Part shown: positions 1-64,000 of the stretch, piece after piece
Numbering within the stretch: the stretch's first letter is position 1
Layout of the letters: each line of letters starts with the position of its first letter
Assembly (NCBI GenBank): GCA_951406725.2
Contig: OX597828.1
Coordinates: 67,890,001-67,954,000 of the forward strand
DNA length: 64,000 bases
From: Octopus vulgaris
Taxonomy: Eukaryota
Direction: 5' to 3'
The notes under the pieces: generated by a model
Seen by the model: only the letters and a program-made list of their open reading frames with translations
Databases searched by the model: none
What the model was told of the DNA's origin: nothing
Program-made: the position numbers and the translations under genes

Positions 1-207
1 CCTCCAAAAGGATGGGGTGATCACGACTGGATTGCCTTTCGTGATAGATAATTTGTTTAGATCAGCGTTAACCTAGCACGAAACAAATAAGATCGATAAC
101 AACACCAACCAATATCACATTCATGATCGTCACTTTCGTTCCTAACGCCATCAGCATCACCCCTCCCCCCTAACATCATTATGACCCCCGCCGCCGCAAC
201 CACGATC

Positions 208-224
<17 letters not shown>

Positions 225-241
<17 letters not shown>

Positions 242-296
242 CCATCATCACCATCATAACCATCATCATCATCATCACCACCATCATCGTCATCGC

Positions 297-328
<32 letters not shown>

Positions 329-337
329 CCACCGTCG

Positions 338-424
<87 letters not shown>

Positions 425-454
425 ATATCATCACCACCGCCATCATCATCATCG

Positions 455-492
<38 letters not shown>

Positions 493-554
493 GTCGTCAT
501 CATCGTCATCATCGTCATCATCATCATCATCGTCATCATCGTCATCATCGTCAC

Positions 555-594
<40 letters not shown>

Positions 595-800
595 GTCGTC
601 ATCATCGTCATCATCGTCATCATCATCATCATCGTCATCATCGTCATCATCGTCACCATCATCATCGTCATCATCGTCATCATCATCATCAATATCACCA
701 CCGCCATCATCATCATCGTCATCATCATCATCATCATCATCAATATCACCGCTGTCATCATCGTCATCATCATCATCATCATCATTATCATCACCATCAC

Positions 801-847
<47 letters not shown>

Positions 848-850
848 CTG
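225..850 (+). repeat. Imperfect (CAT)n microsatellite
   Basis: Long CAT run with CAC/CGT variants; explains the poly-Met and poly-Ile ORFs. Confidence 0.98.
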
Positions 851-947
851 TCCTCATCATCTTATCTGTCATCAGCCAGCCTGTCCCCCATCACACTCTC
901 CTCCTCACGCTCCCACTCTTTCTCTCTCTAACTCTCTCCCTCTCCCC

Positions 948-985
<38 letters not shown>

Positions 986-1169
986 ATCTCTCTCTCTCTC
1001 TTCCTCTTTTCTCTCTCAAATAAAAATATATGAAATTCAACACGATTTTATTTCTTTACCATTTTTGTTGTTTTAGTCTTTTCTGAGACCATTTTTATGT
1101 TTTCACTGTATACTACTTAATTTTCCAACATTTACAGAAGAAAAATCATTAATAATAATAATAATAATA

Positions 1170-1393
1170 ATCCTTTCTACTATAGGCGCAAGGTCTGAAG
1201 GTTGGTGGGGAGGAACCAGTCGATTATATCGACCCCAGTACATAACTGGTAATTAATTTATCGACCCCCACCCCCACCCCGAAGGATGAAAGGCAAAGTC
1301 AGCCTCAATGGAATTTGAACTCAGAACGTTGCGACTGGCGAAATACCGCTCGGCATTTCATCCAGTGAGCTAACATTTTTGCCAGTTCCACCT
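1170..1393 (-). mobile_element. tRNA-derived SINE, family A (Meta-domain-like core)
   Basis: Minus strand has a tRNA-like head, B-box GAGTTCAAAT, core GCCTTTCATCCTT..GGGGTCGATAAAT..GTACCAG and an (ATT)n tail. Similar copies at about 3836-4045, 4205-4418, 4559-4770, 10790-10975, 49310-49490, 49530-49735, 61295-61440 and 62100-62250. Confidence 0.85.
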
Positions 1394-1404
1394 TAATAAT
1401 TGCT

Positions 1405-1955
1405 CTGATGCAGTTCCAGGCAGTGGCTCTCGTGGCTTTTGATCTTGACTGATTGGAAGAGTTATCATGTACATTGTTTTGTCTTGGTATAAAAGATGGG
1501 CTACCGCAAATATTCTGCACAATACCACAGATTTGCTTGTCGGTTGCTTGACCTTAACCAGTTGAGCATGTCCCTTAGTGGCTGACGATATGTGTATCTC
1601 TGAACACGAGCAGATGTAATGGTGGAGCATCATGGCCATGTGTTGAAAGGAATTCTTTGGGGTTTGAATAATTTACCCCTGGAAACATGAGTGTTTCATT
1701 CAATATCCTTAAACAACCCTTATTCCGGGACCTTTTGAGGGGAATGGGCTACTCAACCTGAAGAAAAGTGGGCTCCGCCTGCAAGGTCATGTGCTGTGTA
1801 TCTTGATATGAGATCACCATAACGCGTACTTATGGTTGTGATGCATGTGCCTGAAGTACCCTTATCAGACGGGTAGTCATGATGGGTATATTGAGCTTCA
1901 TGTATGTGTACCCCAGTGTTACTTTGATGGCATGCACTGCTCCCTCACTCAGTAA
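1405..1955. repeat. Unclassified interspersed repeat
   Basis: Inverted partial copy at about 51015-51175 (gtggtattgagcagaatatttgc); short related start at about 8560. Confidence 0.6.
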
Positions 1956-2399
1956 TAATGGTTTTAGATTTTGGCACAATGCCAGCAGTTTCGAGGGAGG
2001 GGTAAGTTGATAACATCGCAACAGTGCTCAGGTGGTACTTATTTTGTCCCCCATGCTGTTAGGTGAGAGTTACAAAAGTAATTGGCTAAAGGGCCTTCGC
2101 TATGTAGGTTGGTGGAAAAACTGGGAGAAAGTATTTACCTTTGATGTGCAAAGGTAAACCCAGGTTACCTGTAGGAATGGTTACCCTGTCTCTTTAGGGG
2201 AAATCCTTCGTTGTTGTTATTTTATTGTTCGATAATTTTTATTGTTATTCTTCATTATCTACTTAATAATGTGTCTTGAGTTTATTGATTTCACACTTCT
2301 CGTAAAAACTGCAAACCCTCAAAACCCTTTGTTGTTGTTGTTATCATTGTTGCTTTCCACGTGATGTGGGAGGTTTCAAAAATTGCTCTTGACGATGAC

Positions 2400-2700
2400 G
2401 TTAACAAGGCCTTTTAGCCAACCACTTTTGTAGCTCTCACCGATCTTCCACAAAGTTTACTAAAGGACAGCACTTCCTCTCTAATTTACATTCCTTCTTT
2501 AAGTGGTACATGAAAAAGTTGCTGAGGGCCTCTCCTGAGAAGGAAAACTTCGCCTTTGAAACCTGTCAACCACTCCACCATACAACTTTCTTCTCCACAG
2601 CTGTCAAATAGAGAGAGGACGATTCACTTTACTTTGATAAAGGAAGGCTGTGGTTCGACATTCACAATAAACTCAGCTGATATTTATGTCCACCACCGAC
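2400..2700 (-). mobile_element. L1/Tx1-like LINE ORF2 C-terminal remnant
   Basis: Degraded translation ISAEFIVNVEPQPS..KVVWW..SGEALSNFFMYHLKK..EREVLS with stops. Confidence 0.55.
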
Positions 2701-4098
2701 GCGCTGTTTCATAAAATCTGTTTGATACAAAACCACAAACTAGTAAATCACTGAACGAAGGTGTGCCGGACGGTTTCGTCAATCTAAGCGCATCTCGGAC
2801 AAGTTGGCTTACTAGTGGTTCCTGCATGGTCATAGCAGTTGAGTTTATTTTAACCAGGCTCTCTCCCACCACCCGTTGCAATGTCGGACCGAAGAACTTT
2901 AGAACTTGTCTGTAATTCCCAGCGTAAAAGTTTTTATGAAGAGATTATCCTCGCCGGAAATCGGAATCGTTCCCTGATCCTCACTGTTCGTTCACTTTAC
3001 TAACCTGATGCAAGCTGATTAATTACAAGTTATTAGCTTCTTAATTAGCAGGTCTTATTTTAAAGATCTGTTTTCGAAGTTGTTGATGAATGTTAATTTT
3101 GCCTGTCGATGACCTTTCGAAAATCCGAGCTGTGAAATAACACCACAATGCGATATTAAATATCCAATTTTAGCAACACGATATTATACAGAGTCGGCGA
3201 AATATATAAGTTATTGAACATTTCTGAAATTCCGTCGAGGTCAACTTTGCCTTCCATCTTTCCTTGCTCGATAAAATTTTTTTATAACATAGACAGGAAA
3301 GAAAAGCAGGTCCATGGATTCCTACAGGGTCTCAGGGAGTAGGGGCAAGTGGGAGAAGGTTTTCTTAAACAGGAGTCCTGAAACGAATAACTGCAACAGG
3401 GAGGACCTCTCTGAAGGCAGGCCATGGACCAGATGAAATATTTGTGGAATAGTCAACCATATAGACTTTAAGAGAGAGAGTGAGAGATTGTGTGTGTGTG
3501 TGTGAGTGTGTGAGAGAGGGGGGAGAGGGAGATAGAGAGAAAGAGAGAGAGAGAAAGAGAGGGAGATAGAGAGAAAGACAGAGAGTTGCAAATGCCCACA
3601 AATTCTCACACTCTTATGTCACGTTGACCCTGGGACGTTGATTATCTAAGTCAATACGCAATATTTTTGCTAAGAAGGCAGTTGCATGGAATTGAACAAC
3701 AGGAATAATGGTAGTCAAAAGCAACGTGAGATTCTTGACATTTCTGTGTTTCAGTGATTGTGTAACAAGAGCTGAGAAGGACGGGACAATGAACGGATAA
3801 ATGACAGCGGCTGCCTAAAATATTCCATAATAATAATCCTTTCTACTAAAGGCACAAGGTCTGAAATTTGAGGAGCTTGTCGATTACACCGACCCCCAGT
3901 ACTCAACTGGTACTTACTTTATCGACTCCGAAAGGATGAAACGCAAATTCGACCTCGGGGGTATTTGAACTCAGAACGTAAAGACGGACAAAATGATGCT
4001 AAGTATTTTGTCCAGCGTTCCAACGATTCCGCCAGTTGGCCACCTTAAAACACCTTCAATCTACAACATCATAATATTGGATACTGTGCGACGTCTTC

Positions 4099-4148
<50 letters not shown>

Positions 4149-4158
4149 CTACAACAAC

Positions 4159-4206
<48 letters not shown>

Positions 4207-4447
4207 CTTTTCTACTAGAAGTACAAGGCCTCAAATCTGGAGGAAGGGATTACGTCGATAACATCGACCCCCAGTGTTTCACTGGTACTTAATTTATCGA
4301 CCCCAGAAGGATGAAAGGCAAAGTCGACCTCGGCAGAATTCGAACTCTGAGCATAGCGACGGGTAAAATACCGCTAAGCATTTCGTCCAATGTGCTAACG
4401 ATTTTGCCAGCTCGCCGCTCTAATAATAATAATAATAATAATAATAA

Positions 4448-4478
<31 letters not shown>

Positions 4479-5502
4479 AAGAAGAAGAAGAAGAAGAAGA
4501 AGAAGAAGAAGAAGAAGAAGAAGAAGAAGAAGAAGAAGAAGAAGAAGAAGAAGAAGAATTTCTATTATAGGCACAAGGCCTGAAATTTTGGTGGGAGGGG
4601 GTTAATCGATTATATCGACTCCATCGTTTCATTGGTTTTCAAACTATCGACCCCGAAATTATGAAAGGCAAAGTAGACCTCAGAGGAATTTGAACTCAGA
4701 ATGTAATGACAGGAGAAATTCCGTTTAATATTTTATACGAACTACTAACGATTCTGCCAGCTTATCACCTTTTTAATAATAATTAATCCTTTCTAATATA
4801 GACAGAAGTTGAGCGAAGCGCTACTGAAAGGCCACACGCATCTGTCTCGTATCAGTTATCATTTGCCCGTCGTGATTCGGGAAGGATCGGATCGTGGATT
4901 TATTGCCACGCCGTGCCTCTGCCACTCGGACCCATTGAACGGCTTTCTTCCCTTCGTATTTAAGTGCTCGTGCCTTAGCTTTGACAACGCAGTCTTCGTA
5001 TTTCGCGTTGAAGAATTGGTCGTGAGTTAATCTCGCTGCGAGCACGTTGGTCGCCATGCCTTTTATCTAAAAGCTTCGTCTAACTTCTTGACTAGCTCTA
5101 CCTCTACTCTGTTTCTTTCTAGTGCTAGTCCTTTGCTAAACCTTATCTATTCTAATCGCCCTTTTCAGAGCGAACCGCCATTTATTGTTGATTGCTGCCC
5201 CATTCAACGCTCTCTTAACTAGTTCACTAATCCAGTCACTGAAATCTTTACGCGCCGAAAACGATGTGTTCAGCTTCCAGTAACCGGATCCCTGTCCATG
5301 AAGCCTATCTAAGTCGACCATACAGATCACGAAATTGTGGTCTGTGTAGTCGTCTACTTTGGACAAACTGTGGACAACCTATGGTTTCCTTATCTGCTAC
5401 TCTACAGAATACCCGATCTAGTTACGATCCCGATGACTCGATGCAGTTTGACCAGGTCCACCCTGGTACATCAGGGAAATCCAGTCAATACCTGTCAAAC
5501 AG

Positions 5503-5834
5503 GTCCTTCTGCAACGGCGCTTGCAGTGGTTTGGCCATGCATGTAGACGTCCGGTGGGTGAACTGAGCCGTGATGTCCTTCTCCCAACTCCACTTCCCAA
5601 CTGGCGGAAACGCGCAGGTGGGCAGCTGTTACGACGATCAAGGAGGACCTCTCCGTGCTCACGGGTCCGCAGGTGGACGGCCTGTGCGGATGGAACCGTG
5701 ACTGGTTCGCTATCTCCAGTGAACTGGCGCAGGACCGTCGTGCGTGGGCTGCCATGGTTCGAGATGCCCTGAGGGTGCTGGAAGAAGCCGACTCAACCCG
5801 CCCAGGGTGAATGTTGCCGCAAGTACAAGTAAGT
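5503..5834 (+). mobile_element. 5'-truncated RTE-clade LINE 3' end
   Basis: LQWFGHACRR..ELAQDRRAWAAMV..*; tail CAAGTACAAGTAAGT; AAACAG TSD at 5497-5502 and 5835-5840. Confidence 0.8.
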
Positions 5835-7105
5835 AAACAGTTGGAATCGTCTGAGCATGTTTGCAACGCTTTTGCACTCTCCTCTCCTATCTGCTAAACC
5901 CACACAGTTCCATCTTACATCTAAAACTCCATTACAATCCCCCACAAACACTAAAGAGTGGGACGTTCCCAGAAAGGTTTCCAGACGTCTGAAGAAATCT
6001 GGTCGTCCGGCCCCTGTTGTGGCATAGACGGCAACCAGCCTGGAAGTATGTCCTTTGCTGCCTATCACGTCCAGGACCAACGACTTACCTTCCGGATCCA
6101 GGAGGATCGTCCTTATTGCAAGATCCAGATTTTTCCGGACGATCACGGCGACTCCACCTCCCACTTCCGGACGACTTGGAGATACGTACACCTCATAGTC
6201 ACCGAAAATGGGTTGGAAGTCCCGTGATTCGGAAATTCTGGTTTCACTAATGGCCACCACGTCGTTGAGCAAGTGACCCCGCTTCCAAGGCGATCCCAGG
6301 CCACGTACATTCACGCTGCCTATTCTGTACACGACCATGATGTCGGAAAATAAAAGAAAAGAAAAGGAAAACTTACTTGGTTTCGTTTGGAAGGGCGGAT
6401 TCCCCGTCCCTCATGTTGGCTTGTGCTTTTTCCAACAGTAAATCACCAAAAGTTCTCCTGGTGATATTCTCTCAAAAATCTCCGATTTCCCGTGGGAACT
6501 GGGATTTTAAGTGTGTGTATGTGTTTTGTGCTGTTTGAATGATTTGTATGCGTGCAGGTAGGGAGATTGTAGGTGTGACAAAATCGTCCGCTGTAATATT
6601 TGTGTGTTTTATTATTCACTTCATTAATTCATTGGTTTTTTTTTTGTTTATTGCCAAGAAGTTTGTAATGTTAGTCTCTTTAATTTGCGTTTGTTGTTGT
6701 TATGGTTGTGGTTGTTGCGGTAGTGGTGGTTGTGATTGTTGTTGTTGTGGTTGTGTGTGTGGGGGGGTGGCTTATGTTTCAGATTTTAGAGGTGGTGGTG
6801 TCGATGCAGTGTTTATTTCAGGTGTAACTGGTTTTCTTGGTTTTGAGTTTTTTTTTTTTTTGTTCATACTTCTTGTGTGGATGAGGATTGTTGTTATTTG
6901 TTCATATATTTGTTTTTATTTCTGTCTCTTTTCCGTTTTCAACTTCCACTCCTCATCGCAATCCGACTCTCCACCCGTATTGTTCACCCGCTCCGCATCG
7001 GGAAGTGGAACATCTTCGGGCGCTGAGAACTGTTTTGAGGAAACTCGGGATTGGCATGTCACGGCTGAATCTGTTGACAGTGATGGTGCTTCTGCTGTTG
7101 TCGCT

Positions 7106-7485
7106 TGCTTGCTTGTTTGTGGAGCGCAGCTGTCTTCGTCCAAGAGTTCGCAGTGGGAGAAGTCCGAAACGTGGTCCTTTGCTATTCGTAAGACCCGCAG
7201 AAGGGAAAGCAGGTCAACCCCCGACACCGAGAGCATCGACGGACGAATGAATGCGCATCCAGGCTCAGCGGTTGCGTAGGAAGTCGGGGACAAGAAACAG
7301 GAAGAAAGAGTGGGAGAAAGTTGGAGCGAAAGAGTACAACAGGGGTCGCCACCACCCCCTGCCAGAGCCTCGTGGCGCTTTAGGTGTTTTCGCTCAATAA
7401 ACACAAAACGCCCGGTCTGGGAATCGGAGCCGCGATCCTCCGACCGCGAGTTCGCTGCCCTACCCACTGGGCCATTGCGCCTCCA
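7106..7485 (-). mobile_element. tRNA-derived SINE, family C, full length
   Basis: A-box TGGCCCAGTGG and B-box-like motif; 14-bp TSD CTGCTGTTGTCGCT at 7092-7105 and 7486-7499; second copy at about 16960-17355. Confidence 0.88.
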
Positions 7486-7779
7486 CTGCTGTTGTCGCTC
7501 GAATTTTGGTGACCGTTGTTGGTGTGGGGTGGAGAGGTGCCCGTCTCTCTTCTTCCTTCAATCTAGGGCAGAAGGCTTTTAAGTGATTAGATGAAAAGCA
7601 AATGTGGCACTTTGCTTTCCTTCCATCTACCCTGACTGGAAACAACAAGAACAACAACAATAAATTCCTCTCCATGGAAACACAGTGTTATTAATTCGGG
7701 TTTGCTCTACATTTTACGAAAACTATAAAAACTATTAATAACCTTCTAACATCAGTTGTTTTATTGCATGGCACCTCAT

Positions 7780-8150
7780 CTCTTTTACTTATTTCAGTCA
7801 TTTGACTGCGACCATGATGGAGCACCGCCTTTAGTCGAGCAAATCGACCCCAAGACTTATTCTTTGTAAGCCTAGTACTTATTCTATCGGTCCCTTTTGC
7901 CGAACAGCTAAGTTACGGGGACGTAAACACACCAGCATCGGTTGTCAAGCGATGTTGGGGGGACAAACACAGACACACAAACACACACACATATATATGC
8001 ATATATACGACGGGCTTCTTTCAGTTTCCGTCTACCAAATCCATTCACAAGGCTTTGGTCGGCCCGAAGACTCTTGCCCATGGTGCTACGCAGCGGGACT
8101 GAACCCGGGACCATGCGGTTGGTAAGCAAGCTGCTTACCACACAGCCACT
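7780..8150 (-). mobile_element. tRNA/CORE-like SINE, family B (internal microsatellite)
   Basis: Family consensus: head GGCGCAGGAGTGGCTGTGTGG, CORE-like ACCTTGGGCAAGT (partly deleted in this copy), internal (TA/TG)n, tail GGCGGTGCTCCAGCATGGCC..CTGAAAC. Other copies or halves at about 17995, 22148-22560, 24975-25361, 31293-31690, 34848, 35935-36310, 36900, 37210-38115, 44305, 51610-51972, 52120, 53497-53870, 53890 and 61455-62060. Confidence 0.88.
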
Positions 8151-8717
8151 CTTAAATATACTATTTTGTTGTCCTTTGACGTCTCTAGTTGAAACTTGGG
8201 TGCAGCTTGTGTAAATTATAGCAAAACATAAAACATAGTATTGATAATACAGATACCTGGTGTACCTTTGCAAGCGCACACACACACATCTCTGAATCAT
8301 TGGACGATGAGGCAAATGGAAGGAGACAGAAAAACCGGCAAAAATGTGTTGCCAGCAGTCTTAATGCACAGATTAAATGGAGAAGAAGTACAGGGTGTGT
8401 TTGTAATCGTCAGCTTATAAGAGTCAGCTCCAACAAGATGAGGCTGATTCATATAAACAGACGTAGATAAGCAAGATTACCACACCTTGTTATTTGATCC
8501 ATGTCGAATGCAATAATGATAATAATAATAATAATAATAATAATGATAATAATGAAGACAGTGGCTCTCATGGCTTCTGATCTTAACTTTCCTCCTCGTT
8601 TCTTTCTCACTCACACGTCTTTTGATATTTTTCAATATTTTTCTCCCCATAAGCAAATTTTATGGAACGATGACGTCAAAGTAACACACGTGTAGTCCCA
8701 ACCGAGCGAGGTCATGT

Positions 8718-8776
<59 letters not shown>

Positions 8777-10009
8777 ACACCTAAAAACATCTTCAGGGTT
8801 CATATTAATCTGTCAAATGTAATGCTTATTTGTGACCGTCATTTTGAATTATTTAGGTTCAAGACGGATGTCAACCGTACAATAACACCATGCAAACTCT
8901 AGTTGCTGACGTCACTTAATTCTAGACCAATGAAATTTTAGCTTCGATCAAAACCGAACTTTAGTAAATACAACGAAATGACCCTTTATGAGAATCAACC
9001 AACTGGAACGGCTGATGACCGTTCCCCGCTGGTAAGCCAACCAAGCAGAACGACAAACTTGACCACCAGAAAAATAAGACGTCAAGAGTACTTGAACGAA
9101 TCAAAAATCAGATCCGTTCACGGAAAAAAATGTAAAACGCACTGAATTCCAAAAAGCGATGTTACAAGCGAAAATCCTTGCGCACGACGCAAAAAGAATC
9201 ACAGAAATTGTACCAAAACCTTTTTTTTTTTAACTATTTTCATTTCTCCCTTCATTTTCTCCGTCTTAACTCAGTATAACCGAACCTTTGGTGATCCATG
9301 TTTCTTATCGATCAATTCTAATACTTTTGAATTTTGTGCATTTAAACAAGATGATCCACATTTTTAATATTATTGAATGTTGTGAATATTTTAAACATAT
9401 TTAATATTATTGAATCTTGGAAACATTGAAATTTTAAATGTGTTTTTCTACCTCGCTATTTTAAATTTTTACTGTTGATAAACAAAAACGAATATTGTTG
9501 AAACTAGTTTGTTGTGTATGTAAATAGATTTATTTTTAAAAAGTTTTTCAAATTCAGGTGCATTTTCAACAACAAATTTTCCTATATATATATATATATA
9601 TGTGTGTGTATGTATGTATGTATGTATGTATGTATGTATGTATGTATGTATGTATGTATGTATGTATGTATATATATATATATATGTGTGTGTGTGTATG
9701 TATGTATGTATGTATGTATGTATGTATGTATGTATGTACGTATGTATGTAAGTATATATATGTATATATGTGTGTGTATGTATGTGTGTCTGTGTCTGTT
9801 CATATATATATATATCTTTGTTTACATATAAACACACATCTATATTATAGTGTATACATACATACACGCGCGCATGGCTAGCCATGCGAAGTAACATCAT
9901 ATGTAAGTCACAACGATGCGAGGAAGCACATTGTGACCAGCAGTGTGTAACCACACCCGATAATCTGGTTGTTACAGTGATAGTGTGATACACTATAGTG
10001 AATATATTG

Positions 10010-10398
10010 GTTTCAGATTTTGGCACAAGGCCAACGAGTTCGGGGGGGGGGGTAAGTCAATTACAGCAGCCCCAGTACTCAACTGGTACTTATTTTATCA
10101 ACTGCGAAAGGATGAAAGGCAAAGTCGACCTCGGCAGAATTTGAACTCAGAACGTAGCGACAAACGAAATACCTATTTCTTTACTACCCACAAGGGGCTA
10201 AACACAGAGGGGACAAACAAGGACAGACAAACGGATTAAGTCGATTATATCGACCCCAGAGCGTAACTGGTACTTAATTTATCAAACCCGAAAGGGTGAA
10301 AGGCAAAGTCTACCTCGGTGGAATTTGAACTCAGAACGTAACGGCAGACGAAATACCGCTAAGCATTTCGCCCGGCGCAGTAACGACTCTGCCAGCTT
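10010..10398 (-). mobile_element. Family A SINE head-to-tail dimer
   Basis: Full copy with tail ..GTAAAGAAATAG joined to a headless copy beginning GTATTTCG. Confidence 0.85.
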
Positions 10399-11016
10399 AT
10401 GGTAGATAGTTAAGAAGTCCGCTTCTCTACCACATTGTGCCGGTTTCGATCCCTCTGCGTGGTATCTTGGACAAATGACATTATTCGTAACTTCAGATCG
10501 GCCCATAGCTTGTGAGTGAAAATTGGTAAACAGAAACTGTATAGAATTCTTCGAATTGATTGCACTTGCAATTCAAAAGGTACAACCTTGTCACACACTG
10601 TCCACCTGAGAATTATGTTAAAAGTGCAAGTTTCTGATGAATACTCAGCCACTTACATGCTAACTCAAAACAACTGTATTTTCATCGTCGAAACTGACGA
10701 AAACTGATATGCGAATCCAGTGCCGATGGTGAATGTGTAATGTTACATATAGTACCTTTGTACGCATGTATGTAATATTGATTTCATAATTTGGCACAAG
10801 GCCAGCTATTTCGGAGAATGAATAATAGCTGTGCTCAACTGGTACTTATTTAATCGACCTTGAAAGGGTGAAAGGTAAAGTCGACCTCGGCGGAATTTGA
10901 AACCAGAACGTTAGGACGGACAAAATGCCGCTAAGTATTTTTCTACCTCGTACGCTAACGATTCTGCCATCTCACCACCCTACATATGTGCGCAAGGCTT
11001 TGTGTGTGTGTGTGTG

Positions 11017-11092
<76 letters not shown>

Positions 11093-11815
11093 GTGTGTGT
11101 ATGTTTATCTGCGTTTGTGTGTGTGTTTGTATATATGTGTATAATTGAATATATGTGTTTGTATGTATGTATGTGTATGAATATATTTTTATATGACGGT
11201 GGTATTATGCGCATATACACTCACACATATACACACACACCACATAGTATAAATTTAATTGATTGCCACATAAAAATATATCAGGTGAAAGAAAGTACAC
11301 AGTGTCAATTACTTCAGCTATATCCATTACTGTTCCATTTACCTGTATAACAGGTAAATGGAACATACCTATGCAGCAGTTTGGCTCATTCTACCTGCTT
11401 AGGCATGAACAGATTGGAAGTCAGGTATAAATGATCCCTGCTTCCATGTGTTTACGAATACATGTGTATATGTAGACGCAAATGCATGTGTGTGTGCGTG
11501 TGTGTGTGTGTGTGTGTGCGTGTATGAGTGTGTGAGTGTGTGTGTATACGCGTGTGTTAATCTGTAGTAAAGGAATATAAAAGCGCCAGTTATAGATGAC
11601 CCCATCATGTTGAATGTTTCGCTGAGCCGGTTGTAGAGTTGACCTCCGACCTTAACCCCAACACCACAAATATAGACACCAATGAAATTACCATTTTGAT
11701 TATAGAAATAAACAAAAAATAACCACTATGATATAAGTAAATAAATGGACGGTTAAGTGGTTGAGGCCACAGAATGTATGCTGTTGACGTAAAGAGAAAC
11801 CTATTATAAAGAAAT

Positions 11816-11930
<115 letters not shown>

Positions 11931-12049
11931 AATAACAGTGTAAATAATAACTGTGTAAGTGACACGTACCATACAACACATTACACAACACGCCACAGAC
12001 GATACAACACACAACCACCACCGCCACTACCACAGGCTACATCGTCTGC

Positions 12050-12560
12050 GCCGTCATCTCCCATAAGATATTCGCGCTGATTTTGGAGTAGGTGTCCACA
12101 TCAACAGGGCCGACGACCTCTATAACTACACAACTTTTCTCTTCCCCCTTTTTACCCCAGATAACTATGTCAGGTCTTTTACGTTTACACTTCGCAGTTG
12201 TTTTGATGGAAAGATCCCACCAAATATGTTTTTGCGTATACATGTATGCCATGTATTTAAAGAGGTGTTGTTTGTATCCGAGGGCAATCTTTTGTTCGGA
12301 TCGTATTGCATTTTGTCACACAGAGAACTAGAGCTTGATGATAATTTTGGCCAGCTGTTGATTTCATGTGTTAATGTCTTTCACAGAAAGTTTAAGGGCT
12401 ACATTGTCCCGTTTGAGCACAAAATATTTCATAGCTATCCTCTGCTCTCGAATTGCAAAAGCGGGATCTTTTCTGTTTGGCTCCCACTTTTCAATTTCCC
12501 CAATTTTGTTCCAATTGATTTCATATTTGGTGTGTTGGTGTAGTTTTGTATGGTAATTAT
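12050..12560 (-). mobile_element. RLE-type (R4/NeSL-like) non-LTR retrotransposon remnant
   Basis: WWDLSIKT..RPDIVIW..VIEVVGPVD restriction-like endonuclease motif, preceded by a degenerate HEINSWPKLS. Confidence 0.75.
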
Positions 12561-13034
12561 TGACATGAAATTCATTAATAAACAGAGAGTTAATAGCTTT
12601 TAAAGTTTGAAAAGTTTGGGTAATTTTAGCTTAACGAAAGCCACAGACATATAGGTGCCTGTTTTCATCGTAACAAGCCAAGCTGTTACCAAGCTACTTA
12701 CCCACGTGGTCATTTTTCAACTTATTAAATGCTTAAAGCACATTAGGTATGAGGTGGTCGTGAGATATGTAAAAATTATTGTAAAATATGCCTTAAATCA
12801 GGCACCATTTTTTAAATATATAATTGCATGAATTCCTGTGTGTAGAATACACATTCGCAAAAATTTTCTGAAAAATTCCAAAAGATAGAAAAGTTATGAG
12901 GGGTTATATGGAGTGTATAAAGCGGAATCCCGTCAATACATCGTTTGTTTACAGTTGACAACGCGTGCACTCACGCACAAAAAAAAAAACAGCTTCCAAA
13001 TCCTGTTTTCTGATTGGATAAAAATTATTGCGCC

Positions 13035-13899
13035 TCCTGCCATGAGGTAGGTTCATCTGGGATTCTCGACAAGAGGAGATCCAGTTTTGTTTTGAAATCA
13101 CCTACATCCACTTTGTGTAGGCCCTACGGCTCTTTGGAATAATACTAAACACCTGTGGACCCTTGAAACCCAGGCTGTTGCAGTAACTGGTCCGCAACGG
13201 CAGTGTTGGGATCTTTGGCACTATGCAATGGTGACCTGTTCCGGCATTTGTGTAGCTTTCAGTACCAAAATTTGGTACAATCCCTTCCAGGATCTCCGAA
13301 ATCTATATCACTGCATATCCGTTCCGCCTTCGCGCCAGGGAGTAGAGTCTTAACTGTTTCAGTCTTTTCCAGTAGCTGAGCTGTTGCAATGAGACGATCA
13401 TCTTTGTGTAGTTTCGCTAGATTGCTTCAAAGTCGGCTATGAATTTTACTCTGTGGGGTAACCACAGTTGGGAGCAGTAGTCTAGGCGGCTGAGAACGAA
13501 TGTCCTCCAAAAGACCATCATGGTTTCCTTCTCTCTGGTTCTGAAGGCTCTCAGGGTCCAGCCAGCCGTCTGCATTTTGTCGCCATCTTGGTTATGTGCA
13601 CTTGGAAAGAGGGATTATCACTCATGTCGATATCCAGATCACGCACTGATTTAGGTTCTGGGATTGTAATCCCCCTAGGCCAGTGTACCCTGTAAGTTTT
13701 CCGTTCAGTTTTGAGTGCTTGTAGCGCAAGGCTTGGAATTTTCCAGCATTAAACTGCATATTATTGTCCTCAGCGCATCTGTAAATTGCGGCCAACTCCT
13801 GCTGCAGACGTACAACATCGCTAGGGTTTTGTATTTGTACGCGAGACTTTCGTATCGTCTGCGTAGCTAGCAAGGAGGGCTATCCGGGTAGCCCAGGGC

Positions 13900-13900
<1 letters not shown>
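13035..13900 (-). mobile_element. CR1-clade LINE RT C-terminal remnant
   Basis: SYADDTK, NNMQFNAGKF, VRDLDI, SRLDYCSQLW, LSYWKRLKQLRLYSL with stops and frameshifts. Confidence 0.85.
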
Positions 13901-13932
<32 letters not shown>

Positions 13933-14142
13933 TGTATGTATGTATGTATGTATTATGTATGTATGTACGTACGTATGTATGTATCTGTGAATTGTGGGAC
14001 ATGACTGCCACTACATAAACCTGATGATTGCATAATACATGAAAGTACTAGTTTAATTCAATATTGTAAAATTGTAAATTGTAAAAATTGCAAATAACAT
14101 GAAAATCAGACTAAGTTGGATTAATGTGTGTATATGTATGTG

Positions 14143-14562
<420 letters not shown>

Positions 14563-15484
14563 GTTGGTGGTGGTGGTGTTTGATGTGTGTGTGTGTAGAT
14601 AGAAAGATAGATAGATAGATAGATAGATACAGATATAGATGTTGATGGTGGTGGTGATATTTCATATTTGCGGTATAGTTAGCGTGTGTGTGTGTGTATG
14701 AGATGTAATAAATCACTACAGACTGGACGACTGCATGGAGTCAGAGAAATGAAGAGGAAGGCGGAGGTGGGAGACAAGAGGTCAAGATGGCGACACTATT
14801 CTGTAATCACCTTAGGTATTTTGGTGTGAGCGGTGGAGGAGGCGTGGTGGTCAGGTGAATACTTCTGACCACTTGTTGGCTTTATTCTAGGCCATTCACA
14901 ATATATGAATGGCCCTCAATAGCTTCCATTTCTAACACTTTTATTTCCTCTCTTTTAAAGTGGTTGTGGTGGTGGTGGTGGTGGTTGCGGTGGTTGTGGT
15001 GGTTGCGGTGGTAGTGGTGGTTGCGGTGGTAGTGGTGGTTGTGGTGGTGGTGGTGGTGGTGGTGGTGGTGGTGTTTAATATTTGTGGTATTGTTGTTGAT
15101 GTTTAGAAACCCCACCCCATATATCAGCATTTATAGTTATGTATGGTAAAAAAAAGTAATCCAGCCGTGACCATCCACCTTTACCATTTGCCACGTAACA
15201 CTAAGATCGTCCTTCCTTTGTATTTATTTATTTTTTTTGTTTGTTTATTTATTTATTTATTTTGAGTAGCGTTCTGTTTGGGACTTGACAGTTATTTCTA
15301 GCAAGTAAAGCAGCCATGCGTCGGTGGGGGTTGCATCGTTGACTCGAGAGGCTCTCGTTCTTTTTACGATGGTGGGGCGGGTGGGGGTGATAGTAGTGTG
15401 TGTGGGGGGGTTAATTAGTTTTTAATCAGAGGATGTGACACTTGTGTTTTATATAAGTCTATATTGTGGGAAATGGAAAGAAAC

Positions 15485-15517
<33 letters not shown>

Positions 15518-15719
15518 CACACACACACACACACACACACATATCAACACAAAATGTCTGTAGCGTGTTTGTGTGTTTGTGTGTGTCGTCGCAGTTTCTC
15601 CGAGTGATTAAAAAGTTCACTTTGCAACCATGAAGTCCTGGGTTCGATTTTACGGTGTGACATTTTGGATGTCATTTTCCATAACTTCGGGTTGGCCCAT
15701 ACTTTATGAACTCACCGAG

Positions 15720-15793
15720 GAGAATGAAGAGGAGGAAGGAAGGGAGGGGAGGAGGAGGAGGAGGAGGAGGAGGAGGAGGAAGAAGAGGAAGAA

Positions 15794-15828
<35 letters not shown>

Positions 15829-15862
15829 GGAAGAGGAGGAAGAGGAGGAAGAAGAAGAGGAA

Positions 15863-15900
<38 letters not shown>

Positions 15901-15961
15901 AGAAGAGGAAGAAGAGGAAGAAGAAGAGGAAGAGGAGGAAGAGGAGGAAGAGGAGGAGGAG

Positions 15962-15996
<35 letters not shown>

Positions 15997-16141
15997 GGAG
16001 GAGGAGGAGGAGGAGGAGGAAGGAGGAGGAAGAAGAGGAGGAGGAGGAAGAAGAGGAAGAAGAGGAGGAAGAGGAAGAAGAGGAGGAGAGAAGAGGAGAA
16101 GAGGAGGAGGAGGAGGAGGAGGAGGAGGAGGAGGAGGAGGA
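15720..16141 (+). repeat. (GAG/GAA)n purine-rich microsatellite
   Basis: Direct inspection. Confidence 0.97.
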
Positions 16142-16484
16142 ACAGAGTAAAAACAAAACTCAAATTAAGTTAATTAGATGTCTAATGAGGACAAATCTGA
16201 TTTCAGATGAAATAATAATATAAACATGGCTAATTATTATCTGTGACATAATTAGAGATCTGCGAAGTTACTATATAAATTAACTAATTTAAATAACACG
16301 TATCACAATGGCTCCATACTTAACAATTAGGAAAGATTATCGATAACAAGGTCATGAGTTCAAACTTCTGTTGTTCTTATGAAAAATAAACCGGGGCCGA
16401 GTCAAATTATTATATCTACTTCGGTAACCCTTGTCGATTCAAGTTTACACGCTTTGTAGTTGATGTGATTTGAGGGAGATTTAT

Positions 16485-16808
16485 AATAATAATAATAATA
16501 ATAAAACATTGTGTACAGTGCTCAGGTGCACTACAACTCATCTAAAGTGTATGTATAATCAGGTGTAGTTTCGGCGGATTTCGGAAAGCATGAGGGCCTT
16601 AAAGGATGCAGTGTCATGGCAGTCAACAACTGACGCAGGCAGTTTATTCCACGCTTCAGCAACTCTGAGCGTGAAAAAATGTTTCCGAAAGTCATGGGAG
16701 CTGTGTTGTTTTCTGACTTTGTAAACATGTCCACGTGGGTTGGACACATGGAGATCAAAAAGGTGTTCAGTGTTGTTGTTGGTGAGGTGGTTGATAACTT
16801 TGTGAGTG
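16485..16808 (-). mobile_element. 5'-truncated CR1-clade LINE 3' end
   Basis: RGHVYKV..RKHFFTLRVAEAWNKLPASVV..*, short UTR and (TTA)n tail. Confidence 0.85.
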
Positions 16809-16959
16809 TTTACTGCTATTGTTGACTGCTATTGTTTTTGATACTGCTTTGTTGTTGGGTTTTTTTTTGGGGGGGGGGGTATTGTTTTTATTGTTCTTGT
16901 TGTTGGTGGTGGAGGTGATGGTGGTGGTGGTGCAGCTGTTGCTTATGTGGTTGTTGCTG

Positions 16960-17355
16960 CTTTGTTTGTTTGTTTGTTTGTTTGTTTGTTGAACGAAGCG
17001 GTCTTCGTCCCATGTCTGTAGTGGGAGAAGTCCGAAACGTGGTCCTTTGCTATTCGTAAGACCCGCAGAAGAGAAAGCAGGTCAACCCCCGACACCGAGA
17101 GCATCGATGGATGGATGAATGCGCATCCAGGCTCAGCGGTTGCGTAGGAAGTCGGGGACAAGAAACAGGAAGAAAGAGTGAGAGAAAGTTGGAACGAAAG
17201 AGTACAACAGGGGTCGCCACCACCCCCTGTCGGAGCCTCGTGGAGCTTTAGGTGTTTTCGCTCAATAAACACACACAACGCCCGGTCTGGGAATCGAAAC
17301 CGCGGTCCTCCGTTCACGAGTCCGCTGCCCTAACCACTGGGCCATTCCACCTCCA
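16960..17355 (-). mobile_element. tRNA-derived SINE, family C, second copy
   Basis: Highly similar to 7106-7485, with a (CAAA)n tail. Confidence 0.85.
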
Positions 17356-17409
17356 CTGTTGCTGCTGCTATTGCAGTTGTCGTTGATGTTGCTGATAATG
17401 TTATCGTCA

Positions 17410-17970
17410 TTGTTGTTCAGCCCCAGGACAGTTCCCATTGAGCAAGCCTATCATCAAAGACATTCCAGTTGTGAGCAACTAGTCTTTATTTCAGACCTAG
17501 GTAATGTTCTGTATGTCCTTTAATTCTTATAGATGCTTAGATGTGATTTAAGAGAAATTCGGTTGCTATTTCTAGCAGGTCTAGTGGCCATATAGAAGCT
17601 CTGGCGTTGGCTTGTCGTTGTTGTTCTCGTTGTTGTTGCTGTTGTTTAATCCTAAATCATCCCTAATTGGGTTAACACCTAAGATGATACTCCGTCTTTC
17701 AATATTTAGTTTCACCTGTTTCAAATTGTGAGCTCAAGTCTCGGGTCAACTATTTTCCGGTCGTTATTCTCTAATATCAATAAAACATATAAATCTACAC
17801 CTGGTGTCGTTGTTGTTGTCGTTAAACCTTAGGTCAGCTTTGACCCAACCGTAATAATACTGTCTGTTCAAGCAATCTATGAACAGAGTATCCAGCATGT
17901 TATTTAAGACGATAGGATGTGATTCAAGGAGGACTTGGCAGCTATTTCTAACAGATAGAGTGGCCACCTA
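17410..17970 (-). repeat. Old dispersed repeat (family D), tandem degenerate copies
   Basis: Recurrent motifs ccag..gtgaccatc and gatttg..gctgctatttctagc; also at about 15170-15350, 21750, 28150, 34270, 49030-49230 and 62880-63025. Confidence 0.6.
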
Positions 17971-18169
17971 TATTTTGACTTTAGTTGTAACATATGCGCA
18001 GGCGTGGCTGTATAGTAAGGAGGTTGCTTTCCAGCCACATGACTCAGGGTTCTGTTTCGCTGGTTGCCACCTTAGGCAAGAGTCTTCTATTATAGCCTCG
18101 GGTCGATCAAAGCTTTGTAAGTGGATTTGATAAGTGGAAACTGAAAGAAGCCCATCGTATATATATAAC

Positions 18170-18608
18170 TGAGTTAAAGATATTCGAGAGTTTATTATGT
18201 TTTTTAAAGCCAAATTATATCTTCAAAGATAAATACCTATTTCTTTCTATATATTTCTATCTATTTTTTACCTTAAAAATTAAAAATTAAATATTTCACA
18301 TAATAAATGTGTTGTAGGAAATAATCCTAATGTTTTAAGTTTATAATTTAGTTAATGGAGTTTTTTCTATAAGAAAAATTATTATTTATTTATTTCTTAA
18401 ATAAATATAGTTTAACTCTATTTGCTTATTTATTTATCTATTATCATTAACCTGAAGATTGACTATAATTTTAAATCAAATTTATTTCAATTGAATTTAA
18501 ACTTAATTGTAGCAATGAAACGTACGTAGTGTTTTTACATATTATATTATATTTTTATCATTCATTTATACTTTTTGAGATCTAGCTATAATTTATATAT
18601 TTAAAAAG

Positions 18609-18610
<2 letters not shown>
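18170..18610 (+). mobile_element. PLE 3' end remnant with hammerhead-like motif
   Basis: RVKDIREFIMFFKAKL resembles a GIY-YIG C-terminus; CUGAAGA at 18452-18458 and GAAA-CGUACG-UA at 18517-18528; ends in (TA)n. Confidence 0.5.
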
Positions 18611-18667
<57 letters not shown>

Positions 18668-18811
18668 ATCTATTTATTGGTTTATGTCTATCACTGTCTG
18701 AGTTGCATAATAATAGTTTTATCTGTAATTTATATTTTATATATTTATACTGTGAAATTTGATTTATACTAAATTGAATTTTTCCCTGTAAGTTTGGAGT
18801 TATACTCCCTA

Positions 18812-18893
<82 letters not shown>

Positions 18894-18997
18894 GATAGAT
18901 AGATAGATATACATTTATATATATATATATACACACACACACACGCACATATAATACATACATATATGTACATACACACATATATATATACACACAC

Positions 18998-19124
<127 letters not shown>

Positions 19125-19155
19125 GATATTGTTATTATTATTTTCGCTTTCTTTA

Positions 19156-19725
19156 AGGCGGCGAGCTAGCAGAAACGTTAGCACGCCGGGCGAAATGCTT
19201 AACAGTATCACGTCTGCCGTTACGTTCTGAGTTCAAATTCCGCTGAGGTCGACTTTGCCTTTCATCCTTTCGGGGTCGATAAATTAAGTACCAGTTACGC
19301 ACTGGGTTGATATAATCGACTTAATCCGTTTGTCTGTCCTTGTTTGTCCCCTCTATGTTTAGCCCCTTGTGGGTAGTAAAGAAATAGGTATTTCGTCTGC
19401 CGTTACGTTCTTAGTTCAAATTCCGCCTAGATCGACTTTGCCTTTCATCCTTTCGGGGTTGATTAAATAAGTACCAGTTACACACTGGCGTCGATATAAT
19501 CGACTAAATCCGTTTGTCTGTCCTTGTTTATCCTCTCTGTGTTTAGCCTCTTGTGGGTAGTAAAGAAATAGGTATTTCGTCTGTCTTTATATTATGAGTT
19601 CAAATCTCGCCATGGTCGAATTTACCTTTCATACTTTTGAGGTCGATAAATTAGGTACCCGTTGATCACTGGAAACGATATAATCGATATCCCCTCCCCA
19701 AAAATTTCAGGCCTTGCACCAATAA
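19156..19725 (+). mobile_element. Family A SINE head-to-tail trimer
   Basis: Identical AAATAG|GTATTTCG junctions at about 19389 and 19572. Confidence 0.85.
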
Positions 19726-19793
19726 CAGAAAGGGTTCTTCTCTCTCTCTCTCTCTCCTCTGTCTTCCCTTCTCGGGATCTTTCCTTCTCCTAT

Positions 19794-19828
19794 GTTTCCG
19801 ACGAAGAGCTCCGCTCGAAACGTTAAAC
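19794..19828 (+). ncRNA. Minimal hammerhead-like motif (U4C core) in a PLE end fragment
   Basis: GUUU-CCGACGA-A-GAGC(UCC)GCUC-GAAA-CG-UU-AAAC; followed about 100 bp later by (TA)n. Confidence 0.65.
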
Positions 19829-19921
19829 CCTCCTTCTTACCTTCTTTCCTGAGCGTCCAATAATACTTTATTTGTTCCACGTCCTTGCGTTGTTGTGTTT
19901 TTTTTGTTTTCTTGTTTGGAT

Positions 19922-20029
<108 letters not shown>

Positions 20030-20296
20030 AGAGAAGAAGAAGTAGAAGAGCACTTAGTTTGGCAGCATTTGCCAGTTGGTCTCCTCTAACATCTCCACCT
20101 TTTACCAATGTTTCCGTTCATAGAATATGGTAACACTAAAAATCAACTTGTTTGTTTCTCCAACTATTGTGTGACGTCAATCGCAAGAATTAGGACATTT
20201 ATGGGGAGAGCGGAAAGGAGAGGAGGAGCGAGGTTAACATATTCGAAACATTCTTCTTCAATAAGAAACAACAATACGAGAGAGGAAATTCCTCAA

Positions 20297-21237
20297 CCGT
20301 GGGTCTCTCGATGTACTAGAAATAGAAACCAAGTCTCCCTTAAATCATATTTTATTACCATCTTAGAAAAAGAGAAAAAGGCAGAACGCGTTTGACTATG
20401 TAATCCAAAAAAGACACGATGGTCACGGCTGGAACGTCTTTCAACATTGATCCGCTGGGTCTCTCGATGTGCTAGAAATAGAAACCAAGTCTCCCTTAAA
20501 TTATACTTTATTACCATTTTAGAAAAAGAGGAAAAAAGCAGAACGCGTTTGACTATGTAATCCAGAAAAGACACGATGGTCACGACTGGAACGTCTTTCA
20601 ACATTGATCCGCTGGGTCTCTCGATGTGCTAGAAATAGAAACCAAGTCTCCCTTAAATCATACTTTATTACCATTTTAGAAAAAGCGAAAAAGGCAGAAC
20701 TCGTTTGACTATGTAATCCAGAAAAGACACGATGGTCACGACTGGAACGTCTTTCAACATTGATCCGCTGAGTCTCTTGATGTACTAGAAATAGAAACCA
20801 AGTCTCCCTTAAATTATACTTTATTACCATTTTAGAAAAAGCGAAAAAGGCAGAACGCGTTTGACTATGTAATTCAGAAAAGACACGATGGTCACGACTG
20901 GAACGTCTTTCAACATTGATCCGCTGGGTCTGTCGATGTGCTAGAAATAGAAACCAAGTCTCCCTTAAGTTATACTTTATTACCATTTTAGAAAAAGAGA
21001 AAAAGGCAGAACGCGTTTGACTATGTAATCTAGAACAGACACGATGGTCACGACTGGAACGTCTTTCAACATTGATCCGCTGGGTCTGTCGATGTGCTAG
21101 AAATAGAAACCAAGTCTCCCTTAAGTTATACTTTATTACCATTTTAGAAAAAGCGAAAAAGGCAGAACGCGTTTGACTAGGTAATCCAAAAAAGACACGA
21201 TGATCACGACTGGATCGTCTTTCATCGTTGATCCGCT
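20297..21237. repeat. Tandem array, 6 units of about 156 bp
   Basis: Unit starts at 20297, 20452, 20609, 20765, 20921, 21077 (and 21233). Confidence 0.95.
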
Positions 21238-21604
21238 TTGTCGAGGCTGACCTGGGTTAAGATCAGGTTTCTAACACAAAAAACTGCAACAACAGCGATA
21301 ATAACATCAATAGCAACAATAGTAACAATGAGAGACAGTGTTACATGTCCTTTAATAAAGTAAATCACGTGATCCTCTAAAACCATATGTGACATCATCC
21401 GTTTTGTCAAGTCAGCCAGGTCATGGTTGGTCACGCTCCATGGGTTGCTGTTGCCGCTGTTGTTGTTGTTGTTGTTGTTGTTGTTGCTGTTGCTTTTGTA
21501 TAACATTCCACCATTTCGCTTGTTTATGTAATCCATACGCTTTGGTTTATCATTGTTTTTGCTGCCGCTGATGCCATAAAAAACATGTTATTCGAGATAA
21601 GGTA

Positions 21605-21659
<55 letters not shown>

Positions 21660-21906
21660 AAGACAAACAAGATAACTTCGTTGGTTATACTTCTAACTGG
21701 AGGTCAAAAGCACTGCTTTTGGAGCCTTGGCAAACAAAGTGATCTTTTCAGAGTCGATCACTTCTGCTAGAAATATCAGCCAAATCTCCCGTAAATTACT
21801 CGCTCGCTATTTAAAGTAAATAGATAGTGGATGAGTAGGACTGGAAGATTTAATTGCTATTTCTCAGCAATTTTCTCTGTGTGCGCGCGCGTATTTCTGA
21901 CTGTGC

Positions 21907-21967
<61 letters not shown>

Positions 21968-22080
21968 TATATTCTGTTATTCGCTTCAGCTATGTGGCTG
22001 CGGTCATGCTGGAGCATCACACATATGTATGTGTGTGTGTGTATATATATATATAATATATATGTGTGTGTGTGTATATG

Positions 22081-22128
<48 letters not shown>

Positions 22129-22311
22129 CGTGTGTGTGTATGTCAAAGGCGCGGCTGTGTGGTTAGAAGCTTGCTTCCCAACCACATAGTTCCACGTTCA
22201 ATCCCACTGCCTGGCACTTTCTATAAAAGTCGTCTACAGTAGACTCGGGTCGATTAAAGAGTTGTGAGTGGATTTGGTGAACGGAAACTGAAAGAAGCCT
22301 GTCATATATAA

Positions 22312-22349
<38 letters not shown>

Positions 22350-22847
22350 GTATACATATTTACGTGTGTGTGAGAGAGAGAGTGTGTCCCCATCACCGGT
22401 GTTGGTGTGTTTACGTCCCCGTAACAGTGGTTCGGGCAAAAGAGACCGATAGAATAAATATCAGGCCTAAAAAAATCGTCCGGGTGTCGAGTTGTTCGAC
22501 TGAAACCCTTCAAGACCCCAGCATGGTCGGAATCAAATGACTGAAACAAAAAAGAGATAAAATATAATATATAATTGAATAAGTTGGAGTCAACAAGAAG
22601 GAGTACGGTTGGACATTTATTTGCAATCACTACAATTGTTTCTACGCAAGGTAGTTCTCCAGGTTCGCAGATATTTGGTTATGTAACCGTTTTCCTGCAT
22701 GATGAGATCTAATTGTGTTTCCTCGGGTGATATATATATAAATATTGTTTTCATAAACTCAAATTCTCGGCTTCAAGCGCATCCTTTCTGTCTGTCGTTG
22801 CTTGCGTTGTAGTAGTACCCACTCCGCGTATCATTTTCTGACACACC

Positions 22848-23078
22848 TATTTCTTTACTACCCACAAGAGGCTGAACACAGAGAGGACAAACAAGGACAG
22901 ACAAACGGATTAAGTCGATTATATCGACCCCAGTGCGTAACTGGTACTTATTTAATCGACCCCGAAAGGATGAAAGGCAAAGTCAACCTCGGCGGAATTT
23001 GAACTCAGAGCGTAACGGCAGACGAAATACGGGTACGCATTTCGCCCGGCGTGCTAACGTTTCTGCCAGCTCACCACC
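22848..23078 (-). mobile_element. Family A SINE with TSD
   Basis: 12-bp TSD TTCTGACACACC at 22836-22847 and 23079-23090. Similar TSD-bounded copies at about 41772-42002, 59128-59350 and 61600-61830; another full copy at 34517-34728. Confidence 0.9.
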
Positions 23079-23346
23079 TTCTGACACACCGAAGAGATAT
23101 TTATATCAGCAGGGCATACTTTGGTCAGCCCGAGGCCATAGTAGAAGACACTTGCCCAAGGTACCACGCAGTGGAACTGAACCCGGAACCATGTGGTTTG
23201 TAAGCAAGCTACTTACCACACAGCCACTCCTGCGCCTATATACACAGTATTCTTTTATTCTTTTACTTGTTTCAGTCATTTGATTGCGGCCATGCTGGAG
23301 CACCGCATTAAAGGGTTTTAAAGACGTTCCAGTCGTGACCATCGTG

Positions 23347-23740
23347 ACAGTACATACTTTTTTCTTGTCTATCCCAAACAATAATATTGGCCTGTTATGT
23401 TTGCACTTCCTAGATTTGACAGGAATGTTCTGCCAATATTCCTTTTGTTCATGTATGTATTCTGTAACAGGGCGTGGGGGGGGGTCTCTCTATTTATCTC
23501 AGAAGAGCCCTATTGTCGGGTGGCATTATATTGTTTTCGTGACAACGTCGTACTGTAAAACCTTGTTGACATTTTGGGCAAACATCTCAGAAATGTAGCG
23601 TAATCGACATTTTCGGTTGCATCTTGGAGATGCAATGGTTTCATGTCTCTTTTGTTATTAAGCATTTTGTAGTAATCTCCTGTTCTTGGACCGCAAAGGA
23701 ATTAACTTTCGAAACATTATGTGATGTGGTAATCACGAGT
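23347..23740 (-). mobile_element. RLE-type non-LTR retrotransposon remnant
   Basis: FAVQEQEITTK, PKMSTRF, EYWQNIPVK..KHNRP..IVWD. Confidence 0.65.
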
Positions 23741-24002
23741 CCAAAAAGGCTACACTTCGTATCGATATTTCTGTCGTCTTCAAGTGATCGGGAAACATAA
23801 TCATGCATAGGCTTTTCTTCCTTTGTTTTTTTTTGTTTTTTGTTTTTTGAGGTTTTTGGGGGGTTTTTTTTGGTGTGAGCGTTTCACATCCGGGTCGTCT
23901 TTGAGGTATATAAGTCCTGCTGTTTTGGAATCGCCAGGGGAGAAGGCGCTTCCTGAGAAGCTCACCGTTGACACATAAGACGTTGTTCTCGATGTCAGTA
24001 CG

Positions 24003-24425
24003 ATGGATGGATGGATGGATGGATGGATGGATGGATGGATGGATGGATGGATGGATGGATGGGGATGGGTGGGTGGGTGGGTGGGTGGGTGGGTGGGTGG
24101 ATGGATGGGTGGGTAGGTGGGTGGGTGGATGGATGGATGGATGGATGGGTGGATGGATGGATGGATGGGTGGATGGATGGGTGGGTGGATGGATGGATGG
24201 TTGGGTGTGTGGATGCGTGGGTGGGTGGGTGGATTGATGGATGGATGGATGGATGGATGGATGGATGGATGGGTTGATGGATGGATGGATGGATGGATGG
24301 ATGGATGGATGGATGGATGGATGGATGGATGGATGGGTGGATGGGTGGATGGATGGGTTGATGGATGGATGGATGGATGGATGGATGGGTGGATGGGTTG
24401 ATGGATGGATGGATGGATGGATGGA
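24003..24425 (+). repeat. (GGAT/GGGT)n microsatellite
   Basis: Direct inspection. Confidence 0.97.
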
Positions 24426-25632
24426 GTAGTTAGTGCACTGAGTATTTATGAACAAATGTCAGCGGATCACAAATGGAGGACCAACAAACTTAGAGATACT
24501 CGGCTCGTGCCAAATTTTACTTTGCCATTTCTCTTTCAAATGTTTGTCTATCAGCCGAACAGATTCCTGAGTAAGACTTTAAAAAAAAATACCTGCTGTG
24601 ACCGTAAGCTCTGGCCACCAACCGCAGTGACTCTGGGGACACAGCTTTTATATGTGACCGGTTTTTTTCGCGTTCAGGTTCGAGAAAAAACTGGATGTCT
24701 TCGGCGAAGATGTTTCATTTGTGACCAACAGTAAGAAGCATTCAAAAAGGTCAAATGTCGCCCGTCGAAGCTGACGGAAAACCCATCCTGTGATTAAATA
24801 GCAATATACACACATAATACTGTGACAACAGCGTATAAGAAACACTACGCACACGCATGTACACACTCAAATATATGAGTGTAAAACATTTCATGTATAA
24901 GATGTATGTATAATGTAATGGTTCTCCGTTGGTTCCGAAGATGAGGATTCAGCGGTTCTATCAAATAAACTACTCTTTACTTGTTTCAGTCATTTGACTG
25001 CGGCCATGCTGGAGCACCGCCTTTAATCGAGCAACTCGATCCCGGGACTTATTCTTTTGTAAGCCCAGTACTTATTCTATCGGTCTCTTTTGCCGAACCG
25101 CTAAGTAACGGGGACATAAACACACCAGCATCGGTTGTCAAGCAATGCTAGGGGAACAAACACAGACACACACACACTCATATATATATACATATATACG
25201 ACGGGCTTCTTTCAGTTTCCGTCTACCAAATCCACTCACAGGGCTTTGGTCGGCCCGAGGCTATAGTAGAAGACACTTGCTCAAGGTGCCACGCAGTGGG
25301 ACTGAACCCGGCACCATGTGGTTGGTAAACAAGCTACTTACTACACAGTCACTCCTGCGCCTACCTGTCCATTGAGTCAATGAGCAGTGGCTGAGTATTC
25401 CACAGACAATATAATTCGGTTATAATACATTGAACAAGTGCACTTGTCCAGCCCATTTCGCTCACCACAGGAAAGTGGAACTGAACCCGAGATTTCATGA
25501 TTATGAGGTAAATCTCTAAAGCATTCTGTTGTTTTCCATAAACACACACGCCTACATAGCCATTCATACATACTTATATACATCCATACACACACGTATT
25601 TGTATGCATGCATATTTTTGCACGTGTATGTC

Positions 25633-25693
<61 letters not shown>

Positions 25694-25761
25694 TTATTAG
25701 AGACAAAACCACTATTTTGCAAAACAAACAAGGAAAGACTTAATCAATACATAACATTTTT

Positions 25762-26980
25762 AGTAAAGAAGAAGTTGAAATTAATGTAATACCTTCCAAA
25801 TCTCATCAAACAGTCAAGTGTCGAGGCATTCATATTGCTGCAAATGTGTCTCATGAAAAGAATTTAACTATTTATTATCCACCTAAAACAATAGAAATCA
25901 AGACTGATGAACCCTTTCTTGAAGGTCGCAAAGGTATTTTGCATTGTAAGGCAATAAATGGATATCCAGAAAAGTACAGCTACAGGTGGGATCCAAGTAA
26001 CAAGACCTCACAAAATTTAACACTTTCTCAACTCAATCGAACACACAATAATGAGGTTTACACTTGTTATGCTTCTAACAAGTGCAGTAAAAGAGAATTA
26101 CATAAAAAACATTGGATCAATGTAGAATATCCACCTGATATTACTGCACCAGAGAATGTGACATTATTTGAGGATCAAGCATCCATTATAAACTGTTCTG
26201 CAAAAGGAAACCCTACCCCAGAAGTGTGGTTGGAGGATAAAAATCGAAATTTCCTTTCAAATTCTATATTAACTTTTAATCGTAAAAATATCAGTGATGT
26301 TTTCTGCACTGCCATTGCAAAGAGCGAAAGGAATGGAAATTTGACAGCTAAAAAGGAAATTAATATCCTGTTCAAATATCCTCCTCAAGTAAACATTCAT
26401 ATTTCAAATGAGCCAAATAACACTAAGAATACTTATAATAAAGAAGTATTACCTATAAACAATCCTTCCTTCAATAATACTGGTACATGGGAGTGTCATG
26501 TAATCAATGATGATTTTCGTGTGATTAAGTCATCAAACTACAAAATTCCAGTGAAAGCCATGTTCAGTTCAGTATCAAATGGTCCCAAAAAAAAAATGTT
26601 TCAAATGAGGAAACTGTAATTTTAAAACAGTGTTTTTATTCGCATCCAAAATCTGATGTTAAATGGCAGAAAAATGAGGAATCAATTGACTCAAACAAAT
26701 ATTTAATAACTGATTATTTATCAAATGAGTTTCCTTTCAAAGGAGCTGTACTAGTTTAAAGATAGAAGACATCAAAGATGATGATATTGATACTTATACC
26801 TTAATAGTGGAAAATTCCATAGGAAAAGAAACTATTGTTTTTACTTTGAGATATAAAAAAAAGCAAGAAATCCCCATGGGAATAATTATTGGTTGCACTG
26901 TCGGAATTGTATTATTATTAATAATAATGGGTCTTCTTACTTATATATTCTACAAAAGAAGAGATTGGAAGTCCACCTGA
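25762..26980 (+). pseudogene. Intronless, 5'-truncated Ig-superfamily type I membrane protein (about 4-5 Ig domains, TM helix, short tail) with 2 frameshifts
   Basis: Open from 25762 (..VKCRGIH..YYPP); Ig motifs LHCKAINGYP..W..YTCYASN, INCSAKGNPTPEVW..VFC and TGTWECHV. After the frameshift at about 26590: QCFYSHPKSDVKW. After the frameshift at about 26745: DTYTLIVENSIG, TM IIIGCTVGIVLLLIIMGLLTYIFY, KRRDWKST* (TGA 26978-26980). Many N-glycosylation sequons. Confidence 0.85.
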
Positions 26981-27015
26981 AGATTGTCGATCAAGACAAG
27001 AAACAATTGTAGTGG
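26973..27015 (+). ncRNA. Minimal type-I hammerhead ribozyme, canonical core
   Basis: CCAC-CUGAAGA-UUGUC(GAUCAA)GACAA-GAAA-CAAUUG-UA-GUGG; predicted GUA cleavage after 27011. Confidence 0.85.
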
Positions 27016-27186
27016 CGGTTTTTTTGACTATTTATTAAAATTTTATGTATTGATTAAGTCTTTCCTTGTTTGTTTTGCAAAATAGTGGTTTTGTCTCTAA
27101 TAATATTTTATAATATTTTACTATAAAATTGGATTTAATCCTAAATCTGATTTTTTCCCTGTAAATTTGGATTTATTCCCTAATAT

Positions 27187-27241
<55 letters not shown>

Positions 27242-27243
<2 letters not shown>

Positions 27244-27380
27244 GGAGTAAACAGATAGATGTGAAACAAGGTGGAAAAAAGAGTACTCAAATACCAGAGG
27301 TAGAGTAATATGCTTTATTTAAAAGCAGCATAAATTCAACAAAACCTGTTTTGTTGAATTTCTGCTGCTTTTAAATAAAG
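27242..27380. mobile_element. Fold-back terminal-repeat fragment in (TA)n, probably PLE-derived
   Basis: Hairpin 27313-27380 with 33-bp arms, one mismatch and a 2-nt loop; (TA)n on both sides. Confidence 0.55.
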
Positions 27381-27401
27381 TATATATATATATAAATAAA
27401 G

Positions 27402-27499
<98 letters not shown>

Positions 27500-27954
27500 G
27501 TTCGACTAAAGGCGATGCCCCAGCATGGCCGCAGTCAAATGACTGAAATAAGGAAAAGTGTGTAAGTGTATAACTGTATGTATACATGCAGACATAAACA
27601 TAGAGAGAGATGTGTGTGTATGAATGTATACATGTATGTACGCATGTATTATACACATACATACATACATACATACATACATACATACATGCGTCTGATT
27701 CCCTAAGTTATCTTCACCTATTTTCAAGGGCATGACGTCGTCGTCGTCGTCGTCGTGACGGCGGGGATTGAGGGGGAGGCTGTGCCAGCGGCGGGTGGCG
27801 GGTGGTGGAGATGGTGGAGATGGTAGTGATAGTATATTTTAACCCCCAAAACAACCAATCTACACCCCCTCACCCCCACTATAGCTACAATTATTAGACA
27901 GAATTCATTGAAAGAAACGGGGTTCTTCGTATCAGCCTGTCTCTTATAGCAAAA

Positions 27955-28022
27955 TGTCCCTTCCTGCTTTACAGAGTGATGTAACTGACATATATATTGA
28001 CCAATCACAGACAGCGAAACTT
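27955..28022. promoter_or_regulatory. Candidate cis-regulatory module, copy 1
   Basis: 68 bp identical to 33784-33851; contains GACCAATCA (CCAAT), TGATGTAA and TTCCTG. Confidence 0.4.
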
Positions 28023-28423
28023 CCCAAGTAGGGGGTAGGGTGAGAATTCGGTGGGGTTTCTGCTTATCTTCGATACTTGATCCCGTTGTATCCAATTGTA
28101 GCGGTTGTTATTGCTGCTTGTCTTGCATTTTTCATTGATCGAAATGATTTCGGTCAGATTTGGCTGCTATGTCTAGCATGTTCAACTACCACGTAGATTT
28201 GCCATATCACGTTGTTGTTGCTGTTGTGGTGCTGGTAGTGGTAGTAGTGGTGGTAGAATGTGTTTCTTGAGAAAATTCTGTAGTTTGTAACATATTCGTT
28301 GTGTAATTTCGTGCATTTCGGCAATTTCAACCAATCAATGACGTCTATTGAGGTGAAAACGATTTCTGCCGTAACATCACCTAGTTGTCCGGATGCTTTG
28401 CGCTCTTGTTCCATTTTGTATTT

Positions 28424-28466
<43 letters not shown>

Positions 28467-28470
<4 letters not shown>

Positions 28471-30842
28471 TGTTGTATTTGGGGATGGTCATGTTGCCAG
28501 ATTAGCCAATAAAAACACACACACTATATATTTGGTGTTAATTTGCTTCAGCTATATTTTATTTTTTACATTAATCATATTTCGGCCAGAGTTCTTTCGT
28601 CACACTTCTGTGACCTCATCGGTGGTCCTTTGCTTTCTCTTTTCTTATTTGTGTGTCTTTCCTTACTAACGATCAGCCATTTTGTATTCCTATTGTATGT
28701 GTCTTTATTTGTGAATGCGTATACCCCTATGTGTGTCTATGTTTAGTAAATGCGTGTGTGTGTGTGGAGGGGTGCCTGTATTATCTGTATCCCCTGTTTA
28801 TACACGTTCGTTTAATTTTTTATTTATTTTGTTCATGTGTTTATACCTACTTATTTTTTTATTCTTTCTTTTATTGTATTTAATTTAATTTAATTTTGTT
28901 GACGTATATAGTTATTTAATTCCATTTGTTTATCTGTCTATTGTATTATATTTTGTTCATATTGTTATCAGTTTATGGGGATCTTATTCTGTCATTTGTT
29001 GTGGTGTGTTGGGTGTGTGTGCTAGTGTTCCATTCCAGTTTCCTATTCAGGCTAGGTTTATCTTCTATTATGTGTGTAGCTTCTGTAATTTATTTAAGCG
29101 TTGCATCTGTTCTATGCGTGGACAAGATTTTAACTTCTATGTTGTTGAGTGAGCCCCGTGTTCCTGCTCGGCGTGCTGGTATAGAACCGATGAGCTGTTC
29201 TCTTCCTTAAGTTCCCTCCAATGCTTATATACCCGCTCTGCTATGCTCCATGCTGTTTCCCCTACGCGCGTCGTTGTCTTGTTTCTGCACTGTCCCTCTG
29301 TATATCTTATACTATAGACTACATTTCTTGCTTTACAGTTTGTTTGTGGACTAAATCTATATACAATACAGTTCCTATCAGTACAGGGGGTTCTACTAAA
29401 AGGGTAGGTTCTACCGAAATAGGGATTTGATAGGGTTGCCTGGCCTTTCAACAACCTTAATCCTAAGCATAAGTTTGTCTAGGGCCCTTCTAAAGTGGTA
29501 CGCCAGTTCACCTCTAGGGGTGGTGTCGACGAACATGACACTCTGGTATTTGTGGCTATCATACCATGAGTTGGCCTTCCCTATTTTCTTCTTAGTCCTT
29601 TCAATAGTGTTCCATGACTTGCTCCTACAGAGTGGGCAGATCCCATTCCTATCTTTACATAAGATAGTATCAAATTTCTTCATGGCTCCTTTGTATACTC
29701 TGATCCTTTCTTTATGGCTGTAACCTGAGAACTGCATGCGGTGAACGAAATGTTGTATGTGTCTCTTTAACTCTGTAGGGTCGCACATGCGGGACACATT
29801 TCACATTACTGTGACGAGGTCTGCCATCAATATATTGAATTTGGCATTGTCCGCGATAGCTAAGTTCCGGTGGATCAGGTATTTGGAGGCCATAGGTTTC
29901 GCATAGTGTGAATGAAGGATTCGGATTTTATTATTCTCAGTTTCCAGCCAGAGTTCTGTATCTAGTACTGGTAGTCTATGGTTAGGGTGTTTTGTAGAGT
30001 AGTCTATCGTGACCTTAATACTCTGGTGGATGGAATTAGCTATTTTCTGGATGCTCTCCATAGTATTAGTTTCTATTTCTATTTCAAGAGTACTCTTGGG
30101 GTGCCTTTACCACTACGTTGATATCATCGACATAGCGAGAGTACATGTTCACGAGTATGGAGTTCTGTGTCAGACGTTCCTTAAGCCTTCTGTCCCACCA
30201 TACCATGAAAAGGTTGGCTACATCACCGGCAATACTAACGCCGAGGCTGCCCCCTCGTCCTGGGCGTATATTTTGTTGTTAAACTTAAACGTGTGGCCTT
30301 TTAGGGCAACTCCTATACTAACTCCTAGTGCATGTGCGATCATTTTCTTTACCTGATAATCATTTGAGGGGGTCCGTATGGCTCTGGTCCATCCGCTCTA
30401 TCTCTCTAAAGGGGTCTTCCTAGCCATAGAAGTAATTATAGGTGTGTCTACCTCTTAAACGTATACTGGGGCAGAAACTTCTAAGGTCGTGTTTATCTAG
30501 ATATTCATTGTCATATGTCAGTCGAAGTAGGAGGCCCAGTTCCTCTGTGTTGACATTGCGGAACTCCACTTCGCTCTCGTTGATCATCTCTACGTACTTC
30601 TCACCGCAAAATCCACGTCCATCGATGGGTATAGGGATACCGCATTCATGCTACCTTCTATACATCCTGTCAGGTCGCAGGTGTGGTTACAGTCGTTGAT
30701 CCTGCTGAGGAGATTTTCCGTGCTGTCACAAACATCAGGTGACATCCGGATTATGGAGCGTATGAACCATTGAGAGGAAGTAGGAGATCCTGTAGTTGCC
30801 AGCGATATTCGCTCCACAGACTGGTCTTGTTGGTGCTGTTGG
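28467..30842 (-). mobile_element. Penelope-like retroelement (RT + GIY-YIG), degenerate
   Basis: SMNAVSLYPSM, RYVDDIN (about 30120), LPVLDTELW, GIY-YIG-like NVVYSIRY..VGET..ER..H; 3' repeat with hammerhead; bounded by (TA)n. Confidence 0.88.
28586..28625 (-). ncRNA. Minimal hammerhead motif (U4C core) in the PLE 3' repeat
   Basis: CCA-CCGAUGA-G-GUCACA(GAAG)UGUGAC-GAAA-GAAC-UC-UGG, same strand as and downstream of the PLE ORF. Confidence 0.7.
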
Positions 30843-30867
30843 TATATATATATATATATATATATAT

Positions 30868-31246
<379 letters not shown>

Positions 31247-31756
31247 TATACACATATACATATACATATATATTCAATATATGAATATATATAGGCACAG
31301 GAGTGGCTGTGTGGTAAGTAGCTTGCTAACCAACCACATGGTTCCGGGTTCAGTCCCACTGTGTGGCATCTTGGGCAAGTGTCTTCTGCTATAGCCCCAG
31401 GCCGACCAATGCCTTGTGAGTGGATTTGGTAGACGGAAACTGAAAGAAGCCTGTCGTATATATGTATGTATATATATATATGTGTGTGTGTGTGTTTGTG
31501 TGTCTGTGTTTGACAACCGATGCTGGTGTGTTTTCGTCCCCGTCACATAGCGGTTCGGCAAAAGTGACCGATAGAATAAGTACTGGGCTTACAAAGAATA
31601 AGTCCCGGGGTCGATTTGCTCGACTAAAGGCGGTGCTCCAGCATGGCCGCAGTCAAATGACTGAAACAAGTAAAAGAGTAAATTAGTAAAAGAGATATAT
31701 GTATATGTATATATGTATGTATGTGTGTATATATATATGTGTGTGTGTATGTATAC

Positions 31757-31849
<93 letters not shown>

Positions 31850-32357
31850 TATATGTATGCATGTACGTATGAGGTTTCATTGTTATCGTTTATTTACTAC
31901 ACATGGACATTGATTAAAACCATAATTTCCAATTAGTGGTAGATTAAGCGACGAAATGTCACAATTAATTAAGATGTGCCATATGAGACTCATATGTGCC
32001 AGACTGTCACACACGCGCGCGCGTTCATTCGCACTCATACAAGCGCATACATTCCTGCACACATATTCATTAATTGTACGATTCAAACAAATCGAATATC
32101 AGTTATTTTCCTTGCCAGTTTATCATAAGTTTGTTTAATAATGTTTTAAGCGAAACATCCGGCCAAGTGTCATAAATCGCTTCATTCATAATTATTCAGT
32201 CCTGTATTTGAAAGGTTTCAGTAAATCTTCAATGTGTACACATAAGTATACCCATACATACATACATACATGCATGCATACATACAAACATACACATACA
32301 TACATACATACATACATACATACATACATACATACATACATACATACATACATACAT

Positions 32358-32394
<37 letters not shown>

Positions 32395-32417
32395 TACAGA
32401 CAGACAGACAGACAGAC

Positions 32418-32466
<49 letters not shown>

Positions 32467-32557
32467 TACATACATACATACGCACACATCACGATAGATG
32501 AAAGTACATAACGAAAAATAGATAGATAGATAGAGAGAGAGAGAGATAAATAGATAG

Positions 32558-32650
<93 letters not shown>

Positions 32651-32654
32651 CATT

Positions 32655-32838
<184 letters not shown>

Positions 32839-32841
32839 TAC

Positions 32842-33252
32842 GGATCTTTTCGGTTTGAACGGCAGTTTTTTCTAGCGGTATCATGAAATTGTCAGCCATA
32901 ATTATGACCCTAGTATCGATCTATTGCATTTAAATCTATTTTAGGGTTAGGGTTAGGGGTAGGAGTGGGGGGAAGGGTATCTTTTTTCTTCAGAAATGTA
33001 AATTAACCCAATCTGTTTCTTAAATGAGGGACATTCATACGGCACAGAATGTTTTCACCGCAATAGACGCCATTGATTGGTTGAAATTGCAGAAATTGAA
33101 GAAAACAATTATCTTACAAACTATAGAATTTTCTCAATAAAGCCCAGAGAAAAAGAGGTTTTATTAACACATTCTACAAGTATACGAAGTTTAAAAGTGT
33201 TTAGTTACGTGGAAATTATTTTTAAAAACTACCGTTGAAACCGAAAAGATCC
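32842..33252. mobile_element. Merlin-like MITE
   Basis: TIRs GGATCTTTTCGGTTT / AAACCGAAAAGATCC; 8-bp TSD AGATATAC; internal (TTAGGG)3. Confidence 0.8.
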
Positions 33253-33272
33253 AGATATACCGAAAAATAGAT

Positions 33273-33377
<105 letters not shown>

Positions 33378-33404
33378 TATAGATAGACAGACAGACAAAC
33401 AGAC

Positions 33405-33471
<67 letters not shown>

Positions 33472-33783
33472 CAGACAGACATAGATCGTGGGGCGATCTT
33501 GAATCTATGTATCCTGACATCTTGGTAGTGGTGGTGATGTTGGTGGCGTACGCCTTTCGTGTGGTGGGTATGTTGTGTTAAATAATGGCAATGTTGGTGG
33601 TAAAGGGGAACATTGAGTTGTATGTAGGGGTAGTGGTAATGGTAATGGGTACTGGTGGTACATTTAACCCCCAAACCACCAAACCACACCACCGCGGCTG
33701 CAACAAACTTGGCTACAGCGTTTGTTTGATAGAAATCATTGAAAGAAACGGGGTTCTTAGTTTCAGCCTGTCTCTGAGCAAAG

Positions 33784-33851
33784 TGTCCCTTCCTGCTTTA
33801 CAGAGTGATGTAACTGACATATATATTGACCAATCACAGACAGCGAAACTT
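33784..33851. promoter_or_regulatory. Candidate cis-regulatory module, copy 2
   Basis: Identical to 27955-28022 inside a more diverged duplication of about 200 bp. Confidence 0.4.
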
Positions 33852-34198
33852 TCCTGGGGAATAATGCACTGCGGGGTTTGTGTATATGCATACGTATATA
33901 TATATATATGTATGTATTTATATGTGAGCATATGTATGCATAAGTGTGTATGTTGTGTGTGTGTGTGTGTGTGTAAGTGTAGGAATCTGAGATAGGAAGA
34001 GTTTGAGGGGTTGATAGAGTCTGTGGGGTCCCAGCTAATCTGGAATACATGATCTTAGTTTGTTGGCAAGTTGGCTGGCGGGTCGGTTGGTTTATGTTGT
34101 TGCTGTTGTTGGTGGTGGTGGTTGACTAGTTTAAGGGTGTCGTGGTATTAGTCACAAGGAGTGTAGTGGTGGTGGGGTTGATGGTAGTAGGGTTGTTG

Positions 34199-34230
<32 letters not shown>

Positions 34231-34979
34231 GGCAATGCTGTTTATAAAGTCAGTGGTAGTAGTTGTTGATGTTTAAACCCCAGACAAGCTGTGATTGCGT
34301 TGACCTAAGCCTCCCTAACCGTGACCACCCTGTCGTTTTTTTTCTATGTGCAGGGTATCCCAGAACTACATTATTCAACATATTCTCTAAAAGTGGGGGG
34401 GGTTGATTCGAATGAGATTTGGTTACTGAGTGAATTTAGACAATGACCACCACTTCTTACAGGCTCGTTTGATTGTCTCAATGACTGGTGGGGGTTGAAT
34501 GGTGGTGTAGTTACTACGAGCTGGCAGAATCGTTAGCGCGCCGGGCGAAATGCTTAGCGGTATTTCGTCTGCCGTTACGTTCTGAGTTCAAATTCCGCCG
34601 AGGTCGACTTTGCCATTCATCCTTTCGGGGTCGATAAATAAGTACCAGTTTCGCACTGGGGTCGATGTAATCGACTTAATCCGTTTGTCTGTCCTTGTTT
34701 GTCCTCTCTTTGTGGGTAGTAAAGAAATATACACCTTAATCGGGGAAAGGGGATAGATTTCCTGTCGGGTGACAATGATGGAAAGAGGTTAGAAAAGTAC
34801 TTGAAGGCACCAGCGTCTTTTTGGCCTTCATCAACTTTGCTTCCCAATCACATGGTTTCGGGTTCAGTCCCACTGCATGGCACCTTCAGCAAGTGACTTC
34901 TGCTGTAGCCTTGGGCCAACCAAAGCCTTGTGAGTGGATTTGGCAGACGGAAACCGAAAAAAAGCCCGTCGTGTAATGT

Positions 34980-35056
<77 letters not shown>

Positions 35057-35574
35057 TGTGTGTGTGTGCGTGCGTGCGTGTGTGTGGTGGAATCTGGTCT
35101 ATTTTCATTCGCAAAATGAGCCCGCTTTATTTTATTTTTGCTCAGATTGCTTTTAATTTTGGCGAATCGATGCAACTCTGAATTTTGATTACGATCAGCA
35201 AATTACTTTATCTCGTAAATTAAAAGAACCTGATGTTATTTGGAATTAAAGTTGAAGAATTTGGGTAATTTTAGCCAATCAACAGATAGCGATGTATTAA
35301 CAGCCTGTTACCATGACAACCGCACATTGTGTTTGTGTTCCACCTGAATGTTGTGTTGATTTCTTGGCATTGTGAAGGTGAATGGAATATGTGAACTCAG
35401 GACAGATAAATTGACATTAAATCTTTTAATTTTGCATCCAAAAACATATAAGATACAGGTATTCTTTTTCCTGGGACAAATTCTTTGTTGTTCAGTGTTA
35501 TTCTTAACGAAGTTTATAAATCAAAACATGAAAACGTTACTCAACTTTGGAGTTTTAGAGACAGACGCTCTTTT

Positions 35575-35629
<55 letters not shown>

Positions 35630-36306
35630 CACTTATATATTAATTATGTACACAAATACATAACAGGTAATCATAGTACTGAAATACGCATAAAGTAAAT
35701 GCGCATAAATAGGCTATGAATAGACAGTGTTTTCGATTTTTAAACCTCTTTTTCCTCCAGTTTTTTTTCTTCACAACATCATTCCTTCATAGCAATTAGA
35801 CTGGAAAGCTTTATTATTATACCCGATTTTCAGATTTTTTTACTCTTTTAAAAAAAATGTATATTTTGCGAATGAAGAAAAAACTAGATCCGTATGGTGT
35901 GGTGTGGTGTGTGTGTGTCTTTTGCGTCTCTGCCTCCACCATCGCTTGACAATCGATGTTGGTGTGCTTACGCCTCCGTAACTTAACGGTTCGGCGAAAT
36001 ACACCAATAGAATAAGTATTATGCTTACAAAAAATAAGTCCTGGGGTCGATTTCTTCGCTTAAAACCCTTTAATGCGGTGCTCCAGCATGGCCGCAATCA
36101 AATGACTGAAACAAGTAAAAGAATAAAAGAATACTGTGTATATAGGCGCAGGAGTGGCTGTGCGGTAAGTAGCTTGCTTACCAACCACATGGTTCCGGGT
36201 TCGGCCCCACTGCGTGGCACCTTGGGCAAGTGTCTTCTACTATGGCCTCAAGCCGACCAAAGCCTTGTGAGAGGATTTGGTAGACGGAAACTGAAGGAAG
36301 CCCGTC

Positions 36307-36347
<41 letters not shown>

Positions 36348-36506
36348 CGCCATATTAATATGGCAATCTTATAGATATAAGACTAAAAGCTGTCGCTGAT
36401 TAGCTCCATGAGGCCATCGCCTTAAGATAGCTATTTGACACACAAACTGTCTCCATTAGAACCTTCGAACAAGGGAGGTCAGCCGCTTCACACTGCTAGT
36501 CAGACA

Positions 36507-36549
36507 GCTACAGACGCGTTTCAGGGTATTTGCCCCTTGTCAATGTAGC
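36507..36549 (-). ncRNA. Minimal type-I hammerhead ribozyme, U3:A8 core variant
   Basis: GCUACA-UUGACAA-GGGG(CAAAUA)CCCU-GAAA-CGCG-UC-UGUAGC; flanked by a 15-bp inverted repeat at 36457-36471 and 36555-36569. Confidence 0.78.
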
Positions 36550-36862
36550 GACTCTGTTCGAAGGTTCTATTTACCTATTTTCGGTGGAATACATCCACTT
36601 GTTTTCAATAATAGAAATATTAAAATTACTAAGTCTCTCTAAAAGAGATTACGACAGCGTTACTGGAAATTAATTGTTATCGCCATATTAATATGGCAAT
36701 CTTGATATATATATATATATATATTACTCAGCCGAAATTGCGAGGATGATCCGGTTCTTGACTGAAGACTGAAGGCTTCGAATGACCCGTCCGTGATTTT
36801 TGTATCGTCTTCTGAATGTTTTGCGTTCTTGTCCCATTTTGTATTTGTGTGTGTGTGTGTGT

Positions 36863-36896
<34 letters not shown>

Positions 36897-37556
36897 CTTT
36901 GTGTGTCTGTGTTTGTCCCCCCACCACCACCACCAACATCGCTTGACAACCGATGCTGGTGTGTTTACGTCCCCGTAACTTAGCAAGTCCTGGGGTCGAT
37001 TTGCTCGACTAAAGGCGGTGCTCCAGCATGGCCGCAGTCAAATGACTGAAACAAGTAAGAGAGAGAGAGAAAGAGTATATCTCTTGACTCGATTTTAATG
37101 TACCCAACCAAAAAACTTTTTTATATAACCTATCACCGTAATGTCCCCTCTTCCTTCGCCCTTGTGGCTAATACAGTCCTTTATATATTTTCGTCAACCC
37201 TTGGTCTTTTCCTTTTACTCTTTTACTTGTTTCAGTCATTTGACTGCGGCCATGCTGGAGCACCGCCTTTAGTCGAGCAACTCGACCCCAAGACTTATTC
37301 TTTTGTAAGCCCAGTACTTATTCTATCGGTCTCTTTTGCCGAACCGCTAAGTAACGGGGACATAAACACACCAGCATCTGTTGTCAAGCAATGCTAGGGG
37401 GACAAACACACACACGCATATATATATATATATATATGGCAGTTGCTAAAAAGCATTCGTGAAGTAAAACCATGTAGCAACACCAAATGGCGGTGCCCCA
37501 GCATGGCCACAGCTCGTGAGCTGAAACTAGAATCAATCAATCAACCAATATATATA

Positions 37557-37921
37557 TCTCTCTATATATAAACGGCAGTTTGTCTGTGTGTGTTTCTGTG
37601 TGTCTGTTTGGTTGTACCCTCACTCTGACCACGGCTTTCAACCGATTCTGATGAAACTTGACACACACATAGCCCAATGTCATAATTCAAAACTAACGCA
37701 GCGAAAATTTTGAAAAGTTCCCCCAGTTCTGAAAAAGATCGATAAATTCGACATGGGGTCGACAATCAGAAACACAAACCACATAGGGTCTAGGGGACGC
37801 AACTCGACCTTTTCAACTATCAAAAAAAATTTACCACCATTTTTTTTCCCATTTTTTGGCTATAACTCTCTAAAAATGCTTTATAGTTATATATAAACCC
37901 GAGCAACGCCGGGCGATACTG

Positions 37922-37925
<4 letters not shown>
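37557..37925 (+). mobile_element. Non-autonomous Helitron
   Basis: 5' TC..TATATATAAA; 3' hairpin CCCGAGCAACGCCGGG then GCTA; sits in the internal (TA)n of a family B SINE. Confidence 0.7.
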
Positions 37926-37953
<28 letters not shown>

Positions 37954-38640
37954 GACGGGCTTCTTTCAGTTTCCGTCTACCAAATCCACTCACAAGGCTT
38001 TGGTCGGCCCGAGGCTATAGCAGAAGACACTTGCCCAAGGTGCCACGCAGTGGGACTGAACCCGGAACCATGTGGTTGGTAAACAAGCTACTTACCACAC
38101 AGCCACTCTTGCGCCTTGGTGGTTAATAAAGAAGTTAATTTTTGTAGGTGTTGTTGTTGTTATGGTTTCTGTTGTTGTTTTTCTCAACGTATTTGTTGTC
38201 CTTCCAACTGTTAAAAATGCTATTTATTAAGAATTACCGAAAAAGAATATCAGCAATTAAACATAAAAAGGGAGAGGAGAAGAGAGAGACACAGAGAGAG
38301 AGAGAGAAAGAGAGATAGACTGAGGAAGCGCGACAGAGGAAGGAGGGGGAGGGTCTTATATGAGGGTGAGGAATAGAAGCAATGTGTGAAAGAAGGTACA
38401 AGTGTGTGGTTGGGTGGGAGTGGTGGGAGAAGCAGGAACTAGGAAAGGAGAAGAGTCGGGGGAAGAGGAAGCAAGCAAATAAATAGGGAGGGGAAGGAGG
38501 AGGAGGGGATGACAGTTAATCTAGTTCAACGGTGGTGCAATGACTGAGTAGTGTGTGCGTATGTGTGTGTCTATATATATGTGTGTGTCTGTGTGTGTGT
38601 GTATACATAGGCATAATATATATGTGTGTGTCTCTCTCTC

Positions 38641-38730
<90 letters not shown>

Positions 38731-38766
38731 CACACACTCACATATATATATATATACACACACACA

Positions 38767-38822
<56 letters not shown>

Positions 38823-38865
38823 CACACACACTCACACATATATACACACACACACACATATATAT

Positions 38866-38896
<31 letters not shown>

Positions 38897-38903
38897 CACA
38901 CAT

Positions 38904-38939
<36 letters not shown>

Positions 38940-39305
38940 TATGCCTATGTATGATTATGTACATATACAAATGTGAATGTGTGTGTATACATGTATGTGT
39001 AGACATGTGTATATGTATGTATGTAGATATACTAATGTGTGTGTGTTTGATGTCAGTAGATATTACGGTGCCATTTAAAATAAAGGTACAACAACAATAA
39101 AAATAATAATAATAAAAAAACAAACAAAGATATCAGACAGTTTCAATATGGCGACAGAGTTATTTTCATGATTTAAGTTGACTTGTTCGTTGCTTGCCGA
39201 ATTGCTAACTTGCTATCTTGTTGGCTTGTTAACTCTTGTGGCTTGTTTACCCATCTTTTTCCTGTAAACAATTATTTTAAACAAGATGTTATGTTTGTCC
39301 CAACG

Positions 39306-39389
<84 letters not shown>

Positions 39390-39597
39390 CATACACATAT
39401 ACCACCGTCCGTCTTCAACGGTTCGCTCATATACGCTTATTTCCACACACAGACACACACACAGACAAACATTTAAAGTATACACACACAGCGACAGCCC
39501 TAGGCAGGATATATATAATACAAATAATTTAACAAATATTCCAACATGCACAAACACACACTCTGTGTTACACATACACCCACTGTTTTTTCTCTCT

Positions 39598-39667
<70 letters not shown>

Positions 39668-39828
39668 CTATAATACATATACATAGAATTCATACGACCT
39701 GAATTTTTTACTTAAACTCCGTCTAGGTTCTCATTAAACCAATATTAGCAAAAAGTTAGGGCACCAAAGGATGGAAACACGGTTTTTCCAGTACCGGATT
39801 ATGCAAATGGTTAATAATAAAAAGAATA

Positions 39829-40192
39829 GGATCTTTTCGCTTTGACCGGCAGATTTTTAAAATGATTTCTTTGTAACTAAACACTTTTAAACTTCGTATA
39901 CTGGTAGAATGTGTTACATAAAACATCTTTTTCTCTTGGTTTTCTTGAGAAAATTCTGTAGTTTGTAAGCTATTTGTTGTTTAATTTCTTGCATTTCGGC
40001 AATTTCAACCAATCAATGACGTCTATTGAGGTGAATGCAATTTCTCCGAATCTTTGTCAACAACAAATTTTCTCAAGAAAGCCAAGAGAAAAAGATGTTT
40101 TATAAACACATTCTACCAGTATACGAAGTTTAAAAGTGTTTAGTTACAAAGAAATTATTTTTTTTAATCTGCCGGTCAAACCGAAAAGATCC
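39829..40192. mobile_element. Merlin-like MITE, fold-back derivative
   Basis: Same GGATC TIRs; 8-bp TSD AAAGAATA; arms inverted over about 125 bp. Partial copies at 40541-40745 and about 28265-28340. Confidence 0.8.
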
Positions 40193-41194
40193 AAAGAATA
40201 AGAAATAAACGGAAATACAAAAGTATTGTGTATCTGTATCGTTTCTGTTGCCCTTGTTATATAAATAATTTGGTTGCAGTGTTTATTGCTGTTTAATATA
40301 ACATAAAACAGGCTGTATTTAATATTGAGAGGGAAGACCAGCAAGAAAACGTTATTGCAGGTATTCGTGTCTTTAGGTTCTGAGTTCAAATTCCATTACA
40401 CTTTTCATCCTTCGGGGGAGAGGAAGTTTATAAAATAAAGCACCAGTCAACTGAGCCGACTAACGCCCTCTTCTTGAAACTGCCTGCCTTTTCCTAAAAT
40501 CACGGCAGGATCATTTAAGAGTATCGGTGAAATAAACTGCGGATCTTTTCACTTTGACCGGCAGATTTTTTTAATAATTTCCACGTAACTAAAAAATTTT
40601 AAACTTCGTATACTGGTAGAATGTATTTATAAAACATCTTTTTCTCTTGGCTTTCTTGAGAAAATTCTGTAGTTTGTAAGCTATTTCTTGTTTATTTTCT
40701 TGTATTTCGGCCATTTCAACCAATCAATGACGTCTATTGAGGTGAATTCAATATCTAAACTGCTTTGCGGTATTTTCTCTGACTCTTTACTACAATCTGA
40801 ATTTAAATCCCACCAATGTCAACTTTGCCGTTCATCCTTTCGGAATTGACAACGTCGACCTCACTTGAATAGGGTCAATTTTATCTACTAAGCAACTCAA
40901 CCTGTGCCTACATCAGAATCCATAATAGCATGATGAAGAATTAAAGCAAATACTGGAAAGCTGAAATTCTTAAACATGTATGCCTCTCATACTGGGATTT
41001 TGGTTGATTTTTTCTTCTTTTTTTTATTTTTCAGTTCTATAAAGTAATAAAAGAAAAAGAAAAAAATTAATAACAATATTAATAATGTAACTTCTTTTAT
41101 TTCACGATCGTCAGCTAAAATACGATCTTTATGTGTCTATTGTTTACTTCATGGAGATATAACTCCTTTAGCGTAGAACCTTATCTAAAATATA

Positions 41195-41711
41195 TCTATA
41201 TATATAAAACTGTAGTTGTGTGAGTGTCTGTCTCCTACGATTTAGATTCCTAACTCCTCCAACATTTTGCGGTGCAGTTTAACCAAATTCGAGTTTCTTA
41301 TAGTCGTGATTAATATCGAGCCTGTCTGGCTATTAGCGCGCGTCTACGATGAGTCTACGATTTTAAAAATAATTTAACATCATTTTTTATTCCATTTTAA
41401 TGCATAATTTTTCGTGTGTCGATGGCGGCGGAGTTGGCGTCCACGCTCAAACACCTGCACCTGTGTTTGCTTCTCCCCCTTCTTCCCTCCCTCGTGAAGC
41501 TGTGGGGAAGGGAGTTTAAGGAAATCAACGTCGTAATGCGTTGTCAAGGAGACCAGCGTTCTTTTAGAACAACGACTTCATGGCTTGAAGACACCAAAAC
41601 AGAAATGGCTAAGAAAGCCCGAATTGGCATCTATAAAGGAAGTAACTCTCTAAAAATGCTTATATAGTTATTTCCCTTACAAACCCGAGCAACGCCGGGC
41701 GATACTGCTAG
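41195..41711 (+). mobile_element. Non-autonomous Helitron
   Basis: A|TCTATATATATAAA start; same 3' hairpin; CTAG|T end. Confidence 0.8.
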
Positions 41712-42049
41712 TAATGAAAACTAAAGAATGAAATGGTATTAAAAAGAATGAAATAGTATTAAAAAGACAAAGGTGGCGAGCTGGCAGAAAGGTTAGCACG
41801 CCGAGCGAAATGCTTAGCGGTATTTCGTCTGCCGTTACGTTCTGAGTTCAAATTCCGCCGAGGTCGACTTTGCCTTTCATCCTTTCGGGGTCGATTAAAT
41901 AAGTACCAGTTACGCACTGGGGTCAATATAATCGACTTAATCCGTTTGTCTGTCCTTGTTTGTCCTCTCTGTGTTTAGCCCCTTGTGTGTAGTAAAGAAA
42001 TAAGTATTAAAAAGAAAGTTTCTAAAACAAAGTGTATTAGATCTTTATT

Positions 42050-43720
42050 AATCCATTGAAATTTCTGCCTCTTCGATGTACACGGCACAGAACGCTCTTC
42101 TAGCACCTCAGACATTATAATTAAATGAAATGGGACGACAGCCGAGTGGCGAACTCTAACGAAGCCTGCCAAGTTCAAAATCCAACCAGTTTTTGTTGAT
42201 AGCAGAAACGTGCTCTTTGCAGTTTTTCGCTTTTCCAGTTTTATTTTTATCTTGATTTATATTTGTTTTACTTTAATGTGTGGAAAATTCTTCTCTAAAT
42301 GTTCTACAGAATCTGCAATAAGAACTCGGTTGTCCGCATACTGACGTCCCCACAGACAGCAGGTATTAAACTCCTCTGTTGTGGTCTGGAAGGGATCTGA
42401 GAACTGATCCCTAATGGACACCTACCTGCACACCAAATTCATTGCTGAACTCATTGTTGATTTTCTCCTTGTTAACTGTACTTCTGTACATAGCTTGTAC
42501 ATCTTTCATAAGCCTAGTGTTTTTAGTAACCACAAGATTACAAAATGTGTGACTGCTTAAAAGTCTTCTCCAGGTCGGCGAATGCAAGATATATGGTCCT
42601 TATTCCTAACTAAGTACATCGAAGGTTGTCTTAAGAGGAAAAGGATATCGATTTTATTTCTTGTTGGCACAGAATTGAACTGCGTCTCATTTACGCTAAG
42701 CTTTTTCATAATTAACTACGATAAATGTTTCAGTAACTTTCGTTAACCTGGTCCATCAATTTAATATTGAACTGCTGTAAGTCCCTCGGAGCAGTTGACG
42801 ATAATACTGTTACACCAGTCATTGGATATGACACCTTCCTGTACTTCTCGATCGATTATCTGACCAGCCCATACCCTACTTCAGCATATATTTTAGGTAT
42901 CCTAGGGATTATTTCGAACGGACCAAGCTGTTTTCCCCTGTCTTCGTATACTTTATCTACCGTATTGCTGGCAACGTTAATGCCAGGTCCCTCTCTTGGA
43001 GTTAAGGTAGAACTTGTGCACGTACGTATGGGAGTCAAAAAGGCGAAAAAATCGAGCTCATATTTGAATGCCTCTTATTTTACCGACTCAAAGCATAATG
43101 GCCAGTATTTTACCTCGTCAGTAATTTGAACTGAGGACATAAAGATCTTGAACAAAATGTTGAATGCTTTCGCTGCGTTGATTTAACCACTCAGCCAATT
43201 CTTCGCTACGAAAAGAGTATTTAGAAAGAAAGAAACTAACAAAGGAAGCTATTATTAAGCACGAACATAGAACTTCGCTCGAACTTTACTCTCTCCTTAT
43301 GCGTTCTTCATATCCAGTAATTTCTCATTATAACACTTTCATGTCTCATTTTAGCGTGAACAAATATACTCTTGCCATTCCGTTCACACTTCTCCCATCT
43401 CTCATTCACCCCCACAATCTAGAGCACGTCGTGTCTCTTATTCTCGTGTCGCAAAAAGTGTACAAGCTTCTCGTCTGCTTCTCTCCTTGCTAAGAATTTT
43501 TGCCTCTTAGCTTTCATGCCTCTGTATACAGTACTATTAAAGTACCATGTCATCTTCCGACTTCCTGATATCGTACAGATCTAGTCAATAATCCTCAACA
43601 GGTTGACTCAGGAACTTCCATGTTATAAGTCTCTATTTCCTCCGTCTCCCCGCTGTTGTCACCAAAGACTTCTTTGAAGTCTGATCGAAGCTTCTTTCAA
43701 CTTCCCTCTCTTCTCGATTG
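42050..43720 (-). mobile_element. Old RTE-clade LINE remnant
   Basis: EGPGINV..EVGYGLV, HLAFADLEKTF, VGVH*GSVL, QYADNRVLIADS. Confidence 0.7.
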
Positions 43721-43748
43721 TCTTTCATGTGAGATGTGTGTATATATG

Positions 43749-43990
43749 TACGAATAAGGTCGAAAAGTCCATAGGCTGGCTATGAAGGAGTGATGCCAGA
43801 GCTGTGAAATTTTGCATGCTTTAACTTTAACCCTTCTTATTAATAACTGAATTGTTTCTTTCCAGAAAAACTGACCTCTGACTGTTCAAAGAAGACTTCA
43901 AAAGTAACAAGTAGCCTCTACTCTTGAAAATCAATAAAATTTGACATCGTGGTGTTATCAAGAACTTGCAAAAAAATGGTTTCGCTTATG
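43749..43990 (+). mobile_element. Mariner 5' fragment
   Basis: TA-CGA start; degenerate KI*HRGVIKNLQKNG transposase N-terminus. Confidence 0.5.
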
Positions 43991-44266
43991 ATAGAATAGA
44001 ATTTGAAATGATAAACAAAGGTTCGTTTCAGCATTATCAGTTCGGAACAATATACGAAGATGATAGAGAGGATAAAATTCACATTAAGAATGGTGTAATT
44101 AACTATATTGTATTGTTTGCGATATTTTTTAATTCATTTTTTTGGACTACACTGCGTTTTTGATCAAATTCAGGATAATGGCGACCCAACATCTACCTTA
44201 ATTCATACCTTTCCGTCTCGCCTTAGATCATTTATCATTCGTTTGGCAATGAGACTATGTTAGCAT

Positions 44267-44297
<31 letters not shown>

Positions 44298-44575
44298 TCT
44301 CGTTTACACTTTTTCTTGTTTTAGTCATTTTGACTGTGACCATGCTGGAGCACCGCCTTTACTCGAGCAAATCGATCCCAGGACTTATTCTTTGTAAGCC
44401 TAGTACTTATTCTATCAGTCTCGTTTGCCGAACCGCTAAGTTACGGAGACGTAAACACATCAGCATCGGTTCTCAAGCGATGTTGTGGGGACGAACACAG
44501 ACATACAAACATAAACACATACATACATACATACATACATACATACATACATACATACATACATACATACATACA

Positions 44576-44606
<31 letters not shown>

Positions 44607-45635
44607 GTATACATATATATTTAGAACGTTGTTCGTTATGGCCTTTCAGAGAGTGGCCATTACTTCGCACCTATAAAACTCTTAGCTGTACAGGTGACTC
44701 GTCAGATTCAAATGGCCACACACACACACACACACACATTATAATTGTGTGTGTGTTAGGACAATAAAAGGAATCTCTAAGGTTACTTGATTAACGCATA
44801 ATGATTTCTTTGCAGAGGAAATCTGAAAGAGAACGAATTTATTGTGTTATAATGTCTAATGCAAATTTCTAACATTTTTCTAATCTTGTTAAAGTGAAAT
44901 GGAATTATAAAATAAGATAATTCGCTCCAAAGTCTTTTTATAAATGTCACAAATGTGACCTACCTTTAAGAATGACGCCAACCAAATTCTATTTTCATTT
45001 TATTGTCGTGGAATAACCGAACATTATTTTACCTTCATTTTTTTCTTTTTTTACCGATCTCTGCTAAATAAATTCATTTCATAATCTAGTCTTCCAGGAT
45101 TACAAAACGAAAGGTTGTAGCATTACTTCGAAGTATGCCCCAGATAAATTCTTTTATGACATTATTTCGATAAGACTACATAAAATGGCCGACAAGAAAG
45201 TGGAAGTGATAATCGATAAGAACTGAACTGAATTTTAAAAATATTCTAGTTGGTAATAATCAGCCTCAAAGTCAAAGAGAAAGTTTTTCCTCCCCGTTTT
45301 TATATTGAAGAAAAGAAATGGCTGAACGTAGGAGAGTCGAGATGCCTTTTAACAATGGTGAATGAGATAATTAATAAGGTGGATCTAATTGAAAGGAATC
45401 ACTTCCAACGAGATATTCACATGATAACGTAACATTCTGCAATAGTGTTTGGTTATACATCGATTGGGATTAATCGATAATTCAATGTTGTGATCAATCC
45501 ATGTGTTTTGTCAATCGTCCCACAGATGGAAAAATACAAAATTCAGAATTCCAGAGAAGAAAAAAAAGTAAATTTCTTTTTATTGCCGATTCTCATTTCA
45601 TTCACTTTAATTCTTTGTCTCCTTCACCATATTTA

Positions 45636-45707
<72 letters not shown>

Positions 45708-46668
45708 GATACCGATTTTATTGACTAAAAAATAGTTATATTTTAGCTTTTTTTAAATTTTAATGAAAGTAATTGTATTTTACCAAATAATTATTCGGAT
45801 TTTCCGAAGAATCAGATACCTAAAAACCCATGAAAACCATTCTTTTATATATATACACCCAAAATAATTTTATTGGCAAAAATCATTTTCTTTCAGGAAA
45901 CCATAGAAATAGCTTTTAGATTTTGAGAGATTTTTGTTGCTGTTGTTGTTGTTGTTGTTTTTTTGCGTGGGGTGGTCTCTTTATCAACCAAAAAATGATA
46001 TATTTCGGTTATGATTATTCTGTTCTTGTTCCACTTACCATGATACAATCTGACCAGAATTTCTTTTAAAACTTAGATAATACAGACTCAGAAATCTAAA
46101 TAATATGCACTCATCACGTAGAAGTGGTTTTATGAATAACTAGAAAAGTACTCGGAGAGTGCAGACTTCTGCCAAACCAGCAGGAGCAGCACTACGACGA
46201 CTACCACCACCACCACCACTACAATACCACTATCACACAACTAACACTATCATCAACACGACTATTACCACCATCACCTCAACATCACACATCACACCGC
46301 TCCTGTCGCCATTACAACCACCGATACTATTTTTTCCTCCTCCCATACTTATCTCGACCATCGTCATCATCAACGCTGTCTCTGCTTTCACCACAATCAC
46401 CGTCAAAACTACGATCACCACAATCAATTTCTTTACACAGTTGAAAATCCATTATCCGATACTCATGGGACCGGGATTGTTGCAGATTTTTGATTTTTCT
46501 AATTTCAGAGTGCTTTATTAAGAAAAAAAAATGCATCTACAAAACGGAACAGTTTGAGGATAGAAACTAGGTCTAAACACAATAGCTTATAGACATACTC
46601 TGAATGTAGTTCTATATAAATCTTTAATAATTTTTTTAATACTTAAGACCATCAGAAATGTTAAGATA

Positions 46669-47958
46669 CGAGGGACGTTCAATAAGTAATGCTTCTGACC
46701 CACTTGCAGTTGTTTGATCTAGCTGAAATTTTGCATGTGCAATCATTTATATCTCTATAGAGTAAGTGGCAAATTACAGCTCTGAATTAATTGTGGTTTC
46801 TGATTTACAGGTGTTTGAACCGAGTCAAGTGTGAAATGGAGCCTGTTGAGTGTCGAGCAGTGATCCGGTTTTTGTATTTGAAAGGACGCACACCACGGGA
46901 GACTTTTGATGAAATGAAAGTAACTTATGGTGATGATGCCCCATCATATGACCTTGTAAAACGCTGGCATCGTGAATTCAAACATGGTCGGAACTCTGTG
47001 GAAACAGCTCCCAGATCTGGTCGCCCCTTCTGACTTTGATGAGGCATCTGTCCGTCAAGTTGAGGCTGCCATTTTGGAAGATCGACGCATAATTATTCGC
47101 CAAATAGCCCATGAGGTCAAGATTAGTACCGGGTCTGTGGAAACTATCATTCATGACCATTTGCATATGCAAAAGGTGTCTGCCAGATGGATTCCCAGGT
47201 TGCTCACGCCTTTCCAGAAGCAAGAACGCGTCGAGTGCTCGAGGGTGAATTTGGAGACGTGCCAAGAAGATGAGTCAAAATTTTTCAAAAGACTGATTAC
47301 ACAGGATGAAACCTTGGTCTATCACGATGATCCAGAGACCAAAGCCCAGTCAATGCAGTGGAAGCACCGTGACTCACCCCCTCCAAAGAAGGCAAGGGTG
47401 CAGCCCTCCGCTGGCAAGGTCATGCTCACAGTCTTCTGGGACCAGGACGGAGTAGTGATGACAGATTTCTTGGCAAAGGGTACCACAATTGCAGGAGCCT
47501 ATTATGCTTCACTTTTGAGGAAATTAAGAGAAGTTATCAAAATCAAGAGGCGGGGCAAGATCAGCAAAGGCATCCTCCTCCTGCAGGACAACGCTCCGGT
47601 CCACAACTCGCTTGTCGCCAGATCAGAAGCACAGGCGTATGGCTATGAACTCCTCCCCCATCCCCCTACTTTCCTGACCTTGCACCCTCTGATTTTCACC
47701 TCTTCCCAGTCATGAAGTTGTTTTTGAAAGGAAAGCGTTTCCCAGATGATGCAGCCTTGATTTCTGAAGTCACGTTCAGGTTGGAGGACCAAGCTGGGGT
47801 CTTCTACAAAAACGGTCTCCAGAGCTGCATCAAACAATGGGAGAAATGCGTAACTCTGGGTGGTTCCTATGTAGAAAAAGACTAATAACTGTGCCAAGTT
47901 TCGTTGCTCTACTGCTATGGGAAGTGGGTCAGGAGCTTTACTTATTGAACGCCCCTCG
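46669..47958 (+). mobile_element. Full-length mariner (Tc1/mariner, DDD) transposon, 1290 bp
   Basis: TIRs CGAGGGACGTTCAATAAGTAA / TTACTTATTGAACGCCCCTCG; TA TSD. Confidence 0.95.
46836..47885 (+). pseudogene. Mariner transposase, frameshifted
   Basis: MEPVECRAVIRFL.., WIPRLL, TQDET, LQDNAPVH, PDLAPSDF; frameshifts at about 47030 and 47667. Confidence 0.92.
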
Positions 47959-48024
47959 TATCAGCCTCTATCTACGTTGTCATGCTCTGATTAAAAGGTT
48001 ACAGCATAGATTAGATTACTTAGA

Positions 48025-48490
48025 TAAGTTTCGGCCGAAGTTGACTCAGGCCATGTCTAATTTAATAGCACCACCTGGAAGAGATACACAGTCAGTTCTG
48101 GGGAACCGTAGCCCTTTCGAGCAGAGGGTTATTGTTTTCAGAGACATATCTGGATGTGGGTGGTTTATCTGGTATTTGTTGGGGGTAATCATCTAGGGAT
48201 CGTTTGAATACTGTGAAGTCCCTTTCCTCCTTTATGTGTGTCTGGCATGATGCTGAAGAGAGCAAGGCCAATTGAGTTGAAATAGTTCTGTCATAGTGTT
48301 GTGATACGACAGAACATTTCTGTAGTGGACGGATAGCACGGGGGCCAAGCCTCGGACGAATTTTAAAGATGGGCAATGTTGATGGAATATTTTCCACATC
48401 AAACAGATGATATAGAGCTCACAGTTGCGGTGGAGGGAGCAAAGCCTGAAATTTTTGAGTCGATTCCAATAGTCAAGGCTTGTCATGTCA
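48025..48490 (-). mobile_element. CR1-like LINE 3' remnant
   Basis: LDYWNRLKNFRLCSL..IICLMWKI, IPDKP, then a 3' UTR. Confidence 0.7.
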
Positions 48491-48494
48491 TCCT

Positions 48495-48870
48495 CCGTAG
48501 ACCTCCGCCAAGCAGCTCATTTTAAGATAGATACGCGAGTAAAATTACTAATAGAGAAATGAAAATAAACTTTGGAAACAGCAACGCCACCATAGGTTAC
48601 GTGGAAACAATGAACGTGTTTTCAAGGGAGATAATCAAAGATCGTAACATTGTAATACTTCATAAAGTAAATATAACAAATGAAAATCCTTCAAAAATCC
48701 ATAAAAATTCCCGGATCACTACCAAAATTTCATCATCTGTTCCTTGTGCCATTACCAACTTTTCCTGCTAGTTTCATCAAATACCGTTCACAACTTTTTT
48801 TATTTATTTTTCACACAGACGGACAAACCAATGCCAATGAAAACATAACCTTCTTCCTTGGCAGAGGTAA
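48495..48870. mobile_element. Helentron-associated (HINE-like) non-autonomous element
   Basis: Subterminal inverted repeats ACCTCCGCCAAG / CTTGGCAGAGGT; related end at about 46140-46175. Confidence 0.45.
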
Positions 48871-48875
48871 AAATG

Positions 48876-48970
<95 letters not shown>

Positions 48971-50259
48971 GTGTGTTAGTCATAGTTTACCTTAGACCTA
49001 GACTGAGTACTGCTTTTAATGACGGTAGGGTGTGATTCCGATGGGCATTTCTGGCAAGTCTAATGACCATACAGAGGCATCCTCATTAGTTTATGTTCCT
49101 ATCATTATAGTTGGGCCTAAATTCGATTGGATTATAGCCAAAGTTATTCCAGTTGTAACCACCCTGTCTTATTGTTTACTTATGACCTTCCCTTTCTAAG
49201 ACATTGAAGTATGATTTGAGAGAAACTATAGCCAGTCGAAGGGCTAAGTACAAGCCCTTTATTGGTTTCATCCTGCTGTTGCCACATCACAATCAGTACA
49301 GAAGAATTTCAAGTTCGGGGAAGGTGGCAAATGGACTGCATTGACCCTTGTGCTCAAATAGTTCTTATTTTATCGAGTCTGAAAGGACGAAAGGTAAGAT
49401 CCACCTTGGCGGAATTTGAACTCAGGACGTAAGGACAGACGAAATGCCACTAAACAGTTTACCAGGTATGCTAACGATTCTGCCAGCTCACTGGGTTTTT
49501 TTTAAAGGAAGGCCATAATATTGCTTTCAAAATTTGGTACAAGTCCACCTAGTTCAGGGGAGAGAGTAAGTTGATTACATTGACCCCAATGCTCAACTGG
49601 TTCTTATTTTCTCGAGTCTGAAAGGATGAAAGGTGAGGTCCATCTTGGCAGAATTTGAACTCAGTACGTAAAGACGCACGAAATAGCACTTAGCATTTTG
49701 CCCAGCGTGCTAATGATTCTACCAGCTTGCCGCCCAGAAGAAAGCAATAATATTGCAGAAGACTAATTGTCTCATTTATTTGTTGCTAATTAGTCTCTTT
49801 TCTATTAACCTTTGATACACCTGAGTAGTTTAAACTTTGTTTCCATTGATGAGAAATGTAATAACAAGATTTGGTGGAAATGTCTGTTCGATTCAGAGAT
49901 TCTTGCACTTACGAGTAGTGAAGCAGCTGGTGTCTTAATAGTTGCTACGATACGGAAGATATTCCAACTGCCTAGATTACCAAAAGAATTTTGCAAATTT
50001 GACAGCAAATTGCAAGCAGAGTCTTTTAGTTTTCTCTCTCTTTTCTGCAGAAGTGACTAAGAGTTTTCACATAGAACTCAATGTTTGGAATATTGCAGCC
50101 TTTTAATACCATGTTAGAGGAAGACAATACTGACCAGAAAAGTTTGCAGTTTTTTGATAATCAGACCGAGACCTCTGGAGATTTGCTGTGACTGCGAAGA
50201 CCCAACAAATAATGTGAGTTCATGGCTGTGCACCAGCTTTACATAGAAACCCCAGCCCT

Positions 50260-50853
50260 TCCAAAGTGCCTTGGATCACATGACGGCCTGCTGTACTTAC
50301 CCTGGATCGTAGGATGACCTGCTGTGCTTGAGGAGACCTGTTGAGTCAAGTACATCAACATCAAAAGATCAAATGGAAATTGTAGTTGTGATACCCGTGT
50401 CAGTGACACATAAAATGCACCATCCGTACGTGGCCGATGCCAGCGTCGCCTTGACTGGCTTCTGTGCCAGTGGCACGTAAAAAGCAGCAACCGATTGTGA
50501 CCATTACCAACCTACCCTGGCATTTGTGTCGGTGGCACGTAAAAAGCACCATCCGTACGTGGTCGATGCCAGCACCACCTTGACTGGCTTCTGTGCCGGT
50601 GGCATGTAAAAAGCACCAACTGATCGTGGCCGTTGCCAGCCTCCCCTGGCACCTGTGCCAGTGGCACGTAAAAAGCACCCACTACACTCATGGAGTGGTT
50701 GGCGTTAGGAAGGGCATCCAGCTGTAGAAACACTGCCAGATCAGACTGGAGCCTGGTGCATCCCCCTGGCTTTCCAGACCCCGGTCGAACCGTCCAACCC
50801 ATGCTAGCATGGAAAACGGACGTTAAACGATGATGATGATGATGATGATGATG
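50260..50853 (+). mobile_element. SINE-like element with V-domain-like motif and (GAT)n tail
   Basis: GGCGTTAGGAAGGGCATCCAGCTGTAGAAAC; internal GTGGCACGTAAAAAGCACC repeats; other copies at about 52670-53030 (-), 58100-58385 (-) and 59805-60080 (+). Confidence 0.7.
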
Positions 50854-51823
50854 ACGTTGTTTTTGACCAGTGCAAGCCACTGTGGTCCATTACACTGTGT
50901 AACACGATTGTTGTCTTTGAATAGCAACAGTTATTTCCTATTTGCTTACCCCTAGAAGGTATGAAAAATGGCTATACCCTTCAAACTTTGCTTTTAGGAT
51001 ATTTATTCAGCCCATCACCCCCAAACAATCCCTCAACACATGGCTATGATGCTCCCCCACTACTCCTGCTTATGATCAGAGATGCATCTATTGTCAGCCA
51101 CCAAGGAACAAGCTCAAGTGGTTAAGGTCAAGTAACTGTCAGTCAAATCTGTGGTATTGAGCAGAATATTTGCTATGATGATGTTTCTTCTTCCGCAACT
51201 TAGCACTGAATCTGTCTGAAATGTAATAGAATATAGGTCAGCTTCAAAGCATTGATGTCCAGGTCACAAAAGCAAAGTGTGAAGGAAATAGTAGTCATTT
51301 CCTTTGATTTCTAGATAAAAGCAAATAGAAAATAGCACTTACTCACCAAAGACAAAAAAGAAATTTTAATATTGTTACAGTGTTATGTTTGTATTTCTTT
51401 TGACTTAGTATCAGTGATTTCTTCTGTTTGTTCCTGTTTGGCAGTAATTGAACCAATGACAACCACTGGAGTGGTACTGGACTACAAAAATAATTACAAA
51501 TGTTATAGGGAAACTTGTAAAACTGAAAACTACTCTCTACTATAACTGGTTCAAGCTTTCTCTTGTCTGCACTTCACAATTCTTAATCTCTCTTTACTCT
51601 TTTTTTAACTCTTTTTACTTGTTTCAGTCAGTTGACTGCGGCCATGCTGGAGCACCGCCTTATTAGTCAAGCAAATCGACCCCAGGACTTATTCTTTGTA
51701 AGCCTAGTACTTATTCTATCGGTCTCTTTTGCCGAGCCGCTAAGTTACAGGGGATGTAAACACACCAGCATCGGTTGTCAAGCGATGTTGGGGGGACAAA
51801 CACAGACACACAAACATATACAT

Positions 51824-51871
<48 letters not shown>

Positions 51872-53597
51872 GTATATACGACGGGCTTCTTTTTTTAGTT
51901 TCCGTCTACCAAATCCACTCTCAAGGCTTTGGTCGACCCGAGGCTATAGTAGAAGACACTTGCCCAAGGTGCCAATCTACGTTTCCAACTGCCATTTTTG
52001 TACACAGAAGAGAGATGAAATGATAGGTTTCCACAAATGTACTCTGTTGATGTTTTCACCAATGTACTCTGATGGTATTTTCACAAATGTACTCTGTTGA
52101 TGTTTCCACAAGTGTATACTCTTTTATCCTTTACTTGCTTCAGCCTTGGACTGTGGCCATGCCGGGGCACTGCTTTGAAGGGTTTTAGCCAAACAAATCA
52201 ATCCCAGTACCTATTTTTAAAGCATGGTACTTATTTTATTGGTCTGTTTTTCTGAATTGTACAGGGACATAAATATACCAACACTGGTTGTCAAGCAGGA
52301 GTGGGGGACAAACACATACACAAAGACACCCACATAGATATGTACATGTATATATAAAAATATAAAATAAATGCGTCCTTTTAAAGCCTAGCCAGGCTCA
52401 TGGGCCCTGTTTCCCAATTTCAATGGCGTATGTGTTCCCCAGCTGGACAGGACGCCAGTCCATCGCAGTATTACTCATTTTTTGCCAGCTGAGTGGCAAA
52501 GGTTCTGTTTATTTTATAAGTTCTGTTTTGTAGAGGGTCCAGAGATGATCTCACCTGCATTGTCTGTGTGATTGCATTAGACTTTCAAAAGTTGGTCTTG
52601 TCCCCCATAAAAACTCATATGTCAGGAGCTCGACATAAGATGTCTATATGAATAAAGTGCCATCAACTCATCATCATCGTTTAACGTCCACCTTCCATGC
52701 TAGCATGGGTTGGACGATTTTGACTGAGGACTGGCAAACCAGACGGCCACACTAGGCTCCAATCTTAATCTGGCAGAGTTTCTACAGCTGGATGCCCTTC
52801 CTAACGCCAACCACGCCAAGATTATAGTGGGTGCTTTTTATGTGCCACCAGCACGGAGCCAGTCAGGTGGTACTGGCAACGACCTTGCTCGAATCTTTTT
52901 ACACATGCCACCGGCACAGGTGCTAGTAAGGTGACATTGGCAACGATCACGCTTGAATTGTGCCCCTTTACGTGCCACTGGCACGGAGCCAGTTGGCCAC
53001 TCTGGTAATGATCATGCTTGGATGCTGCTCATTCAACATAAATAATTAAATAATTGCTTCAGAAGCCTGAAGTCAAGTTTGTTGATATATCCAACCCATT
53101 GTGTATGTGTGTGTATGTAAAATAGAAATCTGAACCCCTTTTTCCTGCCATGTTCCACTCTCAGATTAAATGAAATCGTTCTTGTATAACCCCCAAGTTA
53201 ACCCCAATCAAGTAGATATAGAGCATATCACTCAAGATATATCTTATCTTAATTGAACTGCAAACCATAATGTAGATTCTAACATGCAGCCATTAACTGC
53301 ATGTGGTACAGTATTACAGCTTAACATGTTGGAATATACTGCCCAGTCTGTCCTTGTATCTTTTTAGTGGTAGTTGTTGTAACAGATTACACTATATGCG
53401 TACAATAATAAACTTTGTATTGTAATAAACTGCACAATATGTGCACAATAATCAACTGTATGATATATGTATAATAATTATCTGTACAATATCATTTCCA
53501 CTGCATGGCACCTTGGGCAAGAGTCTTCTACTATAGCCTCGGGCCAACCAAAGCCTTGTGAGTGGATTTGGTAGACAGAAACTGAAAGAATCCCGTC

Positions 53598-53655
<58 letters not shown>

Positions 53656-54824
53656 GTATGTGTGTGTATATGTTTGTATGTCTGTCCCACCATCGCTTGA
53701 CAACCGATGCTGGTGTGTTTATGTCCCCGTAACTTAGTGGTTCAGCAAGAGAGACCGATAGAATAAGTACTAGGCTTCCAAAGAATAAGTCATGGGGTCG
53801 ATTTGCTCAGCTAAAGGCGATGCCCCAGCATGGCCACAGTCAAATGACTGAAACAAGTAAAAGAGAAAAGAGAAATATCTTTTAGCTTTTATCTTTTACT
53901 TATTTCAGTCATTAGACTGTGGCCAGGTGAAGCACTGCCTTGAAGAATTTTTGGTTAAATAAATCTTATGGGAACATAAACACATCAACACCTCCTGAAG
54001 ACACTTAGCAAAGGTGCCATGCAGTGGAACTGAACCTGGGACTAAGTGGTTGGGAAGAAAGTTTCTTACCACAGGGCCACACCTGTACCTATGAACAGAA
54101 TAATTAATTATACAATATGTATACACTAGTCAACTGTACAATGTGAATACATTTATAAGCAGTATGATGTGTACCACAGTGTAGAATTGAACCTAACACA
54201 GTAAGGCGTCAATATTTTTAGAATGATTAATCTTGTCTTTTGAAATCTTGTCTAACCTCTCAGGTCAACCACAATTAAATAGGCTTGTGATCAAAAGCAT
54301 TCCATTTGTGACCATCCAGCAATTGTTTTTCAAGTAAGGGGTTTTATTTAGTTCAAAGATCTTCAAAAGTACTCAGTGACCAATCATGTCAACAAGGAAG
54401 ATTAGTATTAATCATTGGTGACAAGTAAGACCATGAGAGATCAACATTGAAACAAACACACATGCATGCATGCATGCACAATAAATGAGGATCAGAGACA
54501 TGAAGTGTCTAGGATTGCAAGACAATGTACCAGAGAGATAGAAAGAGCTGAGATATCATCAGAGAGAAGTGTATTAGAAATGATGAAGGTGCAATTGCTG
54601 ATGACAAGAAAGAGGCATTGAAGTGCTGCTATGAGAGATTGTTGGATGAGAACACATGAGATAAAGAGGAGATGACTTCATATTGACTTGGTAGAAGGAC
54701 CAACAATTCAAGTTGACAGTAATGTATTTGATAGTGATTAAAAGACAGGAAGAAAAGGGGAACTAGTGGCACCACAGGGATGATTGCTTGAAGTGCTCAA
54801 AATATCTGGTGAACCTAGATATAA

Positions 54825-55075
54825 ATATTCTGTTGTGTCTGGGGAGAGTCATTTTCTTTTTGTGCCTTATTATTTAACACACTCACCGGTAAAATTTCCA
54901 CTTTTTTTCTTATTTTTATTGTCCTAAAATTTTCGTTGCGTCTTGCAACCTCTTCAATAGTTTTACCGGTGGGTGTGTTAAATAATAAGGCACAAAACGA
55001 AAATGACTCTCCCCAGACACAATAGAATATGCTTCAACACACGAACTCACATAAAGAATCTTGCAAACCAAATCT
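54825..55075 (-). mobile_element. PLE terminal repeat with 5' inversion
   Basis: About 70-bp inverted repeat at 54825-54894 and 54961-55030 enclosing a hammerhead. Confidence 0.7.
54924..54960 (-). ncRNA. Minimal hammerhead motif (U3.G8)
   Basis: CUA-UUGAAGA-G-GUUGC(AAGAC)GCAAC-GAAA-AU-UU-UAG. Confidence 0.68.
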
Positions 55076-55374
55076 ACCCAATGGTTAGCATAGCAGTAAC
55101 CTTTGCTACAAGAGCAAAGGAGATGACTTAGAGAGAGAAAATTAGGGATGAAATATTTTGATGGAGTAGACTATGAAGGTCAGAGAGGGTTATGGCACAA
55201 TTTATTAGTCATAGGGCTATCTCAATTGAAATGCTGTTCAAATGCAATCTTATAAGTGAGACGTATGCAGGAGAAATAGTTAAGAGGAAGCCACAATAGC
55301 TGCCATTTAGTGACCTAGAGAAAGCTTTTGCCTGGGTACCATACTCTGTAAAGAAGAAAAAAAAAACTACATTT

Positions 55375-55805
55375 AGAGTGTCCTTGTCCTTGTTGTAACG
55401 ATTAAGTAAACATTGGCCGACCTCAAGATGTTTGCTTTTGTGCTCTGCAGTAACCTCTCTTGGTACTCATCTTGCACAGATGAGTACCAAGACTTTATGG
55501 AAGACGAGCTCATTATGGATGATTTCATAGGTATAACCATCTGCAGAGAACAAGCCACTGGTTCACCAATAGCATCTCTCGAGTTTGCTGAATCTTCTTG
55601 TCAGTGGTGGAGGTTGACGGATGTCCTGCTCCCTCTTCATGTGTCACGCTTGACCAGCCACTTTTAAACTCCTCAATCTACTCATACACACTCCTGTGCT
55701 GTAGTGCACTGTCCCAGTATTGTGCTAAAAGCCTCCAATGAATTTCAGCACCTGATACACCTTCAGGCCAGAGAAATCGGAAATCTGCTCTTTGTTCTAT
55801 GTTGG
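55375..55805 (-). mobile_element. Mariner transposase remnant
   Basis: FRFLWPEGVSGAEIH..FKSGWSSVTHEEGAGHPSTS..; ICAR*VPREVT. Confidence 0.7.
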
Positions 55806-56239
55806 TTGGTAGGTAGGTAAGTAAGTGGGTGTGCATGTATGCATGAATGCATATAAATATATATGTATGTACGTAATCATATAGTTATTTTACAGGTTAA
55901 TTCAGCAACAATTATATTACACACACACACACATTATATAAAATGAAAAGTCACCTTGGTCTTTCGTCATCAGCTTGCATAGGATTTCAATGACTTTATA
56001 TACACATAAGTGCAACAGGTATTGCAGTGTGTGTGTATGTGTGAAAGAGAGAGAATGTGTATTTCAGTTTTCTTTGTAGTTTATTTGTTCCTGTTTTTTT
56101 TTTATTGTGTTGTTTGTGTTTATTTGCAAATCCATATTGACATCTGTTACATTCAGCCTAATTATTCACCATGTGCACATTTGGTCGACTTTTGTCAACA
56201 CACACACATATATGTTTATATATATATATATATATATAA

Positions 56240-57080
56240 CACTTGAACTTCCAAGTGCTTTCACAAATAGAAAAGAAAGAGAAATTAACAGCACAATATT
56301 TGGATTTCAAAAGGATTCTATGATCCTCTTTTAATGTCCCAAGAAAAATTGTGTAGTCACGCTTATGAGTACAATGCACTCTCAGCCTTCAAATGATTCA
56401 AAAAGTGCTGAAAAGAAACCTGAAGTTATAACATGTTACAAGAAAACAAAAGGAGGAGTAGATACCCTAGATGAGATGTTAAGGACATACACTTGCAAAA
56501 GAATGACTCGAGGATGGCCTATGGTTATATTCTACGACATGACTGAATGCTTTCATTGTTGCTAAACAGATTCCCTTGCAAAGTTTCAAGGGTAAAAGAA
56601 GAGGTGCCTAATTCAGTTACGAAAGGAATTACAAACAATCTTTTAGTTCCGCTAACATTTCTCAACCAAACGAGAAAAAAAGACGATCTTTAACCTCATT
56701 TGAGATTCCTCAGTCAAAGGAAAAAGGAAGATGTTCTTTGTGTGACCCCATCCTAAAAAAAGACAGGAAAACTCGTACTACATGTAAGAATTGCAATATC
56801 GATGTTTGCCAAGAACATTCCAATGTTGTCTGCATTCACTGCCATGAGGAGCTGTAATTCTGTATTTTTGTAATTTTTAAAATTTATAATATATTCTGCA
56901 AACTATTTTTTTTTTTATTAAAATTTGTGAGAAACAGTAATTCTTCATTCATCTGATGCCATATATAATGTAGCTAAGAAATAATGGTAGTTTGAATAAA
57001 ATTTAATTAAAAGAAAAATATTGGGTCCATTGGACCCAGCTGGTAATTATTGACATACATTTTCTCTGGTAGACCAAGGG
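56240..57080 (+). mobile_element. piggyBac 3' remnant
   Basis: LMSTMH..KKPEVITCYKKTKGGVDTLD..KRMTRGWPM; Cys-rich C-terminus RCSLC..CKNC..VCQEH..C..C; ends GGG|TTAA. Confidence 0.88.
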
Positions 57081-57857
57081 TTAAAGGAGAGCAAGAGAAA
57101 ACAACAAGAACAGGAATCCAAAGTCAATGTAATTATGCTGTGAGAAAGCAAGGGGATATAGAATTCAGGGTTTTAGACATTTGTCATTTGTCAAAAAAGG
57201 AGCACTTAGAAAAGGGGAAAATGTTATGTGAGAAAACATTGTTGATTTGACTATTTCTGGCACTTTCTCTTTAACTGACTCAGAATTCACACCCACCATT
57301 TGAGCTACTCCTGCTAACTTCCTATTTTGTGCCTTTAATTCTATCTTTTACAAACCCACCAACCCCTACTTCTACTATCCCACTTCACCTCATCCCACTC
57401 CATTCTCATTGAATCTTCTACCCTCTACATACAATTCCCCTTCATCAACCTCCACTTTCATCAACATTCTCACTTTTGATGCAATCTCACCACCTCCCAT
57501 TAGTGACCTTCCTGTCCCATATTCTCTCACTTATTGTCTTCTCTTCTTCCATCACTCCCCCCCCCCCCATCTCACCTCTCTCAAACACAGTCTCTCACAA
57601 ATTCATCGTTTCCAATCTAGTTCACGGATGTTCTACATCTTTCCTGAATTCTCTCTCACTTTAAACCCAACAGCAACCCAAGTAACCATCCTGGATCCTA
57701 TCCCCTACTCTCATTGGAACATTCATTGGAACCCCTTTTAGTCTATACTTCCCCATGTCACTGTTTCAACTCTACCTTCAACAACACCATCTATTCCCCC
57801 AAATGTCATCTCAGCTGAAAAGGCTGACCCTTTCAGAGGATAATTATTGAATACCTG

Positions 57858-58930
57858 AAGGTGCATAGCTTAGTGATTAGGGTTTTCACCTCACCTTTGT
57901 AAGGTCATGAGTTCAATTTCCAGCAACACATTGTGTCCTTGAGCAAGACACTTTATTTCACGCTGCTTCACTCCACTCAGCTGGCAAAAATGAGTAGTAC
58001 CTGTTTTTCAAAGGACCAGCCTTGTCAAGCTCTGTCTGTGTCATGCTGAATATCCCTCAGCACTACATTAAGAGTACACATGTCTGTAGAGTGCTCAGCC
58101 ACATCATCATCATCATCATCATCATCGTTTAACGTCCGCCTTCCATGCTAGCATGGGTTGGACGATTTTGACTGAGGGCTGGCAAACCAGATTGCTGCAC
58201 CAGGCTCCAATCTTGATTTGGCAGAGTTTCTACAGCTGGATGCCCTTCCTAACGCCAACCACTCTGAGAGTGTAGTGGGTGCTTTTTACGTGCCACTGGA
58301 ATGGGGGCCAGTCAGGTGGTACTGGCAACGGCCTCACTCGAATCCTTTTACACATGCCACCAGCACAGGTGCCAGTAAGGCGACTACATTAATTTCATGA
58401 GCAGGCTGTTCTGTTGATTGGATGGATCAACTGGAACCCTCGTCATCATAACTGACAGAGTGCCAGTTATATTGAGCATCCGATCCAATCCTGGATCATC
58501 CAGGCCAGCAGCTTATCAAACCAGTTCTGAACATTACCTCATTACATGTACTCGCACTTTGTCACTTGCAGCATTATACAACTTATACAACAGTCTGTAT
58601 GAAGGTGCATGGCTCAGTGGTTAAACCATCAGGTTTAAAGCTGTGTGATTGTGAGTTCGAATCCCGGACCGAGTTGTGTGTTGTGTTCTTGAGCAAGACA
58701 TTTTATTTCATGTTGCTCCAGTTCACTCAGCTGTAGAAATGAGTTGCGATGTCACTGGTGCAAAGCTGTATCGGCCCCTTTGCCTTTCCCTTGGATAACA
58801 TCAGTGGCATGGAGAAGGGAGACGGGTATGCATGGGTGACTGCTGGTCTTCCAGAAACAACAGTGCCCAGACTTATGCTTAAGAGGGAAACTTTCTAAGT
58901 GCAATCCCATGGTTATTTGTGATTGGAGAG
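57858..58930 (+). mobile_element. Two older tRNA/CORE-like SINEs (57858-58100 and 58602-58930)
   Basis: tRNA-like heads GGTGCAT(A/G)GCT.AGTG, B-box GAGTTC.A, then CTTGAGCAAGACA. Confidence 0.7.
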
Positions 58931-60259
58931 GTCTTTTACAACACTATGGTACTCCCCACAAGTGGAAAATACCACAGCATTGTACAAAAATGAATTGCAT
59001 TATGAACATCTAATTTATCAACAGGATTATTATTCCATATTGCTTTCCTATAAAAACACTATCCCTTATATTAATATCCTCATCTCCCCACACACAGACA
59101 TTACACACCCACACTTTTGTATTCATACCTATTTCTTTATTACCCACAAGGGGCTAAACACAGAGAGGACAAACAAGCACAGACAAATGGATTAAGACGA
59201 TTACATCGACCCCAGTGCATAACTGGTACTTATTTAATCGACCCCCGAAAGGATGAAAGGCAAAGTCGACCTCGGCGTAATTTGAACTCAGAACGTAGCT
59301 AAGCATTTCGCCCACCGTGCTAACGATTCTGCCAGGTCGCCACCTGGCGATACACTTTTGTATTCATGCCATCCTTATAGTAATGCACCACATGCTCATA
59401 TTCACACAACATGATCACACTACATTACACCTTCCCATGCTTATCTCCCTTAGCTCTCACTCTTCTTGCTATAAACCACCATTCGACCTTTCACCCTGCT
59501 GCCTCACAGCAATCAGTTTGGTTTTCTCAATATTATTTGTCTTGTCTCTGTCCTCTGTTTATAACAAAACGCACAAAAGTCCAAAATATCAAATTCTCCT
59601 TCACCCCCTCCCTGTTCTTACCTCAAAACATAATTATGTTGACTTTGTACTCTTCCTCCTTGTTTTTCTTTTTTGTTATTTACTGTGGCTTCTCATGACT
59701 CTACTTTGATATTCTATCCACCAAACAGTCACAGACAACCATCATCAATACCTACATACCATGCCATTTCTATGGAATGAGAGAAATCTATTATTGAAAG
59801 ATCAGCATCGCCTTACTGGTATCTGTGCCGGTGGCACGTGTAAAAGTTTCGAGTGAGGTCGTTGCCAGTGCCACCTGACTGGCCCCCGTGCCAGTGGCAT
59901 GTAAAAAGCACCCACTACACTCATGGAGTGGTTGGCGTTAGGAAGGGCATCCAGCTGTAGAAACTCTGCCAGATCAAGATTGAAGCTTGGCACAGCCATC
60001 TGGTTCGCCAGGTCTCAGTCAAATCGTCCAACCCATGCTAGCATGGAAAGCGGACGTTAAACAATGATGATGATGATGATGAGCAGAGGTGATGAATGCC
60101 TATGTCACTTCTGTCATAACTCCTCACCTGACTGTTGTGTCTTGCCCCAAATGCCAGTTTTGCAGAGGCGGGGTGTCTGCTTTGCTGCTTCCTGTAGAAG
60201 GGATGCATTTCAATATTCAGGGGTCCATCTGTTGCCATTGACTTCTGGAATGCAGGCTT

Positions 60260-60740
60260 TGTATGCCATGACTGATGGTGTGCAGATCAGCACTGAAGTT
60301 GTGCCACCTGAAGATTTTCCTGGACAATGAACAGGTCTGGTCTTCATTTCTAAGATACATTTTTCTACAGCTCATCTGGTTGATGGAGCTGCAGTCCTGT
60401 GAAAAGAAAAGACCAAGACTGAGGGCATGGCACATGGAACACTGTCAGGTTAGCCAGTATAAGTTACACTTTTGTTATAGAGAACTTGCCGTGGGTAAGG
60501 ACAATGATGTTCTCAGGGGAAGTTTGGATGTCAATAAGAATGAATTAAGTGGTCTGTTTTGAAAGAATTTCAGGCACGGTCTGTGGGTTACTTCCAAAAG
60601 TCCTTGGCCTGGCAGTGCCAATGAAGGAGTACTACAAGTTCAAGAATGAACTCTAGAGGTACAGAAGAACTGTCCAAGAAGTATCAAATAGTATTGGATG
60701 CATTCATGCATTGCTAAGTTCTGCAGATGAACCAGACTAT
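60260..60740 (+). mobile_element. L1/Tx1-like ORF2 C-terminal remnant
   Basis: ALKLCHLKIFLDNEQVWS..RPRLRAWH..YFQKSLAWQC. Confidence 0.55.
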
Positions 60741-62574
60741 AAACTGAGTCCACTGTGAAGTTTCTTCTGCCTCCTGCCTTTAACAAGGTAGAGCAGACAG
60801 TGTTCCTCTAAATAGTAGTTGTAACAAGAGGTTGTGTGGTGGACAAGGTTAAAAGATTGAAGGCAGACACTTTCCACTTCAGTCGAACCCTCATTGACTT
60901 TTTTAGGTTCCACTTGAAAAGGAAAGTAAGGGTGGAGGGATCTCTCCCCCAGCAAATTTATCCAGAAGTGGATAACTGCAGCAAAAATGGTCAGAGTGAA
61001 TAGAACTACACTAAGCGTACACCTGTAGACAGGTGGACAACAGTTGGGGAAGGGCTTGTGCCCTTGATGGTCAGAGAAGTATTGGATCTGTCAGGTTCCT
61101 TGATTGGTCCTAGTTGGAAGTTATTTTGCATTTGAAGTTCTGTATAATCTATGTGTTCACATATTTTGTGTACTACGTATATTTTTTTAATTTCATCTCT
61201 CTCTTTTTATTCCTCCCATCATTTTAAGAAAACTCCATACAAATTGTAAATTCCTTGTAATGTTACTTTTTATCTGATTTCTTGTCTTTACATTCTGAGT
61301 TCAAATGCTGCAAGGGTCAACTTTGTCATTCATTCTTTTGGGGTCGATACAAAAAGTACCAGTTGAGCATGGAAGCCAATATAATCGACCTAACCCTTCC
61401 CCTAAAATTGCTGGCCTTGTGCCAAAATTTGAAACCATCATTATTATAAGATATAGGCACAAGCATGGCTGTGTATTTAACAGACTCACAACTGAACTTA
61501 GTGGTTTCAGGTTCAATCCAACAGCGTGAATTTGTGTTTTTTACTTTAGTGAATTTGATAGCCTGAAACTGCAAAGAAGCTTGTCGCACACTCAAACAAA
61601 CCATTTCTTTACTGCCCACAAGGGTCTAAACAGAGAGGGAACAAACAAGGACAGACAAACGGATTAAGTCGATTACATCGACCCCAGTGCGTAACTGGTA
61701 CTTAATTTATCGACCCCGAAAGGATGAGAAGAAAAGTTGACCTCCGCGGAATTTGAACTCAGAACGCAGCGGCGGACGAAATACCACAAAGCATTTCGCC
61801 CGGCGTGCTAACGTTTCTGCCAGCTCGCCGTACACTCAAACACACATACACACACACACCACTCACAAACATACGTATATCTGTGGGTACCAGAGCGTCC
61901 CATCCAACATTGACAACCCGTGTTAGTTTGTTTACATCCATGTTTGGCAAAAAGAAGATCAACAGAATAAGTACCAGACAATGAAATAAGCACTGAAATT
62001 GATATATATGATTGCCTCCTCCTTTCAAGGCAGTGTCTTAACCTGTTCAAAGTCTGACTGAAAACCAGTAAATGAGTACATATGCTCTTATTGTTGTTAA
62101 GCTCAAATTCCACCGAGGTCAACTTTGCTTTCATCCTTTCGAAATCGATAAAATAAGTACAAAGTTGAGCACTGGGGTCGATGTGATTGACTTGCCCCTT
62201 CCCCTAAAAAATTGCTGGCCTTGTACCAAAGTTCGAAATCATTATTATTGTTATTACTCATGCACATATACACACAAATATGAAATGGAACATTATCAGT
62301 TTTATCCAACGCAATTCGATAAAACAAAAGTATTGATTAAATACTGGGGTTGATTTAATGGCCTATCTGCTCTCCTTGTATCTATGTTGGAAATGTTTTT
62401 ATTATATGAAGAGTTGTAATACTGTCTCTGGATTTGAACCTGCGACGTAAAGGGCCGTTAAGTTCCATAATAAGCTACCTGGATACAGTACGTTGTACAT
62501 AAGACTAATAAGTTGACACACATACACACGCGCGCACACACATTGCAAGACACGTACACACCTCTTTTCCTCGA

Positions 62575-62622
62575 CCAATCACCGTTCGCTATTTCTGCAC
62601 ACCTATTTTTCAGCCAATCAGA
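62575..62622. promoter_or_regulatory. Candidate promoter with tandem CCAAT boxes
   Basis: GACCAATCA and AGCCAATCAG about 38 bp apart in unique, CpG-retaining sequence. Confidence 0.35.
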
Positions 62623-64000
62623 ACATTGGGCATGATGACATTTTATTTTTGGACTAGTTCCCAAAATCAAACGGCAACAGCCGTCACCGCACACACGTGT
62701 CCATTTAACAGAGACACTCACATACACACACACAAGTACAAGTTATTGTGTTGAACTTTATTACATCACACACTTGCTGAAACAAGTGTGTGTGACAGTT
62801 TGACTGTTATTGTAAGCAGATGTATCTGACACTGGGTTCACAAAACAGTCCCAAACGAAGATGGGTTCTATTGGTAAGCGCTCGACTTGCTAGAAATAGC
62901 AGCTAAATTTCGCTCGACTAACACCTTATAATCTTAAAGAAACTGGAAAAACAGAAGATGGTCCAGAACTGGAACACCTTTAATCAAAGCATTGCTCAAC
63001 CAGTGCTGACATGGGACTAAATAACAAGTCTCACAAACTCTCTCTTACAATGTTGAGGGGTAGACTTCATCTATCGCCCCTGCTTAACACCATCACCTGG
63101 TCTTTGGGTACCCTCAGCTAAGTCTACTCTGTTGCAAGCATTCGGGTCAGGTCGCTGCTTTGAGGACACCTCTCTCCCTGTAAAGGGTCAATGAGCACTA
63201 TCTTTCCCACACCCGCCACTTATATTCCCCCCAAACGCACACTAGCACATCCACAGAAACATACACTTACATTCAATAAAAGAAATATACATTCATAACA
63301 CACCCAGAGATATTTACATACGCTGTTTTAGCCTGAAAACAATTTATGTGTGTGTGTGTGTGTGTTAGTATAAAATTAATATATAGTTTTCTTATAAAGT
63401 TATGTTGTACAATAATTTTAAAATGTATTTTAAATATATTCTATAAACTTATTGTCAGAAAATAAAGAGAAAATATTTAGTTGAATGTTGTTTTGTGATG
63501 TATTTTCTTTCTTCTCCAATATTTTTTTAAGTTAAACAAATTTGAAATCCTTTGCTAAAATATTCTTCTTTCCGTTTTTCCCTCCGCCTTTTCCTTCTGT
63601 CTTCTTATTAATCTTTCTTTTCGTTTTTCTCTTTCTTTTCCCCTCATACTTCTATTAATCTTTCGTTTCGTTTGCTTTTCCCATTGCGCCCCATCTTCCA
63701 AATTCACCTCTTTCTTTCCCCCTTACACCTCGCTTATCATTCGTTTCGTTTCGGATTTTTCTTGTCCTTTTTATATTTCCCTTCGCCATCACTCATCTAT
63801 TTTTCCTTCTCTCCCTACTCCTTTCCATTTGTTCTTTTTCTTCTTTTTTTTCCTCATTTTCTTCCCGATTCTATTCGTCCTTGTCTTCCTCTTTCTCTCT
63901 TCTTCCTGTTTTCGCTTTTGTTAATCACGGTGGAAAAAAACAAACAACAACGAAATAACACACTGAAAAATAGAGCATTCTGATTGGCCAACATTGACCT

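Follow-up and report, generated by a model that had tools for sequence, protein, structure and literature searches.

The closest described parallel to the locus analysed here is exon-trapping, or splice-mediated 5' transduction, by SVA elements, of which MAST2-SVA_F1 and STK40-pt_SVA_D6 are examples (PMC6139936; here and below, comparisons refer to those parts of the cited sources that treat the system named). There, splicing joins a host exon to a retrotransposon-internal acceptor, and the product is then retrotransposed; its host part stops at the 3' end of an exon, and the source element may be extinct. A second parallel is Pen3a-NRPS of Adineta vaga, which represents Penelope-mediated mobilisation of a host gene (PMC3846280): pLTR sequences suffice to mobilise the gene in trans, the cargo comes from a multigene family and is framed by inverted and direct pLTRs, and the NRPS gene retains all of its introns, with an antisense or unspliced template being proposed. 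This is the sole printed case of host-gene capture by a Penelope-like element (PLE) that we found; moreover, our literature search, which covered mostly open-access publications and their main texts, returned no report of PLE splice-acceptor capture of host exons. LTR-mediated retroposition also yields partial, intronless host mRNAs framed by retroelement ends, with joints at microsimilarities anywhere in the mRNA (PMC5131818). Finally, canonical PLEs of the C-terminal-EN type have a pLTR intron ending beside hammerhead helix I and a palindromic helix III (PMC8557442, PMC4209133, PMC2377424), together with a tail extension, inverted arms, (TA)n targets, and RT followed by GIY-YIG (PMC8557442, PMC4209133, PMC2377424, PMC11167929); D. 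virilis Penelope is one element in which the intron ends in this place (PMC4209133, PMC2377424).

Here, we describe an octopus event that works like SVA exon-trap transduction but is neither an SVA nor an L1 product. It lies in a 64-kb stretch of DNA (G000:C15:67890001-67954000, with G000 denoting the assembly), which we refer to as the window. As in SVA, the host part ends at an exon 3' end and sits on a retrotransposon-internal acceptor, the chimera appears to have been retrotransposed, and the source element may be extinct; unlike in SVA, a hammerhead-bearing PLE pLTR serves as carrier, the acceptor is that of an intron within the element itself, mobilisation likely relied on the PLE RT/GIY-YIG rather than on L1, a poly(A) tail is absent, and no captured octopus gene became an expanded subfamily (PMC6139936). 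As in Adineta, an inverted and a direct pLTR frame a cargo from a multigene family and pLTR sequences would suffice for mobilisation in trans, but the octopus cargo has had all its introns removed, is truncated at its 5' end and meets the pLTR at a splice site (PMC3846280), which points to a spliced sense template. By contrast with LTR-mediated retroposition (PMC5131818), the 3' joints in octopus are at splice sites. These findings suggest that, in a cephalopod, PLEs give rise to processed gene copies and that splicing guides the process.

The insertion has the layout of a PLE, i.e. an inverted, tail-less 5' arm, a 3' tail and a microsatellite target (Table 1). A first-pass annotation of this DNA had described a perfect 67-bp inverted copy and (TA)n flanks, and both descriptions hold: 25688-25754 is the reverse complement of 27043-27109 at 67/67 positions, and both ends of the insertion sit in TA runs, the right one following (ATT)n from about 27189. 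The arm continues past one mismatch, so that the Ig homology begins at 25761 and not, as annotated, at the edge of the 67-bp copy (25755); it begins in mid-exon. Among the fetched family loci, 97/122 tail-less arms run into TA repeats at the same site, within a span of 4 nt. Because this end is near-fixed, the 67-bp copy is the ordinary left end of the PLE family. The hallmarks of an L1-type retrocopy, a poly(A) tail and a target-site duplication, are not seen, the ends being pLTR arms inside TA runs, within which a target-site duplication is not readable.

Table 1. Features of the insertion and its flanks, in positions of the window
Feature	Position	Strand	Remark
(TA)25 target microsatellite, left flank	25638..25687	.	
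Tail-less pLTR arm in inverted orientation, reverse complement of 27037-27109; usual left end of the family	25688..25760	-	72/73 identical
3' part of parent exon A, truncated 5' in mid-exon	25761..25876	+	86-99% to parent exons; GT next in 5/5 parents compared
Exon B, Ig domain	25877..26128	+	AG before and GT after in 5/5 parents compared
Exon C, Ig domain	26129..26377	+	AG before and GT after in 5/5 parents compared
Exon D, Ig domain, with 78-nt in-frame deletion at 26420/26421	26378..26551	+	GC-AG intron next in parents
Exon E, I-set domain, with 1-nt deletions near 26591 and 26743	26552..26858	+	
Transmembrane (TM) exon, ends exactly at host splice donor (GAG/GT)	26859..26963	+	GT next at this base in 7/7 parent TM exons
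pLTR exon 2, first base directly after the element's own intron acceptor (TTTTAG/ATTGG in intron-retaining copies)	26964..27109	+	
Minimal type-I hammerhead with palindromic stem III, predicted cut after 27011	26973..27015	+	Descriptor match
pLTR 'tail' extension, ends in (ATT)n	27110..27200	+	
(TA)n target microsatellite, right flank	27200..27241	.	

By its exon structure, the cargo (25761-26963) is a processed copy from an intron-containing family of octopus multi-Ig receptors. Pfam detected Ig_3/I-set domains and a TM-juxtamembrane segment, and each exon of the cargo has its match in intron-containing genes, which are clustered on C5 (27.46-29.32 Mb) and paired on C28 and on C31; the intron-containing parent that the first-pass annotation had sought is thus available as a family. 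In the parents compared (five per exon, and seven for the TM exon), the exon joins of the window copy coincide with GT-AG or GC-AG boundaries, and thus five introns were precisely removed, with ~41 kb of the C5 28.8 Mb parent being condensed to 1.2 kb. The copy is frameshifted by the two 1-nt deletions, and the 78-nt deletion takes out the first Cys of the third Ig domain, both as previously annotated. With two frameshifts, one deletion and no signal peptide, it is likely a dead pseudogene.

The copy carries 22 substitutions that are absent from the 5-7 parents compared. RNA editing was rejected as their source since only three are A>G and nine are G>A. No parent in G000 matches the copy over all exons; moreover, 9/22 private substitutions fall in pieces of transcript-like contigs that match the window without substitution, and one such piece has an intact frame at 26743. 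Because the private bases occur in these contigs and a full match in G000 is missing, the true parent allele is likely present in the population but not in the assembly. The copy is probably young, consistent with the identity of its pLTR to those of elements that carry RT. Among the contigs listed from 4 of 20 runs, which indicate presence only, none crossed 26963/26964 and none had the 78-nt deletion.

It had been proposed that the insertion is a self-propagating, non-autonomous PLE with an Ig receptor, amplifying and diversifying short-tailed receptors. In principle, re-copying is possible, since the pLTR is intact and the insertion retains both termini of the family. However, no second intronless Ig copy was present among the best matches scored in G000 (55, 46 and 8), where every non-self Ig match was an exon-sized piece of an intron-containing gene, and the Ig-pLTR junction occurred once in the junction search. 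With a single intronless copy found in G000 by these searches, we conclude that this is not a mobile receptor family there. Nor does the copy itself, lacking a signal peptide and carrying the lesions listed above, fit this proposal. Moreover, the named relatives are Octopus multi-Ig receptors, mostly of 700-1220 aa, with long tails rich in tyrosine motifs, and transcript-like contigs run on from the TM exon into the tail exon; therefore, neither the short tail nor the hammerhead stop codon is more than a by-product. We consider the proposal highly improbable. The part worth following is the recurring splice capture described below, and the Ig copy is not shown to diversify receptors.

The parental genes on C5:27.46-29.32 Mb, C28 and C31 (proteins P0121-P0128) form a divergent, apparently octopus-restricted multi-Ig receptor cluster; their tails contain repeated tyrosine motifs, and their exons show signs of a mosaic ancestry. 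They are a candidate immune or recognition receptor family, on which we found no paper in the literature search.

The sequence downstream of the cargo (26964-27200) is a high-copy repeat in G000. The pLTRs of two elements (L143 and L145) have 0 mismatches to that of the window in 230 nt, and these elements contain an ORF with what we take, from motif reading, to be RT-like and C-terminal GIY-YIG-like motifs. Some of the atlas look-alikes, at 0.94-0.96, belong to clusters in which RVT_1 (13-17%) or GIY-YIG (11%) occurs among the members, and they are leads from one source; Pfam and PDB sequence searches with the PLE ORF returned nothing relevant. Judged by this identity, the flanks are the pLTR of a young RT/GIY-YIG PLE. 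The PLE attribution in the first-pass annotation is thereby upheld, an autonomous element with the same repeat, as had been sought, is found, and mobilisation in trans, also proposed there, is the likely route. Between RT and endonuclease, the PLE ORF (L143:1085-2857, L145:4600-6042) has a long Asn-rich stretch that resembles the N-rich inserts of Adineta Penelope elements (PMC3846280).

G000 contains ~860 exact-match pLTR arms. In the family, the pLTR has a GT-AG spliceosomal intron (GACTT/GTAAGT ... TTTTAG/ATTGG), which is about 1.8 kb in two elements (L144 and L145) and 955-1842 nt across five distinct copies, and genomic copies occur in spliced and unspliced form. The arms were sorted by the bases ahead of the acceptor: 309 carry TAG, and 34/34 of those read are intron-retaining; 538 have A, C or T (A or C in 130); six have VAG, and seven have BG, for which a shorter pattern was used. 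The acceptor was read in all 13 VAG/BG matches, in 30 TAG-class loci and in part of the A/C/T class, from the first 100 places of 130 and of 538, in part; the A/C/T arms read mostly represent precise splicing from either of two donors that are separated by 4 nt. The spliced element form is also present in run X1. In these respects, the octopus family differs from canonical PLEs in that many genomic copies are precisely spliced and, compared with the 75-bp intron of D. virilis Penelope, in its far longer intron. The precisely spliced element copies together with the fully spliced host cargo indicate that spliced sense RNA was used, which bears on the question of whether the PLE template is antisense, unspliced or spliced RNA.

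At the junction, the TM exon closes with base 26963, and base 26964 is the first past the element acceptor. Because a host donor (GAG/GT) here meets the element's own acceptor (TTTTAG/ATTGG), the Ig-pLTR joint is, on sequence grounds, most likely a splice product. The same acceptor base carries foreign sequence in 13 elements, a count from which duplicates, inverted arms and three element-derived rows were set aside. Recognisable host genes are found in 4/13 of these joints, i.e. the IgSF gene of the window, Vps54, PNPT1 and CEP104, and the other nine were traced to no exon end. These nine, in which foreign sequence ends exactly at the acceptor, are L015, L089, L092, L096, L111, L150, L151, L154 and L156; the foreign part of L151 resembles the start of a mariner transposase. 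L015 and L096 were considered as one donor with two acceptors, which was rejected: the foreign end is common, but the upstream parts differ.

The PNPT1 capture (L153/L176, C18:34.52 Mb) is a processed 5' piece in which six exons spread across 38 kb of C4 are joined (L153), the last one ending GTTG/GTAAGT exactly at the joint. The frame of this piece changes at the first exon join, which may reflect a skipped exon; motif scans failed to locate the exon that follows in PNPT1. The Vps54 capture (L090/L177, G000:C6:133.36 Mb), named by homologue search with no Pfam match, is a processed 5' piece with parent exons 1 and 2 joined, and the exons at its joint are absent from the G000 assembly. The Vps54 gene at G000:C11:56.10-56.36 Mb is split by a gap, with the first exons on the minus strand and the last exons on the plus strand, likely as a result of a scaffolding inversion; the exons for residues 95-240 were not found in this region. 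A processed 5' CEP104 piece is located at the same acceptor at C3:34.04 Mb (L269/L307), and its parent was not located. Lastly, in run X15, which comes from another sample than G000 and provides transcript-like contigs crossing exon junctions, a 43-nt exon is joined to the pLTR acceptor; in G000, this exon lies upstream of the TDH exons on C19 and ends GAG/GTAAGT.

Altogether, in 3/3 checkable cases (Ig, PNPT1 and TDH), the host sequence stops at the end of an exon, with GT next in the parent, and the host exon 3' end on an element acceptor is the arrangement of SVA-like exon-trapping. From exon lengths, the chance of 3/3 exon-end joints is ~5e-6, as a rough figure; the pattern searches set the element side of the joints but not the host side, and for the window copy neither side was set. 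These observations bear on a template switch: at a short microhomology, as happens in LTR-mediated retroposition, the element RT would have left the pLTR RNA and continued on a cellular mRNA. AG is common to the host and acceptor sides of the Ig and TDH joints, and thus either alone would also fit such a switch; jump-like captures also occur at other positions in the family (L120/L121, L309/L310 and L069). Against this, the PNPT1 joint shares only a G and the CEP104 joint no base, so that microhomology is no explanation for them, and exon ends are joined at the exact acceptor base in all three checkable cases. We regard a template switch as improbable.

In a second type of capture (L120/L121, L202, L309, L310, L069:6250-7245 and L072), the foreign sequence is off the acceptor and is joined upstream of pLTR exon 1 or straight to the tail. 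One unit of this type is present at three places on C14 (73.58, 73.81 and 74.54 Mb).

We favour, as moderately probable, that the window holds a single broken processed Ig copy whose TM exon was trapped via splicing in cis by an intronic PLE and then retrotransposed. An intron-retaining element would sit in the post-TM intron of a parent Ig gene, and the donor of the host TM exon would be spliced in cis to the element acceptor, giving a host-exon/pLTR chimeric RNA; the allele with this donor insertion, which is absent from the assembly, would be rare or purged. The RT/endonuclease of the element would then start reverse transcription in the pLTR tail, and the chimeric RNA would be copied into a TA run, with 5' truncation and formation of the inverted arm during integration. 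That the tail is the start site is likely by analogy with another PLE, for which internal initiation in the tail has been shown and hammerhead cleavage is not needed (PMC11167929). In the C28 parents, relatives of the PLE family occupy both the intron that follows the TM exon and the one after it, and one of these relatives has an intact sister acceptor in sense. These intronic relatives, together with the absence of the true Ig parent allele from G000, are the reasons for favouring trapping in cis.

An acceptor-bearing copy of the subfamily itself was not found in the fully assembled post-TM introns (C5 29.3 Mb, C5 28.8 Mb and both C28 genes). Similarly, no cis donor element was found in the 10-50 kb fetched downstream of the Ig parents or in 118 kb, with one gap, downstream of the PNPT1 exon, and no young-family cis donor in 90 kb downstream of the TDH exon, for which the RNA is from another sample. 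Since no donor was found in the parent regions checked, splicing in trans has to be weighed beside splicing in cis: a PLE RNA beginning inside the intron or after its donor would have a free 3' splice site that is joined to the donors of host pre-mRNAs, and the chimera would be retrotransposed with no intronic insertion required. Two acceptor-bearing copies (L139 and L141) without a donor motif within 10 kb agree with this route. Moreover, some of the captures come from housekeeping genes that are likely essential, and selection should remove a trap from their introns. Rare, purged insertion alleles would, however, equally leave donors absent, and the Ig parent allele is itself missing from G000. 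Also, among the junctions listed, at least one foreign junction was found for X15 but none for X1 (with 134 further loose ends), and the pLTR subfamily mix does not differ between the 13 chimeras and 30 intron-retaining copies (Fisher p = 0.17 and 0.18). We consider trans-splicing possible but doubtful here. Equally tentative is its general form, in which PLE RNA would be a natural 3' trans-splicing acceptor that grabs unrelated host donors and tags any expressed gene for retrotransposition; if true, octopus would have a general splice-guided route to retrogenes and exon shuffling for which no insertion near the gene is needed. The fixed junction makes cis versus trans splicing directly testable and is a simple search string for counting captures in genomes and RNA data.

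For the pLTR at the Ig joint, the sequence also predicts self-cleavage by a minimal type-I hammerhead. It consists of stem I (CCAC and GTGG), the core CTGAAGA (26977-26983), stem II (TTGTC and GACAA), GAAA and a palindromic stem III. Searched against both window strands, the minimal-hammerhead descriptor matches at this place only; of 100 dinucleotide-shuffled controls, four contained any match (mean, 0.05 matches per shuffle). The monomer is no more stable than shuffles (z = +0.30); two copies cofold as a dimer with an 8-bp intermolecular stem III at -22.0 kcal/mol versus -5.4 kcal/mol for the monomer hammerhead fold. In copies of a sister subfamily, stem III changes from CAATTG to CGATCG, preserving the palindrome. 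Rfam returned no hammerhead among 97 matches at E<=1. Minimal PLE hammerheads have been described as dimer-dependent and weak in vitro (PMC4209133). The descriptor match, shuffle control and dimer cofold bear out the complete minimal hammerhead of the first-pass annotation, and its stop codon in the core is also confirmed: TGA at 26978-26980 terminates the TM frame. This is merely the first in-frame stop past the joint. In layout, the unit is distinct from a non-LTR retrozyme. Like non-LTR retrozymes, the octopus unit is non-autonomous, has a type-I hammerhead and is related to PLE pLTRs; however, retrozymes are tandem non-coding repeats with a hammerhead per unit, whereas the octopus unit has one hammerhead and host cargo (bioRxiv 10.64898/2026.07.22.740005).

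Elsewhere in the window, 46960-47712 contains a fragment of a mariner-type transposase (PF01359) and 5796-6410, on the minus strand, an endonuclease fragment of a LINE-like element (PF03372). A decayed ORF series at 29140-30106, also on the minus strand and with no family match, resembles another PLE.
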